Assembly: GCA_000004985.1 (NCBI GenBank) | Contig: GG738901.1 | Reading direction: 5' to 3' (one strand) | Length of the DNA stretch: 64,000 nucleotides | Source: Naegleria gruberi | Taxonomy: Eukaryota | In this document: piece by piece, positions 1 through 64,000 of the stretch | Position numbering within the stretch: the first letter of the stretch is position 1 | Layout: each line of letters starts with the position of its first letter | Translations under genes and position numbers: made by a program | The notes under the pieces: model-generated | Told to the model about the DNA's origin: nothing | Seen by the model: only the letters and a program-made list of their open reading frames with translations | The model's database searches: none

Positions 1-1998
1 GGTCTAATATCTCTTACATAATTAGCTTTAAATTTCCAAAAAAGTGCTTCATAATTTCCAATTGTAGTTAATAATGGAATTAAATTAGAATTTGAATCAA
101 TTGCAATTGAACTATATCTTTCTAAAAATTTAACCCATCTTGTATAACATGTTAAAAATCCATTATCAAATACTAAATTACCAGATATGGCAATAAATTT
201 AGGATTATATTTAGTAATTGCTAATTTTAGTAAATTAAATGCATTATCATTATATCCAAATTCAGATGATTGAATAAAATTTAAATTATTATTATTTATA
301 TTATTTGAAAATGTTTTAAATTGTTTTAAATTTGAATAAATTGGTTCACTTCCATTTATAGTAATCATTCCAACTTTAAAATTATAAATAGTATTTTCAT
401 TTAAATTTGTTAAAATACAAGTATGTACATATCTTGATACTAATTCAGTTTCAATTTCATTTAAATCTTGAAAATTACAATTAATTGTTTCATTTACCAT
501 ATTTGTATTATTAATTACTATAAATGATAAAATAGGTCTAGATTGAGTAAAAAATTTAATAATAAATTCATTTTGTGGTTTTTCATTTAATAATAAAGTT
601 AAACTACAAATATTATCAGAATTACAAATATTCTTTCCTTCTTTGGAATTTACATATCTGGTAAATGTTGTTGAAAATTCAAATTCATTTAAACAAATAC
701 AACTTCCATAAAAAAATGATGTTAATACAACTGTTATAATCATACTAATTATTAAATATATTATAAATATTATAAATCTTGTTGTAATTCCATATTGTAA
801 TGATTTTAAATAAATAAATAAAAAATTATATTTTTTTATATTTTTTTTATTTTTTATATTATTATTTAAATTATTTTCATTATTATTAGATAAATTATTA
901 TTTTCATTATTATTTTCATTAGATAAAATAGATAAATCTAATTTAGGAATAGGTGGTCCATCAATAATTGAAAATTCTAATTGTTGATGTAATTCTTCCT
1001 TTTTTAAAATTACTTTTTTAGAACGTTGTTTAGTTAATGGATTTTCACTTTCCATATTAGTATTATTATTATTATTATTATTATTTAAATGTATAGTTTC
1101 ACCTAAAACAGGTGTTGATACAGTAGTAGGTGTCATTGAAATTGCAGAATTTGTTACAATATTATTTAAATTATTATTTTGTAATTCAAATTCCTGATTT
1201 GTATTATTATTTAAATTATTATTATAATTAGGATTATATTCTTCATTGACTTGAATTATTTCTAAATTTGATTGATCAATAATATTTAAATTATTTAAAT
1301 CTTGTTCATTTTGTTGTAATTCTTCTTGATTTGAATTTGACATTTTGTCATTATTAATTGATAATTCTAATTGTTCATTATCTAAATCATCAATTGATTG
1401 TAATTTATCATTAATTAATCTATATCTAACACCATGTATTACTATTATTATTGTTAAAAATAAATTAATTGAAATACCTGCTCCCCAATGTAAATATTGA
1501 ACTATATTTTTTTTTTAACACACATTTTACAATAAATATTAAATATTAAAATAAATATTAAATATTAAATATTAAATATTAAAATAAATATAATAACTTA
1601 CAAGCAACAAGAGATGAAATATAAGTAATTAAAGCATAAACAATAAATAATAAAAATAAATTTTCAATAAAATATAAAATTTCCATTCCTAGCCAACATT
1701 TTACATTTTTAGATAAATTACAAGTAAATTCTTCCTTTTCTTCTTCATAATTAAATGGATCAAATTGTAATATTGTTGAAATTCCTTTTATATCATTTTC
1801 ATTTAATTGTTTATTATTATTATTATTATTACTATTTATAGAAGATAATCTAATTTGTTTTTCTTTTTTTTGTAAACAACATCTAATAATTAATATAATA
1901 AAATATAATATTATAAATATTATTAAAATAGCAGAACTAAATACAATAGATAATAAATAAACTGTAAAATTATTAGATTTAAATAAATCTTCAATCAT
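1..1998 (-). CDS. multi-pass membrane protein with a downstream metallophosphoesterase-like (purple-acid-phosphatase-like) region; partial, 3' end runs off the window edge
   Basis: Exon 1 is track ORF 1579-1998 (hydrophobic TM-like stretches, poly-N). A GTAAGT donor at about 1601 and an ATAG acceptor at about 1502 define a roughly 100-nt intron. Its removal gives ..LVA-F-QYLHWGAG.., and the frame then stays open on the minus strand down to position 1. That part is absent from the track because there is no stop codon inside the window. The downstream part has Y.F.VG and GN(Y)E-like motifs only loosely reminiscent of purple acid phosphatases. Confidence 0.5.
1531..1592. repeat. imperfect (AATATTAAAT)n microsatellite inside the intron of the first gene
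   Basis: Direct reading shows about 6 tandem copies of aatattaaat/aaaataaat. Confidence 0.7.
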
Positions 1999-2447
1999 TT
2001 ATAATTGGAATATATATTGTTAACAATATGATGATTATGATATGATGATATTATTATTAGGAATGATGATGATGAAATAATGATTGTGAAATGATGTGAT
2101 GATATTTTTTTTGTGAATTTTGGATGATTTTTGACATTTGATGATAACAACGACTATTATCTAAATCGTTCACAGTTATGAGCGAACAACTTTGAAGAGA
2201 GAAAGGAAATGAAGGAATTTGTTTCTAATACAAAGTTCTATTATCAAGTTCTTCTTGAACACTAATTTATTACAATGAAATAACATTTACATGCAAATTC
2301 ATCACTCAATACTTTTGTTTAATATCAATAACATTAACATTAACATCATTATCATGTCAATAACAATAATAATAAAAACAACAATCAAAAAATAAATTTT
2401 ATCCATTTCATTTCAAATATATATAAATTTATTTCAAATATTTAAAT

Positions 2448-3482
2448 TTACTTTTTTGTAATTAATAAAGATAAATCATTTTCATCAATAAAATAATTAT
2501 TATTACAATAATCACAAGTAGATTCAAAATGAATTTTTTCACCATTTACAATTTCATTTCTCATTTCAATTAATTCATTTACATTTATAGTATTTAAAGC
2601 ATTTAAAATTAAATCTTTTGAACATCTACAATAAAAATCAATTGGTTTATATCTAACTGTTTCTAAATTTTCATTAATTATAAAATTATAAAATAAATTA
2701 TCATGTACATCTTGTCTATTATTAATTTTTTTAATCATTTCATTTAATTTACTTTTATAGTAATTTAATTCTTCTGATAAATCTTCACTTGATGGTAATT
2801 TTTGTATAATTATTCCAAATGATATTGGATCTAATCCAAATTCTTGTTTACATACTAAACTTGTTACTGTTGGTATTTGTTCAGATTTTTCAAAGAATTC
2901 TTCAAATGTATTATTTAAATTACTAAATTCAGAATTATCTAAAATAAGTGGTAATGATGATGTTACTGGTTTGGAATGATTCATTAAAATTTTAGAAACT
3001 GAAAATATATCATTCTGTTCATCATCACCTTGATCAAATTTAACAAATCCTCTAATTTCACCTACTTGAATACTTTCAACATGTACATAATTAATTAAAT
3101 TATTATTATTATTAATATTATTATTATTATTATTATTATTATTACTACTATAATTGGATGTATTATTGGATAAATTAATTATATTTGAATTTGAAATGAA
3201 TAATTCTAATTTAATTCTTTCTTCACCTTTTAATAAAGAAGATAATAACATTGAAGCACTCATTGATTGTCCCATTAAATTAATTGCTTTAAAATCATGA
3301 GTACTTGAATGAGGATTTAAATTAAATTTGTTAATAAAGGTTTTTAAACAATCACTACTATCTATTAAACTAACTCTAAATTTACCACAATCAGACATGT
3401 AACTTTTTACATAATCTCTCACTCTCTTTCGGAGCATTTTGGTACCACTTGCTGCATTTAATACATAGTGTGAGGTTTTCAT
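2448..3482 (-). CDS. hslO: Hsp33-family redox-regulated chaperone (HslO-like), single exon
   Basis: 344-aa ORF. The C-terminus has the Hsp33 zinc-centre signature CRC..(about 30 aa)..CDYC (CxC-x(27-32)-CxxC). The N-terminal domain resembles the Hsp33 fold. A basic N-terminus may be a targeting peptide. There is an internal poly-N insertion. Confidence 0.7.
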   Translation of the reverse strand: MKTSHYVLNAASGTKMLRKRVRDYVKSYMSDCGKFRVSLIDSSDCLKTFINKFNLNPHSSTHDFKAINLMGQSMSASMLLSSLLKGEERIKLELFISNSNIINLSNNTSNYSSNNNNNNNNNINNNNNLINYVHVESIQVGEIRGFVKFDQGDDEQNDIFSVSKILMNHSKPVTSSLPLILDNSEFSNLNNTFEEFFEKSEQIPTVTSLVCKQEFGLDPISFGIIIQKLPSSEDLSEELNYYKSKLNEMIKKINNRQDVHDNLFYNFIINENLETVRYKPIDFYCRCSKDLILNALNTINVNELIEMRNEIVNGEKIHFESTCDYCNNNYFIDENDLSLLITKK

Positions 3483-4214
3483 TTTTTTCGAATCACCAAG
3501 CCTTTATCCAATTACCTAGGAGACGGTTTTGCCATAATCATTAATTTAATTTTAACATAATTTGCTCATAATCAAACCAGAATACACCATAATTTTGACG
3601 TAATTTTCCCGCAATAAAAACCAAAAAAAATACACAATCACATCATAATCTCTTCGGAATTATCATATAATTATACAGCAATTCACAACCGGATTTGTCA
3701 TTTCCAGGCAAAAATATTGGATTTATTACGGATATTATTACGAGGTAATTATTAATTAAATTACGTAATAATTGTATTAACATTATGAATTTAATATGGA
3801 ATAATTATGTAAATATATTGGAATAATTATTACAGAATTTACGATAGATTTTTGACCTAATTATTTTATAAAATTATGAAATATATTTAATTTTAATTGA
3901 ATTTGATTTATTTGATTATTTACAGTAAAGCAAATTACACAGAAACTAACAAATATTGAAACAATGGGAACTGTACAAAGGGAAATGACTGTAGTTTCTG
4001 TTGTTGCAACAGATGAACATGAAGATGAAAGAGTTATGTGTTGGAATTGAGTGAATTGACTGTGAAGTGACTCCAAAGGCAACAGAATTAGTTGACCAAT
4101 TAACTAAGGAAATTAATATTCAATATTGAATTATTGAATTATTGAAAAATTGAAAACTTCAGTGTAACTTACGTGATTGTGGAATTAAATTTGGAAATTA
4201 ATTAAATTCGGAAA

Positions 4215-4880
4215 TTAGACTGAATAATAATAATAATAATAATAATATTGGAATATTTGAATTAAAAGTTGATAACAAACCATATCTACAGCCATAGAAC
4301 TATCAATTTTAGTTTTTTTGTTTTTAGTTGGTTCGGATAATTTATCTCTATAAGCTTTATATTGATCATCTTGTTCATAAATTATTGCCTCATCTTCTAC
4401 TGCAAATTTCTTACCAGAATCACGTGTTTTTTCTACTTGCTTTCGTTTCAAATTCTTCTTCTTGTTGCTCTTATAAGCTCGGCAACAGTTCAACACTATT
4501 TCATCAATCTGAACAGTAAAATTAAACAAACTATTAGCTATTATAATCTAACTTACGATTAAATTAAATTGTTTTTCATCTTTTTCACAATTATTTTTTA
4601 AACTTTGAATTTGTGCATTGTTAGCAAAAAAATTTGTTACTGCCACCAATGATGTTGCAGCTACTTGTTGTATTTCTATGTCAGAGTCTGCTCTTAGTTT
4701 CTTTGGAAATTGTAACAAAATCAATTAATTACTTACCAAGGAATAATAGCTAACGTTGGTTTCATTAATAATTTCCAAGTATCTATCTTGCAAAGGTTTC
4801 AACAAGGTGACAAAGTTGTCAGGAACAAGACTTGTACAATAAGACAGTTTTTGGTGGTGTGTCTTTGTCGTTTTTCTTTT
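4215..4880 (-). CDS. hypothetical conserved-looking protein, probably 3 exons; start codon not resolved
   Basis: The minus strand reads as three open segments: ..LVPDNFVTLLKPLQDRYLEIINETNVSYYSL, then KLRADSDIEIQQVAATSLVAVTNFFANNAQIQSLKNNCEKDEKQFNLI, then IDEIVLNCCRAYKSNKKKNLKRKQ..poly-Y. They are joined by two GTAAGT..AG introns of about 36 and 48 nt. Track ORF 4215-4529 is the last exon read through the intron. No in-frame ATG was found for the first segment. Confidence 0.3.
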
Positions 4881-4947
4881 CTCCACCTCTTTTTTTCGTT
4901 TTAACGAAATTCCTTGTTACGATACATTACTCGAAAGGAAAAAAGCA

Positions 4948-5910
4948 ATGATCAATTTTGAATACAAACAAGAAGATGGATTTGCAGCAATTTCATTTGA
5001 GAATAATTTGAAATTGTTGTTGAAAGATCAAGCAATCACAAAACACATGTGCTTAACACGAAATGAATATTTTGAAAAAAAGAATATACAAAAGAAAGAA
5101 AATCAACCTTACTTTTCAAAAATATTTGGTGAATACCTTGCTAAATGCCCTGAAGATGCATTTCCATTTCTAGTTTTAGAATATTTTGATGATTTTGCTA
5201 AATTCAGAACAAAAACCAAGTCAACATGCGCCTCCTATTTCACAAGTTACAATTTTGATTCAGATTTCATGTCAAGTTTAAGCGCAATTCGTGTAAACGG
5301 TTTTTCATGGAGTAATGAAGGATTTTGGAAAATGACTGATTCAATTATTCAAGATTTTGAAAATCATGATGGTAAAATCATTACAGTGAAACATCCAACC
5401 ACAGGAGAAGATATTAAGCTATTCATTTGCTGTATGGGATTTTTATTAGATACACCTGAAAGATTGAAATGTTTAGCACTTATGAAAAATGAATGTTCCA
5501 GATGTTTAGATGCGTCAGACAACCTTGACAAAACACCAACAGATTTAATGGGTGCATCCGCGTTTAATCCAACATGTGTACACACATTTAAAAGGAGAGA
5601 ACATTCAGAAATGAAAGATATTGTTGAGAAATTATCAGAATTACCTAAAATTGCGGATTCTAAACAAAATAGAATTGCAAGGAAAGGTGTAAAAGAACAA
5701 ACTTGGGAAGAAGAGAGATTCAAAAGTAAGCAAATGTCAACAAACAAAAGAAAACAATTGATGAATCAATTAATTGTCAAAACATTCATCAAATCAAGAT
5801 TTGTTACTCAAATAATGATAGATCCGTATCGTAGATCTGTAGTTGATTTCTTTCATTTAGAAATTCAAGGATTATTTCGAAAACATCTCAAATTACTTGT
5901 ACAAGCATAG
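4948..5910 (+). CDS. transposase-like protein, N-terminal part (320 aa), truncated by the gap
   Basis: Track ORF. It is Cys-rich (FICCMGFLLDTPERLKCLALMKNECSRCLD) and ends directly at the N-run. Confidence 0.4.
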   Translation: MINFEYKQEDGFAAISFENNLKLLLKDQAITKHMCLTRNEYFEKKNIQKKENQPYFSKIFGEYLAKCPEDAFPFLVLEYFDDFAKFRTKTKSTCASYFTSYNFDSDFMSSLSAIRVNGFSWSNEGFWKMTDSIIQDFENHDGKIITVKHPTTGEDIKLFICCMGFLLDTPERLKCLALMKNECSRCLDASDNLDKTPTDLMGASAFNPTCVHTFKRREHSEMKDIVEKLSELPKIADSKQNRIARKGVKEQTWEEERFKSKQMSTNKRKQLMNQLIVKTFIKSRFVTQIMIDPYRRSVVDFFHLEIQGLFRKHLKLLVQA

Positions 5911-5960
5911 NNNNNNNNNNNNNNNNNNNNNNNNNNNNNNNNNNNNNNNNNNNNNNNNNN
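5911..5960. other. assembly gap (50 N)
   Basis: Run of n characters. Confidence 0.98.
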
Positions 5961-6006
5961 GAGTGCTCCTATTATTTGTGAATTAATTTACAATAATAAT
6001 CAAAAG

Positions 6007-6690
6007 TTGAAAATAGATTCTTCTAAAAAAGGATTACTCTATCAAGGATGGATTCTTCACTTACAATATTTTATAAGGTTATTAAGGGGGAATTATACTC
6101 ATGATGATATTGTGTATTGTGAAAAAGTATTTACAAAATTTCAATCCATTTTTACATATTGTTTTGGCAAAGATAATTGCCAATTTCCGAATTATCATTG
6201 GGCAACGCACATTTTTGAAGATTGTGTACTTTTTGGGGATGTTACATGGTTTTGGGCGTTGATTTTTGAATTGAAACATTCTGAATTCAAACAATTTAAT
6301 GATAGAAGTAATAACAAATTACTTGAAGTTAGAGGGTTGCAACATGAAGTTGGAATGAATACATTATTTGCAGATTATCCATTTACAAGACGATTAGTTG
6401 GTAAAACACTTGATGTTGCTAGAAAATCATCACTTAAGGTTGGAATGTATATTCAATTCGATAGATTTATTGGGAAGATATCTCAATTAGGGGATAATGT
6501 TGTTTGTTGTGATGAAATTTTTACGCTTGGAGAGTTGTGTTATGTATCATTAATGTACAAACTATTCATTCACTCAGTTGCCACTTCAGTAATTCCTCTT
6601 TCAAAGATTAATAGTGTGTGCAGTGTAATCAGATTTCCAGGTCTTATTGCTCTCAATCAATTTTCATTCTGTATGAATTATTACCAATAA
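6007..6690 (+). CDS. transposase-like protein, C-terminal part with DUF4218-like motif (227 aa)
   Basis: Track ORF; see the mobile_element entry. Confidence 0.45.
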   Translation: MKIDSSKKGLLYQGWILHLQYFIRLLRGNYTHDDIVYCEKVFTKFQSIFTYCFGKDNCQFPNYHWATHIFEDCVLFGDVTWFWALIFELKHSEFKQFNDRSNNKLLEVRGLQHEVGMNTLFADYPFTRRLVGKTLDVARKSSLKVGMYIQFDRFIGKISQLGDNVVCCDEIFTLGELCYVSLMYKLFIHSVATSVIPLSKINSVCSVIRFPGLIALNQFSFCMNYYQ

Positions 6691-7109
6691 ATACTGGCAA
6701 TAATTTTCAGTTAATTAATTTCAAAATAAAACAATAATAAATAATCTAATAAAAACTGTAATTTTTATTCGTAATAATTCACATAATTTTATTAAAATTC
6801 TTCACGTCATAATACCTAATGTAATACTTCCATAATTCAAATCCGTAATTAAAAAAAAATATTTTTTGCCAGAATTTTGCGATAATAATCCACAATTAAC
6901 CATAATAGCCGTCTCCAAGGTAATTCATTGGCAAGTCTTTGAGTTGGACTCTAAAGCCTTCATTATCTGTAGTTTTATCTTCAAGAAAAGCCTTCAATTA
7001 TAAGTCAGCACACAAACAATTAATAACAAACACAATAAAAACAAACATTAATAATATATAAAGATGTTTTATTCAAATTCTATAATGTAATACTATTGTG
7101 TGTGTATGT

Positions 7110-8717
7110 TTAATACTTATTCTTCTTAAAAGAGGATCTATCATCTTCATCTCTCTTTCTCTTTACAGTAGAAACGTCAGCACTTTCATCATACTTGTTT
7201 GAAGAATTCTTCACTTTACCACGATTATCCTTTGAACGATGAGTTTGTTCATTTTGCTTTTGACCCTTAGTGAAAGCAGAGGATGAACCAGTTGAATACT
7301 TTTCCAATTCACGTAAACGTTTTTCAACAGCTTCTCTAGAATCCAAACCAATGGTAGCTTGTTCCTTTTCACCCATAGCATCAACACGAGCAGAAATTGC
7401 ACATTTAGCAGCCAAAACTCTAGCAATCTTACCCTTGTATTTTGGTGGAGCTTGACCAATTAAAGAAGCATGATACAACAAACCATATTTTGGAGTATTG
7501 TGTCGTGATTTCAAAGCTCTAAAGAAAGCCTTTTCAGCACCCAAAATTTGAACAGTTGAAGCTGGATGTTTAGCCAAATTCATTAAACTACCAGCACGTG
7601 CCATTAAACGAGCACCAACTAATTCACCAGCCAAATGTGTCAAATTTGGAGCAATAGCTTGCATTCTATTCTTCAAATAATCAAACAATGCACCTCTATA
7701 TGTTGTAATACTTTCAACTTCTTCAGCCAATTTAGAAATATGAAGCATATCATCTTCAGAAATTTCAGTACCCATTGAAACAATAGCAGCTTCTCTAACT
7801 TCCTTAGCCAAATCTTCTGGTAAAACATCAGTTAATGGAGCCTTTTGAGCATTATTTCTATTTTGAAGACATAAAACTGTCTTAATATAAGCAGAATTGT
7901 CACGTAAAACCTTTGACAATTCTGGGAAATGCCAACCATACCATTCCTTAACTCTCATGACATAAATATTCAATTCCTTGTCAATATCATCTAAAAGTGA
8001 AATAGCTTGGACAATCATTGTATCAATCTTATCAGGTGAGAACTTTAATTTATAACGAGAAAGTGAGTGTGAAAGACCCAAAGACATGCTTTGTAAATCC
8101 TTTTCAGTGGTAACATCTCCTAATAATTGTGTCAAATTGTTACGAATACCTCTCATCAATGCAACTACAGAGTCATCACAGACACATTGAATACCAAGTT
8201 TACTCTTAATGGCTGCTCCAAGGTTTTTATCACAAACAGCCAATTTACTTTCCTTATCAGCCAATTGCTTTTTCAAGAACTTTTTCAACTTTTTATCCAA
8301 CTTGGATTCAACAATAGCAGTAGCAGCTACGAGAGCTTCATTGGTATCTTTAAAGTTTTCAAAAGACTTGAGTTTAATACTATTTTAATTCCAACAAGTA
8401 AAGAAATGGTATTTGCGCAAAATGATGAGTATTTTGTTAGGAGAGGAGTATATAATAGTAAAGTAGAGAGGTTGGTGTACAATTGTTATAGTTGTAGTAG
8501 TAATAATATGGAGAGAGTAATATGTATTGTTGTTCATCATCATCATCATGGTCATCATAGAAAATTAGGCTTTGAAAGTTTATAAAGAGACTTACTTCTT
8601 GCTGAGTTTAGAAGAGTTGGCAAACATTTCATCAACAGACTTGACGTCAGTGATTTTACCTTCATCCAAAACATTAAACAAAGCATAACCTGCTGCTGTT
8701 TCAAAGAGAACAAACAT
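7110..8717 (-). CDS. nop58: box C/D snoRNP protein Nop58 (2 exons: about 8596-8717 and 7110-8379)
   Basis: Exon 1 reads MFVLFETAAGYALFNVLDEGKITDVKSVDEMFANSSKLSK(N), followed by a GTAAGT donor. A 216-nt intron precedes the AATAG acceptor. Exon 2 reads IKLKSFENFKDTNEALVAATAIVESKLDKKLKKFLKK... and is collinear with human NOP58 (KYKGKIARVLAAK vs KHKGKISRMLAAK, with a KKD-like basic tail). Confidence 0.9.
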
Positions 8718-9097
8718 TTTTTATAGTGATGATGTGATGATGTTGTTCAATATTTTTTTGCAGACAAATTACAAAAATTTTTTAAACAATTTTTTTTCAA
8801 ATGCACAGAAATTGTGATGCTTTTTCTTCTCTCTTGTTTTTGAAGAGATGTGAAAGATACAGAGTTTATTTGAATATTTGATGTTTCTCTTAACCGCTTC
8901 ATAACAACTCACTCTCTAATTGTTTAGATCAAAACTTCACAAATGTGTTTCAACCATTCTTCACAATAGATGACAATATAGAACTCTATTGCTCCATGGT
9001 GTAAAAGTATGTATGACAAACATTCAACTGATGAAATAAAGATGATGAACCAAACTCAAAGTAGAGGAATAGTTTGAAAAAAAACAATTTATAAAAT

Positions 9098-10201
9098 TTA
9101 AATCTTTTTAACAATCTGTACAATATCTTCGTCGAGTAATTGATGGTCCTTACCAACTTTTTGAGGTTGATGTTTTACGGATTGACCCCATACCCAAGCA
9201 TATTTGAATTGACGTAAAATGTGTTTGTGAATTCTGGTACAAAAATCTTCCATTGAACTCTTGTCTCTTCTAATAATAACTGGAGCACCAAAGTCAGCAA
9301 CTTGACCTTTTGGTTTTGTGTAAACTCTAATCAAATCCAAATATTCCCATACCTTTTCCAAAAGACCATCCATATTCCATTCGTGGTGAGCAGAAATTGG
9401 ACAAGCATTTGGAATTCTATCAATCAAATCTAATTCTTCAATAGTAATTTGATCAATCTTGTTCATGGCATAAATAGCAGGAATATAAGCACGATTTCCT
9501 TCAATAACGTCGATAAGTTCATCTACAGTAGCATCACATCTGAACATGATATCTGCATTTGGACATTTGTATTCTTGTAAAATGGCTTTAACAATTTCAT
9601 TTGTCAAGTGAGTAAGAGGAACAGAAGACATCATATTCAAACCACCCTTTTCCTTCTTTTTAAATGTAATATTAGGTGGTTGCTTATTCAATCGGATACC
9701 AAATCCTTCCAATTCATATTCAATCTTCTTTTTGTGTGTAAGTGGTTTAAGAGCATCCAAAACAATTAAAATCAAATTACAAGTACGAGCAGTAGAAATA
9801 ACTTGTCTACCTCTACCCTTACCATCCTTAGCACCTTCAATGATACCAGGTAAATCCAATAATTGCAATCTTGCTCCCTTGTAGTTAATAACACCAGGAA
9901 TACAAGTCAATGTTGTAAATTCATATGAAGCAACTTCAGAGAAGGTATTTGTCATCTTGTTAAGTAGAGTAGATTTACCCACAGAAGGAAAACCTACAAG
10001 ACCAATACGAGCATCACCGGATTTGTTGACATCGAAACCATCACCACCTGGTCCTTTCTTTTTAGTAGCATCAGTCAAGAGTTCTCTTCTCAACTTGGCT
10101 AATTTAGCTTTCAATGTACCCAAATGGTAAGCGGTGGCTTTGTTCTTTTGGGTTCTATCCATTTCAGCTTCGATATCCTTGATTTGTTGTAAGACTGACA
10201 T
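9098..10201 (-). CDS. drg1: developmentally regulated GTP-binding protein DRG1, single exon, 367 aa
   Basis: [41 protein letters not shown]... It has the G1-G4 motifs (GFPSVGKST) and a TGS domain, and is the same length as human DRG1. Confidence 0.9.
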
Positions 10202-10534
10202 TTTGTTGTTGAAATTTAAATACTAGTTATTGTTGTTCGGTAATTGTTGTTATTGTTGTTGTTATTTGATGATGAAAAAACACAAACAGGGCGCAACAGG
10301 AAGAAGGCTGTATTGTAGTTGTTGAAATATTTTTTCTGGAGGGCATTTTTACAACATTGAAAAGTTAAGTGTTTTTGAGATTGAAGTCACGCTTCGAACA
10401 ATAACAAGGCTTGAAATTCCGAGCTTGCCAACACGATGATGTTTAATAATGATGATAATTGTTTAACCTATCAGCCTGATTCAATGAATAATAGGAATGA
10501 ATCAAAATGTGAGAGGATGGATGGTTAATAATTA

Positions 10535-11233
10535 TTATTTATTTTTCATTTTTCTAACAAATTTAAAAACTTGAGGACTTTGCTTTTCATCATACCTTTC
10601 AATTTCCTTTGCTGAACATTTGTAAAGATATTGTTTTTTCAGTTTTTCCCTCTTTAACTTTTCTAAATGTAATTCAGTTTCAGAATCAGTTTCATCACTT
10701 TCTGAAATAATCTCAGTATTATTATTTGTAGTATTTGAATGAACGATGGAATTAATTTGATTAGTTGATAATTCATTCAATCCACCATTTCTCTCTATTT
10801 TCTTAATAATTTTCTTCTTTTTATGCTCTGATCTTGATTTGCACATTTGAATAAATTTTTCCTCTTTTGATTGTTGCTTAATTTTTTGTTTTTGAACCTT
10901 AATTTCTTCATTTACATGGTCAATTATACCATTTTCATAAGTAAGATCAATTTCTTTATAATGTCTCTCACAAATGGCTTGACACATTGGACACATAACA
11001 TGCCTTTCAGGTTTAGATGGTTTTATTTCATCTAATTTGTTAACTATTGATATGATATCATTCGTGAATACATCTCTACTTGTTTTTCTAAAGGCTTTTC
11101 TATCTGATTTTCTATATTCTTTCCGATAGTGTTCATCAGATGATGTATAGCCATTATGTTTAACGAATTTATTGTGAGATCGTGCCATTTTTTTGATTAA
11201 GATTTGGTTCGTCTCAAGTTTCCCGCTCCACAA
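10535..11233 (-). CDS. lysine-rich hypothetical protein with a CPMCQAICERH Cys cluster; the true start is probably at MARSHNK (about 11188)
   Basis: Track ORF. It is basic and low-complexity with no recognisable domain. Confidence 0.35.
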   Translation of the reverse strand: MWSGKLETNQILIKKMARSHNKFVKHNGYTSSDEHYRKEYRKSDRKAFRKTSRDVFTNDIISIVNKLDEIKPSKPERHVMCPMCQAICERHYKEIDLTYENGIIDHVNEEIKVQKQKIKQQSKEEKFIQMCKSRSEHKKKKIIKKIERNGGLNELSTNQINSIVHSNTTNNNTEIISESDETDSETELHLEKLKREKLKKQYLYKCSAKEIERYDEKQSPQVFKFVRKMKNK

Positions 11234-11394
11234 TTAGTTAGAGCTAAAAATAAATATTGAAACTTGCATGACAACACGGAAACATCAAAATTATTACAAT
11301 TAAGAGAATAAAAAGATCAATACATTAATAACATTTGGAAATTAAGGAAGATAACAACGATACAAGTGACATCTTTCTCGGCACCAATCACTAA

Positions 11395-11421
11395 AAGTAC
11401 AGACAGCAAAAGGAGCAAAAG
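11395..11421 (-). terminator. Pol III oligo-T terminator downstream of tRNA-Ala
   Basis: The minus strand immediately 3' of the tRNA reads CTTTTGCTCCTTTTGCTGTCTGTACTTTT. Confidence 0.6.
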
Positions 11422-11457
11422 TGGAGTCATAGGGAATCGAACCCTAGACCTTCTGCA

Positions 11458-11488
<31 letters not shown>

Positions 11489-11494
11489 AACCCC
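11422..11494 (-). tRNA. tRNA-Ala (anticodon UGC)
   Basis: Reverse complement reads GGGGTTATAGCTCAGTTGGTAGAGCGTCTGCTTTGCATGCAGAAGGTCTAGGGTTCGATTCCCTATGACTCCA. It folds as a cloverleaf with a 7-bp acceptor stem carrying the G3:U70 alanine identity pair. The anticodon loop is CTTTGCAT and the T-loop is GGTTCGATTCC. Confidence 0.9.
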
Positions 11495-11660
11495 TTATAT
11501 TAGATTTTGTAAAAATTATAAATCCAAAATTCTAAAGAAAAAATTAGCTCGGTTAGGAAATGACATTCTTGAATTTTAAAAAGATCGTGCTATTATTGGT
11601 ATTTATTATTTACATTCGAATTTTATAGAGATTGATTTACATAAAAGAAGTCCATTACAG

Positions 11661-12347
11661 TTAATGTTTCTTTGAAAGACTTTCACTTCGCTTTCTTGTT
11701 AATTGACGAACCATTTCTTGACTACGTTCATATTCATCCTTATTTTTCAAATCTTTTCTAGATTGTTGGAAGTGATATAATCTATTTCTATAATAACTTA
11801 ATGCTTTTTCCAACATTTTCATATCACATTGTAAAAATTCAAAATATTGTTCATCATTTCTAAAAATTTCATGAGAGGAAATGAAATCCAATAGATTTGT
11901 TAATTTTTCAGTTCTATCATCAATAACTTCCTTTGCAAATTTGTTAGTCCAGAACCATGGCTGTTTTGGTAGGAAGGAATGTAATTGTTCACAATCAGAG
12001 GCTTTATCAGCATACTTTTCAGCAAGATGATTTACCAATTTAACAAATTCAGAAAATCTTCTAAATACATAATGTGTTTGAGAATCATTTTCATTGGTAG
12101 CCTTAATTTCATAGACGGTAAATCTATTATCATGAATTAGACTTTGATGTTCAGGATCTTCTTGTCTAGTTTCAGTTCCGATGATAGATGTTTTAAATTT
12201 TGGTAAATTAATTGGATTTTCATCAAATGGTTGAACGGAATTATTCATATCATTCAGAGGAACATCAATTGATGTTTCCTCTTGTACAACTCTACCCAAT
12301 TCAAGGTCAAAGTTTTCATTATTACCAGTAGCAACAGAGGAGGACAT
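11661..12347 (-). CDS. PX-domain protein (sorting-nexin-like), 228 aa
   Basis: It has the canonical PX motif ..YVFRRFSEFVKL.. (RR[FY]S[DE]F) followed by a proline stretch LPKQPWF. The C-terminus is helical. Confidence 0.7.
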   Translation of the reverse strand: MSSSVATGNNENFDLELGRVVQEETSIDVPLNDMNNSVQPFDENPINLPKFKTSIIGTETRQEDPEHQSLIHDNRFTVYEIKATNENDSQTHYVFRRFSEFVKLVNHLAEKYADKASDCEQLHSFLPKQPWFWTNKFAKEVIDDRTEKLTNLLDFISSHEIFRNDEQYFEFLQCDMKMLEKALSYYRNRLYHFQQSRKDLKNKDEYERSQEMVRQLTRKRSESLSKKH

Positions 12348-12760
12348 TTTTATGATAATGATGGTGGTGGTTTAATTATTAATTGCTTAGGAGCAGCAAG
12401 TTGTTGGAGAGCAAAGGGCGAGAGTGATGTTGTTGATTTTTTATATGTTGTATTTTTAGGCTTGAATCAAAAAATAGACTATTTGAGGAGGAAACTATAC
12501 AAGTCAACCAATCGCACTCATAAAATATCGTTTTGCTCAGTTGACTGCAATTTTTAAGATCCTTAAATGTCCATCGTTTAAATTAATAGAGAATGGAAAA
12601 TAAACTGATGCTAGTTAAATTTTATAATGAGCGATAGATTCGCTTACAAATGCTCGAGTTCTAATTGTTGTTTCAGATATATTGTTTCTAATTCCTTCTA
12701 TCTCTCCATCTACGGAAATTACATTGACATGGAAATTGATACAAAATCTTAATGATTATT

Positions 12761-13935
12761 TTATTTACTTGAATCTAAAGGACAAACGTATTGAACAATT
12801 GACATGTCATCTGAAACTGAAATTAAGGAATCACCACTAGTGTTAAAACTCAAACCCCAAACTTGATCCTTATGTTCTTCAAAACTATGAATACATTCCA
12901 ATGTACTTGTTTCCCATATTTTAACTTGTCTATCAGCTGATCCAGATGCAAATATTTGACCTGTTGGAGAAGCAGCCAATGTCAAAACAAATGAATGATG
13001 TCCACTAAGTGATTTAACAAGTGATCCTGAATTACTATTATTATTATAAATTATTTGTAAAATTATTATGAATTATTATGAATTATGATTGTTAAATTAT
13101 TTCACTATTAAATACTATTATAATAATAACATACATATCATAAACATTAATATGCTTATCATCAGAGGCAGAAATTAATCTTTGAGAATCATTAGTAAAA
13201 ACAATACTTCTCACACTCATGGAATGTCCTTCCAAGTGATGCATTAATTTAGATGTTGAAATATCAAAAACACAAACACTTCCATCTTGTCCACCACATG
13301 CCAAATATTTACCACAATTACTCTGTCATTTGTCAATTAGAATATTAAACTATTTAAACATACATATGCAACAGACATAATAAAAGTCTTCTTTTGTGTA
13401 TCTAAAGATTGTTCCTTTTCACCTGTTTGTACATTGAAAATATTAACATTTCCTGATCTAGTACCTGTTGCTAAATGTTGAGCATCAGCACTAAATGCCA
13501 AAGTCCATGATTCAACTAAATACTATTAAATATTATAAATATACTATTAATACATACGTGGTGGAGCTTCTATAATAATTGTTGATTTACCCTTTTCAAT
13601 ATCCCACACTCTAATTACAGAGTCCATTGAACTTGTAGCAACATCTATGATGTTATTATTATGTATGATATGATAATAATATTTAATAAATAAATTGATG
13701 ATCATGATGATGATGGTGATGAAAACATACATTTCCCAGTTTGATCACTAACAATAGAAATAATTCCCAATCTATGTCCTTCCAAAGTTAAGGCTAATTC
13801 AAAATTGTCCAATCTCCAAACTTTAATTGATGAATCAACACTTCCAGTGATAATTTTATCTTGAGCACAGGTTACAGCAAAGACGGAATCACTGTGTGCT
13901 TGTTCGACACGTTCATTTCGTACACGATAGGCCAT
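12761..13935 (-). CDS. ski8: WD40 protein WDR61/Ski8 (PAF/SKI complex). Five exons, approximately 13731-13935, 13558-13644, 13364-13515, 13135-13322 and 12761-13034
   Basis: The spliced product is collinear with human WDR61 (..[25 protein letters not shown].., ..[31 protein letters not shown] at the C-terminus). The introns are GTATGT..AG of about 86, 42, 41 and 100 nt. Track ORFs 13702-13935, 13547-13732, 13092-13304 and 12761-12985 are exon fragments. Confidence 0.8.
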
Positions 13936-14018
13936 TTTTTAAATTTTTGTATTTTTAAAATTTTAACTTTATGTTCTGCCAAAGTTAAGGCTAATTCAGA
14001 AAACATGAAAGATAGAGA

Positions 14019-15109
14019 TTACCATTGATTGGCATACTTTTCTTTCAATTTACCATCCTTATCAAAGAATTTGTTTCTTCTCATAAAGAATGTCAAGAAT
14101 CTGAAAATTACTGAGAGAGGTGTTAAGAATGCATAGAATGAATCAGTGCCTTGAGTTTTAACAACCTTTCCAATTAAATATTTGGCTACTACATCTCTAT
14201 CTTCTGCCAAAATATTGAAAATATTCTTAACTTTGCTATTCATTGTATCAGTGCACAACATTGATGTGATCACCATTCCAGGAGAAACTCTGTGAACACC
14301 AACTTTAGAATCAGCAGTTTCACCAACAAGTGAGCTGACAAATTGTCTATAACTTGCCTTACTCATACCATAAATTGATAATTCAGGTGATGTTCTACCA
14401 TCTGATCCCAATCCTTCCATTAAATAGACATGTCCACCTTCTTTTTGAGAATCCAATAATTGAATTGCAGCTTGTGTTGCATAAACTGTTCCATGAGTAT
14501 TGACATTTAAAATTCCATCAATTTCTGATTGACTCATATCTTTTAATTTCTTTCTACAATCACCAACTCCAGCATTATTAATCCACAAATCAACTTGATT
14601 CAAATTATTCTTAATGAATGGAATTAATACTTGATGAATATCATTATAGTTGGAAATATCACAAACACAAGCAAACAAACGCGTGTTATACCAATTAGAA
14701 TCAAAGTTTGGAATTTCCTTTACAAATTGTTCCTTTGATTTTGTAATTGAATTTTCACTTGTTCCAGTATATACAATTTTATGATTTGGATAATTAATTA
14801 ATAATTCCTTGATGAGAGCAAATCCAATTCCTCTTGTTCCTCCTATTAATTTTAATTGTATTTAATAATAATATCATACATTGGTATGTTCATTTTGATT
14901 TTAAATTGATCATCCATCACAAATACATGAATATTAAAAAAATAGGCTTTCTTTTTAGTCTTACCTGTAATGACAATATTTAATTGTGATTTCTTTGATA
15001 AATCACTCTTGAGGTGGAATTTTAATTTTCTCTTGACCATCATTTTCCTAACCACATAGACAATCACAGCCAACACTGAAAGGATAATTACAAATGATTG
15101 AGTACTCAT
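14019..15109 (-). CDS. membrane-anchored short-chain dehydrogenase/reductase (SDR). Two exons, about 14964-15109 and 14019-14842
   Basis: Exon 1 reads MSTQSFVIILSVLAVIVYVV..NIVITG, followed by a GTAAGA donor. Exon 2 reads GTRGIGFALIKELL..., restoring the TGGTRGIG NAD(P)-binding motif. Downstream there are NNAG and YGMSKAS (YxxxK) motifs. Confidence 0.75.
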
Positions 15110-15251
15110 TTTTTTTAATAGTACTATTATTTAATAATTTATATTTAAATATTTTCATAATTGATTACAATGAAATGAAAAAGAGAGTTTGATAAGCTTT
15201 CTTACAATATCAGGGTGGACTATTGAAATTTGAAAATTCTACATTGAAATT

Positions 15252-16064
15252 ATGATGATAGGAGTTTCTTACGGAGTGAACAGTTTATTCCGAATCTCCA
15301 ACAGATCTTTGAAAACTATTCAAAAAAAAATGCCACAATCATCATCATTACCATCAATCCATATTCGACCATTTTTAGGCTTGTTGATCATTATTTCTAG
15401 CCTTTTATTAGTAGTTGGAGTAGTAAATTGTAAAATATCACCAATTGGACCACCAATTTCACGTCTAAAAGATTCATGGAGTACAACAACCCCTAAAAAT
15501 TCCGATTCTATTAAAGTACAAATTGATTTATATGTTGATTTGGCATGTAGTGATTCAGCAGAATGGTGGACATCAGTATTCAAATCATTGGATTCATATT
15601 ATTTTAGTAATTCATCAAGTAGTGCACCAATTAAATTAAATTTACATTTATTACCATTACCATATCATATTTCATCCTATGCAACAAGTATGAGTTATAT
15701 TGCTATTAACAAGTATACAAATTATAATTCAAAAGTATTGAAAGAATTAATTAATTCATTCTATACTAATCAATCACCTTTATATAATAATATTGTATCT
15801 GAAATGAAACAATCTGAAATGTACAAATTAATTTATACTAATAATATTCAATCTTTAAATGTTATTTCATGGAATGATTATTTAAATTTAATGCTTGATG
15901 GATCAATTGATATGAGAACTAGAACTTTATTTAAATTGTCAACTGCAAATGGTGTTTTTGCTACTCCAAGTTTTTATGTTAATGGTGTTGCTATTCAAAA
16001 TGGTGAAAATTTCACTTTTAATGATTGGGTTTCTCTTTTTAATAATGTCATTGTTAATAATTAA
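15252..16064 (+). CDS. secreted/membrane DsbA-family thioredoxin-fold protein with a CxxS motif; likely start MPQSSS at about 15330
   Basis: There is a signal/anchor segment LGLLIIISSLLLVVGVV. IDLYVDLACSDSAEWW lies where DsbA-like proteins carry CPxC. The C-terminal GVFATPSFYVNGV matches the DsbA GV.GTPtF..nG motif. Confidence 0.5.
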   Translation: MMIGVSYGVNSLFRISNRSLKTIQKKMPQSSSLPSIHIRPFLGLLIIISSLLLVVGVVNCKISPIGPPISRLKDSWSTTTPKNSDSIKVQIDLYVDLACSDSAEWWTSVFKSLDSYYFSNSSSSAPIKLNLHLLPLPYHISSYATSMSYIAINKYTNYNSKVLKELINSFYTNQSPLYNNIVSEMKQSEMYKLIYTNNIQSLNVISWNDYLNLMLDGSIDMRTRTLFKLSTANGVFATPSFYVNGVAIQNGENFTFNDWVSLFNNVIVNN

Positions 16065-16111
16065 CATTTTTGTAAAGTATATTACAATAAATTAATAATA
16101 CTTTAAAAAAA

Positions 16112-18116
16112 ATGAAAAGACAACAATTGCAGGTTACGCGGTTGAAAGAATTACTCAAATTTCAAAATGAGACCAAACATGTCTATCCACATAAATATGC
16201 TCCATCGAAGGGTTATTTAGATTGGGATCATCAACCATCTCCTTTTAGAAGTTTTATTGGAAAGGATGCAAGTGAAAAGTATTTTCTCCATTTAACAAGA
16301 GAAATGATGACGATGATACAAACTGATCACCATTCCGATCATCAAGATTATTTATTTAATGATTTTAAGGATTTTTATTTAGAACAACAACAACAACAAC
16401 AATTAAAAGAGGGAATAATTAATGATAATGATCATTCTCAACATTCAGATTCTCATCAATTCATTCAACGATGTGAATTGAATGAAAAAAGTTTGAGTCA
16501 ATTTATGTTTTATTCATCAAGTTTATCTGCTACTAAAAAGTATGGACATAATAAGTGGAGTTTGAGAGTTAATCCATCATCTGGTAATTTACATCCATGT
16601 GAAGTTTATTTAATATTAAATTCTAATATTCAAGTTGACCATTTATCTAAAAATGATTCAAATAATACTTTTAATAATAATTCTAATATTAATAATTCTA
16701 ATATTAATAATTCTAATTCTAATATTAATAATTCTAATATTAATAATTCTAATGTTAATGATGAAGGTACATTTATTTATTCATATCAACCTGAAGATCA
16801 TTCACTTCAATTGAGATGTGAATTTCCAAACTTTTCATTTTTATTTAATCAACAAAGATATTTCTTTATTTGTATAAATACTATTAATTATAGAGAAACA
16901 TGGAAATATGGAATTAGAAGTTATAGATATTCACAATTAGATACTGGTCATTTAATTAATTGTCTCAAAATGAGTTCAAATTTATTGGGATGGGATTGTT
17001 TCATGTTAAATGAACATTCTTCAATTTCAAATGAATTTATGGAATATTTATTAGGATTAGATCAATTTAAAGAATTAAATCAAAATGAATATGGAAAGGA
17101 ATTTGAAAAATTTGAAACTATTCTAGTCATTGATACAAAACCACAAATATCATTGAAAAGAGATGAATTAATTATTAATGATACAATTCAATTTAATGAA
17201 AATATGAATATTACAAATATGGAAGATTTAAAATCTGGAAAATTAAATCGTAAAAGATATGGTACACCTAATTTATTAACAAATGAACATCAAGAATGGC
17301 CACAAATGGAACCAATACCAATTTTATGTGAACAAGGAAAGAAAGATGATCAAAAAACACAACAAAACTTGGAGACAATTTACAAATTACAACCAATTAA
17401 ATATATTGAACAACCTAAAAGTAATTTATTAGCACATGATATTATTAGGACAAGAAGAAGTGCTCAAAGTTTTGATGGTAAAACTGCAATTGATAATGTC
17501 AATAATTTTTATTCAATTTTGGAGAAATTATTACCATCTAGATATCCTTCCTTATGGAGATGTTTATCTCCTTTTGATTCAGAATTTAAATCAATTGGAA
17601 AGAATGTTAATTTAATATTATTTGTACATAGAGTGAGTGGATTAGAGAGTGGAATGTATTTTCTATATAGAGGAGACTGAACCTCATTTACCATTTTATA
17701 GATTAATGGAAGGTGATTTGAAAAAGTTCTCAAAATTATCATCTTGTGTTCAAGATATTGCAAGTGATGGTTGTTTCAGTTTATCAATGATTACTGGCAG
17801 ATTTTTAAATATTGAACACACTCATTCATTTAAATATCTTTATCAAGAAGCAGGATTTATTGGACAAGTATTATATTTGGAAGCTGAGAGAATTGGATTG
17901 AGAGGAACAGGAATTGGTTGTTTCTTTGATGATACTATTTTAGGTAATTTACTTGAGAAGGAATTACCAATCGATCCAACAGACACTGACAATGAAATTT
18001 CAAATTATCAAGATTTGTATCATTTCACTATTGGAAAACCTGTAGAAGATAAGAGAATTCAAAATATTCTACCTTATTCACAATCACGTGTAAATCTAAC
18101 ACAGAAAATTCAATAA
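16112..18116 (+). CDS. nitroreductase-family (SagB-type dehydrogenase-like) protein. Two exons, about 16112-17655 and 17702-18116
   Basis: The C-terminal exon reads ..YLYQEAGFIGQVLYLEAERIGLRGTGIGCFFDDTILGNLL.., a nitroreductase fold. The two track ORFs are in different frames and are joined by a 46-nt GT..TATAG intron (GGA AT|gtattttc...ttttatag|A TTA ATG GAA). There is a poly-N/NNSNI repeat insertion at 16672-16762. Confidence 0.6.
16672..16762 (+). repeat. coding tandem repeat (about 15-18 nt unit, aataattctaatatt) encoding (NNSNI)n
   Basis: Direct reading of the sequence; it lies in frame within the nitroreductase-like ORF. Confidence 0.7.
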
Positions 18117-18265
18117 TTTTCAAAACGAACTGAACTTAATATGTATTTGACTGTGTTTTTGATATTGTATGGCTACTTCCTAAACAATCACATCATCAAC
18201 AATTTCATCATTATGTATCAACTTCTAATACTTCTGGAAATGGTCTTAGGTTATTATTGAATGAA

Positions 18266-19856
18266 TTATTTGGAGAATTCTTTAACTTTTCTTGAAATAT
18301 ATTCATTCTTAACTTGTAATCTTTGTATAATATCAGTCATATTTTGTAAACATTGAAATTCAATAAAATCAAAGAAATTAGTTTCAGGTTCTTCTCCATT
18401 CAATTTATCCAATTGTTCTCTCAATGTTGCAAGTGTTGATCTTCCATTTGGAATATTCAATTCAAGTGGTGAATTGGGTACTAGATAAGTTTCAAGAAAA
18501 TCAAAAGCTACCTTTCTTCTCTTTCTCTGTTTTTTAAAGTTTTGAATATCATTCCATGCTAAAATATCTTCCAAACAATAACTTCTCCTCGCAAAGTCAG
18601 TAATCATCATGTGCTTTCTTATCTTTCAATAATAAAAGAATGAAATTATCAACATTAGAATTGTCTTTTTGGTTTCTCATTCTATTTCTAATAGAATAGA
18701 AAACAGGTAAAATAACACAAATAATACATTCTAACCATGCATATAATACAAATAGTAGCACATAGGGTATAAAATAGTCAACTAGAGTTGTAATTGCTGG
18801 AATAGAACCAAGAATTGTATAAATTATAGCACAAACTGTTAAAATTATAACAGAAATCAATTCCTCTCTCTTAATATTAAAAGTATCTCTATCTGATAAT
18901 ATACATAATACAATAATTACAAAAACTGAAATTAAATAAAAGACAGATTGAACTCCAATTACAATTAAAATATTAGATTTGATATTACAACCATGTATTG
19001 CTTCAAAAAATCCACTTTCCATAAATACCCAAGATTGAGTAGAATCATAAACACTTAGCTCAATACCACCAAGAATTGACCATAAAATTAAATGAACAAT
19101 AAAGGCAAGAATGTAACATGTAATAATAAATTTGTTACTTGATAGAAATTCATATAATCTCAATATCATTCTATCCTTTTTAGATAGAATTTCATCAAGA
19201 TTAGTTTCTTTTCCAATAATAAATTCATTCGTTGAAAGTGTTGAGCTAGCAATAGTTTCAGTATTTGATGATCTTCTCGATACATTATTACTACTTGACA
19301 TTTCAATATTAAATATCGACTCTAATGATGTAGAATGATGCTCATGTCCAAATAATTTCTTCTTTTTCAAATTCAACAAGTAGAGAAAGTATAATCGACA
19401 TCCTCTCAAAATGGAAGGTAATGTCAATAATGGAGGATATAACATGAAAGTGATGGACAATATAAAACATGGATAATACTTTTTGCTAACAATTATTCTC
19501 AATGTGACCAACAATACAAGAATTAAATTAGAAATCATATTTGCCAACATGAGAGAGAAACTTCTTGCTTGAATGTGTTGATTTCTTCTCTCCCATAAAA
19601 CTCCAACTAAACTCACAATAAAAGTAATTAAATAAATGAACAAGATACAACTTGTCAAAATGAGAGCTATTAGAGTTTCAGGACATAGTCCATATTCAAA
19701 TGAATCATTGGATGTTACATTTTCTCTGAATAGAGATGGATTCTCTCTTGTTAGATTAATCAATAGTGGATGACAGTTGGCATTAGAAAAATTAGAGACA
19801 AGTGTGTTGATTGTTGTTGGTGATGAGAATTGTGTGAAAAATGTCATTGTGAACAA
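18266..19856 (-). CDS. 7-transmembrane protein with a C-terminal RGS domain (7TM-RGS). The frame breaks near 18600-18610, so this is either a possible pseudogene, a sequencing indel, or a tiny intron
   Basis: ORF 18597-19856 encodes at least 7 hydrophobic helices and ends ..NVDNFILLLLKDKKAHDDY*. The overlapping ORF 18266-18610 in another frame encodes an RGS box: ..DFARRSYCLEDILAWNDIQNFKK..AFDFLETYLVPNSPLELNI..FFDFIEFQCLQNMTDIIQRL. Confidence 0.55.
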
Positions 19857-20411
19857 TGTTTGATAATTTTTTTTAAAGATCCATCGAATGATTGCAAGTT
19901 GAAAGAATGTGACACCACGGTTGTTTTAAAAATCCAAAAAAGATTGCTTTCTATAAATGGATGGATTAGTTATGTACCAAAGTGCCATAACAACACCATC
20001 TCATCACATTATTACACTATTAACCTGGAATATTCTTAACAGCCCACATGATAGTTCAACACATGTTAGAGTAGATTCAAGTTCAGTTGTTGAGGGCATA
20101 TTTATCTGCCTTTTGATGTTTCAGAGAGTTCCAATTTCTGTTTAGCTCCTTCACAGCTGATAGGACCGTTACAAATGTCAAGATCGGATCAAGTTCACTA
20201 ATAGTAACAAATTGTTTCATATTTGAAATAAATTGAGCTGATACAAAATCAATACAAGTGTTAGCAATATTCAATAATATTAATTTGTTCATTCCACTCA
20301 GAAATCAAGTACCTTCATTCTCAATATCATTTTCACTAAGTCTATCAAGATGAGATATTAAGGAACAAGTCTTTAAAACGTATTTCTGAATCAATCAATA
20401 ATAATTTCAGC

Positions 20412-22472
20412 ATGGTTATTTTCGAAAAAGTTTCCCTCTTTATTTTTTTAAATATATTTAGTAAAATTGTTCATTGCTGTGTCAGGCATCACATCAAATT
20501 AAAAAAAAAAATGAATTTCCAACTTCCAGACGAAATTATTTTACTCATTCTCCAATATTCCAATTTTACAACCATTGAAAAAGTTTTAAAACATTTAAAT
20601 CATCAATTCTACAAATCAAGTCATTACTATTTTGAAAATTATTTACAAAACAGATATCATCTCTATGGATGTTATAAATTTGATTTACTCACAAAAAAGA
20701 CATGTTTAATTTATCATGATATTTTAACAGCTACAATCAAGAAGAATGTTTTTCATTATGATAATAATGATAATTCCGATAATTCTGATAATAATAGAAA
20801 TAATGATGAAATAATTGGAGATGATTATTTATCATTCGAATCAATTTTAGAGTTTTTGATGGAAAATTCTGATAGGAATCGTGATTATTCCGATCAGAAT
20901 AATTGTTTAGAATTATTGATTGATTATTATGAATTAATGGTCAAGTGGATGCCTGGTACTACTAATTTTACATTCCATTCCAATCACCTTCCGTATGATC
21001 ACTTTTTTGCTTATCCAATTGTATTTACTGGTGCTGCTGCTTCTAATAATAATAATAATAGTAATAATTATTTAGGAATGAAAATAACATGTGTTGATTT
21101 GGAAACATTTTCAAATATTAGATGGTCAATTCAGTTAAAGGATTTGAAATGGCCACTATATCAATTAAGTGGTAATAATAATAGAAGTTATCAAAATAAG
21201 AGACAATTATTTGTTACTCTAAAGGATGATCATTGTAGATATGTCATGTCAATAAGAAAAGATTTGGGAATTATTGAATTTATATATAATATTACACATG
21301 ACAGTTTATTAATTGTAAAGGAAGGGAATTCACATGTTCCACTCTATGATCAAGTGAAGGCATTGAATGAAAAACAAACTGGTAAATTAACGAGTACCAA
21401 TAGAGTATTGGATAATATAATAACAAGTAGGGATTATCTCATTATATCTTGTAGAGAGAATGAAAGTCAATCGAATAATTATTCTACATTAACTTGTATT
21501 CATTTACGAAATTTTGAAAAGAAAACAATTCTCAAATGGAATAGGATGAAGAGTAGTATTAATACTTCATTGACAGATTTGGAGAATGAATTCTCTCAGG
21601 ATCAAACCAATTGTGGTAATTTGTTACTGTTGGACATTAGATCTAATGATTCAAGAGTAACTATTGCATCCTTAAAACTTGATTCTAAATTGGAGGATAT
21701 TAACTTGGAAAATTATAGAAATAATTTCCAATATTGTGTTCCAATGATAAATGGATCTAGAAATTTACATGTCGATTTAACATGTCTTGGAAGTGAATAT
21801 TATTTAATATCAGGTGTGGATGATAAACATAAAATTAGAACTGAATTGGTAAATTTGAAAAGTGGAGAAAAGATTGAAAATTTGAAAAAGCCAACTGCAG
21901 TCTACATGGTTGAAAATTTGAATAATAATCTTGTTGGTTTGGTTTCTATTACAGAAACTCATTTAGCATTTTGTAAATTGAATATTAATGTCATTGAGGA
22001 ACCTGAATGGGAAATTCCAATTCATGAATTGACAAAATTTCCATACTATCCAAATGTACAAACCATATTGATAGAAAATTATTTAATTGTTTCCATTTAT
22101 GGATCTGCTGGATTTTACATGTTTTGTTTCAATGCTGAAAATGGTCAAATATTGTGGAAAGATATAATTATTGAAAGTACAGAAATGAATAGATTCTCTC
22201 ATTTTGATGTTTCTTGTAACATTTCAAGAAATATTTCATTGAGAACTAGAAATACAGTTGCAATATGTGGATCTTCAAAAGAACACGCCTTTTTCTTTAT
22301 TCAATATCAAGCAGAAACAGGTGAGAGACAAGGTCCAGCAATTCATCACATCAATACATGGGAAAATCACATTCAGAAAACAAAAGAATATCATCAACAA
22401 GTGATTCAATTAGGTAATTTTATTATCAATCAACTCAATAGACAGAAAAGAAAAAAGTGTTGCATCATGTAA
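20412..22472 (+). CDS. F-box-like protein with a large C-terminal region of unknown fold; probable start MNFQLPDEI at about 20512
   Basis: LPDEIILLILQYSNFTTIEKVLKHLNHQFYK resembles an F-box. The rest has no recognisable motif. It is a single long ORF. Confidence 0.45.
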   Translation: MVIFEKVSLFIFLNIFSKIVHCCVRHHIKLKKKMNFQLPDEIILLILQYSNFTTIEKVLKHLNHQFYKSSHYYFENYLQNRYHLYGCYKFDLLTKKTCLIYHDILTATIKKNVFHYDNNDNSDNSDNNRNNDEIIGDDYLSFESILEFLMENSDRNRDYSDQNNCLELLIDYYELMVKWMPGTTNFTFHSNHLPYDHFFAYPIVFTGAAASNNNNNSNNYLGMKITCVDLETFSNIRWSIQLKDLKWPLYQLSGNNNRSYQNKRQLFVTLKDDHCRYVMSIRKDLGIIEFIYNITHDSLLIVKEGNSHVPLYDQVKALNEKQTGKLTSTNRVLDNIITSRDYLIISCRENESQSNNYSTLTCIHLRNFEKKTILKWNRMKSSINTSLTDLENEFSQDQTNCGNLLLLDIRSNDSRVTIASLKLDSKLEDINLENYRNNFQYCVPMINGSRNLHVDLTCLGSEYYLISGVDDKHKIRTELVNLKSGEKIENLKKPTAVYMVENLNNNLVGLVSITETHLAFCKLNINVIEEPEWEIPIHELTKFPYYPNVQTILIENYLIVSIYGSAGFYMFCFNAENGQILWKDIIIESTEMNRFSHFDVSCNISRNISLRTRNTVAICGSSKEHAFFFIQYQAETGERQGPAIHHINTWENHIQKTKEYHQQVIQLGNFIINQLNRQKRKKCCIM

Positions 22473-22641
22473 TGAATCATGATTATTAGCTACTTGTATT
22501 TAGGTGTTTGCCATCTTCCCACCTTACAAAGTTTTTGACTGGGCCATCAATATTAATAACAATTAATTCTTTTGGACTAATCTGGCATCATTTTGATAAA
22601 TGAAATGTCAATCATCAACTATGAAATTTAAACGTTGATTA

Positions 22642-23600
22642 CTACAATATTATACAATTCCATTTTGATTGCTTTTCCTTCAAAATTATTTCCTTTGAAA
22701 GTAATTGAACTCTTATTAGAAAGTCGACTAAATCCTCAAATCCCTCTCCAGTTTTACTTGAAATCTCAATAAATGAAATTGCATTGATTTGTCTTGCTAG
22801 AGTTTCACCATCATCAAATGAAACTTTCCTCATTAAATCACCATAATATGACCTCCTCTCATTATCTCCCAAATCTGCCTTCGTTCCAACGAGAATTATT
22901 GGAATATTTGGTGAAAAATACGAAACTTCTGGAATATATCGTTTCTTTACATTTTCAAATGATTTCCAAGATGCAATCGAATAGCAAATCAAACAACAGT
23001 CAACTGGGTATTGATGTTTTCTAATTGAAACATCTCTAATACAAATTTAATTCATATTTCCAAATAAACTTACATTAAATTAATAAATGTTAATGTATTT
23101 CCACAATAATTTAAAACTCCTTTTTCAAAACCAGTTGAATTATCCAATACCTTATCTATTAGAGATGATTTTCCAACACTTTCATCTCCAAGCACTAAAA
23201 TTCTTGACTGAGTAAAATTATTAAATTCTAATTTTGAAATTTCATTTCTATATTTAAATGGAAAATAAATTCCACCACTTCTTGATCTTTTTAAATTTAC
23301 CAATTCATTCCGATAGTTTTTTGTAATCATTGGAAAAATCGTATCATTGAATGGAACCATTTTCATTGATTTTGGATTAAAAACATGATTCATTACAATT
23401 AAATTCTTAAATTCCAATAATTGATCATAAACTAATTTATAAACCTGATCATCGGAACCATATAAATAAAATTCACTATTAACACATAATAAACTATGAA
23501 TGTGATAATATTTCAGAAAGGAGCAAATCACATAAAAAATATCAATATTCATATTCTGCATTTTTTTGTAACAATGATAATCAGAAGTTGTTGTCATCAT
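22642..23600 (-). CDS. atypical Rho-family-like small GTPase with an F-box-like N-terminal extension and a degenerate switch II. Two exons, about 23070-23600 and 22642-23003
   Basis: The P-loop is LVLGDESVGKSSL. After a 66-nt GTAAGT..TTAG intron the sequence reads ..[65 protein letters not shown]. This is collinear with Rac ([34 protein letters not shown]), but DTAGQE is replaced by IDVSIRKHQ. Confidence 0.55.
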
Positions 23601-23686
23601 AAAGAGAAGAACAGATTAGAACAAATTGTTCAGAGAGGAATTTTTTACTTTTTCTGAATGATAATGATCGTCAATACTTTTTCGTC

Positions 23687-26600
23687 TTAATGTTTCAAGA
23701 TTGATACTTCAATATCATGGTAAGAGTGGAACGTGGGAATTTCAACGTTTAGACATGTTTCTTTCAGTTCTCGTGTTATCTTTTCAATTGTAGATTTTGT
23801 TGATTGTAAAGATGAGAATGATTGTAAGGATTTCAAATAGGATATGAGGATTTTAACTTTGATCCCATTTGCCTTTTGGTCATTGGCATATTTCAATGCA
23901 GTATTGTAGGAATCTTCAACATTGGCTAAAACAGCTTGCTCATTACTAGAATCTTCGAGTTTTAGTTTCATCTCTATAACTTTCATTTCTCCTTTCAGTC
24001 TCCATAAATCTCCAAACATGTTCTCTTGATTTGATTTCAAAGAATGTTCCATCAGTTCATCAAATGACTTCAAAACGCCAAATATTGATGGACAAGCAGT
24101 GGTTTCCATCCTTGAAATTAATTCCAAATATTTGAGTTTAGAATCCAAAATTGCATAATTAACAACAAGTGACGGAGAATTGTAATGAGATATAGAAGCA
24201 TACAATGATTCCATCTTGTTGATTAGGGATAATTGAAGTATATCCTTTTCTTGGCAAACAATGGAGTGATTATCATTTGTCTTTCTAAATTTGACATAAT
24301 TTAGGTAGAATTTCTGGAACAATTGTTGGTGAGGAGGAACAAGGTCACTTTCCAATCCCTTATTTGCAATACATTCAAGTTCATCGATTTGGTCGCTTTG
24401 CAATAAATAGGAGCAACTAAAGGTCAAGAAATGTACTAGTGAGGCAGGATGATTGATCTCTAAAGAACGCTTTCTTCCTAACTCGAAATATGCTCTTGCT
24501 TCCTCGAATTTACCAAGAGCATACGATGACCTTGCTGCGTACGAAATGATGAATACAAGAGCATCCATATTTCTAAAGTTGCCGATGGAATATTGTGAAA
24601 TGTTATCAGGGTCCTGGGAGTAAATCTCAATTACCTTCTTAGAATGGAGCCTAACTTGCTCAAAACATCCTCTGGTATAATTTGAGAAGGAAGCAGCTAT
24701 CTCATAAAAGACATTTAGCTTGGGATTGTCAGAAGCAATTTCGGCTAGTGAAGGTAAACATCCTAATGCTTCATCAGTTTGATCATTCAGGAATTTAAAG
24801 AACCATTGTTGAAGGTGTAAATGAAATAGGAGGTCCTTATTTTCAGGAGGACAAATTTCAATACCTTTTCTAATCAACTGTTCAGCAAGCTCCTTAATTT
24901 CATTATCTCCAACACTATTTATCCGAATAAACTCTGAATGGTGGAGTAAATGTTTTGCAAGATGTTCTTTCATTTGATGCAAGGATTTAGCAAATATATA
25001 GGGAGAAGAGTCAATCATTTTCAAATCCTCAAACCTTCTGTTGCACAATTCTTTGGTGTTTTTGATAAAATCTCTGAGTGTTAGACTGCTACCCAATCTT
25101 GGACTGTTCATGTGGTCTGCTTTTGAGTTTTCTTTCCAATATTTTACAACATTTCCCAAGATTCGTATGATGGCCAACCCTAATTCTCTTATGGTATCTA
25201 TTTGCTTGCTCTTTCTATCAAATAGAGTTATTGCTTTCTCAATTAAATGATAAGCAACACAAAGGTTATGAAGTTCAACTTCCTTCTCTAGAGGATCACC
25301 AGTAAGAACCTCTTCAAGAATAATATCATCATAATAATATGAATAATGTAAAGATGCGGTATTAAGGAAGATAGTCTGTTGAACCTCTTCAGAATTATCA
25401 TTCTCAATTTTTTCTATGAATAAATTAGCCAACTTGAGGTGGATTTCTCTCTTTTGATCCTTTGGAACTGATTCATAGACAATTGAGTGAATTAGTGACG
25501 ATCTGAACTTGTACTGAGATCCATTTTTAACCAACAAGTCATTCACAAATAGAGTGGTTAATAATCCTTCAATATTTCCTTCTCTGTTAATTGATGAATC
25601 ATTTGGAAATGCTGCTTCAATGACATTCAAGTCAAACTCCATTCCACAAACTGAAGCAATCTTCAAAGCAATTTTAGTTTCATCATCAAGACGGTCAATC
25701 TTTCTTTGAACGTAGGCACTCATTGAAGATACAATTTCAACATCAAGCATAGTATTCTTCAATTTAAGAGTTTCATCCTCAATCAGGTATCGTTTGTTAT
25801 CCTTTAAGAATGAACAAATCATCTTGGTAAATAATTGATTTCCTTGACTCTTTTCAAAAACGAATTCGAGAGCATCTGCATGCACATCAGATGCCTTGTA
25901 GAATAACTTGAGATATTCTTTGCACTCAGCCTTCGAGAATGGCTTCAAATTAATCACCAAGTCTGCTCTCTCATTCCAAAAATCAAAATCAATCTTCTTT
26001 TGTTCAATATCTTTGATTTCAGAATCATTGTCCATAATTCTTGATGCATAGACTCCAATCATAGTTTGAGTGAGAGGATAAACGTCCAAGAAAAGTGTAA
26101 CAAGTTTTCTTGTAAATGGATCTGTATACTGATAATCATCATATAGCATAAACCACGGCTGACTTCCATACCCAAAAGAAACCCAACAATTAACAAGGAA
26201 TTTACACATTATTCTTGCAGAAATGTCAACAATCTGTTCCTTAGTCAATAATTCTCCATTTGATTTAAATTTAACTCCAAAAATATTATTCAGTAGATAC
26301 ATGTAAGTTATATCTGATTCATCAGTTTTTTCCCGTACCAGTTCCTCCTTCTCTTGAATTGTTAAAGCTTTGAAAATGGATTCCACTTTCGAATAGTCCA
26401 GTTCAATATTTTTCTTTTTGTAGATATGTTCACAAAAACAAATCCTAACATTGGACAGCATGGAGTAAAATGGCGTTTCAAACTGTGGAGGAGAAATGTA
26501 GACGGTGGCAATTTTTGTTTTCCAAATATCTGACAAACGAGTTAACAAATCTGTTTTTCCCAAACCAACATCTCCTCTAATGGTAATGAACTTTGAAGAG

Positions 26601-28572
26601 TCTTTCACAGCATTTACATCTTCAAATTGTTTCACCTTTGCTTCAACTATGGCCTCAATGGCTTTGAACACACTATCTCTACCTATCAGACCGATTTTGT
26701 CATCAACTTCAAGCTCTGTCACAAGCTCTGATCCAGATTTCTTAGCATTGTAGTATGATTGTTTTGCCGCTATTTCTCCATTTAAAACCTTGCAAATATT
26801 GATCAAATTGCTCTTTCCTTTAACTTTGATTGGGTCAAGTATCTCAATCTTTGCACCCTTCAGTTTTGAATACGTATCTTCTTCACATAACACCATACCA
26901 TCATGTTTTTCTGATTCTTTCATTAACCTAGCAGACAAATTTACTTTGTCTCCATAAATAGTAAACTCCTTTCTATACATTGATCCCACATTTCCAATGA
27001 AACATTTTCCTGTGGAAATACCTAGCCCTCCTTTAATTCCCAATTCGGATAATTGTTCTCGTATTTCTATACCTGCTTTAACAGCCCTAAGAGGATCGTT
27101 GGTGTGAGCCAATGGATACCCAAAGCAAAACACTAGAATTGTTCCCTTCTCATCTGAGAGAAGATTAGCTATAAACCCTTCGTACTTTTCCAAAATGTGT
27201 TGAACTAGAAAGATGTAATCCTGGTAGGCATTATTGGACTCAATGACAGAAGAATAATTATTTGAATCAATAACGGAAAGGAATCCAATGCTTAGAGGTT
27301 TGATTTCATTTAACCAATCTTCTTGCCTAGCCATTATCTTGTTCCTCACAGAGGGGCTGACAAATTGTTTGATTGCTTGACTTAGCTTTGGTGTAATATT
27401 TACAGGTTCAAGATTTGATTTCTCAACTACAGTTCCAGCGAGGTCAATTGCCAAGTAAGCTTCCTCTTCTATTCCTTCGACTTTTTTACATGTACACGAG
27501 TTCTTTACAATTTCGTATGCTTCCTTTGTTAAGCACAATTCTCCAACCTTTGAGTTACCTAGCGCACTTCCCATCTCCAATAATGCATGCCCTGAGCTTA
27601 TTCTGAGATAGTAATTTGAAACACCTCCAATATGATGAGTTGTCAATGATCCAATCGAAATACCACAATGAATTTGCAATGAAATTGAATCATTAACTTT
27701 GAAAAATCTCAACTTGTCATTCTTCTGAATGGAAAGAGCACACTCCATTGCTGATAAAACCAATTCTTTAAGAGATTTGTTTTGTCCTTTCCTATTACAA
27801 AATTGACATATTATAGCTACAACTCTTATAGAAAAGGAAAAGAATTCTACTTACCATCTCCAGCAAATTTCTCGATATCTCCTGAATAACTATAAATATA
27901 CTCAATCAGACCGGTAAAATAAGCATTAATATACTTGGTTAATAACTCAACTCCATTGGGTTGTTTTGAAAGTGATTCAGTGAGAGGTGTGAACCCACTA
28001 ATATCAATCATTAAAACACATGTTTCATAACTTGTTCCCATAATCAAATCTGTTGATTCGGAATCCTCCAATTGATAAAGCAAATGTTGAGGTAAATATG
28101 AAGAAAGAATTTCCAATTGATCCTGTTCCTTCTTTTCAATATCAGAAGAGAATGTAAAACGTTTAGGAAGTAAACTCTTGACAAATGAAAAAGCCACACT
28201 GTCAACTTTTTTCAAATCTTGCGATACAGAATTAGTCATATTTTCATTGGGTTTTAAATCATTATATAATTCATTTGATGATTTCTTTGTGACGGTTTCA
28301 TTCAATGACTGAGATGAATTTTTCGTTTCTGTTCTTTCCTTTTTCTCTTGTTGGTCAATTGCCTGTTTAGGCGAAGCTTTTGTTGTTTCTTCATCTTTAG
28401 GAGGAGATGATGATATTTTGTGGTTTGAGGATGCTTTTTCCGAAACAATTGATTGTTTTGATTTTTCATCCCGATACACCTTTCTCTTCTGAGGTGCATC
28501 AATTATTTGTTGTTGCTTCTTCTCATGAGAGAGTACATTAACAGCTGATGCACATGAACAAGATGCACCCAT
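23687..28572 (-). CDS. soluble-adenylyl-cyclase-type nucleotidyl cyclase. It has tandem class III cyclase domains, a P-loop NTPase, and a TPR/helical C-terminus. There are at least 2 exons
   Basis: The N-terminal exon (27847-28572) begins MGASCSC.. and ends in a cyclase-domain start, ..LMIDISGFTPLTE..FAGDG. An intron of about 80 nt follows. The 1358-aa exon (23687-27763) carries the rest of CHD1 and CHD2 (..VFCFGYPLAHTNDPLRAVKAGIEIREQL..GISTGKCFIGNVGS..YGDKVNLSARLM), a GDVGLGKTDL P-loop and a long helical region. This architecture is that of mammalian sAC and dictyostelid sGC. Confidence 0.75.
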
Positions 28573-28762
28573 TTTTGTATTCGTGTATTTACAGAACAGT
28601 GAGGAACTATTGAGTCTTTTTTTTAAGGATGAAAAAGTCTACTGTAAATTGATTCAATGATCACTAATTGGCGCGGGTGTATTAATAATAGATGCTGATT
28701 GATGAGAATAAAATATCTCTTGCATTCCAATGAAGATGATAATTTTACAATATGTGGATGAA

Positions 28763-31227
28763 TTATGGAGCAGATTTAATTAATTCTTCTAGATTGCATT
28801 TGTATCTATCAACCTCTCCCTTAGAAATTCCAACAAATTTATATCCGTTTTGTAGAATTAAATCCTCAATATTTGGTAACAAGCAAGCAATAAGCTCTAT
28901 TCCTCTAACAATTTTTCCTGCCTTGATTGATGCACCAATGCCTCCACCAAGTCTTTCACAAACTCGTGAAACATTTGTATCCTCAATATCTTTTGAATGG
29001 TAATATTGTGCATAGGTAATAAAAGTACACAAAATTGAGAATAATTTGAATGTCTCAAATGCAGAAACTGCCAAGCTGGTATAAGTTCTATCTCTGGACT
29101 TTAATTTCTTCTTTACATTAGATGCTAATGTGTAATGCTCCTTTACAAAATCTACTGTTTTTTGAGCGATTGCTTCTGAAACCATTACAACTGTCCTCAA
29201 TTGGTTTGCTTTTTTAACCTTTTAAACGTGAGAAATTTCCAAATAATTCAACTTACAGCCTTTTCAGAGAAGGTTACTTGATGTAGATGATTTCCTAAAT
29301 GTTTAGTCATTTGATTTTCCTCAATATTGTAGAAGCTCTTAACAAATTCAATGTGTTCACTAAGTTTGCTGTTAATTATTGGAATTAAATCTAATAGCTT
29401 TTCATGGAATGGATCTTGTTGAATGACTTCATCTCTAATTTCCTTAAAGTTTGGCAAATTAAAAATATCATCTGGAATATTCTTATTATTTTCCAATAGA
29501 GCAATAGAATCGAAAGCCAATTTTAGTTGTCTATCAAGAATGCTCATGGAATGGAAAGGAGACGAGTACTCCTTATTGAAATATTCTTCACAGAAATTGA
29601 GTTGAGAAGAAAAATCTGAATCGTTCGAGTTAAAATTTTCAGACAAATATCTTCTTACATCAAATTTGTAAATAAGACCAAACATTAATTTCACAATTTC
29701 ATCAACTAGAGCTTGAGGTATGGTTTCAATATTGATGTTTCCATGAGAAATCAAATCTCTTACTCTTGGACTTTCAACCCAAATAAGAAGATCGAAAATG
29801 GCATTCAATAAATTATTTCCAATTACATCAAAGACACCATTATTATCAATGTTATATGAAGGGATAGGTTTTGTGGTAAATAATACATCGAGTGTAGTAT
29901 ACAAACTATTTTTCTCTGCTGTTAAAAGCCTGTTTTCACACCCATTTACACAGACAAATATTCTTCTGATTGAATGTTCGAATAATGGGAAAATTATGGA
30001 TACTGTTTTGTAATAGTTAGCCTTTTCGAAATATTCAATAAAGGCTCTTCTCCATAAAGGAATTGAATCATTTAACACAAATGCAGAATGTTCAAGCAAT
30101 TCGTCAATTTCCTTTCCTACAGAGGTCATCTTTAAGAACCTTCCACAATCCACATTATTAACTTTGAAAATATCTTGAACTGGTTTGCAATTAGAAAGAT
30201 CAATAATTGGCCTTTTCAACAATGCATTATTCATTCCAACAGTATCATTCAAATGTTTGGTTGATAATCTGGACAGTGACGGTACAAGTAATAATATTAA
30301 ACTGAGATAGCAATCTTGGAATTCCCTCTCATTAATGAATCCGTGAAGTGAAACATTTCTCAAATTAATTGAATTAAGAGGTCCAACTAGACATCTCAAT
30401 AATAATGTTACTTCCTCTCCGTAAATATCCTTTAACTCCTTCATGGTGAGTAGTTCACTAAACTTGGGTAACTTGGAAAAATCTTCAAATTGTTGTACCT
30501 TTTGTTTATCATTATTATGAACCAAGTCAATATAAATAGAGTCTTGAAGACCTCTCTCCAAAAGAGGAACCAACAATGATAACCCAACCAAACTATTACC
30601 AGAAAAATGTTCCTCCAATGACATTTCCAATATTTTGTAAGTAATTTCCCTCGGATAAGCAACACACATAAAATCAGCAAAGCTATCTTTGAAGTTATTG
30701 AAAAATGTATCCTTGTTCCATTTCAAAAATGCAGTGATAGAATTTTGGTTTCTGTACTGCATGATTCCATCTCTAATTTCATCATTCTTTTGTGATTCCT
30801 TCTCCAACATTTGATCAGTGAGTTGAAAGCAATTTTCATGTACAAACATTGCAATTGGTTGAATTTGTTCTGCCAAAATATTAAAGAATTCATTACTTCC
30901 ATCCTGAATATTTGTAATGAGAGAAGACAAATTAAAAACATCACAATTTAAATTTAAAAATCCTTTTTCATCAACTAATAAATTATTCTCTCCATATTTA
31001 CTATTTAATTCCATCAATCTCACCAAATTAAATAAATGTAATAAATTGTAAACATTTGATGAAAGAGATGTGCTTTTCATCTTTCTAAACTTTAAAAAGT
31101 CTTTCAATGTTTGTTCATTACCACTTAAATTAGCCTTTTGAATCAATTGATCAAATGCACATCTCCATTCGGAAACGAGAGGATGTATTGTTGAATTATC
31201 CTCAACTTGGTCACTTGATGATATCAT
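28763..31227 (-). CDS. large hypothetical protein (about 800 aa) with no recognised domain, 2 exons joined by a roughly 38-nt intron
   Basis: Track ORFs 29248-31227 and 28763-29200 are joined by GCT|gtaagttg..tttaaaag|GTT. Confidence 0.5.
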
Positions 31228-31233
31228 TGTAAA
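31011..31233. repeat. copy A of a roughly 210-bp segmental duplication (5' exon plus start codon of the 28763-31227 gene)
   Basis: It is near-identical to 34063-34272, which has an 11-12 bp deletion and one mismatch. Confidence 0.8.
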
Positions 31234-32430
31234 GTATATTAAAGGGAGTAAAACTTGAATTTTTTTTTAAATTTAAATTATCCCTTCCAAAATCGCTGGA
31301 GACTTTTTGTCCACTTTTCACCATCAGAATTTTTTCCACCGGCTAGCTGGCAAAGTGGGAGGACAGCTTCCATTTCAACTTCTAATTCGATCATCACAAC
31401 AATAAAAAATATTCGTGATGGTGGTAGTAAGCAAGAAAACAATTTAGAGCAATAACTTATTATTACTTCATGAAAACAAAAACTAACAATAAATTGCTTT
31501 ATCACAACATCATTGGATAATATTGAGTTTTTTTCTTCTGTTTATTGTTCAAGTTTGCTATTGAAAAAGGTTTGTAGCTGGTGGACAAGCGTAAGACTGG
31601 GGCATCGAAATAGAAAGTAAATTAGAAGCCGTCCTCTCACTTTGCAAGCTCGGGGCTGGAAAAAAATCAAGCGAAAATTTTATCGTTTTTCGTCACAAAA
31701 ATGAAGCTTGAAAATGGAAGGGATAATTTAAATTCACTTGGTGTTCATTTATAGATAGAAATCCCATGTTCTTTCTGTTGAAATGTAAAAAACCCAAACA
31801 TGAAAAGGGATTAATCAGCAAAAGTTGTCTTCATAATCTAACAGTTTGAGTGAAATTTCCATTTTCCATTCGAACTGCTGCAGTGTAATGGGTACATGAC
31901 AGCTCCTTAGTTAATGTATTCATTCTTGACCGATTCGACCGCTATTTGGTTTAATAGAAATAGTTAATGTATTCACTTGATTCGTGTTCTTGTAATACGA
32001 AAGGTTGGGTCTAAAAGGCATTAATCCAAGCAGCATACAAGTAAATATTTCCTCTCAGAGCAAGAATTTCGGCCGAAGTTTGAGCTTGTTGATTGAATGT
32101 AATTAGTCCCAAAAGTATTAGTTAACACAACGGCAAAAATAATTGCAAATATTCTCAAATCTAACAAACCAATTTTACAACATGTTAAATCCATTCGAAG
32201 TGCTCTCTTGGAAACTGAAATTTTCTTTACGGTTTTAGAAGAATTTGAACTGGTAGATCAGTTAAAAGGGTAGTGGATGGCTGTTGTCTTTTGTTATCTT
32301 CATGGTGTTTGTTGTGATGTGTAATCAAGAGAAAAAATTTACAAGTTTATTAATATTGAATGAGACTATTGTAACGACAGGTTTCCCATAGAGTTAAGTC
32401 TAATTCTAACAAGAATTATTCAACACACAT

Positions 32431-33333
32431 TTAAAATATGTTCTTATTCTTTTCAAGCCATTGCTTGATAGAAGTTGGTTGAACATTTGGATACTTGTTA
32501 TTTTGAATATTCTTCAATTCACAAATTCCACTGTGAAGAGCGTATTGATATTGCATTCCAATGTAGGCCCAAACGTTATGAGTGGTATTTTTGGTAGTTT
32601 CAATGAGTTTCTTAAGATCCTCAACATTTCCTTTTCTTTCCAATGTAATCTTATGTCCAGTGACTTGTTCAATTTGTTGAGCTAGTTGAGTATAGGTGAC
32701 ACGATCACCAGAAACAGTAACAATCTTGTTCAATTGTTCTGGATCAAGAGCAGCTTCGACAACATAATTGGCAGCATCTTCGTAAGTAGTTGTATCAACA
32801 AGAGTTTCAGCAGATCCATAATAAGTAATCTTGTGATTCTTGGTGTCAATTATGTTCAAGAATGGTCCAAAGAAAGTTTCCATGAAAACTCCATTCAAAA
32901 AGATAGTGTAACCAATTCCTGACTGTTTCACTTGTTCAGCAACTTGCTTTCTCATATCAAAGTGATCATGATCACCAATGGAAGCTCTTAAATAATCAGC
33001 AGAATAATCAGAAGGAATGAAACGTTTAACGCCAGCCTTCTTGGCAGCTTCCAACAATCTTAGTTGACCATCCAAAATGGTGTCTTCAGAACCAATAACA
33101 GCACTAATAATAACATCAACATTTTGACATGCTTGTTGTAATTCCTCTACAGAATCATTCAATGCTCCACTAATCAATTGAACTCCCTTTTCTTTCAATT
33201 GTTCAGCTTTGGTTTCACTTCCCTTTCTGATCAATGCAGAAACTTGAACTGTTGGTTTGTTCAACAAGGCAGAGGTAATCAAGGATCCTAAACGACCAGT
33301 GGCACCTACAACGAGAACTTTGGTGGATGACAT
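32431..33333 (-). CDS. NmrA-like family NAD(P)-binding protein (isoflavone-reductase-like), intronless, 300 aa
   Basis: MSSTKVLVVGATGRLGSLITSALL.. is a Rossmann GxxGxxG motif. The ORF is a single exon, and its codon usage is noticeably less AT-biased than the intergenic surroundings. Confidence 0.8.
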   Translation of the reverse strand: MSSTKVLVVGATGRLGSLITSALLNKPTVQVSALIRKGSETKAEQLKEKGVQLISGALNDSVEELQQACQNVDVIISAVIGSEDTILDGQLRLLEAAKKAGVKRFIPSDYSADYLRASIGDHDHFDMRKQVAEQVKQSGIGYTIFLNGVFMETFFGPFLNIIDTKNHKITYYGSAETLVDTTTYEDAANYVVEAALDPEQLNKIVTVSGDRVTYTQLAQQIEQVTGHKITLERKGNVEDLKKLIETTKNTTHNVWAYIGMQYQYALHSGICELKNIQNNKYPNVQPTSIKQWLEKNKNIF

Positions 33334-34056
33334 TATTCAGAGATGATTGTTTTGATTCAATTTTTTGTATTGTTATTGTCAGTTCAGACAAGTATGTTCG
33401 CTATTTATGCAATCCACATCTATTGAACACACTTGCTTTTTCTTTGTCTCATTTCTTCCTCATTTCTTCTTTGGTGCAGTATTTTTAATTCATTCATGAA
33501 TCAATGGACGACTCGATTTCCTCCTCTTTTTCCGCATTTTCATCTTCAACCAATTCTACTCAGAACAATCTGAGAGATTGAACGGGATGGATGTGATTGC
33601 TAAACATCCTCTGAGCATAATAAAAGATGTTTCAAAGTTGTAAAAAGGCAGGAAATCTAGTTGAAACATGTTTGGGAGGATTTTCGAGTCCTACAACAAG
33701 ACCAAATTGGAAGCTGATTTAGATGGCTAGTAAGAAATTGAACAGCCATCCACGAAGAAAAAGTAAAAGGAAACTCCCAATATAAAGGAGTTACTTGTAG
33801 AGGATACTAGTTTTTCTCTGCTATCAAATTTTCACACAATGTTTCATTGTTCGAATCCAATCAGTGCAATGTTAATTTCAAATTATTGAGAGGATATTTT
33901 AACGACCAAGAAAAGAAAATCAACAAGACAGAGTATGTCTCAACCCTTAAAATAAGTAGCTCTACAACTTTCAATAGTGAAGCGAAGGGAATCTACAAAT
34001 TGATTTTCGAGCTGGAATTACTATTTGGATATCAAGTTGAGCTATCCATCACAACT

Positions 34057-34272
34057 TCATGCCATCAATCTCACCAAATTAAATAAATGTAATAAATTGT
34101 AAACATTTGATGAAAGAGATGTGCTTTTCATCTTTCTAAACTTTAAAAAGTCTTTCAATGTTTGTTCATTACCACTTAAATTAGGCTTTTGAATCAATTG
34201 ATCAAATGCACATCTCCATTCGGAAACGAGAGGATGTATTGTTGACTTGGTCACTTGATGATATCATTGTAA
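34057..34272 (-). pseudogene. copy B of the duplication: truncated, frameshifted fragment of the 5' exon of the 28763-31227 gene
   Basis: Track ORF 34057-34254 encodes ..[61 protein letters not shown], nearly identical to residues 13-75 of the 29248-31227 ORF. There is no ATG in frame, and homology stops abruptly at both ends. Confidence 0.6.
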
Positions 34273-34489
34273 ATAATAAACAGGTTCAATCAATTACTGA
34301 TAGTGAATTCTGCTGAGTTTTTGTATCTAGTCAAAATATTTCGTGAACCAATGAGAAGAATTTTTACGCCACGATACCTATTTTTACAAGTGCCTAATAA
34401 AACTGGATACACAAATTTTTTTGCCATTGATGGGCTTTAAATAACGTTCACCTTATTGTGATCAAACGATTTAAAAATATTCAAAAAAA

Positions 34490-35011
34490 ATGTCTGCAAC
34501 AACAACCTTGAAGAGAAGTTATGATTCATTCTCAGCTGAAGACGACAGCCAACTCGACTACAACATGTGCGGATCAAAACCATTCTGTTATGGTTCTTCA
34601 TCATCATCGATAGACTTTTCTAACTCAAGTATTGAATCTACACTCCCTGTCAGACAACCTATAAAGAAGAGAAGGGACACCCTCTTGCAAACCTCATCAG
34701 GCAAAAATAAAACGGCCTATGTGTCGAGAGAAGAAATTAAAAAGGCTCCTGTTGAAGAATTCATTGATTCCTATCTGAAGGAAAAACGTAAATATATCCA
34801 ACAATATTTCCCTGATCAAAATATTGATGCAACTTCATTCACTTACGAAGAGGTTAAACAATTATTACAAGTCAGAGATGAACAACATTTCCAAGAATTG
34901 AACAAGACCGTTCAAGAAAAATTGACAGAACAATTTGAACAATTTACCAAATTCAATCATGATTATATTTCCAAACAATTCAAAGAGTCTGACTTTAGTT
35001 ATACTTCCTAA
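34490..35011 (+). CDS. Akirin-like small nuclear protein, 173 aa
   Basis: There is a basic N-terminal patch (PIKKRRD). The C-terminus, FTYEEVKQLLQVRDEQHFQELNKTVQEKLTEQFEQFTKFNHDYISKQFKESDFSYTS, is collinear with the conserved Akirin C-terminal helix (FTYDQVKMICERLLKERE..YDAFVKFTHDQIMRR..ASYVS). Confidence 0.65.
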   Translation: MSATTTLKRSYDSFSAEDDSQLDYNMCGSKPFCYGSSSSSIDFSNSSIESTLPVRQPIKKRRDTLLQTSSGKNKTAYVSREEIKKAPVEEFIDSYLKEKRKYIQQYFPDQNIDATSFTYEEVKQLLQVRDEQHFQELNKTVQEKLTEQFEQFTKFNHDYISKQFKESDFSYTS

Positions 35012-35366
35012 TTATTCAATATATTATTTTCCAAGAGGAAAGCTAAATATTTGTACAACTCTTCGATCAACAACATTTAAAGTTTAGAAAACACTCTGAA
35101 CGTGTAGGGCAGAGTCATGAAAAAACCCAAAAACAAAACTTCTGTACAAAATTCTCTCCAACCTCTCCTTTTATCCCTTTAAAAAAACACTCTATCCTGT
35201 TAAATACCATTTTCCATCACCAATCCATCCAAACTTAACCAACTCCCAATAAATTGAACCAATATTAAAAACAACAACTTTCAGTTACTCATTCCACTTG
35301 TTTTGTTCGCCTTTCCTAATTAATTTGAGCGTTGTAAAAAATTTTAAAAATTAAAAACATAAAAAA

Positions 35367-36825
35367 ATGATTAGCGCTGTTCTTATTCTCAACTCTAGAG
35401 GACACACTCTGATCTCACGTGCCTACAGAGACGATGTTGAAACGTAAGTAATCCACTATCAAGGAATGTTATGGAGTACAAACTTGAAAATCTACAATAA
35501 CAATACAAAATTTAATATTTTTCGCTTCTCTCATCACATAATCAACAACAAAATTATACAAACAAATAATCATCATCAATAACAACAATATCAAATTATC
35601 TAACAATAGTCGTTCAATCTCTAGCGCTTTCAGATCACAAATTTTGGCTGCCAAGATTGCCGATAGATGTCCAGTTAAGACAATTGGAAGTGTTACTTTT
35701 ATGTTCATTCGTCATGAAGAAATGTACTTGCTCGCCGTAACAAAACAAAACGCTAGTGCTGCTCTTGTTTTTGAATTTTTGTATAAATTGATCTTTATTT
35801 TCCAATCTTACTTTGATGGAAAATTCACAGAAGATGCTTTGAAGGAAAACTTTTCACTTGTTTATGAATTGTTGGATGAAATCCTTGACTTTGGTTATCC
35901 ACAAAATTGTGAACCTCAAGTATTGAAGAATATTATTGTACAAGGTGGTATGAAGGATATCAAGCCACACGAACTTGAACAAAGATTGAAGGAAGTTACA
36001 GGAGCAGTTTCTTGGAGAAAGGCCGGAATTGTATATCGTAAGAATGAAGTATTTTTGGATGTTATTGAAGATGTGAATATGTTATTGAGTAACAAGGGTA
36101 CAGTTTTGAGCAGTGACGTCACTGGTCGTATTGTTATGAAGTGTTTGTTGAGTGGTATGCCAGAATGTAAATTTGGTTTGAATGACAAGCTTATGTTACA
36201 ACAAGAAAAGAGAACAGCCAACAAGAAGAGATATAAGGAAATTGATATTGATGACATTACTTTCCATCAATGTGTCAAATTGGGTAAATTTGATAGTGAT
36301 CGTACAATCAGCTTTGTTCCACCTGATGGTGAATTTGAATTGATGAGATATCGTATTACTGATGGTATTGTTCCACCATTCCGTTTACTTTCTCCTATTG
36401 TTCGTGAATTGAGTAAGACAAAGTTGGAAGTTAAGGTTACTATCAAGTCTGTTTTCCATGCTCGTTTGTTTGGTAAGAATGTTGTTGTCAAGATTCCATG
36501 TCCATCCAATACTGCTAAATGTAAGATTCACGTTGCTCAAGGTAAAGCTAAGTATAAGGCTGAAAAGGGTGCTATCGTCTGGACTGTTAAACGTTTCCCT
36601 GGTGATACTGAATTAACTTTGAGTGCCGAAGTTGATTTGATTTCTCAAACTGCTGAAAACAAGAAGTGGTCTAGACCACCTATTGGACTCACCTTCCAAG
36701 TGCCTATGTTCACTGCTTCAGGTTTGCACGTCAGATTCTTGAAAGTTTTCGAAAAATCTAACTATCAAGCTGTCAAATGGGTTAGATATATCACACAAGC
36801 TGGTGTTTATGAATCCAGAATTTAA
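35367..36825 (+). CDS. apm2: AP-2 adaptor complex mu subunit. Two exons, 35367-35443 and about 35610-36825
   Basis: Exon 1 reads MISAVLILNSRGHTLISRAYRDDVE, followed by a GTAAGT donor. A 166-nt intron precedes the CAATAG acceptor. Exon 2 reads (T)RSISSAFRSQILAAKIADRCPVKT...LLAVTKQNASAALVFEFLYKL... and is collinear with AP2M1 through the C-terminus (..KWVRYITQAGVYESRI). Confidence 0.9.
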
Positions 36826-36921
36826 ATTAATTTTTTATTATATTTCTAATACTGAGATATTCTACTTTAACTTAAAACCTAAATAAAATTGTAAATCTAT
36901 CCAAAAAAAACAAATTGTGTA

Positions 36922-37731
36922 TTATTCATCTACCAAATTAGCATCCTCTTTACCCTTAATCAAATTATTTCTGAATTTCAAATGACTGACAAGTGCAAAA
37001 TTATAATGAGCACATCTCTTTGCAGTCTTTTCCAAATCGTCACACTCCGATTTAAACATACTATTCTTGAGACAGTCTTGTAATTTTTGTTGTTGTTCAG
37101 CACAAAATATATCTCCTACACAACTTAATGATTTCTTTTTAAAATCGTCACAGACAGCATAATATTTCTTAGATTCTTCTACTTCTTCATCAGCTCTTTC
37201 ACTGAAAGAAACTTCACTTTCTGTCTTTATACGTCTAGCCTTTAAAAACCTAGTACATAATCCATATTTATAAAACCATTCGGAACAATTTTTATCACAT
37301 TGTGAAATCTTGTCATCTAAATTATATTTTCTATTTTCCATTTGATAAACTTGATCCAAAACTTTAGATTCAACAAAGACCTTATTACGAAGAATTTCAT
37401 CTTTACATTTAAATATATGATCCTTTGATTCCAATGATTCTACACATGAAGCTAATTTTGCATTTCTAACAGGATCCAACAAGTGACTAGTTAAACAAGA
37501 ATAATAAATATATAAAGCACGTCTAACCATTGTCGGAGTCACTTCATAGTTACTCATCTCGGCAATTTCACTCAATCTATTTAAATATTCTTTACATGTT
37601 GCATATTTTCTTTCACGTGTATCATAAAGAAAATGTCCTAAATTATCATATTTACTATAGAAATGGAGCAACATGTAGTAATCCATCGATTTTTCCACTG
37701 GTACACTTTCCGAAGGTGATTTTTCAGTCAT
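36922..37731 (-). CDS. twin-Cx9C (CHCH-domain) protein, likely mitochondrial intermembrane space; 269 aa
   Basis: There are three exact Cx9C pairs: CDDFKKKSLSC, CAEQQQKLQDC and CDDLEKTAKRC. There are additional Cys pairs upstream. Confidence 0.5.
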   Translation of the reverse strand: MTEKSPSESVPVEKSMDYYMLLHFYSKYDNLGHFLYDTRERKYATCKEYLNRLSEIAEMSNYEVTPTMVRRALYIYYSCLTSHLLDPVRNAKLASCVESLESKDHIFKCKDEILRNKVFVESKVLDQVYQMENRKYNLDDKISQCDKNCSEWFYKYGLCTRFLKARRIKTESEVSFSERADEEVEESKKYYAVCDDFKKKSLSCVGDIFCAEQQQKLQDCLKNSMFKSECDDLEKTAKRCAHYNFALVSHLKFRNNLIKGKEDANLVDE

Positions 37732-37989
37732 TTTTTTAATTGAATTTTTTTAATTTGGTTAATTTTTCATAATGTCCTGATTTGGAAATTTATAAATCAT
37801 TTAATGTTGTTTTTTATTTTGTGTATCAATAATTTTAATTCTAAAATTACTTTGAAGAGTTCTGAAAAGATTTCATATCTGACTGCAAAAGCATCACTCT
37901 TGTTGGGATTTGTGTTGGATTATTAAAATTAAATATTTAACCAATCTGATAAGATAATAATCACGTGTAAAATAAATTAATTATTGGTT

Positions 37990-38979
37990 TTAATGACCAA
38001 TAGTTCTTCCTCCAGTAAGTTTACTCCAATAACTTCCATTATCTGATTGATAATTCTCATTCCAAATTGATTGTTGAGCAATTCCTCCACTTGCATTGTA
38101 TTGAGTTTCTCCATGATAGAAAGAATCCAACTTTTTGATAGATGAAGGTACCAAATTTTCAATCTTGGAAATAATAGCATTGAAATAATGAGAAATAAAT
38201 AAAGTTCTCTCAAATAACAATACAAAAATGTAACCAGAAATTATACCAAATAAATGTCCAACAAATGAGCTACTTGGAAAGAGAAAACTAGTTACCAATA
38301 AGAGAATCCAAGGATAATACTTAGATGGTACTGATATCATTCCAAATAATGAATTTGTAGTTTGTGAAGTGTCTGTAGATGCTATTGTCAAATAGCTGAA
38401 AATAACCCCTGAAAATCCAATAGAGCATTCATGAAGTCCAAAAAATTGAGCTAGGCCATCCATTATTCCAGAAATTGAGGCACTACCTTTTCCTTTATGC
38501 TCAAATTTAGAAAGTCTAACGTTATAACCGAATCCATAGTGTGAAATATTTGAAATTAGGAATGCAATAATTGCCTCCAAAATTGATTCCAAAAATACAA
38601 CAATAATTGTGCATACTATTAATTTTGTAGAGCTATTAAATCTTCCAGTTTCCAAAACAGCAGCAAATGAAACATGTGTCATCATATTAAATAAATAATG
38701 CATAATATCCGAATGAAAGAAAGCATATGCAAATAATCTATACAAATTCAATGGTGATGATTCATCTGTGAGAGAGTAATAATTCAAACACACTTGATCT
38801 ATTGTAGGCTGATTAAACACACATTGTACTATCAAGAATATGAAACTAATTATAATCATGATAGATAATGTTCCGAAAGGTATCTGAGAGAACCAACTCT
38901 TAGCTCGTGACCAAACATTTTGTTCCAACGATGCTGCTGACGATGACGATGCTGCTGAATATCCATCATTACCAAACAT
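37990..38979 (-). CDS. rhomboid-family intramembrane serine protease-like protein, 329 aa
   Basis: It is multi-TM with GFSGVIFSY (GxSG catalytic Ser context) and a downstream GHLFGIISG (His in a TM helix). Confidence 0.6.
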   Translation of the reverse strand: MFGNDGYSAASSSSAASLEQNVWSRAKSWFSQIPFGTLSIMIIISFIFLIVQCVFNQPTIDQVCLNYYSLTDESSPLNLYRLFAYAFFHSDIMHYLFNMMTHVSFAAVLETGRFNSSTKLIVCTIIVVFLESILEAIIAFLISNISHYGFGYNVRLSKFEHKGKGSASISGIMDGLAQFFGLHECSIGFSGVIFSYLTIASTDTSQTTNSLFGMISVPSKYYPWILLLVTSFLFPSSSFVGHLFGIISGYIFVLLFERTLFISHYFNAIISKIENLVPSSIKKLDSFYHGETQYNASGGIAQQSIWNENYQSDNGSYWSKLTGGRTIGH

Positions 38980-39058
38980 TTTTAGGCTTTTTTAAAATTT
39001 TAATTATCAATACAAAGTATTCAGTTACAATTATTTCAAATAATTATAATATTAAAAA

Positions 39059-39526
39059 ATGTCGTTTTTCAGGGAGGTTCAGGAAGGTAATGCTGATGAT
39101 GGTGGAGGAGAGAAAATAAAGACAAGTCTCGGAGTAAAGAAATCAATTAATATTCTCACCTCTCGATATATTAAAAATCATTTGAAGGAAAAGAAGGAAT
39201 TTGAAAAGGAAAAGAGGAAAATATTTAGATATTTATTGCAGTATCATTATATTTCTCTCCAATTAATGATGGAAACTAATTTATATAGAGGGAAGGAATT
39301 GAAATCAATTTATGAAATTGATTCTTCTAATTTATACTTATTGGCTCTTAAATATCAAAAACAAAGGCTTTATTTGAAACTCATGTACTTTATGACAGAG
39401 TTGAATTATTACTCGGATATATTACAATTGTTGGATTCTAATCATATCCATGCAGAGTCTACCTTGATGAGTCTTGTAGAAAGGAAAATTAAGGCACACG
39501 AAATTATGAGTCATACTAATGACTGA
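39059..39526 (+). CDS. hypothetical protein, 155 aa
   Basis: Track ORF with coding-like composition and no motif. Confidence 0.25.
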   Translation: MSFFREVQEGNADDGGGEKIKTSLGVKKSINILTSRYIKNHLKEKKEFEKEKRKIFRYLLQYHYISLQLMMETNLYRGKELKSIYEIDSSNLYLLALKYQKQRLYLKLMYFMTELNYYSDILQLLDSNHIHAESTLMSLVERKIKAHEIMSHTND

Positions 39527-40070
39527 GTCATTCATATATATGTATATTGGATACTATAGTAGTCATCATTGATATCAATTTGAATTATTAACTTATTTAC
39601 AAACTAACGAGTCATTAGGACACCCAATTGGGAACAATTGTTTACAATTCATGGTCAAATTACCAAAACAAGCTCAATTTCATTATGCCACAATCATTGG
39701 GACCTGAGAAATTTGCTGTATTAACTGACGAACACTCTTATATTGGGTGCATAATGCACCACCAAACTAAATAGACCACAAGGAAGATTAAGGTACTTTC
39801 AGTTTCTTCCTGTAAGCACATTGAAAAGATCTAAAACAATTAAGGGAAACCAAAATATTAAAGCCCAAAAACAATTGTCAGAGGAAACACAATAATTTAC
39901 CAATGGATGTATTAAATTCAAGAGAACTATCCTATCCTACAATCTACCAAATGCAAGTTTGAGAAATTTCATATTTATACAATATGAATACACGACTATT
40001 TCTCTCCTTCTCCACACCGTATTATCAATGGCGCCAAATGATCACCTACATCTTAATGCCTTTATAAAAA

Positions 40071-41294
40071 ATGAAACGAAAGCACGAAGAATCTCCTTCA
40101 CAATCCAACAAGCAAACAAAAAGAAAGAACGGAAAGGAAGAGGATGCTGAACGAAAGACCTGGAGTTACACTCCATTTGTTCCCTACTCGAGCAACAATT
40201 TGACCGTGTGTGAGAAAGGCGTTCTAGATGCTAAAAAGCACATTTATGTAGAGCAAACGAATTTTATTTCAGACCACTTTGTTAAGGCATTGCAGAAGAA
40301 ATCCTTCTTCTCCTTCCAGGGTTCTCCAAATAGTGGGAAGAGTTCAATGATATTGAACAGCATTATTCCAATGATTAGAGATAATAAGGAAAATAATAAT
40401 TATTTGCTTCTCTATGTTGATTTGGCTGTGGTCATGAAGGATTGGGTTATTAAAAAGACTGGTGGCAGTGTGAGTTTCCAACACTGCTTTATGGATTATG
40501 TGTTGAAGAAGTTGAGATCACAAGCAAGTGTTCCTCAATCCATTTTAACTCTCTTCTCCCTCAATTCTCCTTATTGTCAAGAATTGCGTAAGAGTATTAT
40601 TCTTTTCATGGATCACGCGGATGATATTCATAAACTTCCCTATGAAGAGAGAAGAACCTTTGTTGAAAGTTGGTTAAGAATATCAGAAACTAGAGTTCAG
40701 TTCAGCTTGTTTAGCATTGTTGTTATTGGAAACTCTGTCATTCGTCCATTTTCCATAAGAGATGAAGAAAAGAACATTATGGTTTCTCCATTCTGCAAGC
40801 ATGCCTTTGTTCCATACTTTTCCAGAGATGAGCTCGTGCATTTCACAAAGCAATTTCTAAACATTCCAATAACAATGGAAATTATTGACAGAATCTATGA
40901 AAGATACACCTATGGACACATTGGACAATCTATCATTATGCTCAAATACTATACCTATCTTTGGGAAGGTTGCAATCCACCATCTAACGTAGAAGAATGG
41001 GAATATGACATTCTTTCAGATAATTTTTGGGAATTCTTGAAAAATGATTCATTCCATGCCAAGATTTTCGAATCATTATCAAATGATAAATTGATGGAAC
41101 CTTTAATTCGTTGGTTAAAAGACGAAAGAGAAGGAAGAGGTTTGAATCTTGACTTGTCAATTGAAGATCAACTGGCACGAATTGGAGTAATTCAATTGAG
41201 TCAAAAAAGATTTCATTTGACTTCTCATTTGATGAGAGATTTGGTGGAAACTGCTTATACAGAACCTCCACAATTATCTACTAATGTGATTTAA
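40071..41294 (+). CDS. hypothetical P-loop NTPase (Walker A GSPNSGKSS) with a basic N-terminus, 407 aa
   Basis: Track ORF. The Walker A motif and a hhhhD-like Walker B (LLLYVDLA) are visible by eye. Confidence 0.45.
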   Translation: MKRKHEESPSQSNKQTKRKNGKEEDAERKTWSYTPFVPYSSNNLTVCEKGVLDAKKHIYVEQTNFISDHFVKALQKKSFFSFQGSPNSGKSSMILNSIIPMIRDNKENNNYLLLYVDLAVVMKDWVIKKTGGSVSFQHCFMDYVLKKLRSQASVPQSILTLFSLNSPYCQELRKSIILFMDHADDIHKLPYEERRTFVESWLRISETRVQFSLFSIVVIGNSVIRPFSIRDEEKNIMVSPFCKHAFVPYFSRDELVHFTKQFLNIPITMEIIDRIYERYTYGHIGQSIIMLKYYTYLWEGCNPPSNVEEWEYDILSDNFWEFLKNDSFHAKIFESLSNDKLMEPLIRWLKDEREGRGLNLDLSIEDQLARIGVIQLSQKRFHLTSHLMRDLVETAYTEPPQLSTNVI

Positions 41295-42176
41295 AAGTGC
41301 TGTCTACGTTTTAATCGAATAAACATTTTATTTTCAAAGTTAGTGAGATTCGTATTTTGTTGATCATGTATTATCATTACATGAACGTTTAGTTAATGGA
41401 AGAGAGGAAAACTTTAACACATTCTTAATCTGACAGATTAGACAATCATCATTCAAATAGATTATTCCTTCTTTTTAAGAATCTTTCCAATAATTTCTGA
41501 GCACTTTGATCTGAAACTGGACTTTTTCTTTGATAGCGAATCTAACGAATATGAAGATGATTGAGCAGACGAAACTTGACAATCTTCAAAATTCCATCCG
41601 AAATCTGCCATTGGTGCAATAGTCAAATTTGAGGTTGACTTGACATCTCTCTTGGTAATTTGCTGTTTAGTTAAAGAGGATGATCTTCTTTGAAGAATGT
41701 TTAAAGATTTTCTATTGTTATTCGAGGTCATTAGAAATTGGCTCTTAGTTATTCGATTCTGAACTAAAGTTGTTTTTTTTCAAAGTGTTGTGTAGATTTA
41801 TGACGTTGGGCATGGATTCTTATATCTTATTTCGGCAGGCGAAACATGCAATTGGGAACTGAAGCATGATATGTATGTTGAGAAAGGAAGGGTATTTCTA
41901 TGGCGTTGCGATATGAGTTCAGCTTTGGTAAACAATGTCCATGCATGTTGAGAGCGTTTCAACATCATTGACAAAGTTTAGGTAGAAATCGAATAATAAC
42001 GATGATAATTATTAGCTTGAGCTACTCGATTAGGGCCATGAAAAGCATGTGCTTGTCCAAGTAAAGAGTTTTATTGGAATTGTGGTTCACGAAAGTTAGA
42101 GAAACCAATAAATCAAGAAGAGTACTGTTTGAGAAATCAGGAGAAAAGAAACTAATGAATTTATTCGAAACTATGC

Positions 42177-43007
42177 TCATTTATTGTCATTTATCACAAA
42201 TTGCATTGGGTTCCTCAAGTAACTATCACAAAAATCTTGTACTTCTTGATTGAGTTTCGAATAACCTACCACCAATTGACAATGCTTTATATTTTGCCCA
42301 AATAACAATTCTAAATCTTCTCTAAAACCATATTCTAAAGTTAAATCCAAAAAATCCATTACAATCATTTTAACCTTTGAAAAATCAATCAAATTCTGGT
42401 TGACCAAATATGAAATATATCCAGCAGTTCCAACCAAAACTTTAGCTCCATAAATATGTCTAGCCATTTCAGTTAAACTCGATCCACTGACACAGGTGCA
42501 CACTTTCACACTCAAATCCTGAGAAATGTGATTCAACATGGATGAAATTGAAAGAGCTAGTTCTCTAACCGGAAGTATTACAATATATTCAATGGTCAAT
42601 TGAGTATTCTCTTGGGAAGGAGTTGAATTTTTTGATAATTTATCCAAAATGGCAATTGAGTAACAAAGATGTCTCAATATTGGTGTTTGAATAGACACAT
42701 CAATAGGTGGATCGGAGGAAATTAATGGCCAAATAACTTGTTTGTCAACTTGATTGAGCTCAAATTCTTTCAATGCCGAAAGTAATTCACTTGATAAATT
42801 CAATTCATTGAAGGAAGTAATAATTTTTGGTAAATACTTTGGTTTGGTATTGATCTTGGTTTTTAATAGATCATAGTGATGAGAACTGGTGCATAATTTA
42901 TCAATTGTCGCTACTTGGTCATCATTGGCAAAATCGAAAACTGCAACTCGAACTTGTTCCATTTTTTCAACTTTGAAATGCAATTCAACAATTTTCTTCA
43001 ATTGCAA
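42177..43007 (-). CDS. degenerate DEAD-box helicase N-terminal (RecA1-like) domain protein, 276 aa, lacking Walker A and DEAD
   Basis: It is collinear with DEAD-box motifs. There is a Q-motif-like F..L.L..ELL.AL. Motif Ia is present (ILPVRELALSI). Motif Ib is GTAGYISYLV. The motif II position reads MDFLD, not DEAD. At the motif I position it has QTPILRH instead of AxTGSGKT. A stop follows the domain, so there is no second RecA domain. Confidence 0.5.
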   Translation of the reverse strand: MQLKKIVELHFKVEKMEQVRVAVFDFANDDQVATIDKLCTSSHHYDLLKTKINTKPKYLPKIITSFNELNLSSELLSALKEFELNQVDKQVIWPLISSDPPIDVSIQTPILRHLCYSIAILDKLSKNSTPSQENTQLTIEYIVILPVRELALSISSMLNHISQDLSVKVCTCVSGSSLTEMARHIYGAKVLVGTAGYISYLVNQNLIDFSKVKMIVMDFLDLTLEYGFREDLELLFGQNIKHCQLVVGYSKLNQEVQDFCDSYLRNPMQFVINDNK

Positions 43008-43164
43008 TTCAACATTTGATCCAGAAAGACAATTGGATAATAATCATCGGTTGATCTGAACATGTTTTGTTAGAGAATTTGAATGTGATTTGGTGATCAA
43101 AAGATCTTGATGATTTATTTTACAATCAATTTAATAGTAGTACACAATGCAATATTGCAATTCT

Positions 43165-43323
43165 TTAATAATTGCTTCCGCACTTTCCACAAGCAGCTGA
43201 ATTACCTGACTTGACTGGAGTACCATCACCTAAATTTCTCTTACATTGCTTACACATGGCAGTACCACATGCCTTGCAGCTGATTTTATCTGAGGAACCA
43301 CATCCACTTGACCACTTGCACAT
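43165..43323 (-). CDS. candidate small cysteine-rich protein (52 aa, four CxxC/Cx5C pairs)
   Basis: The minus-strand ORF is MCKWSSGCGSSDKISCKACGTAMCKQCKRNLGDGTPVKSGNSAACGKCGSNY*. It is absent from the track because it is under 60 aa. Its composition is coding-like. It overlaps plus-strand track ORF 43172-43366, which looks non-genic. Confidence 0.3.
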   Translation of the reverse strand: MCKWSSGCGSSDKISCKACGTAMCKQCKRNLGDGTPVKSGNSAACGKCGSNY

Positions 43324-43763
43324 CTTATTGATTTGTTTTTTTGATTTTGTTGTTGAGTTGGTGTGAAATGTATTGGATCACATGTTAAATAGGAAATTGT
43401 TAGTCGTTTCTTGATAATGAACGATCAAGGGGTGGTTAATAATTGGGTTGAAATTATTGGATTGGATGGAATTAACCGTGACTAAGTTGTGTAGCACATT
43501 AAAAACGTCCTTAATGAGGTGGAATTGTAAAGTGGTGAAAATCTGATCAGGTTTGGATGATACTAGAAATAGACTTGTTGGTTTATGTGAATTCAAACAG
43601 AGGCTTGATATCATTGTTGAGCTTTCGACAGAGGTTGCTCTTACCATCTTCAATAGTAAATCACGTTCTATGAAGTACAATGTCATATCTGAAATTATTT
43701 GACCACCTACAGAACTATCCATGAAGTAGCATGGCTAACTGATGAATTAATAGAGAAAAATAT

Positions 43764-44972
43764 TTACACTTTTAAAGTCTTGATATTGGAGAGTAATGCA
43801 ATTCCTTCCTCAGTAAGATTGGCTTCCTCCAGATCAAGCTCAATAAGAGTGGGAATGCTGGCGAGATGTTTTGCCCCTTCGTCACCAATGTTAGACGAGG
43901 CTAGTCCGAGAGATAGCCCATATTTTGTGTTTGGCATGATGTAATTGCCTGATAATGAAAGAATTCTCAAAAATTTCATACCACTCAAAGGTTTTACGTC
44001 CTTAATATGATTTCCACTCAATTTCAGACAATTTAGGGTTTCCAATTTTGAAATTTCATCGAGAGATGATATCCTATTTACATCCAATATCAAACTAGTC
44101 AGATTTTTCAACTTGCTAATATTTCTAATATGATTATCGAAAATATAATTTCTTGTGAGGTCTAGATGAGTTAAGTGTGGTAAAGAATCAATCAAATGTG
44201 AAGTTCCTCCTTCTATTGTATCGTATGTGATTGTAAGGGAATGCAAATTCGTCAATTTACATAATTTTCTTGCTCCCGATTCAGTGATACCACCAAATGA
44301 AATTTCCAAGTTGGTAAGACTTATCAATTTAGAAATGCACTCAGCACCCACCATTCCTATTATATGTTTTGAAATTTTTAATGTTGTTAAATTGCTACCG
44401 AACTTGGAAAGGAGCTGTATTTGATTGGTATCATAATGACATGGAGTATTCGATATAAATGCAACTTCTCTCAAATTGTTGAATAATGTCAGCTCATCCA
44501 AATGTCTGAATTTTCCTCTCTTAAATAATATTTTAGATAGTTTGGGCAATGTTTCCAATACTGAAATATTTCTAATAGATCCTGTCAACTCTAATAATTC
44601 CAAATTGTGTAAACTTTTTAACCATTCTGCATCAATTCGTTCCATTCCAAAAATTCTCAACTCTTTCAAATTCTTAAATCCAGCAAAATATTCATCATTA
44701 AAATACCTCAAATAGGTGTTCTCCATTCTCATGATCAACTCTTGCAAATTACAATACTTGTTCAATACCTTCACTTGGCCAATCTCGTAAGAAAAAGTTA
44801 ATGTCATTGGCGTTTTCAACACTGCTCGATACCACTCTCCACAAACCAATTCACAAACTCTCACCACAAACCAAGAGGGAAGGAACCTAAAAACGTGATG
44901 CTCCAATATTTCGGGAGGAAGAAAAAAACGAGAGACAAAATTCTCCCTCTCCTTTCTCAGAGTTCTCCTCAT
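43764..44972 (-). CDS. F-box/LRR-repeat protein (RNI-type leucine-rich repeats), 402 aa
   Basis: The N-terminal F-box-like segment is LPPEILEHHVFRFLPSWFVVRVCELVCGEWY. Tandem repeats of about 24-28 aa follow, of the form L..L..L.L..N.I.D.G...L. Confidence 0.65.
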   Translation of the reverse strand: MRRTLRKERENFVSRFFLPPEILEHHVFRFLPSWFVVRVCELVCGEWYRAVLKTPMTLTFSYEIGQVKVLNKYCNLQELIMRMENTYLRYFNDEYFAGFKNLKELRIFGMERIDAEWLKSLHNLELLELTGSIRNISVLETLPKLSKILFKRGKFRHLDELTLFNNLREVAFISNTPCHYDTNQIQLLSKFGSNLTTLKISKHIIGMVGAECISKLISLTNLEISFGGITESGARKLCKLTNLHSLTITYDTIEGGTSHLIDSLPHLTHLDLTRNYIFDNHIRNISKLKNLTSLILDVNRISSLDEISKLETLNCLKLSGNHIKDVKPLSGMKFLRILSLSGNYIMPNTKYGLSLGLASSNIGDEGAKHLASIPTLIELDLEEANLTEEGIALLSNIKTLKV

Positions 44973-45139
44973 TATTGATCATTTTTTTCAAATATTATTT
45001 AAAATCAATAGAAAATAGAACCAATCAAAACAATTGATTGTTGTGTTCTACAATGCAAGTTGAAACAACCATATAGGAGAGGACATTAAAATGTGCTATC
45101 AGACCTTAGTTACTACTAAGAATTAAAAGTTTAAAAAAA

Positions 45140-46528
45140 ATGATTGAAAAGCCAACACTTAATGTTGTCTTCGTGGGACATGTTGATGCTGGAAAATCGA
45201 CACTGGCAGGGAGATTGTTGAATGCTCTCGGGACAATTAATAATGGAATTATTGATAGGCTTAGGAATGAATCCACGAGAGCGGGAATGGCATCGTTCCT
45301 TTATGCTAATGTGTTGAGTAGAACAAAGGATGAAATAAAGATAGGAAGAACCATTCAAATAGCCCACAGTAGAGCGGAAACTAAGCATTATTATTTGAAT
45401 ATTATTGATGCTCCAGGTAAATTTAACAGATTTAATTTTAATAATTATTCGAAATTTAATTATTGATGATCAAACTTTAATATTTAAATTTTGAATTGAT
45501 AAATAGTTGGATCTTTTATGAAAAGTTTGATTAGAGGAATATCACAAGCTGGAGTTGCCATAATAGTCTTGGATGCTGAAACTGGAGCATTTGAAGCTGG
45601 AATTCAATCAGTTAGACAGACATTAATTATGACAAAAAGTATGGGAGTGATTCAATTGATATTTTGTGTCAACAAGATGGATAGCAGGTTTTTTAATCAT
45701 TCAAAAGATAGGTTTGCAGAAATTAAAGATGAAATTACTAGAATAGCAAAGAGAGCTGGGTATATAGCAGAACCTTTATTCATTCCAGTTTCAGCTTGGA
45801 ATGGATGGAATATATTGGAGCCAGCAGACAAGTTCAGTTGGTTTAAAGGGCCTACACTTCTTGATGCTATTAATGCACTAAAACCACCAACCTATCATTC
45901 TGAAAAGCCTTTGAGAATACCTATTTTGGAGGTTTATAATTTGGAAGGTGTAGGAACTGTAGTTTTTGGAAAAATTGAATCAGGAACTTTAAAATTGGAT
46001 ACTAAACTGAGATTCACAAATGGAAAAAAGAAAATTACTGATGGAACTGTTGGCTCAATAGAGATTTTTAGAAAATCTGTCACTGAGGCAAAAGCTGGAG
46101 AAATGGTGTCAATCAAACTAGAAAATGTAAATTATCAAGATTTGAAAGCAGGTATTATAATATCAGATGCTGAAAATAATCCTGCTCGAGAGGTTGTTTC
46201 TTTTGAGGGTGAGATTGTAATTGTGAAATGCCCTGGTGTTATTAAGCCATCATACAAACCTACCTTCCATTGCTATACATTACAAACAAGATGTAAATTT
46301 AAACAGCTTTTAGAAACTTCCAAGATGCCTGATAGGTCTGAAAAGGAGGAAAATCCAACAGAGCTTAGAACAGGAAGGTTTGCAGTAGTTCTATTCGAAC
46401 CAGATCATCCTTTCTATATTGAGCCATTTGAAACTTTCCCTCCATTTGGAAGGTTTGTAATTAGAGATAATGGACATGTAACATGTGTTGGAATTGTTAA
46501 AAAGGTCAATTACGAGACAGAAAATTGA
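45140..46528 (+). CDS. EF1A/Hbs1/eRF3-family translational GTPase paralog, 2 exons (about 45140-45416 and 45507-46528); the catalytic His of DxPGH appears replaced
   Basis: G1 is GHVDAGKST and NKxD is NKMD, with beta-barrel domains II and III downstream. The G|GTAAAT donor and AAATAG acceptor (90-nt intron) give ..NIIDAPGVGSFMKSLIRG.., compared with EF1A ..IIDAPGHRDFIKNMITG... There is no N-terminal extension. Confidence 0.7.
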
Positions 46529-46737
46529 AAGTACTAACTGCTTATTCAAACAAAATGAAACGCTTGATCCTACCACTTGTTTTTATTGATATTTTTGTTT
46601 TCTAATTTGAAAATACGAAACAAGATTCAGGAATGAATGATCATCTGTTGAAACACTATTGAAAATGGAAAACTATGGAGATTGCAAATTAGTTCACACA
46701 ATATCTTCTAATATTGAAACATTTCAACAAGAAAAAA

Positions 46738-48205
46738 ATGTTCAAACAAGCCAAACCATTAATTGTGCGTTGTGGAAAATCAGCAGCCCAATATAAAAAC
46801 TTTCATACATGTCTCTTCGGAAGAAATTCTTCTTCATCCACAGCTGTGGATCATCACAATTTTGAAGGAATGGAGGATCGGACAGCAAATTTAGCTGAAC
46901 AATTATTGCAAGGAAGTAGAGTTGCACTGAGTAAGTCGATTACTATGGTAGAATCCAAGCTGGTTAAACATCACGTTCAGGCTAGATATTTATTGGCTTA
47001 TCTATCAAAATTGAGACCAGCCAGTGAATTGAAACAATCATTTAGAGTGGGAATTTCGGGTAGGTATTTAAATCATCTGCTTCTTTTAGGATTTAAAATT
47101 AATAATTTAATTACTATTGAATATTATAAAATATTATAATGAAAAGGACCACCTGGAGCTGGTAAATCAACAATGATTGAAGGTTAGTTTGGATAATAAT
47201 AATATTAATCAATTTTGATTGACTGAATAATATGTTAATAGTATGTTTTTGAATATAAATTGATTTGTTTAGGAAAATAATATCAAAATAGGCTCTTGGA
47301 AAACATTTAATTAAAGAACGAGGTGAAAATGTTGCTGTTCTTGCAGTAGATCCAAGCAGCAGTAGAACAGGAGGAAGTATTTTAGGAGATAAAACAAGAA
47401 TGATTGAATTATCGAGAATGGAGGAAGCATTCATTAGACCATCACCATCCATGGGATTTTTGGGAGGTGTAACAGCTAATATGTATGAGATTATTAATTT
47501 ATGTGAATATGCTGGATATGATAATATTCTTGTGGAGACTGTTGGTGTTGGTCAATCTGAAATTCTTGTGGCAGATTTAACTGATATGGTTGTTCTGGTT
47601 GTGCCACCAGGTATGTAATTGTTTGAATTTACTGTGTTTTAATAATTGTGACATTGTGTGAAAAGCTGGAGGGTAAGTTTTTCAATTATTATTAGGATTA
47701 TTAAATATTCCTCAGTGATGAATTACAAGGTATGAAGAGAGGTATTGTGGAAGTAGCCGATTTGGTAGTTGTAAATAAGGCAGATGGTGATTTGGTTTTC
47801 ATTGCAAGAAGAGCCAGGGGTGAATATAGAAGTGCATTGCACTACATGAGACCTAAATATCCTGGAATTTACTATCCAGAAGTAATGTTATGCTCATCCA
47901 GAAGAGAAAATCCAATGGAAGACACCAAATATCCAATTTCTGGAGTTTGGGAGAAGGCCATCAATTATCGAACTGTCATGTTAGAACATGGACTTATTGA
48001 ACAAAAGAGACAAGAACAAAGAAAGACCTGGATGTGGAAACAAGTCAATGAAGAATTAATTACCAGACTCCTTCAAACAGATGAAAACACAAGCTTGTTC
48101 ATTAATAATGTACAAGATAGAGTTGAAAAGGGAGAAATGTCTCCTCGTATTGCTGCTGATGTCATTCTGCAAAAGTTTTTGAAAAACAACAAAGATTCTC
48201 ACTAA
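46738..48205 (+). CDS. meaB: MeaB/ArgK-type GTPase (MMAA-like methylmalonyl-CoA mutase chaperone), at least 4 exons including a 36-nt micro-exon (about 47145-47180)
   Basis: Exon 1 ends ..RVGISG. The micro-exon gives (G)[11 protein letters not shown]. Exon 3 gives [44 protein letters not shown].. Exon 4 gives [25 protein letters not shown]... All of this is collinear with human MMAA. Two junction phases could not be reconciled with canonical GT-AG positions by eye. Confidence 0.75.
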
Positions 48206-49041
48206 AGTTATTTACAATCTAGTATGTTTAATAATTCTGGTGGTGCTGTTAATGATTATTAAGGATATTCAGTGGATAAAATACGAAACGATTACAACCT
48301 CAATTGACCGAGCTATTCCTTTTACCGACTTAACAACCGAAAATCATAATACAATCAATTTGAGCGCATTAGGATGTCCACTCAATCGATTACTTCTCTT
48401 CCTTCTCCTCGTTCGTAAGATCATTCAATAGTAATACGAAAGCCTAAATGTGCGACTCACTCGTACGAAACTAAAAGGAGGACAAACTCTCAATAGTCGT
48501 AGTTGTCTTGTTTTCTAACTGTTTGTTGTGGATTTAATAAGAACCTGATTCCTCATTATTACAACAAGAAGATTTGGCGACGCAACAAATAATTGTTTGT
48601 CCAAAGCGTGCAAATTGTCAAAACTTTTTGAAAAAAACAAAACCATTCAAATCAGTGCTTGCTTGGTCTGCTACTATTTTGGGTATTCACCAAGAATTCT
48701 TTACTTTGCAATACAGTACAATACAAGTGAAACTCGAAATACCAAACAGAGAACAAATAAGAACATCTTCCATATTAATCAATTGTTCTGACCAATTTCA
48801 TTACTTTACTGCAGTCAGCATTCAATAATAATTTATCATCTCCTCTGAAACAAAAGAGAATATATTAAACAAAACAATAACAAATTATTGCATGCCGTTA
48901 ATAAGAGGAGAAACAACAAGTGAATTTCCCTGAATCATCTAAAACACACATCAATTAGAATCCAATTACCTCAATCAAAAGGAAGTCCACTCTCTTATTG
49001 TGAGTCCGCTCATCAAGACCATTCATATCTTCTAGATTCTT

Positions 49042-50659
49042 GTGCTACATGCAATGAAATCCGACACTGAAATGGACCCTTTTCCTCAACAACAACAAGA
49101 ATTGAAAATCTTGTCTCCTCAAAGGAAGCTTCACCAACAACACAAGACAACAACAGAAACATCAACAAACAATCATGACCAGCAAATTGTTCTTGTTGAT
49201 AAGCAAGATAAAACCAACGTTAAAAATGGCAAAGAAAAATCAAAAAGAAAAGGCGCCAATCATCACAGTACACTACCAACAATAGTTGCTTCAGACGGAT
49301 TAATAGTAACTACAAGAACATCTTCGGTAGTTGTAAAAGATAATAGTAATACGGCTACGAAGGTTGTAATTCCACCATTGGATTTGCAAATTGTTACAGA
49401 GAAGAAAAAGAAGATAATAACCAATTTGAAGAATAGTCATCATCAACAACAACAACAGACTGCCATCATGTCTGACGATAATAATAATCTAAAAGATGAA
49501 ACAGCAAGTCCTGTTCTCGCTGTTCAAATATCAAAAAGCCTTGTAAATAATAACAATAATAATCTGATGAAGACTACATTTAGTAATATAATTGATCAGT
49601 CATCGTCGTCAGTAGTTAGGAGTGGAAGTGTGAGTAGTGGATTGGACAATGAGGATAATATGAATGAACAACAATATGAATCACCTGCTAGCACTCCGAG
49701 AATGTTTTCACCTTCATCTACTTTGAATTTTAATGCAATGTCCCCGAGAGAGTTTCCACTGGATAGTCCACATCAATTGCCTGGACAGTATAAGCAACCT
49801 CTTCCACAGAGTGTTGATATTCCAGCAGTGCAGCCACCTACCATTGAAATTACGCAACAACACAATGTTTCAGAACATGAAACAGCTGTGGATTTATCAT
49901 CTGTTGAAACTCATGAAACTCATGATAGCGAACACACTAAAACAGTAGCTCTTTCAACAAGTAGCAGTGTAAATAATTCATCTCCAGCTATTACTGATAT
50001 TGGAAATCATGAGGATAAACGTCACTCAACAAGATCTAGGTCAAATAGCACAAAAAGCTCACAATTCAATAGACCTTTGGAAAGAGCTCATACAGCTCCA
50101 AACATTATTACAAAGAAACAACCCGAGAAACATCATTCAAAGACTAGCTCACGATTTTCAAACAAGTATGGCCAATCAGAGTACAAGACATTTATTAAAC
50201 GTACACTTAAATTGAAAGAGGTTGGTGATATGAGAGTAAGAGGAATTTCATTGAAATATGAAACAAATTATCATGAATTCCTAGAAGAAGCTGTAAGTAC
50301 TTTATTATGAAATGAATGAATTAACGTTTTCAAAGATTCCACACAAGACATTTGTTACTGAAATGAATCTTCTAAACCAATTTTTGAAGAGCAATGAACC
50401 AGGTACCAAGTACTGTTGTCTTGGATTCACATTCTTTTGTTGTACTCTTGGATTATCAATGCTGCCTTTTGCCTATCAGCTTTCACATTTTGAAACTGTA
50501 GTAAGAAAATATTTGGATGAGTTAAACAAAAAGTATGCCAGTGTTCACGTAAGCTGGAAATTGGTTCCATCTACAACACCAAGTGATGACTCTTACATTG
50601 TTGTTTCTTTGGAAAAGGAAATTGATCCAAAAGATTTGGAAAAATTGGAAATCTCCTAA
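49042..50659 (+). CDS. protein with a long S/T/Q/N-rich low-complexity N-terminal region and a C-terminal Erf4/GOLGA7-like domain; 2 exons joined by a 43-nt intron (about 50293-50335)
   Basis: ..KYETNYHEFLEEA|IPHKTFVTEMNLLNQFLKSNEPGTKYCCLGFTFFCCTLGLSMLPFAY..VRKYLDELNKKYASVHVSWKLVP..YIVVSLEKE is collinear with GOLGA7 (..[52 protein letters not shown]), including the palmitoylated Cys cluster. The GTAAGT donor and CAAAG acceptor give a shift consistent with the two track ORF frames. Confidence 0.5.
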
Positions 50660-50835
50660 ATTTCAAATTCTTAATGTTCAGTTTCAAAAGAACATTACAG
50701 AACTGGTTGATAGATCAATTGCTGTTGTCATCTTTCCACGAATGAAAATCTAGACATTACCTAATTGAAATCTTTCTCAGAGATTGAACGGACATAGTCT
50801 AGACCAATTGAAATAAAACAAGAACTTTACTTAAA

Positions 50836-52407
50836 TTAGTTGTCCAACAAGTAATAACTACTGCTAGATGAATTGGATGTTTCATGTTCATGACTATTTG
50901 TGGTTACTGATAGCTCCTGTTTAATTTCTTCAATTTTCCCATTAGCATCATTGGTTTGCTTTTTGAAAATCTTAAAGTCCTCATAATCAAAATCAAATAT
51001 TACAATCCTACAAAAAAGAATGCAATAAAGAACATCTGTTAATATTTGAGTGTATGCTAGGAATACTCTGTCATTAACCAGCTTTGCAAATACTCCATTC
51101 AGATCAATAAAAGAAATTACCAATACGAAAAGTATGGAAAAGTTAGAGAGCTTGATAAACGGAACAGTATTCGAAACAATGTCAGACAGCTTTTTCAATA
51201 CAGAATTCACTCTACGTGAAGTAATAATAAACATGGATAGGCATAATACCTCACTCAACCACGAAATCGCAACATAGGTATAGAGAAAATATTGATCTCC
51301 AATTAATAATGGAATGGCAACTGTCACAAAGCATACGAACAAGACAGCAATGAAGAATAAAATCACAGCAATGATATATACCTTCTTAATGGAATAGTTG
51401 TTTGGCTTCCCCTGTTGATTCTGATTAATCAGAGTGGCCATTCCATACCATCTCATTACAATTGGGAATAATGAATAAAACTGCATCAATTGTGCCATCA
51501 TGAGAAACGTAGTCGCTACTGCAAAACTAGGTGTGAAATAAAGGGAATAATTGACAATGTAACATAGGGAAGAGAAAGTTAGAGCAAGTGAGGGAATTAG
51601 TCTAAGGATTGTGAATCCTGGTACCTTTTTGAAATAATTGACTGATTTTGGGATGAGTAGCAAAGAGATTGTCACAATGAATAACAGAGAAAAAACAATC
51701 AGGCCTCCAAAATCCAATGACTCTTTAAGAATATTCTCCCATCCATGTTTTACACATTCAAATTCAAAACGATTATGTTTCTCGCAATAGCAAACTATTG
51801 CATAACTGTCCATTAATGGACCAACTACAAGAGGAATTCCTATATTTACCGTTCCACAATATCTAATATCATTTGGAATGGATTCAATAATGTCCACAAT
51901 CCTAGTTCGAGAATCTATTAGTTTCGTATTGTTACAAGAATGTCCAAGACGAAGTTGATGATACTTTTCAAATCCATTCGCATTTCTACAATATTGACAA
52001 TAATTAATCCAATCATATATCGAGGTCTTGTTATCCCAAACTCCAGACCCCGAATCAATACATAAATCCGAACAATTAAAATTCATTTCATTTTCTAATA
52101 TCTTATTAGAAGCACATAAATTCCTCGAGCTATCATATCTTAACTCATTGATTTGAAAGGTGTCTCCTACTGTCAAGTGTGAATAATATTTTGCACCTTG
52201 TGGGACTGTAATTGATTCGCATGCAATAGGAGAGGGTATTCGAATAGGTTTGTAGATATTAAAATGTGTTGATTTTAGTTGAGAAATAAATTGTGTTTGG
52301 GTACAGTTTTTCCACTTTCCAATATTATTAACAACTTGTTGTGTTGTGGGAGTACAAAACCAAAGAAGAACCAAGAGGTAAACAATCCTCCTGACTAGTG
52401 GTGACAT
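50836..52407 (-). CDS. 7TM receptor-like membrane protein with a signal peptide and a roughly 230-aa Cys-rich ectodomain (GPR107/108 lung-7TM-receptor-like architecture)
   Basis: MSPLVRRIVYLLVLLWFCTP is a signal peptide. There are more than 12 Cys in the ectodomain. Seven hydrophobic helices are spread over the C-terminal 300 aa. Confidence 0.5.
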   Translation of the reverse strand: MSPLVRRIVYLLVLLWFCTPTTQQVVNNIGKWKNCTQTQFISQLKSTHFNIYKPIRIPSPIACESITVPQGAKYYSHLTVGDTFQINELRYDSSRNLCASNKILENEMNFNCSDLCIDSGSGVWDNKTSIYDWINYCQYCRNANGFEKYHQLRLGHSCNNTKLIDSRTRIVDIIESIPNDIRYCGTVNIGIPLVVGPLMDSYAIVCYCEKHNRFEFECVKHGWENILKESLDFGGLIVFSLLFIVTISLLLIPKSVNYFKKVPGFTILRLIPSLALTFSSLCYIVNYSLYFTPSFAVATTFLMMAQLMQFYSLFPIVMRWYGMATLINQNQQGKPNNYSIKKVYIIAVILFFIAVLFVCFVTVAIPLLIGDQYFLYTYVAISWLSEVLCLSMFIITSRRVNSVLKKLSDIVSNTVPFIKLSNFSILFVLVISFIDLNGVFAKLVNDRVFLAYTQILTDVLYCILFCRIVIFDFDYEDFKIFKKQTNDANGKIEEIKQELSVTTNSHEHETSNSSSSSYYLLDN

Positions 52408-53193
52408 TTTTTAGATAATGGTCAACTGGAATGTGTTAATTACAAAGTTTGTGATATGGAATGTTTAATCCAAACGCGAACCTCTACAGATAGTTGACAA
52501 TCCCAAACCAAAATATCACAATTTTTTACCTTCCGTTCCTGGTCATCACATTCCCATCTCGTTAATTTAATCACAACAAAACGACATGCATGCAAATAAG
52601 CAACGTATTACTTCCATTTCTGAATTAAATCTATTCCTTGATTGTAATAAGAGGAAGATTAAATTTCCTTCGAGGAAGGTGTCAACGAGCATTAAATTTC
52701 ATCATAAATTTCATTACAGCATTAGCGACACATTATCTTGATTATTAAAGCCTTGCTCATCATCTACTTTTCAATCAAACAACATTAGCCCAAAACCCAT
52801 CACGAATATTTTTTTCAAATTTTAAAAAAAAACAACGAATTGACCGCCAATTTGTAAACAACCGTAGATTTGAAAATTTTAGGTCATTTGCCGGCAATTA
52901 CAACATTATCATCATCATCTTTATTTTGTCGTTATAATATACACTCAATAAGAGAGAATAGAGTAGTTGAGAGCTGTGGAGGAAACTTTTTTTTGGAAAA
53001 TTCTTCGCTTTATACAACCACAGAAGAAACTTTGAACAAAATTTCATCACGTGTTATTGCCATCATCATCATCATTATTTGCTGAGAGTACTTTCGTATT
53101 AATTAATAGTAGATTTATTGAAGTTCTCTCTCTATTCGAAATATCATTAGAATTTGATATTGTATTATAAAAAAAAATCATCAACATATTAGA

Positions 53194-54411
53194 ATGGCAT
53201 GCTTTGGAAAGAAGGAATCTTCTTCATCGTCATCGAAAAAGTCGTCCCATGTCGTAAAGACACCACCAAAGAAAATATTATTGTTGGGAGCTGGTGATTC
53301 AGGAAAAAGTAAGTTTTCTATTATTCGAAAGCGTTGTTTACCAATCCACATATTATCATTTATCGGATGAACAACATAGGTACTATTTTCAAACAATTGC
53401 AAAGAATTTATAATAATGGTTTTCCTGAGGAAGAAAGAATTCTAAAGAAGAATATTATTTATGAAAATGTGTTGCGTAACATGATGAGTTTAATTAAAGC
53501 AACGCATACCTTTCAAATACCTATTCAAAATGAAGATAATAGAGAAAGGTAAGTTTTAATGGTGTGGACCCAATTTTAATATTATTCGAATAGAGCTCTT
53601 AAAATTGACCAACTTTCATCAAAGGTTTTATTGTCTATTGAACGAGTTTGGAGTTCGGAACTAGGTCAAGAAATAAAAGCTCTGTGGGAAGATCCAGGAG
53701 TGCAAGAAACATTCAAGAAGAAGAGTTCATTCCAAATTGAAGATTCTGCCCAGTACTATTTCGATAACTTAGATAGAATTTGCCAAAATGATTATATACC
53801 GACCGAAGAGGATATTGTCAGAGCTAGAATGAAAACAACGGGCTTAATTGAACAAAAATTCCATTCCCATGAGACAGATTTTGTAATGATTGATGTGGGT
53901 GGTCAAAGAAACGGTATGTTTTTCAAATCAGTATATTCTAAAATTCCCTATTATTAATTCAGAGAGAAAGAAGTGGATTCACCATTTTGAAGGTGTGGAC
54001 GTTGTTTTATTTGTGACAAGTATGAGTGAATTTGATCAAAAATGTTACGAAGACGATCAAACTAACAGAATGAAGGAGTCTTTACAATTATTTGAGGATC
54101 ATATCAATTCTAGATGGTTTACTGGAGCTCAAGTTTACTTGCTCTTCAACAAGTATGATTTATTTGAACAAAAAATTAATACCGGTGTCAAACTTTCTGA
54201 CACATTTGAAACTTATTCAGGCGAAAAGGATGTTACTCTTGCCAGAAACTTTATCATTAATATGTTTACATCAAAAGATATTAACTCTAAATTAGTGAAT
54301 GTGAGCTGTGTTACAGCTCTTGATATTACAGAGCTCGGAAAACAAATCGATTCGATAGTGAAATCCATCATTACTAGATGCAATCCACAAATGTCACAAT
54401 CACTAAACTAA
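53194..54411 (+). CDS. heterotrimeric G-protein alpha subunit. Four exons, approximately 53194-53308, 53380-53548, 53594-53913 and 53963-54411
   Basis: The product begins MACFGKK..KILLLGAGDSGKS and continues |TIFKQLQ... and ...[33 protein letters not shown]... through LFNKYDLFEQK, all G-alpha hallmarks. The introns are GTAAGT/GTATGT..AG of about 71, 45 and 49 nt, with phases consistent with the track frames. The Gly2 and Cys3 N-terminus fits myristoyl/palmitoyl modification. Confidence 0.9.
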
Positions 54412-54430
54412 CAAGTATTAAAAATCCCAT

Positions 54431-57400
54431 TTATAATATCAAAGTTTCACTAGTTGCCCCAACACTCAAAGTACTGATTGACGCAACATGGACAGTTTCA
54501 CTGTCTTCCTGTTGAGGTATCAAATTATCCTTGCTTTCCATTTTGTCTTCCGTATTACTATCATTTTCACTAGGGTTTTTCTCAGTGAAATCTGCTGTTT
54601 CATTGACACCCTCTTGAACTTCTGAGGTAAGAATTTCATTCTCTGCAGTCTTTTCAATTGAGATTTCTTGTGTTGGGAAATTGGAAGCATTGTCCTCTGG
54701 TGTAGTTTCTTGATCTTGGGGAGCTGATTGGTCCACATCGGAAACAATTGCTTCCACTTCTCCAATCGTAATAGGAATATCCTCTACTTTAACTTGATCA
54801 TTTTCCTCCTTTTCATTGTTGGTGTCTTCTATTTTAGTAGATACTTCATTCTCTTGTAGATTTTCAATTTTTTCAATTGGAGAGGCTATGTCTGAAACTT
54901 CGTTTGGAGCTTCTGGGTTAATAACTTCCTGAGATAATGTGTTTTCAATTGAATCCATTTCTGCTGGTAAAGTCTCTGGTATTGTTTCACTGACTTCTTG
55001 ATGTTGAGTAACAATTACTGGATCTGATTTCATTTCTTCAACATCACTAAATGTTAGTTGGCTAACATCTTCCACCAGAGTGACCTTCTCTTCAATTTCT
55101 TCGCTTTTATCTTCAGTCGAATTTAATATCGTTGGAGATTCTAAAATATTAGATTTGTTATCATTTGAGGAGTCTTGTTCTGTTGGACCCTGGGTAATGG
55201 TTTCATTCTCAGTCTTCTCTGGAGCAGTGAAATCTGAAGCAACTTTAACATTTCTCAAACCGCTTCCTTTCTTTAAACTAGCTCTAGCCTTTAATAGTGG
55301 ACTAAGGCTATTCTCTTCATCCAAATCCGAATAACTTTTAGATCTGATTGAGAGTTGTCTCTTCTTGAGGAAATCAACACTTTTAGTTGAAATTGGAGGT
55401 GTGGATGGTGTGGTAGGGGTGGAAGGTGTTGAGGGACTGCTTAGTGGACTAGATGGGCTGCTTGGACTCGATGGAGAACTGAGTATTTTGCTCTCTGACT
55501 GAATTCTCTTCAAGGTCAATGTACGCTTGAGAGCTTGTTGATTTTTACGTTCTTCCTTATCAAGATCATCTTTTGCCTTCTTGAAATGGTTAATGAAATC
55601 CTTTACAATAATTAAAAGAGGATCTCCAGGTAAAGACAGTGCCTCATCTTCTGTAGGATTAAAGTGGAAAAAGTCGCATGCCATCTTGTAGCTATTGTTC
55701 AACTTTTCAAAAAGAGATTCTACTTGTGAGACAGATTCGTTACATTTTGATAGGAAACTACTAAAGTTTGCCTCAATCTTGTGATTCTTCTCCTTTTTCT
55801 TGATGGTATCAATGTCTGGTTTCTTTGATTGAAATAATTCTCTTACATCTTGAATTTCTTTCAAATCTTGTTGAATAATATCCAATTTTATATTGAATAT
55901 GTCTGAACTACAAACTCCATAAGATTCAAGTTCAACTTCAAAATTAAATAATTCACTCTTTTCATTCTTTAAGGTTTCTGCTAAAAAATGAACCAGGGTT
56001 GTTTTAGGATTAATACTTGACTTGGTATCGCTCAACTTGGGTAAAATGTTCAAGTGGAAACCCTGAGCTTCTTCCAGTTGTGCTTTACCTCTGTTCATAT
56101 AATTACCTACTTTCAGCAACATGTGCAAAAGTTTTACGAATGACTTTGAATTCTGCAAATTATCTACAGTGTTCAATTTTGCAGTAATGGTGTCACTAAT
56201 TCTTGTTGTGTCAAATGTTTTCATGTGTTGCATGAGTTGAAGTCTAGTTGGTAGTATTGAAATTTCAGCCAATTTCCATGTCCACAATAAAGAAGGTCTT
56301 AGATTGTCAAAATACTTCTCCACAACCTCTTTCTTCTTTACAATTTCCTCAGTAGCTGGAACAAATTGAGAAAGTCCCTTAATTTGATCAATCGTCAAAG
56401 ATTCAACATTCATAGTATTGATTGCATCCAACAATGTTTTCAACTCGCAATATTTAAAAAGACCATTCACCAAAATTTCTAAATTTCTTGCCAATGATGA
56501 ATCAATAATGGTGTTCAACTCATCATCAATGGCTTTCTTTGGATTTTTAACTTTGGTTGAAGGAGAAGAAGTCTTTTTTGCAGAAAACAAATTGTCCAAT
56601 TTTTCAAAGATGGCTTTTTGTTCTTCATCCATTTCTTCGTCCTCATCTTCCAAAACCCAAACTGATTTAACCTTGTCTTTAGTATTTCTAATTGGTTTCC
56701 AGTGGATGTTCTTGGTCTTGGAGACCTCTTTTTTGACTTTTGGTTTCAAGAACCCTCCTGGTGGAGGTGGAACACCAGGTGGTGGAGGAATTCCACCCAT
56801 CATTGGAGGTGGTGGAATGCCAAATGGTGGAGGTGGAATAGTTACCTCAACAGGAGGTGGAGGCAATGTTATGAGAATAGACTTGGGATCTATAATTTCG
56901 AATGGATATTTGGGCAGAGCATCTAAATAGTAAATGTCACCATCAAAGTAAAATTCAGGTCTAGTCTTGTTTGAGAAGAGATTCAAAATCACTTTGAGGT
57001 AGTCTGGTTCTTCTTTTTGGAGTGGATTTTCAACCAGAGTCAATGCCTCCAAATTATCGAAGTAGGTCAAGGGATAAATCTGATTCCACTCTAGAATGTT
57101 ATTTCCGTGAAGATAGACCTGCTTCAACTTATCCTTATCACATGCCTGTAGGAGACCTATTACATTTTCCAAGTAATTGTTAGAAACATCCGCTATTTCC
57201 AAGTTAGGTAATTTAACAACTGAAAAATAATCTAAATTTTCCAGTAAATTAAAGCTTAGATCCAATACTGTAAGATTTACGGTACATATTGAATTATTCT
57301 TTGAGAATTTGATGTTAGAGATTGAATTGTGTTGCAGACAAAGATCAGCCAAGTTTGGTACATTCACACCAGGTAGCAATATTTTGTCAACGTTTGTTTT

Positions 57401-58240
57401 GGTCAACTTGAAATTCTTTAAATTCTTCCATTCCCTATTTTCCTTAAATATGGAATTGTTAATCTCTGCAATTTCGCAATTTTCTATAGACAAGCCCTCT
57501 GTGTGTTCCAGAATTGATTTTCCGAAGCAATCATCATTCTCCATTTTCGAAATTAATTGTGGGCAATCAATGAATATTAACTTATTAGTTTGTGAGTTGA
57601 CAATTTTATCGAACGAGTCAACAATTACATTCCTGTAGAAGGTAATTTGTTTGAGCTCATTAGAGTTTAAAATTGATCCCAAATTAAAAGTACAAGTTGT
57701 AGATTTTCCAGTTATTCTAATCTCTTTCAAGTAGTGGAAATAACTCAAATCTAATGTAATCTTCTCGCTTTCAGTTAAATGTTCAAATCTCCTCACTTTT
57801 TTGTAAAATATTTCAATACTCGAAACTATAGTTTTAAACTTGTTCATTATTATCTCCAAGTCATTATTCGTCACTTGGATTGTATCATAGCTATTTACAA
57901 TATTATCTATAATCCACTTTAAAATTTTGTTCTGATTGGCCTCCCTTTTTTGGGTTACCTCGAAATCTGCCAATTTTTCATTTAACTTTTCCAAATGGTA
58001 TGTTGATAGTGAAACAATCGTTCCATTATCATATAACTCTTGTTCGCTATTCGCCTGTTGAAGGTAGAGTGCCAGTAATTTAATGACTTTATCAGAGGCA
58101 TGACAATGTTTTCTATTCGCAGATGTATTCATCACAGTTGTTGTTGTGATGAAGGAATTCATTGTTGACTCGGATGATAAATCATCAATATTGGCCCTAG
58201 AAGTGACACTCTTCCTTATAATTGCATCATTTATGTTCAT
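54431..58240 (-). CDS. formin with N-terminal leucine-rich repeats, then FH1 (poly-Pro), FH2, and an acidic S/T/P-rich C-terminal tail; 1269 aa
   Basis: The LRRs read ..LDLSFNLLENLDYFSVVKLPNLEIADVSNNYLENV... FH1 reads PPPPVEVTIPPPPFGIPPPPMMGGIPPPPGVPPPPGG. The FH2 core reads ..LLHMLLKVGNYMNRGKAQLEEAQGFHLNILPKLSDTKSS..TLVHFL.. The tail has SSPSSP/STP repeats. Confidence 0.8.
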   Translation of the reverse strand: MNINDAIIRKSVTSRANIDDLSSESTMNSFITTTTVMNTSANRKHCHASDKVIKLLALYLQQANSEQELYDNGTIVSLSTYHLEKLNEKLADFEVTQKREANQNKILKWIIDNIVNSYDTIQVTNNDLEIIMNKFKTIVSSIEIFYKKVRRFEHLTESEKITLDLSYFHYLKEIRITGKSTTCTFNLGSILNSNELKQITFYRNVIVDSFDKIVNSQTNKLIFIDCPQLISKMENDDCFGKSILEHTEGLSIENCEIAEINNSIFKENREWKNLKNFKLTKTNVDKILLPGVNVPNLADLCLQHNSISNIKFSKNNSICTVNLTVLDLSFNLLENLDYFSVVKLPNLEIADVSNNYLENVIGLLQACDKDKLKQVYLHGNNILEWNQIYPLTYFDNLEALTLVENPLQKEEPDYLKVILNLFSNKTRPEFYFDGDIYYLDALPKYPFEIIDPKSILITLPPPPVEVTIPPPPFGIPPPPMMGGIPPPPGVPPPPGGFLKPKVKKEVSKTKNIHWKPIRNTKDKVKSVWVLEDEDEEMDEEQKAIFEKLDNLFSAKKTSSPSTKVKNPKKAIDDELNTIIDSSLARNLEILVNGLFKYCELKTLLDAINTMNVESLTIDQIKGLSQFVPATEEIVKKKEVVEKYFDNLRPSLLWTWKLAEISILPTRLQLMQHMKTFDTTRISDTITAKLNTVDNLQNSKSFVKLLHMLLKVGNYMNRGKAQLEEAQGFHLNILPKLSDTKSSINPKTTLVHFLAETLKNEKSELFNFEVELESYGVCSSDIFNIKLDIIQQDLKEIQDVRELFQSKKPDIDTIKKKEKNHKIEANFSSFLSKCNESVSQVESLFEKLNNSYKMACDFFHFNPTEDEALSLPGDPLLIIVKDFINHFKKAKDDLDKEERKNQQALKRTLTLKRIQSESKILSSPSSPSSPSSPLSSPSTPSTPTTPSTPPISTKSVDFLKKRQLSIRSKSYSDLDEENSLSPLLKARASLKKGSGLRNVKVASDFTAPEKTENETITQGPTEQDSSNDNKSNILESPTILNSTEDKSEEIEEKVTLVEDVSQLTFSDVEEMKSDPVIVTQHQEVSETIPETLPAEMDSIENTLSQEVINPEAPNEVSDIASPIEKIENLQENEVSTKIEDTNNEKEENDQVKVEDIPITIGEVEAIVSDVDQSAPQDQETTPEDNASNFPTQEISIEKTAENEILTSEVQEGVNETADFTEKNPSENDSNTEDKMESKDNLIPQQEDSETVHVASISTLSVGATSETLIL

Positions 58241-58791
58241 TCAGTAATAATACTAGAAGAAAACTAATGTTATGATGATGATAGAGCACTCTCTGTGGTG
58301 TCAATATTATAATCAAGAAATGTCTTCCGAACCAACAAATGATTGACTGAAGTTAATTTCTTGATGTAATTGTGAAGTACTAGTAGAGACTATTTTTATG
58401 ATGAAGAATAAACAACTTGGTTTTTGATTATCATAACGAGATGATCGGCTTCCAGCATTATGATGATAATTGATGAGAACTCAACCGAACAGCCTTTTCG
58501 CTTGGAACCTCTCTCACACAAAGGAATATTAAATCCCTTCAATTCTGTGCAGACCTTCACCTTATTCCTCTCAAATCGTTCATTCAGCCTATTTATAAGT
58601 GTTAAGTGTTTTTCTTCCTTAGAGATGCTATTTTTAGAACATAGTTTCCCTCCTAAAGAATTCATGAGATGGCATTTGAAAATCCATCTTCCACTGAACT
58701 CTAAAGAATTCTGTGTTCTGGCTTGTAGTTAAACGGGCAGATATTCCCCTGTTTATATCAATCACAAGGCAGAAAAAAACAATATTATTGA

Positions 58792-60367
58792 AATGTTTGG
58801 GAGAATCAATGAGCAAGGCTCTAATACAAGTGGATTCACCTTTTTATCAAATACTTCACAACCAACAACTACTCAACCATTTAGCTTCGGTTTTGCAGAT
58901 TCTGATGATGGGGACGAGTCACCACTATCAGCCACTACAGAAATAGACTTTGCAAGTAAGTAATAGTTTCACAATCCGCAAGCTCAACAACAGCACAATT
59001 GAGCATTAGATCAGTTAGCATCAAGTTATTCCAATGAAGCAACCAATGGAGCATCTAGTCAAACTGGTACTACTTCTGGTGGATTCAACTTTGGATTCAC
59101 TCCATCACAACCAGCAACCACTACTCAAACTGGATTCAATTTTGGAACAACTGCAGAAACATCCAATTCTACACAATCTTCACTTGTTGGCAATTCAACA
59201 ACTCAATCTCAAACAAGTAATTTCAGTTTTGGAGCAAAAACACAACCACCATCACAACTAGCCATTACTTCTACTGGATTTGCCTTTGGTACTACTCAAT
59301 CAAAACAAAGTGGATTAACCCCTTTTAGTACAGCAAATACTGAGCCAACAGTTCGTTTCTCTTTTGGACCCACCAATCTTTATGGCTTTATAACCATTCC
59401 AAAATATGGTGGTTATCAAAGTAATGATTTCCATGATTTAAATATTGAAATTTATGATGAAAATGGACTTTTTACTACAATCAAGACTCATAGAATCAAA
59501 GTTGGACTAAATGATGGATTATTATCTCAATTGGTAAGGGCTTGTACCAAGAAAAATGACATGTTTACCTTAGAATTAGCAACATCTTTCATTCCAGAAA
59601 CAAAGTTTGGAAGAATCAAAGCCATTGCTTTACAACATGCTATCAGTTCCTATATTGAATCATCCAAGGTAAAGGCAGAAGATATTTTCCAAGTTATGCT
59701 TGTTATGGATTACTTTGGCATTCCAACATTCCAACCCTTAGTCTCTCACCTTGAGTCAACCTTTAAAGATTCTGAATTCTGTGCTCGTGCTTATCTCGGA
59801 AGTTTCAACAATTTCTTTTCGACCTATTCGCTCCCTCAATCTTCTTCCTTCTTTTCCTTATTTAGAACTGCATTCAACATTTTAGTAAATGGAAAGGAGC
59901 TCGAAAATCGAACAGCTATCAAAGAATTGAACAGACAATTATTTGAAACTCAACTCAAAAAGTCGGTCACTGCAACAGAGTTACCACATATTTTGAGTGC
60001 TATTGAAGTTTGGATTTTACATAACTTTTCTTCGTTGAATGAGACACTGTCCTATCAAATTTGCAGTGTACTGGACAATCTCCAAATCAATCAAATCCAA
60101 ACCATTGTAATGATGATTCAGTTACTAACTTGTAATTCTCCACAATTTTATTTTATTAACTCAATTAGTCCAGAATGGAAATTGAAACTCATTAACAAGT
60201 ATGCTAGTTGCCAGCCAGTCCAACCACAAACTCAATCAACTCCAATACAACCACAACCACAACCACAACCACCAACTCAACAAACTCCACCAGTACAACC
60301 TCCGAAGCAAAATTTCAACCCTCCTCCACAACAATACATTCTACAAACCCCTGGCAAGGGATTTTAA
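58792..60367 (+). CDS. FG-repeat nucleoporin-like protein, 2 exons (about 58792-58957 and about 59012-60367)
   Basis: Exon 1 reads MFGRINEQGSNTSGFTFLSNTSQ..FSFGFADSDDGDE.. and ends at a GTAAGT donor. Exon 2 carries GFNFGFT, FNFGT, FSFGA, FAFGT and FSFGP repeats. A roughly 280-aa alpha-helical domain and a PQ-rich tail follow. Confidence 0.45.
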
Positions 60368-60417
60368 TAAAAACTTCCTTGTTAGCAAAAATTGAACTAC
60401 ATTTATTCAGTAATCAC

Positions 60418-61710
60418 CTAGAGTTTTGATTTTCTATTTACGAATGCCTTGGCTCCCTTAACTGTTTCAATATTAAGAGCAGTAAGACCAAGCTCATATT
60501 CTCTTTGAAGCTTTTCCTTCATCGATTTTCCGCTATAAGCTGCTTCAAGGGCTGAAGTTTTATCATTTCTCATACAAAGTTGTGGGAATACACATAATTG
60601 GTTAGCCAACTTCACAGCACAATCCAATACATTTTCATCCTTAGAAATTATTCTATTGATAAGGCCAATTTTATGTGCTTCCTTTCCATCAATTTCTCTT
60701 CCTGTCAAAATCAAGTCCATAGCTCTGCTCAATCCAATTAAAGTTGGTAAACGAATTGAACCTCCATCAATTAATGGAACACCATAACGTCTACAATTGA
60801 CACCAAATATCGAATTGGTCTTACAAACTCGTAAATCACACCAACAAGCAAGTTCCAAACCACCTGCAACACAGTAACCTCCTCCAATGGCAGCAATAAC
60901 TGGCTTGGATAAGCTCATTCTAGTTGGGCCCAGAGGTCCTTTTGCTGTTTTAGTTACTGGCTCAACTTGATTCAAATTTCCTTCCGAAACAGCTTTAAGA
61001 TCTGCCCCTACACAAAAATCAGTCTCGGAACCATATAATATAGCAACACGTGCATTTACATCCTTTTCAAAATCAAAGAATGCTTGATAAAGTTCATCTG
61101 CTGTTCTTCTATCAATTGCATTCTTCACCTCTGGGCGTTGAATTTTAATAATTTGAATTGTTCTATCAGATAAAAACGACACTGAAATATTCTTATAATT
61201 ATTCTTCGGAGCAAGTGGATGTTGTTTATAAATACTTCCACTATTATGATATTTAGTATGATGGTGAGAAGTGAAAATATCTTCCGATGCTAAAAGGCTT
61301 TCATCTTGCATTGATGTTTTCATCTTGAAAATTGATGGTGTTGTTGAAGATGAATTATTTCTTCTTGTTGTTGTAGAATTTGCTGCAGCTGATGAAGATG
61401 AAGAAGATCCATTGCTGCTACACTCATTCACCGATACTAATAACATTGTTTCATCTTGTTGTTCTCCGAGTTTTTGTGGGAGAAACGAGAGACGCATTTT
61501 TTTTTCTTTTCTTTTTGACTTCCTATTTAGGACCTTGGGTAGATGGATTTGGAAAAATATTAAGGGAAGAAAAAGTTGAGAGAATTGAGGATTGTGGAAT
61601 GAGTGGATGGAAGTAGATGTGGTGAGGAAGATGTGGTGAAGAGAGGATTGTGAATGGTTCAGTAATTGATGAGATTTCCAAGCAATTTGGTCAATTAGAT
61701 TTTTTTTCAA
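60418..61710 (-). CDS. enoyl-CoA hydratase/isomerase (crotonase) family protein; probable start MRLSFLPQK at about 61497 (mitochondrial presequence-like)
   Basis: ..AILYGSETDFCVGADLKA.. and ..VIAAIGGGYCVAGGLELACWCDLRV..GVPLIDGGSIRLPTLIG are crotonase-fold oxyanion-hole motifs. The upstream part of the track ORF is probably untranslated leader. Confidence 0.75.
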   Translation of the reverse strand: MKKNLIDQIAWKSHQLLNHSQSSLHHIFLTTSTSIHSFHNPQFSQLFLPLIFFQIHLPKVLNRKSKRKEKKMRLSFLPQKLGEQQDETMLLVSVNECSSNGSSSSSSAAANSTTTRRNNSSSTTPSIFKMKTSMQDESLLASEDIFTSHHHTKYHNSGSIYKQHPLAPKNNYKNISVSFLSDRTIQIIKIQRPEVKNAIDRRTADELYQAFFDFEKDVNARVAILYGSETDFCVGADLKAVSEGNLNQVEPVTKTAKGPLGPTRMSLSKPVIAAIGGGYCVAGGLELACWCDLRVCKTNSIFGVNCRRYGVPLIDGGSIRLPTLIGLSRAMDLILTGREIDGKEAHKIGLINRIISKDENVLDCAVKLANQLCVFPQLCMRNDKTSALEAAYSGKSMKEKLQREYELGLTALNIETVKGAKAFVNRKSKL

Positions 61711-61757
61711 AAGCTCAATTAAAGTATTTCCTTGTCAAATATCGTGAAAGATTTTTT

Positions 61758-63983
<2,226 letters not shown>

Positions 63984-64000
63984 TATGCTAGATTCTCACA

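What the first reader, a model, noticed from the sequence alone, without database searches (positions are those of the whole stretch)
4948..6690. Intronless TNP2/DUF4218-type transposase-like ORF pair split by an assembly gap: candidate DNA transposon
Two long intronless ORFs sit among intron-rich host genes. The downstream one carries a clear DUF4218-like motif (..PNYHWATHIFEDCVLFGDVTWFWALIFE..) typical of TNP2-like (CACTA/EnSpm or KDZ) transposases. The N-run lies exactly between them, as expected for a collapsed repeat. I could not see terminal inverted repeats, and the spliced minus-strand gene next door (4215-4880) could even be a second element ORF.
Basis: partly seen in the sequence, partly recalled or inferred. 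Interest (0 to 1): 0.6.

Follow-up and report, generated by a model that had tools for sequence, protein, structure and literature searches.

The report
Deleted RAG1-like DNA transposon copy in Naegleria
The two open reading frames are one transposase gene broken by an assembly gap, and it sits inside a complete but internally deleted cut-and-paste DNA transposon (window 3515-6920) of the amoeba Naegleria gruberi; this is an ordinary mobile element, but from a poorly described branch of the family that gave rise to the immune recombinase RAG1.

Summary
The window is Naegleria gruberi NEG-M.

- **One gene, not two.** ORF1 (4948-5910) and ORF2 (open from 5962 to 6690) are one intronless gene, interrupted only by the 50-N gap. 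They match residues 255-590 and 636-877 of a full-length 877-aa paralogue at 577 of 578 positions.
- **Element boundaries.** A sister element in N. lovaniensis has six 99.7-100% identical 4,391-bp copies, CCTAGGAGCAGA inverted ends and 2-bp target duplications. Using it as a guide, I found the window's ends: CCTAGGAGACGG at 3515 and its inverted copy (11/12) at 6909-6920. Both are flanked by TA.
- **Second gene.** The neighbouring spliced minus-strand gene is a conserved second element gene.
- **Status of this copy.** It lacks transposase residues 1-254 (the zinc-finger region) and the second gene's start codon, so it is probably non-autonomous.

Interest is low to moderate.

The parts
3513..3514 (.). 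Left target-site duplication, TA
   Evidence: Read directly from the sequence. It matches TA at 6921-6922. Six N. lovaniensis copies all carry matching 2-bp flanks: AT, AA, TT, TT, AA, TT.
3515..3526 (+). 5' terminal inverted repeat, CCTAGGAGACGG
   Evidence: The pattern with up to 2 mismatches has only two matches in 64 kb, this one and the inverted one at 6909-6920. The first 8 nt are identical to the N. lovaniensis TIR CCTAGGAGCAGA, and the first 7 to the L007 TIR CCTAGGAAGG.
3527..4214 (.). 5' subterminal region with short repeated motifs (CGTAAT/ATTACG, CATAAT)
   Evidence: Taking both subterminal regions together (918 bp), 7 of the 11 CGTAAT sites in the window fall there, against 0.16 expected. 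That these are binding sites is inferred.
4215..4899 (-). Second element gene (ORF2). It has three exons (4737-4899, 4557-4700, 4215-4508), is 5'-truncated, and has no in-frame ATG left in exon 1.
   Evidence: Spliced translation. BLASTP against the ORF2 that lies inside the N. lovaniensis element gives E=4e-6. N. lovaniensis ORF2 against the equivalent position and strand of L007 gives E=4e-7. No Pfam hit.
4899..4900 (.). Internal deletion junction. About 0.9 kb is missing: the ORF2 start, the divergent promoter region and transposase codons 1-254.
   Evidence: Identity to full-length P0102 starts exactly at residue 255, which is window 4900. Upstream codons do not match P0102 249-254. The size is estimated from the N. 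lovaniensis layout.
4900..5910 (+). Transposase, part A (P0102 residues 255-590). It holds catalytic D (5188-5190), D (5449-5451) and CxxC (5494-5505), and ends in TAG at 5908-5910 where paralogues have Leu.
   Evidence: Invariant columns are from alignment A3.
5911..5960 (.). Assembly gap (50 N). It hides 131 nt (about 44 codons, EYATAMDD...LDFIIM, residues 592-635) present in the paralogues.
5961..6690 (+). Transposase, part B (P0102 residues 636-877, 100% identical). It holds HxxxH (6196-6210), the probable catalytic E (6268-6270) and a C-terminal beta-barrel domain.
6691..6908 (.). 3' subterminal region with CGTAAT/CATAAT motifs
6909..6920 (-). 3' terminal inverted repeat. It reads CCTTGGAGACGG on the minus strand, 11/12 identical to the 5' TIR.
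6921..6922 (.). Right target-site duplication, TA

Best explanation
Window 3515-6920 is one copy of a cut-and-paste (class II, DDE) DNA transposon of Naegleria gruberi. It belongs to the RAG1/Transib/CACTA-Mirage-Chapaev/Plavaka ('CMCT') clade.

A full-length element is about 4.4 kb and carries:
- 12-bp terminal inverted repeats beginning CCTAGGA;
- subterminal short repeats;
- a small, intron-containing, lysine-rich gene (ORF2);
- divergently from ORF2, an intronless transposase of about 870 aa, built from N-terminal C2H2 zinc finger(s), a RAG1-like RNase-H core with D, D, CxxC, HxxxH, E, and a C-terminal beta-barrel domain.

The transposase would bind the ends, excise the element and reinsert it, duplicating 2 bp (A/T only in the 8 matched cases).

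The window copy inserted at a TA in the 221-bp spacer between a Nop56/58-type gene and an Hsp33 gene. It has since lost, or was copied without, about 0.9 kb covering the ORF2 start, the shared promoter region and transposase codons 1-254. It probably cannot make active transposase, but it keeps both ends and could be moved in trans by the full-length paralogue.

The 'two ORFs' are one gene interrupted by a 50-N assembly gap.

What is shown: gene continuity, family membership by motifs and fold, multicopy status, TIRs and TSD, ORF2 conservation, and the truncation. What is inferred: the catalytic roles of D103/D190/E490, DNA binding by the zinc fingers, the function of ORF2 and the subterminal repeats, and mobilisation in trans.
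For: - **One gene.** The window translation equals P0102 (EFC46618.1, 877 aa) residues 255-590 and 636-877, 577/578 identical. The gap hides 131 nt (about 44 codons), and the base after the gap fits the Met635 codon.
- **Multicopy.** Proteins at least 90% identical are encoded on at least 4 N. gruberi scaffolds, a second subfamily on 4 more, and N. lovaniensis encodes an identical 742-aa protein at 6 loci.
- **Mobile element shown directly in the sister species.** Six loci share a sharply bounded 4,391-bp unit at 99.7-100% identity, with unrelated flanking genes, perfect 12-bp TIRs and matching 2-bp flanks in 6 of 6.
- **Same ends in the window.** CCTAGGAGACGG lies at 3515, and its only other match in 64 kb is inverted at 6909-6920 (0.31 matches expected for the whole window). 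Both are flanked by TA. A third member, L007, has CCTAGGAAGGTCAAAACA ends (17/18), and a distant member, L008, has CTTAGCAGATA ends with TT/TT flanks.
- **Transposase identity.** There are 99 relatives at E<=1e-3. D103, D190, C205, C208, H466, H470 and E490 are invariant in 15 full-length members, which matches the C(2)C/H(3-4)H signature described in PMC12730594. Relatives P0021 and P0107 pass the Pfam Plavaka threshold (40.1 and 38.5 bits against 26.3). DUF4218 weak hits fall on the HxxxH..E stretch.
- **N-terminus.** The family N-terminus matches C2H2 fingers at E=4e-6.
- **ORF2.** It is conserved in three elements, at the same place and on the same strand.
- **Prior annotation.** RepeatModeler had already listed 38 'CMC-EnSpm' pieces in N. 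lovaniensis (PMC6125883).
Against: - Pfam does not reach its own threshold on the window protein (Plavaka 13-16 bits against 26.3; no Transposase_21 or DUF4218 hit).
- The termini are CCTAGG, not the CA..TG/CACTA usual in this clade.
- No DNA of the other N. gruberi copies could be fetched. The deletion end-points and the N. gruberi consensus are therefore inferred from proteins and from N. lovaniensis.
- The 2-bp TA duplication alone has roughly a 1-in-8 chance of arising by coincidence in AT-rich DNA, and L007's flanks (TA/AT) do not match.
- The window's 3' TIR has one mismatch.
- Catalytic residues were assigned from alignment, not from a superposition.
- No evidence of transcription or excision was available.
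Confidence: 0.9

Rival explanations
1. A domesticated (host-co-opted) transposase gene or ordinary host gene. On this view the two ORFs form a single-copy cellular gene that only descends from a transposase.
For: The catalytic residues are intact, and the protein is annotated simply as 'predicted protein'. No transposition has been seen experimentally.
Against: Near-identical copies lie on several scaffolds. The gene is flanked by TIRs and a TSD. It is 5'-truncated by 254 codons and sits in a tiny intergenic spacer. The sister element has six identical copies with different neighbours.
Confidence: 0.03
2. A KDZ (Kyakuja-Dileera-Zisupton) superfamily element rather than a CMC/Plavaka-type one.
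For: KDZ and Plavaka were first described together and share a DxPA/Q-like second-D motif. This rests on my own knowledge and the introduction of PMC12730594.
Against: None of 100 family members hits a KDZ Pfam model at E<=1e-3. The CxxC/HxxxH signature, the 2-bp TSD and the RAG1 fold point to CMCT. Per PMC12730594, Kyakuja makes 7-bp and Zisupton 8-bp TSDs.
Confidence: 0.03
3. The copy is actually full-length and autonomous. On this view the missing N-terminus and the TAG at 5908 are assembly artefacts of a repeat collapsed in a Sanger assembly.
For: The gap lies inside a multicopy repeat that is over 99% identical between copies. The TAG is the last codon before the gap and differs from a Leu codon (TTG) by one base.
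Against: The deletion junction at 4899/4900 lies in continuous sequence about 1 kb from the gap. ORF2 abuts transposase codon 255 directly, and a mis-join would not normally create that.
Confidence: 0.07

Closest known systems
Plavaka DNA transposons of fungi (Pfam PF18759; PlavakaA/B of PMC12730594)
   Same: Plavaka is the nearest Pfam model: 3 family members pass it, and the window protein hits weakly at the second-D/CxxC stretch. [quoted passage not shown] Both make 2-bp TSDs (PlavakaA 2 bp, PlavakaB 2-3 bp).
   Different: Plavaka termini are TGT..ACA or CATCA..TGATG; here they are CCTAGGA..TCCTAGG. The hosts are Heterolobosea and uncultured protists, not Agaricomycetes. The window protein scores 13-16 bits, below the 26.3-bit threshold. 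A conserved divergent ORF2 is present.
CACTA/EnSpm (TNP2-like TnpD transposase plus TnpA; Pfam Transposase_21 and DUF4218)
   Same: Both are two-gene elements with short TIRs and subterminal repeats. The HxxxH..E stretch corresponds to the DUF4218 region. RepeatModeler already labelled Naegleria lovaniensis repeats 'CMC-EnSpm' (PMC6125883).
   Different: There is no Transposase_21 hit in any of 100 members. The termini are not CACTA. The TSD is 2 bp rather than the typical 3 bp. ORF2 has no detectable similarity to any Pfam family, and its gene order is divergent.
RAG1 / RAG1-like (ProtoRAG) / Transib transposases
   Different: Sequence identity is 12-14%, and no sequence-level hit to PDB RAG1 was found. 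The TSD is 2 bp rather than 5 bp. There is no RAG2-like partner. The ends are different (no heptamer CACAGTG).
Mirage (CMC superfamily, 2-bp TSD)
   Same: It has a 2-bp target duplication and belongs to the same clade. The TSD length is from my own knowledge and from the '2 to 5 bp' statement in PMC12730594.
   Different: It was not compared directly, because no reference sequences were available in the tools.

Membership tests
CMC / CMCT clade of DDE transposons (EnSpm-Mirage-Chapaev-Transib-Plavaka) | [quoted passage not shown] | tested here: met
   D103, D190, C205-x2-C208, H466-x3-H470 and E490 are invariant in 15 full-length members. All are present in the window at 5188, 5449, 5494-5505, 6196-6210 and 6268. 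The definition is from PMC12730594.
CMC / CMCT clade of DDE transposons | RAG1/Transib-like catalytic fold | tested here: met
   [not shown]
CMC / CMCT clade of DDE transposons | Terminal inverted repeats and a 2-5 bp target-site duplication | tested here: met
   Window: 12-bp TIR (11/12) with TA/TA flanks. N. lovaniensis: perfect 12-bp TIR with 2-bp TSD in 6 of 6 copies. L008: 11-bp TIR with TT/TT flanks.
CMC / CMCT clade of DDE transposons | 5'-CA..TG-3' (CACTA-like) termini ('in most cases') | tested here: not met
   Termini are CCTAGGA..TCCTAGG in the window, N. lovaniensis and L007, and CTTAG..CTAAG in L008.
Pfam Plavaka (PF18759) | Score at or above the gathering threshold of 26.3 bits | tested here: not met
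   The window ORF1 scores 15.6 bits, P0001 scores 13.2 bits, and P0102 has no hit. Relatives P0021 (40.1 bits) and P0107 (38.5 bits) do pass.
Plavaka transposons (PMC12730594) | Termini TGT..ACA (A) or CATCA..TGATG (B) | tested here: not met
   Termini are CCTAGG.
TNP2-like / CACTA transposase (Pfam Transposase_21 PF02992 plus DUF4218 PF13960) | Significant match to Transposase_21 and DUF4218 | tested here: not met
   No Transposase_21 hit in 100 members. DUF4218 hits appear in only 3 members (best E=1.9e-4), and the two inspected score 15-16 bits, below the 27-bit threshold. None falls on the window protein.
KDZ (Kyakuja-Dileera-Zisupton) | Match to KDZ transposase models; 7-8 bp TSD | tested here: not met
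   No KDZ family appears among the Pfam hits of 100 members. The TSD is 2 bp. KDZ TSD lengths are from PMC12730594.
Autonomous element (functional copy) | Complete transposase ORF including the N-terminal DNA-binding region | tested here: not met
   The window lacks P0102 residues 1-254, which carry the C2H2-type fingers. ORF2 lacks an ATG. A TAG sits at 5908.
Active transposon family | Observed excision or insertion, or polymorphic empty sites | not testable with these tools
   Only indirect evidence is available: near-identical copies at different loci.

The most novel reading that the evidence does not exclude
The Naegleria elements and their roughly 100 mostly metagenomic relatives form a distinct lineage of the RAG1/Transib/CMC clade that has not been described in any paper I could search. 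Its features would be CYTAG termini, a 2-bp A/T target duplication, a conserved divergent intron-containing ORF2, an N-terminal C2H2 finger and a C-terminal Tudor/KOW-like barrel. It would still be active in N. lovaniensis and N. gruberi, and its transposase would be structurally closer to RAG1 than the solved Transib enzyme is.
Probability: 0.5. Interest if true: 0.45.

Novelty: new member of a known kind. Interest (0 to 1): 0.3.

Why it matters
- **Annotation.** Four or more N. gruberi 'predicted protein' models (EFC39175.1, EFC39176.1, EFC36411.1, EFC46618.1) and several N. lovaniensis models are transposon genes or fragments and should be masked or relabelled. The N. lovaniensis transposase model is cut to 742 aa from an ORF of about 870 codons.
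- **Possible tool.** Six identical copies in N. lovaniensis and copies about 99.8% identical at protein level in N. gruberi suggest a currently or very recently active DNA transposon in a genus that includes the pathogen N. fowleri and has few genetic tools. An active cut-and-paste element with defined 12-bp ends is a candidate insertional-mutagenesis or transgenesis vector.
- **Evolution.** It adds a well-folded, deep-branching eukaryotic member to the RAG1/Transib/CMC clade. This is useful for tracing how the RAG1 core evolved, but it does not change the current picture.

Tried and rejected
- A generic repeat scan of 1-12000 found only low-complexity AT repeats and no TIR. The ends were found only after the N. 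lovaniensis copies gave the CCTAGG terminus.
- E327 in 'FHLEIQG' was first considered as the catalytic E. I rejected it because the column is not conserved; E490 is invariant.
- The word-index search with ORF2 found nothing, so ORF2 is unannotated in N. gruberi.
- Encoding contigs for P0001 and P0102 are not on record, and the P0002 contig has no DNA. No other N. gruberi copy could be aligned at DNA level.
- PDB sequence searches with profiles A1 and A3 found no transposase or RAG1, only C2H2 fingers for the N-terminus.
- A literature search for the assembly GCA_041447075 found nothing, so the source organism of P0002 remains unknown.
- The hunt for an upstream 'MVPEST' exon was moot. It is simply the contiguous sequence of the full-length ORF.

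Full report
**What is in the sequence.** The stated ORFs exist. ORF1 runs 4948-5910 (+, 320 aa). The second runs 6007-6690 (+), and its frame is open back to 5962, the first full codon after the gap. The only N-run in the window is 5911-5960, 50 N. The window is AT-rich at 17-36% GC. ORF1 is identical to the deposited Naegleria gruberi NEG-M model EFC39175.1, and the C-terminus of ORF2 to EFC39176.1. The window is therefore a piece of the 309-kb N. gruberi scaffold.

**One gene, not two.** A search of 5.8 billion proteins returned an N. gruberi 'predicted protein' of 629 aa (P0001). It bridges the gap with 45 residues, LEYATAMDD...LDFIIM.
- Its 90% cluster also holds a full-length 877-aa paralogue, P0102 (EFC46618.1), on another scaffold.
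- The window translation equals P0102 residues 255-590 and 636-877. One substitution occurs in 578 residues.
- The single base after the gap completes the Met635 codon. The gap therefore hides 131 nt (about 44 codons), and the two ORFs are one reading frame.
- The TAG that ends ORF1 (5908-5910) sits where the paralogues have Leu591. It is the last codon before the gap, so it is either a TTG-to-TAG mutation or a read-end error.

**What the protein is.** Pfam on the window protein gives only a sub-threshold Plavaka hit (E=0.0097, 15.6 bits against 26.3). It gives no DUF4218 or Transposase_21 hit.
- An exhaustive profile search over 1.84 billion representatives found 99 relatives at E<=1e-3, including full-length proteins of 817-930 aa.
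- Of the 100 sequences, 3 hit Plavaka (best 1.8e-12) and 3 hit DUF4218 (best 1.9e-4).
- P0021 matches our profile at 7.9e-28 and passes the Plavaka threshold at 40.1 bits. P0107 does too.
- In an alignment of 15 full-length members the invariant columns include D103, D190, C205, C208, H466, H470 and E490 in P0001 numbering. [quoted passage not shown]
- The glutamate in 'FHLEIQG' is not conserved, so E490 in the second ORF is the probable catalytic E.
- An AlphaFold2 model of P0001 built on 35 sequences is confident (pLDDT 89.4, pTM 0.89).
- Foldseek gives 22 hits at E<=1e-3, all RAG1, with Transib next.
- The N-terminal region of full-length members matches C2H2 zinc fingers (KCMF1, CTCF; E=4e-6 to 1e-4).

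**It is a mobile element.** N. lovaniensis encodes an identical 742-aa relative at six loci.
- Their DNA (L001-L006) shares a sharply bounded 4,391-bp unit at 99.7-100% identity, with entirely different neighbouring genes.
- That unit ends in perfect 12-bp inverted repeats, CCTAGGAGCAGA...TCTGCTCCTAGG.
- It is flanked in all six cases by matching 2-bp duplications: AT, AA, TT, TT, AA, TT.
- It holds an intronless open frame of 888 codons, with the first Met giving about 869 aa. The annotation truncates this to 742.
- Upstream and divergent lies a small two-intron gene of about 190 aa.

**The window's element boundaries.** Guided by that terminus, I found CCTAGGAGACGG at 3515-3526.
- Allowing two mismatches, its only other occurrence in the 64-kb window is the inverted copy at 6909-6920, CCTTGGAGACGG on the minus strand, 11/12. 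The expected count for the whole window is 0.31.
- Both ends are flanked by TA, at 3513-3514 and 6921-6922.
- A metagenomic relative, L007 (863-aa transposase, 29% identical), has CCTAGGAAGGTCAAAACA ends (17/18). Its flanks (TA/AT) do not match.
- A distant relative, L008, has CTTAGCAGATA ends with TT/TT flanks.
- The element is therefore window 3515-6920. It is inserted in what would otherwise be a 221-bp spacer between a Nop-domain gene (7110-8300, minus) and an Hsp33 gene (2448-3482, minus), 32 bp from the Hsp33 start codon.

**The minus-strand neighbour is an element gene.** The spliced product of 4215-4899 has introns at 4701-4736 and 4509-4556, both GT..AG.
- It matches the N. lovaniensis internal ORF2 at E=4e-6 in a single pairwise comparison.
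- N. lovaniensis ORF2 matches the equivalent upstream, divergent position of L007 at E=4e-7.
- Small minus-strand ORFs upstream of the transposase are also called on the contigs of P0002, L007 and L008.
- ORF2 has no Pfam match and no indexed homologue, so its function is unknown. By analogy with TnpA of En/Spm it may bind the subterminal repeats; this is an inference.
- CGTAAT occurs 11 times in the window, 7 of them in the 918 bp of subterminal sequence, against 0.16 expected. The N. lovaniensis element has its own CGACGGTATTTT-like subterminal repeats.

**This copy is defective.** Identity to the 877-aa protein starts abruptly at residue 255, window 4900. The preceding codons do not match.
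- On the other strand, ORF2 exon 1 runs straight into that junction and has no in-frame ATG. In N. lovaniensis the ORF2 start lies 18 codons before the conserved 'SY', which is just where the window junction falls.
- The copy therefore lacks about 0.9 kb: the ORF2 start, the divergent promoter region and transposase codons 1-254 with the zinc fingers.
- Adding that 0.9 kb and the real gap length brings the copy to about 4.4 kb, the size of the N. lovaniensis element.
- Internal deletion with intact ends is the usual fate of DNA transposons. Such a copy is expected to be non-autonomous but mobilisable in trans; this is an inference.

**Comparison with known families.** The element works like a CMC/CMCT-clade cut-and-paste transposon.
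- It meets the signature, fold, TIR and TSD criteria.
- It fails the CA..TG terminus rule and does not reach Pfam thresholds for Plavaka, Transposase_21 or DUF4218.
- It shows none of the KDZ features: no KDZ model hit, and a 2-bp rather than 7-8-bp TSD.
- Plavaka is the nearest named family. Its TSD is also 2 or 2-3 bp, but its termini are TGT..ACA or CATCA..TGATG.
- The N. lovaniensis genome paper already lists 38 'CMC-EnSpm' RepeatModeler pieces totalling 69.8 kb (PMC6125883). The kind was therefore noticed automatically, though I found no description of its structure.

**Verdict.** The finding is real and correctly interpreted. It is a new, well-delimited member, possibly a distinct lineage, of a known transposon clade. 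Its value is for annotation, and perhaps as a genetic tool in Naegleria. It is not surprising in kind.

Noticed in passing
window 2448-3482 (-) and 7110-8300 (-): The flanking host genes are an Hsp33 chaperone (PF01430, E=3.6e-30) and a Nop56/58-type snoRNP protein (PF01798, E=9.8e-85). The element's 5' end lies only 32 bp upstream of the Hsp33 start codon, so it may have displaced or replaced that gene's promoter.
   Followed up: partly
window 3527-4214 and 6691-6908: The motif CGTAAT/ATTACG is concentrated in the subterminal regions: 7 of the 11 sites in the window, against 0.16 expected. CATAAT is enriched too (12 of 73). The N. lovaniensis element instead has CGACGGTATTTT-like subterminal repeats. 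These are possible binding sites for ORF2 or the transposase.
   Followed up: partly
[not shown]
   Followed up: no
window 5908-5910: The stop codon that ends ORF1 is the last codon before the N-run and aligns to Leu591 of the paralogues. It is one base away from TTG, so it may be a contig-end sequencing error rather than a real nonsense mutation.
   Followed up: partly
L001-L006 4328-8718 (N. lovaniensis PYSW02 contigs): There are six 99.7-100% identical copies of a 4,391-bp element with perfect TIRs and 2-bp TSDs, which suggests very recent activity. The deposited gene model (742 aa) starts inside an ORF that is open for 888 codons. The 187-aa ORF2 model is annotated in only two of the six copies.
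   Followed up: yes
L002 8746-8890 and 12703-12847: A 145-bp 100% identical direct repeat, plus a 64-bp repeat at 12638-12701 and 13305-13368, lies just downstream of the element in one N. lovaniensis locus. It is unrelated to the element, and its nature is unknown.
   Followed up: no
L008 3-13 and 4542-4552 (Logan ERR1598039 contig); L009 (JGI 3300013895): Distant family members come from sequencing runs and metagenomes of unknown organisms (GC 40-46%). L008 has 11-bp CTTAGCAGATA TIRs with TT/TT flanks. L009 is the member that passes the Pfam Plavaka threshold. P0002 (35% identical, intronless) comes from NCBI assembly GCA_041447075.1, whose organism I could not identify.
   Followed up: partly
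window 1-4000: The first 4 kb of the window are markedly more AT-rich (17-22% GC) than the rest (28-36%). They contain many ATT/AAT-type low-complexity tracts, including asparagine runs inside the Hsp33 ORF.
   Followed up: no

What the first reader, a model, noticed from the sequence alone, without database searches (positions are those of the whole stretch)
42177..43007. Stand-alone degenerate DEAD-box RecA1-like domain (no Walker A, DEAD replaced by DFLD)
The 276-aa ORF is collinear with the Q, Ia, Ib, II and III motifs of DEAD-box helicases. It has lost GSGKT and DEAD and stops right after the first RecA domain. It looks like a helicase-derived non-catalytic RNA-binding or scaffold module.
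Basis: seen in the sequence. Interest (0 to 1): 0.5.

Follow-up and report, generated by a model that had tools for sequence, protein, structure and literature searches.

The report
Truncated, catalytically dead eIF4A copy
This Naegleria gruberi gene encodes only the first half of the translation helicase eIF4A, with its ATP-binding residues destroyed; it is a folded "pseudo-helicase" with undescribed relatives in related amoebae and an unknown role.

Summary
The real gene is 42177-42962 (-), ATG start, 261 aa, = N. gruberi XP_002672000 / NAEGRDRAFT_72909. Residues 45-258 are a confident DEAD-box RecA1 fold closest to eIF4A. Walker A GxGKT is PILRH, DEAD is DFLD, SAT is GYS and the Q-motif Gln is Asp. 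Ia survives (PVRELA) and Ib is TAGY. The protein stops in the RecA1-RecA2 linker. No RecA2 coding sequence exists in the 64-kb window.

New here: it is a truncated duplicate of the heterolobosean lineage's own eIF4A. It carries that lineage's 3-residue insertion before motif I (SSDPPIDV) and scores best against heterolobosean eIF4A. Similar stand-alone copies exist in N. gruberi (NAEGRDRAFT_72190), Willaertia magna (at least two distinct paralogs) and one environmental contig, with graded motif decay. This gene is the most decayed, and no close ortholog was found.

Host-like codon usage, an intact ORF and 49 of 53 conserved core positions still hydrophobic argue for a folded pseudoenzyme rather than a dead gene. 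The function is inferred only: ATP-independent binding by occupancy, as in the single-domain pseudohelicase Cms1. It is a new variant of a known kind, of moderate interest.

The parts
42177..42962 (-). Single-exon coding sequence, 261 codons plus TGA stop (NAEGRDRAFT_72909, XP_002672000.1, UniProt D2VV68)
   Evidence: ORF. 100% match to the N. gruberi protein. Translation verified. Codon-usage log-likelihood is 0.246 bits/codon in frame and negative in the other five frames.
42831..42962 (-). N-terminal tail, residues 1-44, predicted disordered; weakly resembles the N-terminal tail of heterolobosean eIF4A
   Evidence: pLDDT about 49-52 for residues 1-40. tblastn with P0188 eIF4A aligns from its residue 1 to window 42938. 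The resemblance is not significant by BLASTP on its own.
42189..42830 (-). RecA1-like (DEAD) domain, residues 45-258
   Evidence: Pfam PF00270. Collinear with the eIF4A N-terminal domain. pLDDT mostly above 90. Foldseek top hits 5zbz/2g9n/7ddx/1qva.
42738..42755 (-). Q-motif remnant NQVDKQ (Asp73 at the invariant Gln column); the preceding 'GFE' of GFExPSxIQ is deleted
   Evidence: Alignments; translation.
42696..42719 (-). SSDPPIDV: lineage-specific insertion before strand beta-1, shared with intact heterolobosean eIF4A (TTSEPPADV, ISSDPPSDV) and with the other stand-alone copies
42669..42692 (-). Motif I (Walker A) remnant IQTPILRH in place of AQSGTGKT: both Gly lost, Lys to Arg, Thr to His
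42555..42572 (-). Motif Ia, PVRELA (retained; canonical PTRELA)
42483..42488 (-). GG doublet reduced to SG
42417..42428 (-). Motif Ib remnant TAGY (canonical TPGR; Arg lost)
42345..42356 (-). Motif II remnant DFLD (canonical DEAD; catalytic Glu to Phe)
42258..42266 (-). Motif III remnant GYS (canonical SAT)
42177..42179 (-). Stop codon, placed in what is the RecA1-RecA2 linker of eIF4A
41295..42176 (.). 880-bp stretch between this gene and the convergent gene ending at 41294; holds no recognisable RecA2 coding sequence
   Evidence: Stops in all three minus-strand frames. tblastn with eIF4As finds only noise. The RecA2 HMM scores at most 0.3 bits.

Best explanation
Shown: this is a real, single-exon N. 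gruberi gene for a stand-alone RecA1 domain. It descends from the heterolobosean translation initiation helicase eIF4A by duplication and loss of the RecA2 half. It resembles other truncated eIF4A copies in Naegleria and Willaertia and is the most decayed of them. The Walker A glycines, lysine and threonine, the Q-motif glutamine and the DEAD glutamate are all replaced. Motifs IV-VI, including the motif VI arginines, are absent with RecA2. Inferred from established DEAD-box mechanism: it therefore should not bind or hydrolyse ATP, and it cannot form the two-domain clamp that holds RNA. The fold has been preserved by selection, because the hydrophobic core pattern is intact even though most residues have changed. 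Inferred, not shown: it acts as a non-enzymatic binding module that works by occupancy. It would bind a protein or RNP site that recognises the N-terminal domain of eIF4A, or a newly acquired partner, and so compete with or tether other factors. The single-domain inactive helicase-fold protein Cms1 is thought to work this way on pre-ribosomes. I lean to a protein or RNP partner rather than free RNA. The partner is unlikely to be the eIF4G secondary interface.
For: Identity and fold. Stand-alone architecture. The same truncation point occurs at independent loci (L001, L002, L003, L014). Descent from heterolobosean eIF4A: the intact W. magna eIF4A P0186 and environmental eIF4As P0187 and P0188 share the insertion SS[DE]PP.DV. 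P0001 scores 103/99/94 bits against these, 72-83 against the fungal and other canonical eIF4As tested, and 69-84 against the other stand-alone copies. Real gene, not drift: codon-usage score of 0.246 bits/codon lies within the 0.09-0.48 range of 20 window ORFs, GC1/2/3 matches, and P(ORF by chance) is 1e-9. Hydrophobic residues are kept at 49 of 53 conserved core columns, against a permutation mean of 22.8 (p<5e-5), with only 38% identity there. [quoted passage not shown] Utp25 is a validated pseudohelicase (PMC9539457).
Against: There is no expression, proteomic or interaction evidence. Exact-product look-ups returned nothing, which is uninformative because the N. gruberi genome record itself is not in that index. 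No close ortholog turned up among 1.84 billion representatives or in a JGI metagenome contig scan, so purifying selection on this particular gene could not be measured by dN/dS. Known eIF4A N-domain partner contacts are not conserved: eIF4G secondary-interface R35 is Ser and E43 lies in a deleted tripeptide. The isolated eIF4A RecA_N does not detectably bind eIF4G (PMC3064780). The core-pattern test is partly circular, because alignment follows hydrophobic pattern.
Confidence: 0.55

Rival explanations
1. Evolutionary relic: a truncated eIF4A duplicate with no present function, still open by recency or luck, annotated as a gene only because the ORF is intact.
For: It is the most diverged member: 27-29% identity to every relative. 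The nearly invariant ATP-contacting residues are replaced, apart from the two Asp of motif II. No close ortholog appeared among the best 150 hits of the 1.84-billion-representative search or in the JGI metagenome scan. There is no literature or expression record.
Against: About 72% amino-acid divergence without a single stop or frameshift in 261 codons, at 7.6% stop probability per random codon. Codon usage and GC by codon position are typical of neighbouring genes. 92% of core positions remain hydrophobic, the same as in active helicases, despite only 38% identity there. Truncated copies are retained in at least two genera and several paralogs.
Confidence: 0.25
2. Mis-modelled gene: the ORF is only the first exon(s) of a normal two-domain DEAD-box helicase whose RecA2 exons lie downstream.
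For: N. gruberi has introns (about 0.7 per gene, PMC5862402). A GTGATA lies just before the stop.
Against: tblastn with six eIF4A-like queries and with the W. magna and P0188 eIF4As hits only residues 1 to about 238 in the window. The positive control L013 gives all 407 residues. A 118-sequence RecA2 profile against all six frames of the 64 kb scores at most 0.3 bits. The only N run in the window is at 5911-5960, 36 kb from the gene. The next gene downstream is convergent. Paralogs in W. magna and elsewhere end at the same place. Without motifs I and II a second domain would not restore a helicase anyway.
Confidence: 0.03
3. Split helicase: the RecA1 protein pairs in trans with a separately encoded RecA2 protein to rebuild an ATPase.
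For: None direct; it is only conceivable from the architecture.
Against: Walker A glycines, lysine and threonine, the Q-motif Gln and the DEAD Glu are gone, so no ATP site can be rebuilt. No RecA2-only gene is adjacent in the window or in the related loci examined (L001, L002, L003, L014). The rest of the genome could not be searched.
Confidence: 0.03

Closest known systems
Canonical eIF4A of Heterolobosea (e.g. Willaertia magna ABK040_000708, 407 aa, P0186; N. gruberi XP_002676412 per PMC5862402)
   Same: Homologous over residues 1 to about 238. Same RecA1 fold. Same lineage-specific insertion SS[DE]PP.DV before motif I. Motif Ia retained.
   Different: No RecA2. Q, I, Ib, II and III are degenerate. 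Only 27% identity. It therefore cannot be an ATPase, RNA clamp or helicase. eIF4G primary-interface domain is absent and secondary-interface residues are lost (plus the alignment).
Cms1 / CMSS1 (Pfam PF14617), 90S pre-ribosome factor
   Same: [quoted passage not shown] It acts non-catalytically by binding and competition (PMC9715914).
   Different: A different family with an independent origin. P0001 gives no PF14617 hit even at E up to 10. Cms1 is conserved from yeast to human (PMC9715914), whereas this gene is lineage-specific and derived recently from eIF4A.
Utp25 / Def pseudohelicase
   Same: A DEAD-box-like fold whose helicase motifs are degenerate and dispensable (PMC9539457).
   Different: Utp25 keeps both RecA-like domains and is an essential, conserved SSU-processome factor. 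This protein has one domain and no known complex.
Other stand-alone eIF4A RecA1 copies: N. gruberi NAEGRDRAFT_72190 (P0004), W. magna ABK040_014602/011445 and ABK040_007789 (P0027/P0152, P0185), environmental P0019; separately Entamoeba marina KAL7719283 (P0014)
   Same: Same truncation point within a few residues. DEAD domain only. Heterolobosean insertion present, except in the Entamoeba copy. ATPase motifs decayed to varying degrees.
   Different: The others are less decayed: GSGRT/DEAD/SAT in P0019, GTGKT/DQLD in P0027, GTSKT/DEFE in P0004. Identity to P0001 is only 27-29%. Whether they share one truncation event is unresolved. None has been described in a paper.
Isolated eIF4A N-terminal domain constructs (PDB 1qde, 1qva, 2g9n)
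   Same: Same boundaries and fold; these are the best structural matches.
   Different: They are laboratory fragments of an active enzyme and still bind nucleotide. Here the truncation is natural and the nucleotide site is destroyed.

Membership tests
DEAD-box RNA helicases (SF2, DDX) | RecA1 domain homologous to Pfam DEAD (PF00270) | tested here: met
   E=6.6e-15, 55.7 bits against a cut-off of 26. Fold confirmed.
DEAD-box RNA helicases (SF2, DDX) | Second RecA-like domain (Helicase_C, motifs IV-VI) | tested here: not met
   The protein stops in the linker. No RecA2 appears in the window by tblastn or by profile.
DEAD-box RNA helicases (SF2, DDX) | Q motif (GFxxPTxIQ with invariant Gln) | tested here: not met
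   Asp73 sits at the Gln column and the GFE tripeptide is deleted.
DEAD-box RNA helicases (SF2, DDX) | Motif I / Walker A AxxGxGKT | tested here: not met
   IQTPILRH.
DEAD-box RNA helicases (SF2, DDX) | Motif Ia PTRELA | tested here: met
   PVRELA.
DEAD-box RNA helicases (SF2, DDX) | GG doublet and motif Ib TPGR | tested here: not met
   SG and TAGY. The Thr and Gly are kept; the first Gly, the Pro and the Arg are lost.
DEAD-box RNA helicases (SF2, DDX) | Motif II D-E-A-D | tested here: not met
   DFLD.
DEAD-box RNA helicases (SF2, DDX) | Motif III SAT | tested here: not met
   GYS.
DEAD-box RNA helicases (SF2, DDX) | RNA-dependent ATPase / unwinding activity | not testable with these tools
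   Needs biochemistry. Predicted absent from the motif states.
eIF4A subfamily (by descent) | Closest sequence and structure relatives are eIF4A rather than other DDX subfamilies | tested here: met
   The A2 family profile scores eIF4A-I 1.6e-49, eIF4A-III 5e-45 and DDX6 1e-35. Single-sequence and fold searches also put eIF4A on top.
eIF4A subfamily (by descent) | Heterolobosean eIF4A signature insertion before motif I | tested here: met
   SSDPPIDV compared with TTSEPPADV / ISSDPPSDV in intact heterolobosean-type eIF4As. It is absent from fungal and other eIF4As.
eIF4A subfamily (functional eIF4F subunit) | eIF4G-binding surfaces (primary in RecA2; secondary R35/E43 in RecA1) | tested here: not met
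   RecA2 is absent. The R35 position is Ser and E43 falls in the deleted tripeptide (alignment; residue roles from PMC3064780).
Cms1/CMSS1 (PF14617) | Architecture: one inactive helicase-fold domain, no Walker A, no DEAD box, no second RecA domain | tested here: met
   description of Cms1 in PMC9715914.
Cms1/CMSS1 (PF14617) | Sequence membership in PF14617 | tested here: not met
   The Pfam scan at E up to 10 returns only PF00270.
Utp25/Def pseudohelicase | Two degenerate RecA-like domains; Utp25 family signature | tested here: not met
   One domain only, and no Pfam hit other than PF00270.
Heterolobosean stand-alone eIF4A-N-domain copies (group proposed here) | Ends within the RecA1-RecA2 linker, DEAD domain only, carries the heterolobosean insertion | tested here: met
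Heterolobosean stand-alone eIF4A-N-domain copies (group proposed here) | Common origin from one truncation event (monophyly) | tested here: inconclusive
   The NJ tree groups Ng P0001 with P0004 at 39% bootstrap and adds W. magna at 22%. Each copy scores best against intact eIF4A, and the W. magna copies score best against W. magna eIF4A. This fits either independent truncations or fast divergence.

The most novel reading that the evidence does not exclude
Free-living amoebae (Heterolobosea, and independently Entamoeba marina) have repeatedly kept truncated, ATPase-dead copies of the eIF4A N-terminal domain as a previously unrecognised class of translation-initiation regulators. These would act as mimics of the eIF4A N-domain that titrate an eIF4A-binding factor or an mRNP site.
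Probability: 0.15. Interest if true: 0.6.

Novelty: new variant of a known kind. Interest (0 to 1): 0.35.

Why it matters
If functional, this would be a natural example of the first RecA domain of a translation helicase being kept as a non-enzymatic module after its ATPase partner domain was lost. The series of less decayed paralogs documents the order in which helicase motifs decay once RecA2 is gone. It would add an eIF4A-derived, lineage-specific case to the short list of pseudohelicases (Utp25, Cms1). It would also point to an unknown layer of translation control in Naegleria, a genus that includes the pathogen N. fowleri. Practically, the UniProt automatic name 'ATP-dependent RNA helicase' for D2VV68 and D2VT65 is almost certainly wrong. 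Published counts of one eIF4A homologue in N. gruberi overlook these copies.

Tried and rejected
(1) Word-indexed homology searches returned almost nothing beyond self. The index is lossy: it missed W. magna proteins that were in the query alignment. I therefore drew no conclusion about N. fowleri or N. lovaniensis.
(2) Exact-product look-ups for P0001 (261-aa and 276-aa forms) and for P0004 found nothing. This is uninformative about expression.
(3) The JGI metagenome scan for close relatives of P0001 gave only generic DEAD-box genes at 25-33% identity. L005 is a full-length DDX6-like gene.
(4) The viral contig scan with the family profile found nothing. A giant-virus origin was considered and has no support, because the insertion ties the gene to the cellular eIF4A.
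(5) The afdb50 fold library was unavailable.
(6) Small-HMM comparisons and an NJ bootstrap tree could not resolve whether the stand-alone copies are monophyletic.
(7) I considered an origin by duplication of exon 1 only, because contig L012 shows an intron (AAGCAG|GTATGT) about 8 codons after the truncation point. I rejected it as a general explanation. L012 is 52% GC, so it is not Naegleria, and the W. magna eIF4A gene is intronless.
(8) The eIF4G-decoy idea is disfavoured. The isolated RecA_N does not bind eIF4G by ITC, and the two ionic contact residues are not conserved here.
(9) An early reading that the P-loop itself is shortened by two residues was dropped. The length difference lies at or near strand beta-1, and its placement depends on the alignment.
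(10) The N-terminal 44 residues look like the eIF4A N-tail by eye, but this is not significant by BLASTP.

Full report
**Where we are.** The window is Naegleria gruberi nuclear DNA. The ORF product is 100% identical to the 'predicted protein' XP_002672000.1 / EFC39256.1 (NAEGRDRAFT_72909, UniProt D2VV68). Neighbouring genes are ordinary eukaryotic ones: an F-box/LRR protein, an intron-split EF-Tu/eEF1A-like GTPase and a rhomboid. GC content is about 33%.

**The observation.** The mechanical ORF 42177-43007 (-) starts at a TTG. The first ATG, at 42962, gives the 261-aa public model. Pfam reports only DEAD (PF00270, 6.6e-15). The best solved relatives are the yeast and human eIF4A N-terminal domains, collinear over residues 45-258.

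I verified each motif by translating its coordinates:
- Q region: NQVDKQ, with Asp where the invariant Gln sits. The 'GFE' just before it is deleted.
- Motif I: IQTPILRH instead of AQSGTGKT.
- Ia: PVRELA, kept.
- GG: reduced to SG.
- Ib: TAGY.
- II: DFLD.
- III: GYS.
- C-terminus: RNPMQFVINDNK*, which aligns to RDPIRILVKKEE in the inter-domain linker of intact eIF4A.

AlphaFold2 with an 88-sequence alignment gives mean pLDDT 84.7 and pTM 0.83, with a confident RecA fold for residues 45-258 and a disordered N-terminal tail. Foldseek against the PDB returns eIF4A DEAD-domain structures first, with target-normalised TM 0.85-0.88.

**Is it really stand-alone?**
- Downstream on the minus strand, 880 bp separate the stop from a convergent gene. 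This stretch has stops in all frames.
- tblastn with eight full-length eIF4A-like proteins hits only their residues 1 to about 238 in the window. The same query recovers all 407 residues at its own locus, which serves as the positive control.
- A profile built from 118 eIF4A RecA2 domains scores at most 0.3 bits in any of the six frames of the whole 64 kb.
- The only assembly gap is 36 kb away.

**What it derives from.** An exhaustive HMMER search of 1.84 billion representatives found no close relative. The next hit has E=6e-19 at 21% identity. Among the top hits, however, were several short, DEAD-only proteins:
- a second N. gruberi protein, NAEGRDRAFT_72190 (P0004);
- near-identical Willaertia magna proteins (P0027, P0152);
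- an environmental one (P0019);
- one from Entamoeba marina (P0014).

A search seeded with the W. magna protein added a further W. magna stand-alone paralog (P0185, 63% identical to P0027). It also found the intact 407-aa W. magna eIF4A (P0186) and related environmental eIF4As (P0187, P0188).

The intact heterolobosean-type eIF4As carry a three-residue insertion before strand beta-1 (TTSEPPADV, ISSDPPSDV). Fungal and other eIF4As lack it. The window protein has SSDPPIDV at that position, and the other stand-alone copies have it too. Each heterolobosean stand-alone copy scores best against these intact eIF4As. For the window protein the scores are 103/99/94 bits against them, 72-83 against the fungal and other canonical eIF4As tested, and 69-84 against the other stand-alone copies. 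A family profile matches eIF4A-I best, ahead of eIF4A-III and DDX6.

The gene is therefore a truncated duplicate of the lineage's own translation factor eIF4A. The Entamoeba copy shows no such affinity. It is hemmed in by a convergent gene 300 nt downstream, so it is an independent case.

**A decay series.** All copies stop within a few residues of the same linker position, at separate loci with unrelated neighbours. Their ATPase motifs are progressively eroded:

| Copy | Motif I | Motif II | Motif III | Other |
|---|---|---|---|---|
| P0019 | GSGRT | DEAD | SAT | |
| P0027 | GTGKT | DQLD | YSL | |
| P0185 | CTGKT | DQLD | FSG | |
| P0004 | GTSKT | DEFE | FSQ | Ib TPGT |
| Window protein | PILRH | DFLD | GYS | Ib TAGY |

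ATP hydrolysis in DEAD-box proteins needs RecA2, so these motifs lose their purpose once RecA2 is gone. That step is inference from established DEAD-box mechanism. Whether there was one truncation event or several is unresolved.

**Gene or relic?**
- The in-frame codon-usage score is 0.246 bits/codon. This lies inside the range of 20 long ORFs in the window (0.09-0.48), and the other five frames score negative.
- GC at codon positions 1/2/3 is 0.40/0.29/0.27, against 0.40/0.32/0.26 for those genes.
- A 261-codon open frame has probability about 1e-9 at local composition.
- At 53 alignment columns that are hydrophobic in at least 85% of other DEAD-box proteins, the window protein is hydrophobic at 49. 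The permutation mean is 22.8 (p<5e-5). That matches the 92-98% seen in active helicases, although only 38% of those residues are identical to the consensus.

This pattern of many substitutions with the fold preserved is what a selected pseudoenzyme shows and what a drifting pseudogene does not. Two caveats apply. The test is partly circular, because alignment follows hydrophobicity. It also says nothing about the very recent past. I could obtain no expression evidence and no ortholog for a dN/dS estimate.

**How it most likely works.**
- Shown: the residues that bind and hydrolyse ATP are replaced, and without RecA2 there is no bipartite RNA clamp, so neither activity is expected.
- Inferred: it is a folded binding module that acts by occupancy.
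- The literature gives a close functional analogue. [quoted passage not shown] It crosslinks to 18S rRNA H32-H34 and is proposed to compete with Enp1-Rrp12 (PMC9715914).
- Utp25 is a validated two-domain pseudohelicase (PMC9539457).
- The window protein is not a member of either family.
- An eIF4G-decoy role is unlikely. The isolated eIF4A RecA_N shows no detectable eIF4G binding, and the secondary-interface residues R35 and E43 are Ser and deleted here (PMC3064780; alignment).
- Canonical RNA contacts are weakened, since the Ib Arg and the first Gly of GG are lost, and the protein is acidic (pI 5.4).
- I therefore lean to a protein or RNP partner, inherited from or newly evolved on the eIF4A N-domain surface. 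This step is speculative.

**Novelty and verdict.** Neither this gene nor its paralogs appear in any searchable paper. A eukaryote-wide survey counted a single eIF4A in N. gruberi (PMC5862402). Pseudohelicases as a kind are known, including the single-domain architecture (Cms1). What is new is an eIF4A-derived, lineage-specific set of them with a visible decay series. I rate it a new variant of a known kind. Interest is moderate (0.35), because function is unproven and this particular copy is an orphan that may be on its way out.

Noticed in passing
42177-42962 (-) and the paralog NAEGRDRAFT_72190 (not in the window): UniProt/UniRef automatically name both proteins (D2VV68, D2VT65) 'ATP-dependent RNA helicase'. 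Given the motif states and the missing RecA2, that name is almost certainly wrong.
   Followed up: yes
L002 3622-4920 (+), immediately upstream of the W. magna stand-alone copy at 5001-5708: The co-oriented gene 80 nt upstream of the W. magna eIF4A-N-domain copy carries Pfam PF01358 (PARP_regulatory, the poxvirus VP39-type poly(A) polymerase regulatory subunit / cap 2'-O-methyltransferase family, from my own knowledge). A cap-related, virus-typical enzyme next to an eIF4A fragment may be coincidence or a link.
   Followed up: no
L011 3001-3687 (Entamoeba marina JAUKTS010000011): This is an independent stand-alone, degenerate eIF4A-like RecA1 gene (228 aa; GTQRT, DEIE). It is boxed in by a convergent tRNA-synthetase gene 300 nt downstream, so the truncation theme recurs outside Heterolobosea.
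   Followed up: partly
L009/L010 1578-2756 and 3001-4176: An unidentified eukaryote in a metagenome carries two tandem full-length eIF4A-like genes. The second (P0050) has partly degenerate motifs (SGLGKT, TAGR, DEID, FSS) and only a weak Helicase_C match. This could be an earlier stage of the same kind of decay.
   Followed up: no
43165-43323 (-): A small Cys-rich ORF (52 aa, MCKWSSGCGSSDKISCKACGTAMCKQCKRNLGDG...) lies 200 nt upstream of the gene on the same strand. It has no Pfam hit and could be a small metal-binding protein or noise.
   Followed up: partly
45140-46528 (+): An EF-Tu/eEF1A-like GTPase is split into two ORFs (45140-45466 and 45518-46528). An AT-rich intron of roughly 90 nt begins at the GTAAAT near 45418 and ends at an AG just before 45518. 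The Pfam scores are weak for a canonical eEF1A, so it is probably a divergent paralog.
   Followed up: partly
40071-41294 (+): The convergent neighbour is a 407-aa protein with a P-loop-like GSPNSGKSS but no Pfam family at E<=0.01.
   Followed up: no
41462-41731 (-): An 89-aa Ser/Lys-rich ORF sits inside the 880-bp gap downstream of the gene. It has no Pfam hit and no similarity to RecA2.
   Followed up: partly
1-4000 and 5911-5960: The first 4 kb of the window are very AT-rich (GC 17-22%, against about 32% elsewhere). A 50-N scaffold gap lies at 5911-5960.
   Followed up: no
P0003, P0007, P0010, P0016, P0018 (fungal, nematode, plant and trematode proteins among the hits): Several annotated proteins contain two to four tandem, partly degenerate eIF4A-type RecA1 domains. 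They may be tandem gene arrays fused by gene prediction, or real repeats.
   Followed up: no

Follow-up and report, generated by a model that had tools for sequence, protein, structure and literature searches.

A highly diverged three-member eEF1A-like subfamily of Naegleria gruberi lacks both the switch II glycine and the catalytic histidine

An annotated two-exon gene encodes an EF1A-family protein without extensions

The stretch of DNA analysed in this study (hereafter the window) comprises 64,000 nucleotides of Naegleria gruberi contig GG738901.1. At positions 45140-46528 of its plus strand, on which all features of this gene described below reside, open reading frame analysis and splice-site enumeration define a coding sequence with two exons. 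Exon 1 (45140..45416) begins with the peptide MIEKPTL and carries codons 1 through 92 and, from codon 93, only the initial base, such that it ends with NIIDAP followed by a lone G nucleotide. The intron (45417..45506) is a 90-nucleotide, phase 1 element that extends from GTAAAT through AAATAG and has a G+C content of 13%, versus 35-39% for the exons. Exon 2 (45507..46528) supplies the rest of codon 93 through the TGA stop codon at 46526-46528.

A first-pass annotation made from the sequence had proposed the same donor (G/GTAAAT, 45416/45417) and acceptor (AAATAG/, 45506/45507), and the resulting 432-amino-acid product is exactly identical to the annotated protein XP_002671928.1 (EFC39184.1, D2VV70). 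The gene is real and already annotated as NAEGRDRAFT_60891 of N. gruberi NEG-M, where its NCBI name is simply ‘predicted protein’, and we regard it as only moderately novel. Window genes also encode products that match N. gruberi NEG-M proteins exactly. Its immediate neighbours are an LRR protein gene (divergent) and, downstream, the gene for a MeaB-like GTPase, and this context provides no functional link. A second EF1A-like gene was not found within the 64-kb window.

Pfam detects all three domains expected for a paralog of the EF1A/eRF3/Hbs1 superfamily, as had been proposed: GTP_EFTU (residues 5-216), domain 2 (GTP_EFTU_D2; 45953..46162, residues 242-311) and domain 3 (GTP-eEF1A_C / GTP_EFTU_D3; 46187..46507, residues 320-426), the last with an eEF1A-like FPPFGRF sequence. 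The architecture lacks extensions at either end. No N-terminal extension is present, an in-frame TAG resides 33 nucleotides 5′ of the ATG, and the P-loop follows 12 residues after the start. The absence of this extension agrees with the earlier view that the protein is not a classical Hbs1 or eRF3.

The exon junction eliminates two residues of switch II

His95 of eEF1A is the catalytic residue and is positioned by the SRL (PMC5119991). The corresponding segment of the Naegleria protein, where the degenerate G3 motif begins switch II, reads DAPVGSF (45407..45517, split by the intron; residues 90-96) and retains the Asp. Because the last G of exon 1 is joined to TT to create GTT (Val), the DxxG glycine is gone along with the histidine, leaving a segment with one residue fewer than DAPGHRDF. 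The motif had originally been read as DAPGV-GS, which is incorrect because the G at the junction was counted twice; the true peptide is DAP-V-G-S-F. The claim that the catalytic histidine is missing is borne out both by this junction and by an enumeration of all GT/GC..AG pairs. Only the 45416/45507 pairing maintains an open frame and a complete switch II helix, and no canonical splice can reach a His codon (CAY). Alternative splice models that restore the histidine were ruled out by this enumeration.

Nucleotide-binding motifs persist in a protein that has diverged widely from eEF1A

The P-loop and NKxD motifs are intact, as first noted, with G1 reading GHVDAGKS (45176..45199, residues 13-20) and G4 reading NKMD (45671..45682, residues 148-151). 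The G5 motif is present as S-A-W (45791..45799, residues 188-190). The switch I core, G-R-T-I (45344..45355, residues 69-72), keeps the Mg-binding Thr and carries Arg in place of Ile71, which together with Val16 forms the hydrophobic gate of eEF1A (PMC5119991). Additional switch I changes relative to eEF1A are D61S, R67I, E68K and D74Q, and the WVLD and RERG segments are altered. After a three-residue deletion, the universally conserved helix-C sequence QTREH is replaced by SVRQT (45608..45622). Domain 2 has EIFRK where eEF1A has EMHHE, affecting His295 and His296, and GEMVS where eEF1A has GDNVG, so that the Asn of the aminoacyl pocket (Asn307) is lost.

Overall, the protein retains 49% of 253 positions that are invariant in eEF1A, with degeneration evident in G3, helix C, switch I and the aminoacyl pocket. 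These values sustain the first-pass opinion that the protein is not a canonical eEF1A. It does belong to the same length class as human eEF1A1 and yeast TEF1 (PDB 5lzs and 1f60), and has the same three extension-less domains and the same G1, G4 and G5 motifs. Furthermore, the sequence SDAENNPARE (46163..46192) aligns with the eEF1A-type signature [SG]D.KNDP[AP].E, including a one-residue insertion that none of the archaeal EF1A and eRF3 sequences in the comparison contains.

Three paralogs carry the same type of lesion

Two homologs with likewise shortened G3 segments that lack both Gly and His are encoded on other scaffolds: D2VU83 (DAPAAPF) and D2VYN5 (DAPANPF). The idea that the three proteins might be orthologs from three species was rejected, since exact look-ups identify all of them as N. 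gruberi NEG-M paralogs. We refer to the protein encoded in the window as paralog A and to the other two as paralogs B and C. The N-terminal sequence M[IL]EKPTL recurs in both additional paralogs, and the start position is the same in all three. Paralog B has an intron of 43 nucleotides (positions 738-780 of contig L001, described below) at the same codon position and in the same phase. Given that two paralogs carry a comparable segment, the lesion is neither a chance event nor a sequencing error. An error of this kind, in a gene placed by phylogeny as a plain EF1A, had been named among the outcomes that could overturn the earlier claim.

The three paralogs have in common 42 derived substitutions at columns that are invariant in eEF1A, and keep 73 invariant columns that are mostly Gly, Pro or core positions plus nucleotide-binding residues. 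Paralog C departs further from convention with NKME in place of NKMD and with an atypical P-loop, GQANSGKT. An AF2 model of this paralog has a mean pLDDT of 80, confidence being low solely in the two switch regions (I and II) and at one insertion. Structurally, it is matched best by a/eEF1A proteins in the GTP form (TM 0.85).

To date, the family appears in no other organism among the collections searched. A profile built from database proteins yields scores of 633-642 bits for the members and at most 275 bits for any single-copy protein in a set of 1.84 billion representatives. P0194 alone scores higher, at 424 bits, a total that adds up two matches to an ordinary EF1A duplicated within one gene model. 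This full HMM scan of the representative proteins uncovered no additional members, and nothing nearer than ordinary EF1A emerged when 5.8 billion clustered proteins were searched with a profile or when JGI metagenome contigs and viral contigs were examined. These searches likewise yielded no ortholog annotated from N. fowleri or N. lovaniensis. The three proteins constitute a private, highly diverged subfamily that, across the databases searched, is confined to N. gruberi.

Comparison with a related strain fits purifying selection

Two ENA contigs labelled ‘metagenome’ (L001 and L002) derive from a closely related strain and were used for strain comparison. Over the 1022 nucleotides of exon 2, L002 exhibits four synonymous changes and one non-synonymous change, whereas approximately 190 nucleotides of downstream intergenic DNA from the same strain pair contain 14 substitutions and an indel. 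For paralog B, 4 of 429 residues differ between strains. Although the counts are small, the pattern for exon 2 versus intergenic DNA fits purifying selection.

These data bear on the concern that NAEGRDRAFT_60891 might be a decaying pseudogene, or that its missing histidine reflects an error of assembly or annotation. NCBI offers no more than the ‘predicted protein’ label, and we found no transcript or peptide evidence in the portions of the literature available to us, which included N. gruberi proteomics and N. fowleri comparative supplements. However, three intact, full-length open reading frames on three scaffolds carry the identical type of lesion, and the 42 derived residues they have in common have persisted since the paralogs diverged. 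The independent strain assembly also repeats the acceptor side of the NAEGRDRAFT_60891 junction (L002) and both sides of the paralog B junction (L001), and the scarcity of coding changes is set against dense intergenic divergence. A pseudogene or artefact is already largely refuted by these observations, and we consider this explanation extremely improbable.

Sequence relationships point to eEF1A as the source

A phmmer search of PDB sequences gives 304 bits for eEF1A, 286 for aEF1A, 208 for eRF3 and 207 for Hbs1L, making a/eEF1A proteins the best matches by sequence. For comparison, genuine eRF3 and Hbs1 proteins score 430-625 bits against their own family and 280-330 bits against EF1A. The Naegleria protein is 40% identical to eEF1A versus 30-37% identical to archaeal EF1A, and carries eEF1A-type signatures (SD..NDPA.E with its insertion, PP[FL]GRF and CKF).

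Construction of a phylogeny had been suggested along with the first-pass annotation. Maximum likelihood (ML) placement was conducted with a home-made, BLOSUM62-derived model on a fixed neighbor-joining (NJ) backbone, using a sequence set that does not contain the canonical eEF1A of N. gruberi and in which the reference eRF3 and Hbs1 sequences are database proteins labelled by their best PDB match. The optimum falls on the stem of eEF1A, with a likelihood weight of 0.66 and a RELL value of 0.46. Placement as sister to Hbs1 is worse by 15.1 lnL units (RELL 0.03), as sister to eRF3 by 18.2 lnL units, and within the sampled eEF1A crown by at least 24 lnL units, which excludes these three positions. 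The stem shared by eRF3 and Hbs1 is only 0.8 lnL units below the best and the archaeal stem 2.75 units below, such that the three deep stems are inseparable. In the NJ analysis the clade is scattered among bootstrap replicates, and no position receives more than 37%. Taken with the similarity scores and signature motifs, the best ML placement points to eEF1A and disfavours a sister relationship to Hbs1 or eRF3.

Previous work is compatible with such an origin. Atkinson 2015 (PMC4342817) reported 12 eEF1A-class proteins and one aEF1A-class protein from N. gruberi together with a single Hbs1 and a single eRF3, and observed that the copies in this organism are often highly divergent and that eEF2-like genes are expanded too. 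NAEGRDRAFT_60891 is almost certainly among these 12 ‘eEF1A’ proteins or is the one ‘aEF1A’ protein. The report presents per-species counts only, and gives neither accessions nor any catalytic-residue loss or three-member subfamily. Judging from the sequence comparisons, the subfamily is most probably derived from eEF1A as part of this large N. gruberi expansion.

The near-equivalence of the eEF1A, eRF3+Hbs1 and archaeal stems (within 3 lnL units) might instead signify an ancient, deep branch of the EF1 family that arose from neither eEF1A nor eRF3/Hbs1, and that either persisted in Naegleria alone or entered it from archaea. This reading could draw on the absence from the subfamily of a eukaryotic two-residue insertion that precedes QTREH, and on the fact that eEF1A-invariant sites are kept no more often than they are in eRF3 or Hbs1. 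In addition, Atkinson's HMMs placed one protein of N. gruberi, whose accession was not given, in the aEF1A class. However, an ancient origin is hard to reconcile with the lack of any relative in other organisms among the 1.84 billion representatives and the metagenomes searched. Paralogs A and B also exhibit a eukaryotic-length NKMDSxxxxxS segment, the eEF1A-specific signatures and the higher identity to eEF1A run counter to this reading, and a fast-evolving clade is expected to be drawn artefactually to deep nodes by long-branch attraction. We therefore view a deep-branch origin as unlikely, and favour derivation from eEF1A.

The same placements are relevant to the possibility, raised in the first-pass annotation as conceivable, of a role resembling that of Ski7. 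In this scheme, a His-less GTPase derived from Hbs1 or eRF3 would serve in mRNA surveillance by bridging stalled ribosomes to the Ski complex and to the exosome. Ski7, likewise a member of the EF1A superfamily, has Ser360 in place of the G3 histidine and binds GTP without hydrolysing it, even with ribosomes present (PMC4933942). The common eRF3+Hbs1 stem is close to the ML optimum, and a WDR61/Ski8 gene is indeed located in the window at 12761-13935, as had been annotated. However, 31 kb and numerous genes separate this ortholog from NAEGRDRAFT_60891 in a eukaryotic genome that lacks operons, and so its presence carries no functional weight. WDR61 also works in the PAF1 complex.

A further point against a Ski7-like role is that the exosome- and Ski-binding function of Ski7 is located entirely within its N-terminal region (PMC4933942), which is essential, whereas the Naegleria protein has no such region, given its upstream stop codon and the start common to all paralogs. 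Ski7 is a recent paralog of Hbs1 that keeps the glycine context of DxxG; the Naegleria protein has lost this glycine and is not sister to Hbs1 (or to eRF3), scores approximately 100 bits higher against eEF1A than against either factor, and has eEF1A-specific signatures. A single Hbs1 and a single eRF3 are already present in N. gruberi. The suggested role is consequently unsupported, and we consider it very improbable. Hbs1 and eRF3 themselves are also ancient EF1A-like paralogs with degenerate aminoacyl pockets and similar retention of eEF1A-invariant sites (51-53%), and carry a protein mimic of tRNA in place of aminoacyl-tRNA. Unlike the Naegleria proteins, they are universal in eukaryotes, have N-terminal extensions (HBS1_N, or a PAM2 / Q-N-rich region) and maintain intact DxPGH and QT[RK]EH motifs.

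The subfamily is a candidate set of pseudo-GTPases

Proteins classed as pseudo-GTPases have lost catalytic residues and have kept nucleotide-binding motifs and the fold, and both characteristics are observed here together with a pattern of substitution expected for purifying selection. We propose, with a probability of roughly two in three, that NAEGRDRAFT_60891 encodes one of three paralogous pseudo-GTPases that were derived from eEF1A, and that it binds nucleotide but is incompetent for ribosome-stimulated hydrolysis. The earlier prediction of a factor that binds GTP but is impaired in hydrolysis is consistent with the motif content, in which the histidine is lost and G1, G4 and G5 are intact.

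The common ancestor of the three paralogs would have lost the Gly-His pair of switch II together with a one-residue deletion, lost the helix-C QTREH sequence, and remodelled switch I. Its P-loop and G3 Asp, along with the Mg-binding Thr/Ser, NKM[DE] and the G5 motif, would have persisted. From these motifs we infer an eEF1A-like fold that can still accommodate guanine nucleotide, probably GTP, and that hydrolysis does not follow because the sarcin-ricin loop could not switch the protein off via the histidine mechanism. Degeneration of the aminoacyl pocket suggests that delivery of aminoacyl-tRNA has been lost as well. The protein may act instead as a non-catalytic, nucleotide-loaded binding protein for some partner.

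The arginine fixed at the gate in all three paralogs raises the question of whether they might still be active GTPases. An Arg beside the switch I Thr, or an activator acting in trans, could in principle sustain a cycle that is independent of the sarcin-ricin loop, and the persistence of three motifs (G1, G4 and G5), of the Thr that binds Mg and of the Asp in G3 would be in keeping with such a cycle. If the alignment gap is assigned to the Gly, the His position is occupied by V, A and A in the three proteins, which resembles the arrangement in hydrophobic-substituted GTPases. These enzymes hydrolyse GTP by other means. Moreover, because eRF3 is an active GTPase with a basic residue (Lys) in the gate column, residual or alternative catalysis is conceivable. 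However, eRF3 uses its His despite this Lys, and so the Arg provides no evidence for a new mechanism. The glycine of DxxG that senses the gamma-phosphate (Gly94 of eEF1A) is also missing, and switches I and II are the only core regions modelled with low confidence in paralog C. An alternative catalytic arrangement seems unlikely to us when compared to the pseudo-GTPase proposal.

A more speculative extension of that proposal, to which we assign a similarly low likelihood, is that the three proteins are locked with GTP in a permanent ‘on’ state and mimic eEF1A structurally while filling a new role as a throttle or a decoy. Such mimics could occupy the factor-binding site of the ribosome or sequester eEF1B or tRNA and thereby throttle translation, perhaps during encystment or the switch from amoeba to flagellate. 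As decoys, they would absorb effectors directed at eEF1A by intracellular bacteria and giant viruses for which amoebae are prey. Rapid diversification within this one lineage, beside nine eEF2-like genes, would then represent a regulatory or arms-race module made of dead translation factors.

To our knowledge, core translation GTPases seldom have catalytically dead copies, which are informative once characterised, and Ski7 is the only catalytically dead member of the EF1A branch that we know to be well studied. What this study defines is an extension-less, eEF1A-like subfamily of three genes that lacks both Gly and His, that appears to be under purifying selection, and that is present in a culturable amoeba. 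It leaves our knowledge of translation itself unchanged, but could offer a testable way into what pseudo-factors do.

Other protists have EF1A-like proteins that lack the catalytic histidine

Substitution of the catalytic histidine is also evident in EF1A-like proteins of Tetrahymena thermophila (XP_001019879.1, DTPGD), Physarum polycephalum (a transcript encoding DTPGR) and Anaeramoeba flamelloides (NVPGL). We found no described function for these proteins, which resemble the Naegleria subfamily in being extension-less and approximately 430-440 amino acids long. Unlike the Naegleria proteins, all three have the glycine of DxxG in place and show normal spacing. In the NJ tree they fall outside the Naegleria clade, and so their histidine losses were probably independent. 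Together, the four cases suggest, at the level of sequence, that protists have repeatedly recycled eEF1A into non-catalytic proteins.

Gene model and G3 motif of the EF1A-like gene

An ORF scan of the window recovers the gene as two plus-strand ORFs in different frames (45140-45466 and 45518-46528). When all possible GT/GC donors and AG acceptors in the stretch separating these ORFs were enumerated, a single pairing left the frame open and the switch II helix whole. This pairing joins the donor G/GTAAAT (45416/45417) to the acceptor AAATAG/ (45506/45507), the same sites chosen in the first-pass annotation, whose exon coordinates are therefore right. The 90-nt intron is in phase 1 and has a G+C content of 13%, compared with 35-39% for the exons, and an in-frame TAG lies 33 nt 5′ of the ATG. 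An exact-sequence look-up revealed that the 432-amino-acid product is identical to EFC39184.1 / XP_002671928.1 / UniProt D2VV70 / NAEGRDRAFT_60891, and therefore the gene model, including its junction, is that of the public annotation, where the protein is named only ‘predicted protein’. Several other ORFs in the window also match N. gruberi NEG-M proteins exactly, such as EFC39183.1 and the DRG GTPase EFC39245.1 (309,005-bp scaffold).

The junction codon, GTT (valine), combines the terminal G of exon 1 with the TT that opens exon 2, and the spliced translation reads ...NIIDAP-V-G-S-F-MKSLIRGISQA.... Relative to the eEF1A segment DAPGHRDFIKNMITGTSQA, this peptide is one residue shorter, with neither the DxxG glycine nor the catalytic histidine. 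The first-pass reading ‘DAPGV-GS’ arose from a misread junction; its loss of the catalytic histidine stands, but the glycine it retained is also gone. The P-loop (GHVDAGKS), switch I Thr, G3 Asp, NKMD and SAW are present, as had been noted for the P-loop and NKxD.

Three paralogs define a subfamily in N. gruberi

Homology searches yielded only three close relatives (P0001, P0003 and P0004). Look-ups led us to reject these as orthologs from other species, as each traces to an N. gruberi paralog or to a related strain. P0001 is the version of our protein (paralog A) from a closely related strain deposited in ENA as ‘metagenome’, P0003 is D2VYN5 (paralog C, 261-kb scaffold), and P0004 clusters with D2VU83 (paralog B, 310-kb scaffold), which is annotated ‘elongation factor 1 alpha’. 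Pairwise identity among A, B and C is 50-58%, and all three lack the glycine and histidine and carry a one-residue deletion at G3 (DAPVGSF, DAPAAPF and DAPANPF, respectively). In the related strain, paralog B is interrupted by an intron of 43 nt whose codon position and phase are exactly those of the intron in paralog A; once spliced, it encodes a protein that agrees with annotated B at 425 of 429 positions.

Against 1.84 billion representative proteins, a family profile scores 633-642 bits on its own members and at most 275 bits on every single-copy protein outside the family. The sole exception (P0194, 424 bits) owes its score to two summed matches, as its gene model contains an ordinary EF1A in duplicate. 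Nothing closer to the family was found among JGI metagenome contigs and viral contigs, nor was an ortholog from N. fowleri or N. lovaniensis found in a protein collection containing both proteomes, whereas the single-exon DRG-family GTPase EFC39245.1 (9098-10201, minus strand) is >90% identical to its orthologs in these species.

The gene itself is already known, and the N. gruberi expansion has been mentioned in passing in the literature. Atkinson (2015, PMC4342817) classified 37 translational GTPases in this organism, including 12 ‘eEF1A’, 1 ‘aEF1A’, 9 eEF2, one eRF3 and one Hbs1, and observed that the additional copies have often diverged strongly. The EF1A-like gene is almost certainly one of the 13 ‘eEF1A’ and ‘aEF1A’ entries, for which the paper gives no accessions. 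The new contribution is to define a subfamily of three members that lacks this Gly and His and is under selection.

The altered G3 motif has been maintained

We compared the paralogs at columns with an invariance of 97% or more among 93 canonical eEF1A sequences. At these positions A, B and C share 42 derived residues, and they jointly keep 73 columns, mostly Gly, Pro and core positions plus nucleotide-binding residues. Because of these two patterns, we conclude that the G3 lesion arose once, before the three paralogs split, and that the new state was maintained, which argues against a pseudogene or sequencing error. Exon 2 (1022 nt) differs from the related-strain contig L002 at 5 sites, 4 synonymous and 1 non-synonymous, versus 14 substitutions and an indel in about 190 nt of intergenic DNA just downstream. 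Although the counts are small, this is the pattern of constrained coding sequence.

Contigs L001 and L002 belong to ENA assembly ERZ929261 (run ERR1078381, labelled metagenome), which includes paralogs A and B. Their source is an amoeba very near NEG-M, with divergence of about 0.5% in coding and about 7% in intergenic DNA, and the sample could act as a second strain in population-level tests.

Position within the EF1A superfamily

The protein carries the Pfam domains GTP_EFTU, D2 and D3. Among solved structures, phmmer scores are 304 bits for eEF1A, 286 for archaeal EF1A, 208 for eRF3, 207 for Hbs1L and 126 for yeast Hbs1; genuine eRF3 and Hbs1 proteins reach 430-625 bits within their own family, against 280-330 bits with EF1A. 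The paralogs share the signatures SD..NDPA[RK]E, PP[FL]GRF and CKF, the first with a one-residue insertion missing from the archaeal EF1A and eRF3 sequences used for comparison.

Distance trees always recover A, B and C as one clade on a long stem, with bootstrap values of 37% or less for any placement. Because these trees left the position open, we wrote a likelihood placement (BLOSUM62-derived rate matrix, four gamma categories) that tried the clade on 37 branches of a fixed 20-taxon backbone. The eEF1A stem is best (likelihood weight 0.66, RELL 0.46), and an eEF1A origin is thus mildly favoured, subject to long-branch attraction, a simple model and a backbone that lacks the canonical N. gruberi eEF1A. 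The clade may instead be a deep branch of the family, given that the eRF3+Hbs1 stem and the archaeal stem trail by only 0.8 and 2.75 lnL units. The likelihood drops much further when the clade is made sister to Hbs1 alone (by 15.1 units) or to eRF3 alone (by 18.2), and by at least 24 units anywhere within the sampled crown of eEF1A. The placement thus disfavours kinship with Hbs1 or eRF3 alone, but puts the eEF1A stem barely ahead of the deep stems.

Predicted consequences for GTPase function

In eEF1A, the sarcin-ricin loop triggers hydrolysis by positioning His95 of switch II, and Val16 and Ile71 form a hydrophobic gate (PMC5119991). His95 is missing in all three paralogs, and Gly94 is replaced by Val, Ala and Ala in A, B and C. 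Val16 is retained in A and B, and Ile71 is Arg in all three. Because eRF3 has Lys at this same column, Arg alone is no evidence for new chemistry. Switch I (AWVLD..ERERGITID in eEF1A) is heavily changed, and the universally conserved helix-C motif QTREH has become SVRQT after a 3-residue deletion. In domain 2, the residues corresponding to Asn307, His295 and His296 are altered; Asp252 has given way to Glu in A and to Lys in B and C. The paralogs keep 49% (A), 44% (B) and 39% (C) of 253 eEF1A-invariant columns, compared with 51-53% for the eRF3 and Hbs1 sequences examined.

AlphaFold2 modelled paralog C with a mean pLDDT of 80. Confidence falls below 50 only across switch I (47-77), the G3 segment (92-96), an insertion specific to C and the final four residues of the C terminus. 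Structures of GTP-form a/eEF1A match the model best (TM 0.85). Such a protein would retain the eEF1A fold and guanine nucleotide binding, ribosome-triggered GTP hydrolysis would be impossible, and aminoacyl-tRNA carriage seems unlikely. The most economical reading is a nucleotide-binding pseudo-GTPase, for which we infer the binding, the absent hydrolysis and a partner.

Ski7 likewise lacks the G3 histidine, which is Ser there, and it binds GTP without hydrolysing it (PMC4933942). Its N-terminal region binds the Ski complex and exosome and suffices for mRNA decay, and its nearest paralog is Hbs1 (PMC4933942). In contrast, the Naegleria protein lacks any such N-terminal part, as the first-pass annotation had recognized, and the likelihood placement excludes a Ski7-type origin from Hbs1. 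The Ski8/WDR61 gene cited there is a real ortholog: the concatenated exons of this five-exon WD40 gene (12761-13935, minus strand; boundaries approximated from ORFs) align over their whole length to human WDR61/SKI8 at 231 bits. However, 31 kb and many genes separate it from the EF1A-like gene, and the suggested Ski7-like role is unsupported.

Neighboring genes

A divergent leucine-rich-repeat gene (402-amino-acid ORF, 43764-44972, minus strand) probably shares a bidirectional promoter region with the EF1A-like gene, because only 167 bp separate their start codons. Immediately 3′ is a multi-exon MeaB-like GTPase gene (46740-48205, plus strand), whose first exon begins about 210 nt past the EF1A-like stop codon. 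The match to Pfam MeaB (methylmalonyl-CoA mutase-associated GTPase) falls in its last large exon (47732-48205). A tRNA-Ala(TGC) at 11421-11494 (minus strand; Rfam 72 bits, ARAGORN) is the only gathering-level Rfam match in the 64 kb.

His-less EF1A-like proteins in other protists

The representative protein search also uncovered many EF1A-like proteins that have no extension and in which catalytic residues are replaced. Look-ups named three of them, from Tetrahymena thermophila (P0224, XP_001019879.1; DTPGD), Physarum polycephalum (P0226, from a transcript; DTPGR) and Anaeramoeba flamelloides (P0222; NVPGL). Because these proteins keep the G3 glycine that the Naegleria clade has lost, and fall outside that clade in the distance tree, His loss in EF1A paralogs seems to recur in protists. 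A literature search found no paper describing the A/B/C subfamily or any of these protist proteins. Similarly degenerate G3 motifs occur in dozens of unnamed metagenomic representatives. The 977-amino-acid protein P0195 carries two divergent EF1A-like units in tandem, with DVPGN (no His) in the first and DVPGH in the second; either a dead and a live copy are naturally fused here, or the gene model merges separate genes.

Follow-up and report, generated by a model that had tools for sequence, protein, structure and literature searches.

The reverse strand of a 64,000-nucleotide stretch of Naegleria gruberi DNA (contig GG738901.1; hereafter the window) carries a gene for a formin, the LRR-formin, in which a predicted leucine-rich-repeat (LRR) solenoid of the SDS22 type occupies the place of the usual GBD/FH3 region. 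From N- to C-terminus, the architecture comprises a helical region, an SDS22-like solenoid of ~10–11 repeats with its cap, FH1, FH2, basic/Ser motifs, and a lineage-specific acidic tail. No fewer than four lineages of the Naegleria clade have kept this architecture. Unbranched actin filaments are built mainly by formins, and almost all that is understood of formin activation comes from the Rho-GBD/DID-DAD mechanism in opisthokonts and amoebozoans. Naegleria, whose lineage is more than one billion years removed from animals, crawls and phagocytoses in an actin-dependent manner, and one member of the genus, N. fowleri, is a lethal pathogen. A conserved formin in which an LRR solenoid stands in for the Rho module lets alternative ways of controlling formins be studied as a natural experiment; the practical impact stays modest as long as neither a ligand nor a phenotype is known.

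Gene layout and formin core

The complete coding sequence (54431..58240, minus strand, as are all features below) encodes 1269 aa plus stop in a single exon. It is one uninterrupted reading frame in the ORF list, has an in-frame TGA immediately before the ATG, and is collinear with the N. lovaniensis gene product. The sequence-only reading of this DNA had advised looking for an upstream exon: tblastn with the ortholog leaders found no conserved one. The GC content of the window is ~33%. The protein begins with a non-conserved leader (aa 1–49; 58094..58240) whose composition is S/T/N-rich and whose only counterparts in the alignment are the orthologs' leaders, which are longer and of low complexity.

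The FH1 region (aa 460–494; 56759..56863) lies immediately N-terminal to FH2 and contains five PPPP runs. Every ortholog retains these proline tracks, which are presumed, from their sequence, to be profilin-actin binding sites. The FH2 domain (aa 502–887; 55580..56737) is complete: Pfam FH2 (PF02181) matches it over profile positions 4–372 of 372 at E=1.9e-51, scoring 175.8 bits against a cut-off of 34.8. The FH1 and FH2 assignments of the earlier reading are upheld. By alignment, I589 corresponds to mDia1 I845 (the isoleucine of NLSIFL) and K740 to mDia1 K994 (the lysine of DTKS), which we take to be the actin-binding knob isoleucine and post lysine of formins. Both residues are unchanged across four orthologs, and so are the lasso tryptophans W514 and W528. 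FH2 thereby retains the residues on which dimerisation (lasso Trp) and actin binding (knob Ile, post Lys) depend, and the sequence identifies the encoded protein as a bona fide formin of a Naegleria-type heterolobosean. The dictyostelid or amoebozoan lineage implied by the earlier reading has to be given up, as the collinear orthologs are those of N. lovaniensis and N. fowleri.

Downstream of FH2, ortholog alignment delimits a conserved segment (aa 888–985; 55286..55579) in which two basic/Ser motifs, KRTLTLKRIQSESK and KKRQLSIRSKSYSDL, flank an S/P-rich linker. The motifs are conserved among orthologs as RRxSVxxRVQS and RRKxSLKSKSFSDL, and the surrounding linkers diverge; there is no MDxLL motif in this segment, which holds basic/Ser motifs only. 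The remainder of the protein is an acidic, S/T/E-rich tail (aa 986–1269 plus stop; 54431..55285) that is specific to the window species in a comparison with three orthologs, whose proteins end ~20–65 aa past the SKSFS motif. Over aa 901–1269 the composition is S 15%, E 14%, T 10%, and P 7%, with 20% acidic versus 8% basic residues; the tail has no Pfam match and no tandem repeats of note. The long acidic S/T/P tail described earlier is thus present over this range, but it is not conserved in the orthologs.

The LRR module and its conservation

Residues ~160–440 are predicted to form an SDS22-like capped LRR solenoid, with a signal far beyond chance. This identification rests on sequence and profile searches of the PDB, on the Pfam scores of the orthologs, and on an AF2 model searched with Foldseek. 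A motif scan locates six canonical LxxLxLxxNxL repeats starting at aa 274, 297, 323, 347, 372, and 397 (aa 274–421), with a repeat length of ~22–25 residues; together with an SDS22/U2A'-type C-terminal cap (ENPL...Y...FYFDG), they make up aa 274–440 (56921..57421), and the cap aligns with the SDS22 and CFAP410 caps at the sequence level. Upstream of the canonical repeats, the repeat alignment recovers degenerate ones from ~aa 160. Residues 141–273 (57422..57820) are accordingly assigned as degenerate LRR-like beta/alpha repeats that probably continue the solenoid N-terminally, an assignment based on the AF2 model, the repeat alignment, and PDB LRR matches, some of which reach back to profile position ~198.

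Searched with phmmer, the PDB returned LRR proteins only (CFAP410-NTD at 1.6e-6, decorin, dynein LC1, and U2A'), the first of these being structure 8AXJ, identified as CFAP410-NTD via PMC11865075. A four-ortholog profile matched SDS22/PPP1R7 at 4e-16 and also TLR3, LGR4, nischarin, and TBCE. The AF2 model of aa 130–450, built from a three-sequence alignment, has moderate confidence (pLDDT 71) and a strand-turn-helix periodicity of ~23–25 residues; the strands within aa 141–273 are regularly spaced (pLDDT ~75–86). Foldseek with this model against the PDB gave SDS22 as the best match (9.5e-6), and every other match at E<=0.001 was an LRR protein, at low TM-scores of 0.3–0.4. An earlier AF2 run on aa 50–454 with two sequences reached a pLDDT of 46.6 and was left out of the fold search.

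In Pfam, the LRRs of the window protein itself score 16–19 bits against gathering cut-offs of 27–30, so that domain annotation, which the sequence-only reading had proposed as a check, establishes FH2 clearly and leaves the window's own LRR below threshold; the LRR_4/LRR_8 cut-offs are passed by the N. lovaniensis, metagenome, and one N. fowleri ortholog. Earlier domain surveys missed the LRR-formin because LRR scores fall under curated thresholds in some species. We found no description of the architecture in the searchable literature: the survey of Grunt et al. 2008 (PMC2386819) reports 15 N. gruberi formins with no LRR among the formin-associated domains, and Naegleria lies outside the coverage of Pruyne 2017.

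The N-terminal portion is not LRR throughout. Of the ~450 aa described earlier as preceding FH1 and containing LRRs, only aa ~160–440 are LRR-like; aa 50–140 (57821..58093) form a region that is conserved among orthologs and predicted to be helical, at low confidence, in the pLDDT 46.6 run. It has no Pfam match, and none of the 60 listed PDB profile matches reaches it.

Collinear orthologs with 43–47% identity are found in N. lovaniensis, N. fowleri, and one metagenome contig, and all of them have the LRR-FH1-FH2 layout; the N. lovaniensis protein XP_044545994 is 45% identical and collinear over aa 50–919. Identity is 36–49% in the N-terminal segments versus 48–53% in FH2, with 36–41% over aa 50–160 among three aligned orthologs. 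These sequence comparisons indicate that conservation of the N-terminal module comes close to that of FH2, with comparable constraint on both. Invariant positions make up 11/30 on the exposed concave face of the six canonical LRRs versus 15/88 at other non-core positions, small counts from four sequences of which two are closely related.

Among 1.84 billion representative proteins searched, the N-terminal module is matched over its full length by the ortholog group alone, and FH2 occurs in none of the other 149 top-listed LRR matches (0/149). The LRR-module profile matched none of 224 other formins, Naegleria paralogs included, and scanning metagenome contigs with the N-terminal profile yielded no relatives. 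The gene is also linked to a convergent G-alpha neighbour, the two lying tail-to-tail with their stop codons only ~19 nt apart, and this neighbour is the same in the orthologs wherever flanking DNA is readable; the conserved pairing might reflect coupled regulation.

Competing readings and proposed control

The chance is vanishingly small that the architecture is an artefact in which the LRR and FH1-FH2 parts, being two adjacent genes or exons of different genes, are joined by read-through. Logan contig L001 speaks for it at face value, as the region is called there as three separate genes, with one TGA and two frameshifts. The N. fowleri reference protein, which falls into the same 90% cluster, is intact and shows none of these breaks; they are for that reason read as assembly errors, and L001 as a pseudogenised ortholog was rejected on the same protein. 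No stop intervenes between LRR and FH1 in the window, in metagenome contig L002, or in the reference proteins of N. lovaniensis and N. fowleri, and only ~20 aa lie between the LRR cap and FH1. The uninterrupted frame in the window, L002, and the reference proteins effectively refutes a two-gene artefact. A separate upstream LRR gene fails because LRR and FH2 share one ORF here and in the orthologs, and the single gene assumed at the outset is borne out in the window, in the annotated proteins of both species, and in the metagenome contig. We give hardly any credence, either, to the N-terminus being a highly diverged GBD/FH3 armadillo domain with leucine-rich stretches. The predicted helicity of aa 50–140 would suit it, but Pfam Drf_GBD, Drf_FH3, FH3_FHOD, and Drf_DAD give no match in the window protein even at E<=1, whereas a comparable scan finds Drf_GBD in the Naegleria paralog P0101 at 4.4e-14. 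Drf_GBD, Drf_FH3, and Drf_DAD are likewise not found in the orthologs at the thresholds used, and when the N-terminal profile was compared by hhalign with an alignment of GBD/FH3 from 15 formins, the probability was 0.09%. The 60 listed PDB profile matches and the Foldseek matches at E<=0.001 are all LRR and none armadillo, and the periodicity of the model is that of strand-turn-helix repeats. Taken together, these searches effectively refute an armadillo identity for aa 160–440 and sustain the earlier proposal of an LRR in place of GBD/FH3. PTEN_C2, found in paralogs P0262 and P0263, has no Pfam match in the window protein. By these criteria of sequence the LRR-formin has neither GBD/DID nor a recognisable DAD, and a missing DAD is not proof against autoinhibition.

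We consider it probable, from the sequence and the model, that the protein is a functional actin nucleator or elongator that is targeted or regulated through the LRR surface and not through Rho-GBD/DID-DAD. An FH2 dimer would nucleate actin filaments and ride their barbed ends, supplied by FH1 with profilin-actin, while the concave face of the LRR would serve as a docking surface for other proteins. Docking at this surface would set where or when the formin acts, in place of Rho-GTP binding to GBD and of DID-DAD autoinhibition. That the LRR may replace Rho-dependent autoinhibition by a different input, as suggested at the outset, can be reasonably inferred. By analogy with other intracellular LRRs, candidate ligands include a small GTPase, PP1, and a cytoskeletal or ciliary partner.

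Two more specific roles for the LRR have to be weighed against this general one. It is possible, though unlikely, that the solenoid is an intramolecular autoinhibitory clamp on the protein's own RRKxSLKSKSFSDL motif or on FH2, a DID-DAD analogue that would be released by phosphorylation of the motif or by a competing ligand. Both basic/Ser motifs C-terminal to FH2 are kept in all four orthologs despite the diverged linkers, occupy the DAD position, and resemble basophilic-kinase sites, and the concave face of the LRR is relatively conserved; on the other hand, an amphipathic MDxLL-type DAD core is missing along with any Drf_DAD match, and the motifs could equally be phospho-regulatory or basic patches that bind membrane or actin. 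A still smaller likelihood attaches to the analogy-based idea that the LRR targets the formin to the flagellar/basal-body apparatus of the Naegleria amoeba-to-flagellate switch, or acts as an SDS22-like PP1 dock. The closest solved relatives are SDS22/PPP1R7 and ciliary LRRs (CFAP410-NTD, dynein light chain 1, LRRC51, LRRC23, and radial-spoke and central-apparatus proteins), and six N. gruberi formins, counted as a group and not for this gene specifically, are expressed equally or preferentially in flagellates (PMC7594500). The likeness is nevertheless to the generic SDS22-like LRR class (~15–17% identity by Foldseek), with no specific ortholog. The boldest proposal is put forward with considerable doubt: in it, the LRR-formin is an invention of the Naegleria lineage in which an SDS22-like LRR became a new, Rho-independent control of a formin, either by clamping the conserved C-terminal basic/phospho motif or by receiving a non-Rho signal, for example from PP1, from a GTPase of the Ras/Rab type, or from a partner in the flagellar apparatus.

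Comparison with known systems

The combination of an intracellular LRR and an actin-regulating module in one polypeptide is shared with Flightless-I, an actin regulator that carries LRR and gelsolin domains and co-operates with diaphanous-related formins (PMC2871490, PMC7509490). However, Flightless-I has gelsolin repeats and not FH2, and it acts on formins in trans; the homology shown is that of generic LRRs.

The solenoid itself is closest to the SDS22/PPP1R7 class (SDS22, U2A', dynein LC1, CFAP410-NTD, nischarin, and TBCE), with which it shares the ~22–25-residue LxxLxLxxNxL repeats and the ENP..Y.. cap. In contrast to this class, the first four or five repeats of the LRR-formin are degenerate, and identity by Foldseek is ~15–17%. 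The fusion to FH1-FH2 is found only in the LRR-formin and in none of the named SDS22-class proteins.

Within Naegleria, the FH2 domains closest after the orthologs, at ~29–31% identity, are those of the PTEN-C2-FH2 formins (N. gruberi P0263 and N. lovaniensis P0262) and of the FH2-only P0260 and P0261. The N-termini of the other Naegleria formins hold PTEN-C2, GBD/FH3 (P0101), or nothing recognisable, and none of them matches the LRR-module profile. Beyond the genus, FH2 is best matched by metazoan Diaphanous proteins, at 24–30% identity. With the diaphanous-related formins (mDia1, DAAM, FMNL, and those of the Dictyostelium ForA-J type), the LRR-formin shares the polyproline FH1, a complete FH2, the knob isoleucine, the post lysine, and the lasso tryptophans. 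Unlike them, it is without GBD, DID/FH3, the dimerisation/coiled-coil region, and DAD, and has an LRR solenoid ~20 aa upstream of FH1.

Coding frame, FH1-FH2 core and C-terminal tail

The LRR-formin is encoded by a single open reading frame of 1269 residues on the minus strand (54431-58240), with an in-frame TGA directly 5' of its ATG. Pfam places a complete FH2 domain at residues 502-887 (E=1.9e-51; profile positions 4-372 of 372), preceded by a typical FH1 with five PPPP runs (residues 460-494), whose proline tracks are conserved in the orthologs. The lasso tryptophans, knob isoleucine and post lysine of FH2 are needed for dimerization and actin assembly. The window protein retains the lasso tryptophans W514 and W528, and its I589 and K740 align to the knob I845 and post K994 of mDia1, respectively; each of these residues is invariant in four orthologs. 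The C-terminal 369 residues are enriched in Ser, Glu, Thr and Pro, and acidic residues (20%) outnumber basic ones (8%). The FH1, FH2 and acidic S/T/P tail that a sequence-only reading had ascribed to this formin are all present where it had placed them.

Two basic, serine-containing motifs after FH2, RRxSVxxRVQS and RRKxSLKSKSFSDL, are conserved in the orthologs; they could serve in regulation by phosphorylation or be bound intramolecularly by the LRR. The acidic tail (residues 986-1269) has no counterpart in the orthologs and is a lineage-specific extension, probably disordered. It is most likely translated, since the frame stays open for ~285 codons in 33%-GC DNA.

Identity of the N-terminal region

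Pfam LRR families score just 16-19 bits in the window protein against cut-offs of 27-30, which, taken alone, is weak evidence for LRRs. Despite these sub-cut-off scores, four lines of evidence identify the N-terminus as LRR. A phmmer search of residues 1-470 against all PDB sequences returned LRR proteins exclusively, including the T. brucei CFAP410-NTD (8AXJ; PMC11865075) at 1.6e-6, decorin, dynein light chain 1, U2A' and TBCE, with matches confined to residues ~200-431 and mostly 270-425. A profile built from four orthologs matched SDS22/PPP1R7 in the PDB at 4e-16, the alignment extending across the C-terminal cap ('ENP..k...Y'), as well as TLR3, LGR4, nischarin, TBCE and dynein LC1. The orthologs themselves exceed Pfam gathering scores in N. 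lovaniensis (LRR_8 30.4, LRR_4 27.9), N. fowleri CAG4715348 (LRR_4 35.2) and a metagenome contig (LRR_4 45.7). An AlphaFold2 model of residues 130-450, computed from a three-sequence alignment (mean pLDDT 71, pTM 0.60), displays short strands at regular spacing from about residue 141 to 432; its first Foldseek matches in the PDB are SDS22 structures (E about 1e-5, with low TM-scores of 0.3-0.4), and every match with E<=0.001 is to an LRR protein.

The sequence holds six canonical LxxLxLxxNxL repeats, which begin at residues 274, 297, 323, 347, 372 and 397. The cap follows them, and four or five degenerate repeats precede them. Residues 50-140 are conserved and predicted to be helical, and no match to them was found among the listed PDB matches of the four-ortholog profile. 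The proposed N-terminal LRR was thus correct in kind but too generous in extent.

Two other readings of this region were weighed. The N-terminus could be a diverged GBD/FH3, the regulatory region of Diaphanous-related formins; Drf_GBD, Drf_FH3, FH3_FHOD and Drf_DAD are absent from the window protein at E<=1 and from Pfam scans of the orthologs, and the canonical Naegleria formin P0101 yields Drf_GBD at 4.4e-14. Aligned by hhalign to 15 GBD/FH3 regions, the four-ortholog N-terminal profile gave a probability of 0.09%. This reading was rejected on the Pfam and hhalign results, which bear out the proposal that LRRs stand in place of GBD/FH3. Alternatively, the LRR part could be a separate gene; this was rejected because LRR, FH1 and FH2 lie in one stop-free frame in the window and in the metagenome contig, and the proteins annotated in N. 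lovaniensis and N. fowleri likewise carry them together. The gap between the LRR cap and the first proline track is just ~20 residues. A suggested check for an upstream exon, by tblastn with ortholog leader sequences, found none; LRR and FH2 belong to one gene.

Orthologs, distribution and genomic neighborhood

The best homolog, N. lovaniensis XP_044545994 (C9374_007880), aligns collinearly over residues 50-919 at 45% identity; orthologs were also identified in N. fowleri (FDP41_011101 / CAG4715348) and on the ENA metagenome contig k141_1717444, where the protein has 1071 residues. These orthologs identify a Naegleria-type heterolobosean gene, and the dictyostelid or amoebozoan lineage previously considered was not borne out. 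Pairwise identities among three aligned orthologs are 36-41% in the helical region (residues 50-160), 41-47% in the degenerate LRR-like repeats (161-272), 43-49% in the canonical LRRs and cap (273-440) and 48-53% in FH2 (502-887), indicating that the N-terminal module and the catalytic domain are similarly constrained. The N-terminal profile was searched exhaustively with HMMER against 1.84 billion representative proteins, giving 1057 matches in total; among those listed, only the metagenome ortholog matched the whole module (1.2e-91). The other 149 listed are generic LRR matches at profile positions ~180-420, none with an FH2. A further 224 formins were retrieved, among them the PTEN-type, GBD/FH3-type and FH2-only paralogs from Naegleria, and none matches the module.

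The survey of Grunt et al. (2008) covered about 300 FH2 proteins, 15 from N. gruberi, and associated formins with PTEN, PH, C2, PDZ, RhoGAP, ANK, ARM, TPR, WW and other domains, LRR not among them; for Heterolobosea, the survey gives GBD/FH3 and signal/TM combinations alone (PMC2386819). Velle and Fritz-Laylin (2020) reported 14 N. gruberi formins, with LRR unmentioned (PMC7594500). We found no account of an LRR-FH2 architecture in the full-text literature searched, and it appears undiscussed. Domain surveys could miss it because Pfam LRR scores fall short of the threshold for both the window species and one N. fowleri model. The sequence family is not new, since the N. lovaniensis and N. fowleri proteins are already public as 'FH2 domain-containing protein', the former with automatic LRR matches.

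A multi-exon G-alpha gene (53100-54411, plus strand; start MACFGKK..KILLLGAGDSGKS; Pfam G-alpha 2.2e-34 and 2.7e-43 on two exons) converges on the formin, whose stop codon (54431-54433, minus strand) lies just 19 nt from its own, so that the 3' UTRs must overlap. The tail-to-tail pair recurs on the N. fowleri-like Logan contig L001 (SRR29240419) and the metagenome contig, with a gap of ~17-18 nt. Within the G-alpha switch region, a putative ~50-nt intron (53916-53965, plus strand) separates DVGGQR from SERKKWIHHFE; the two called pieces of G-alpha on both contigs suggest that it is conserved. On L001, an in-frame TGA at a conserved Cys codon (5523-5525) and two frameshifts (~5990 and ~7600-7680) split the formin into three called genes. 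A pseudogene was rejected because the N. fowleri reference protein is intact, which attributes these lesions to assembly or read errors.

Divergent from the formin, a gene at 58800-60367 (plus strand) carries FG repeats (GFNFG, FSFG, GFAFG, SFGP), after which come a folded region and a C-terminus rich in P and Q, without a Pfam match; it looks like an FG-nucleoporin. Near 58950 the reading frame changes, or an intron intervenes, at least once. An enoyl-CoA hydratase/isomerase gene (60418-61710, minus strand; ECH_1 3.6e-44) has a long low-complexity N-terminal extension in its mechanical ORF; on L001, too, an ECH gene is found beyond G-alpha, indicating wider but rearranged microsynteny. A 523-residue ORF (50836-52407, minus strand) combines a signal-like N-terminus, as predicted, with a Cys-rich region and several hydrophobic segments; it matches no Pfam family, and the protein collection contains no exact record of it.

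Possible control and relation to known LRR proteins

The N-terminal domain of the LRR-formin, putatively regulatory, is non-canonical and restricted to its lineage. We infer that the protein is active as a dimer, nucleating actin and elongating filaments processively with a supply of profilin-actin. With neither GBD/DID nor DAD present, it is unlikely to be controlled by Rho-GTP relieving DID-DAD autoinhibition, and the LRR would be the obvious candidate for an input that regulates or targets it. Among exposed sites on the concave face of the canonical LRRs, 11 of 30 are invariant, versus 15 of 88 other non-core sites, a small sample that is only suggestive of such a role. If the LRR were to impose a new mode of formin control, the finding would become weightier. 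The structural class nearest to this LRR comprises SDS22, CFAP410, dynein LC1 and LRRC23/51, a likeness that invites the hypotheses of PP1 docking or a link to the flagellar apparatus.
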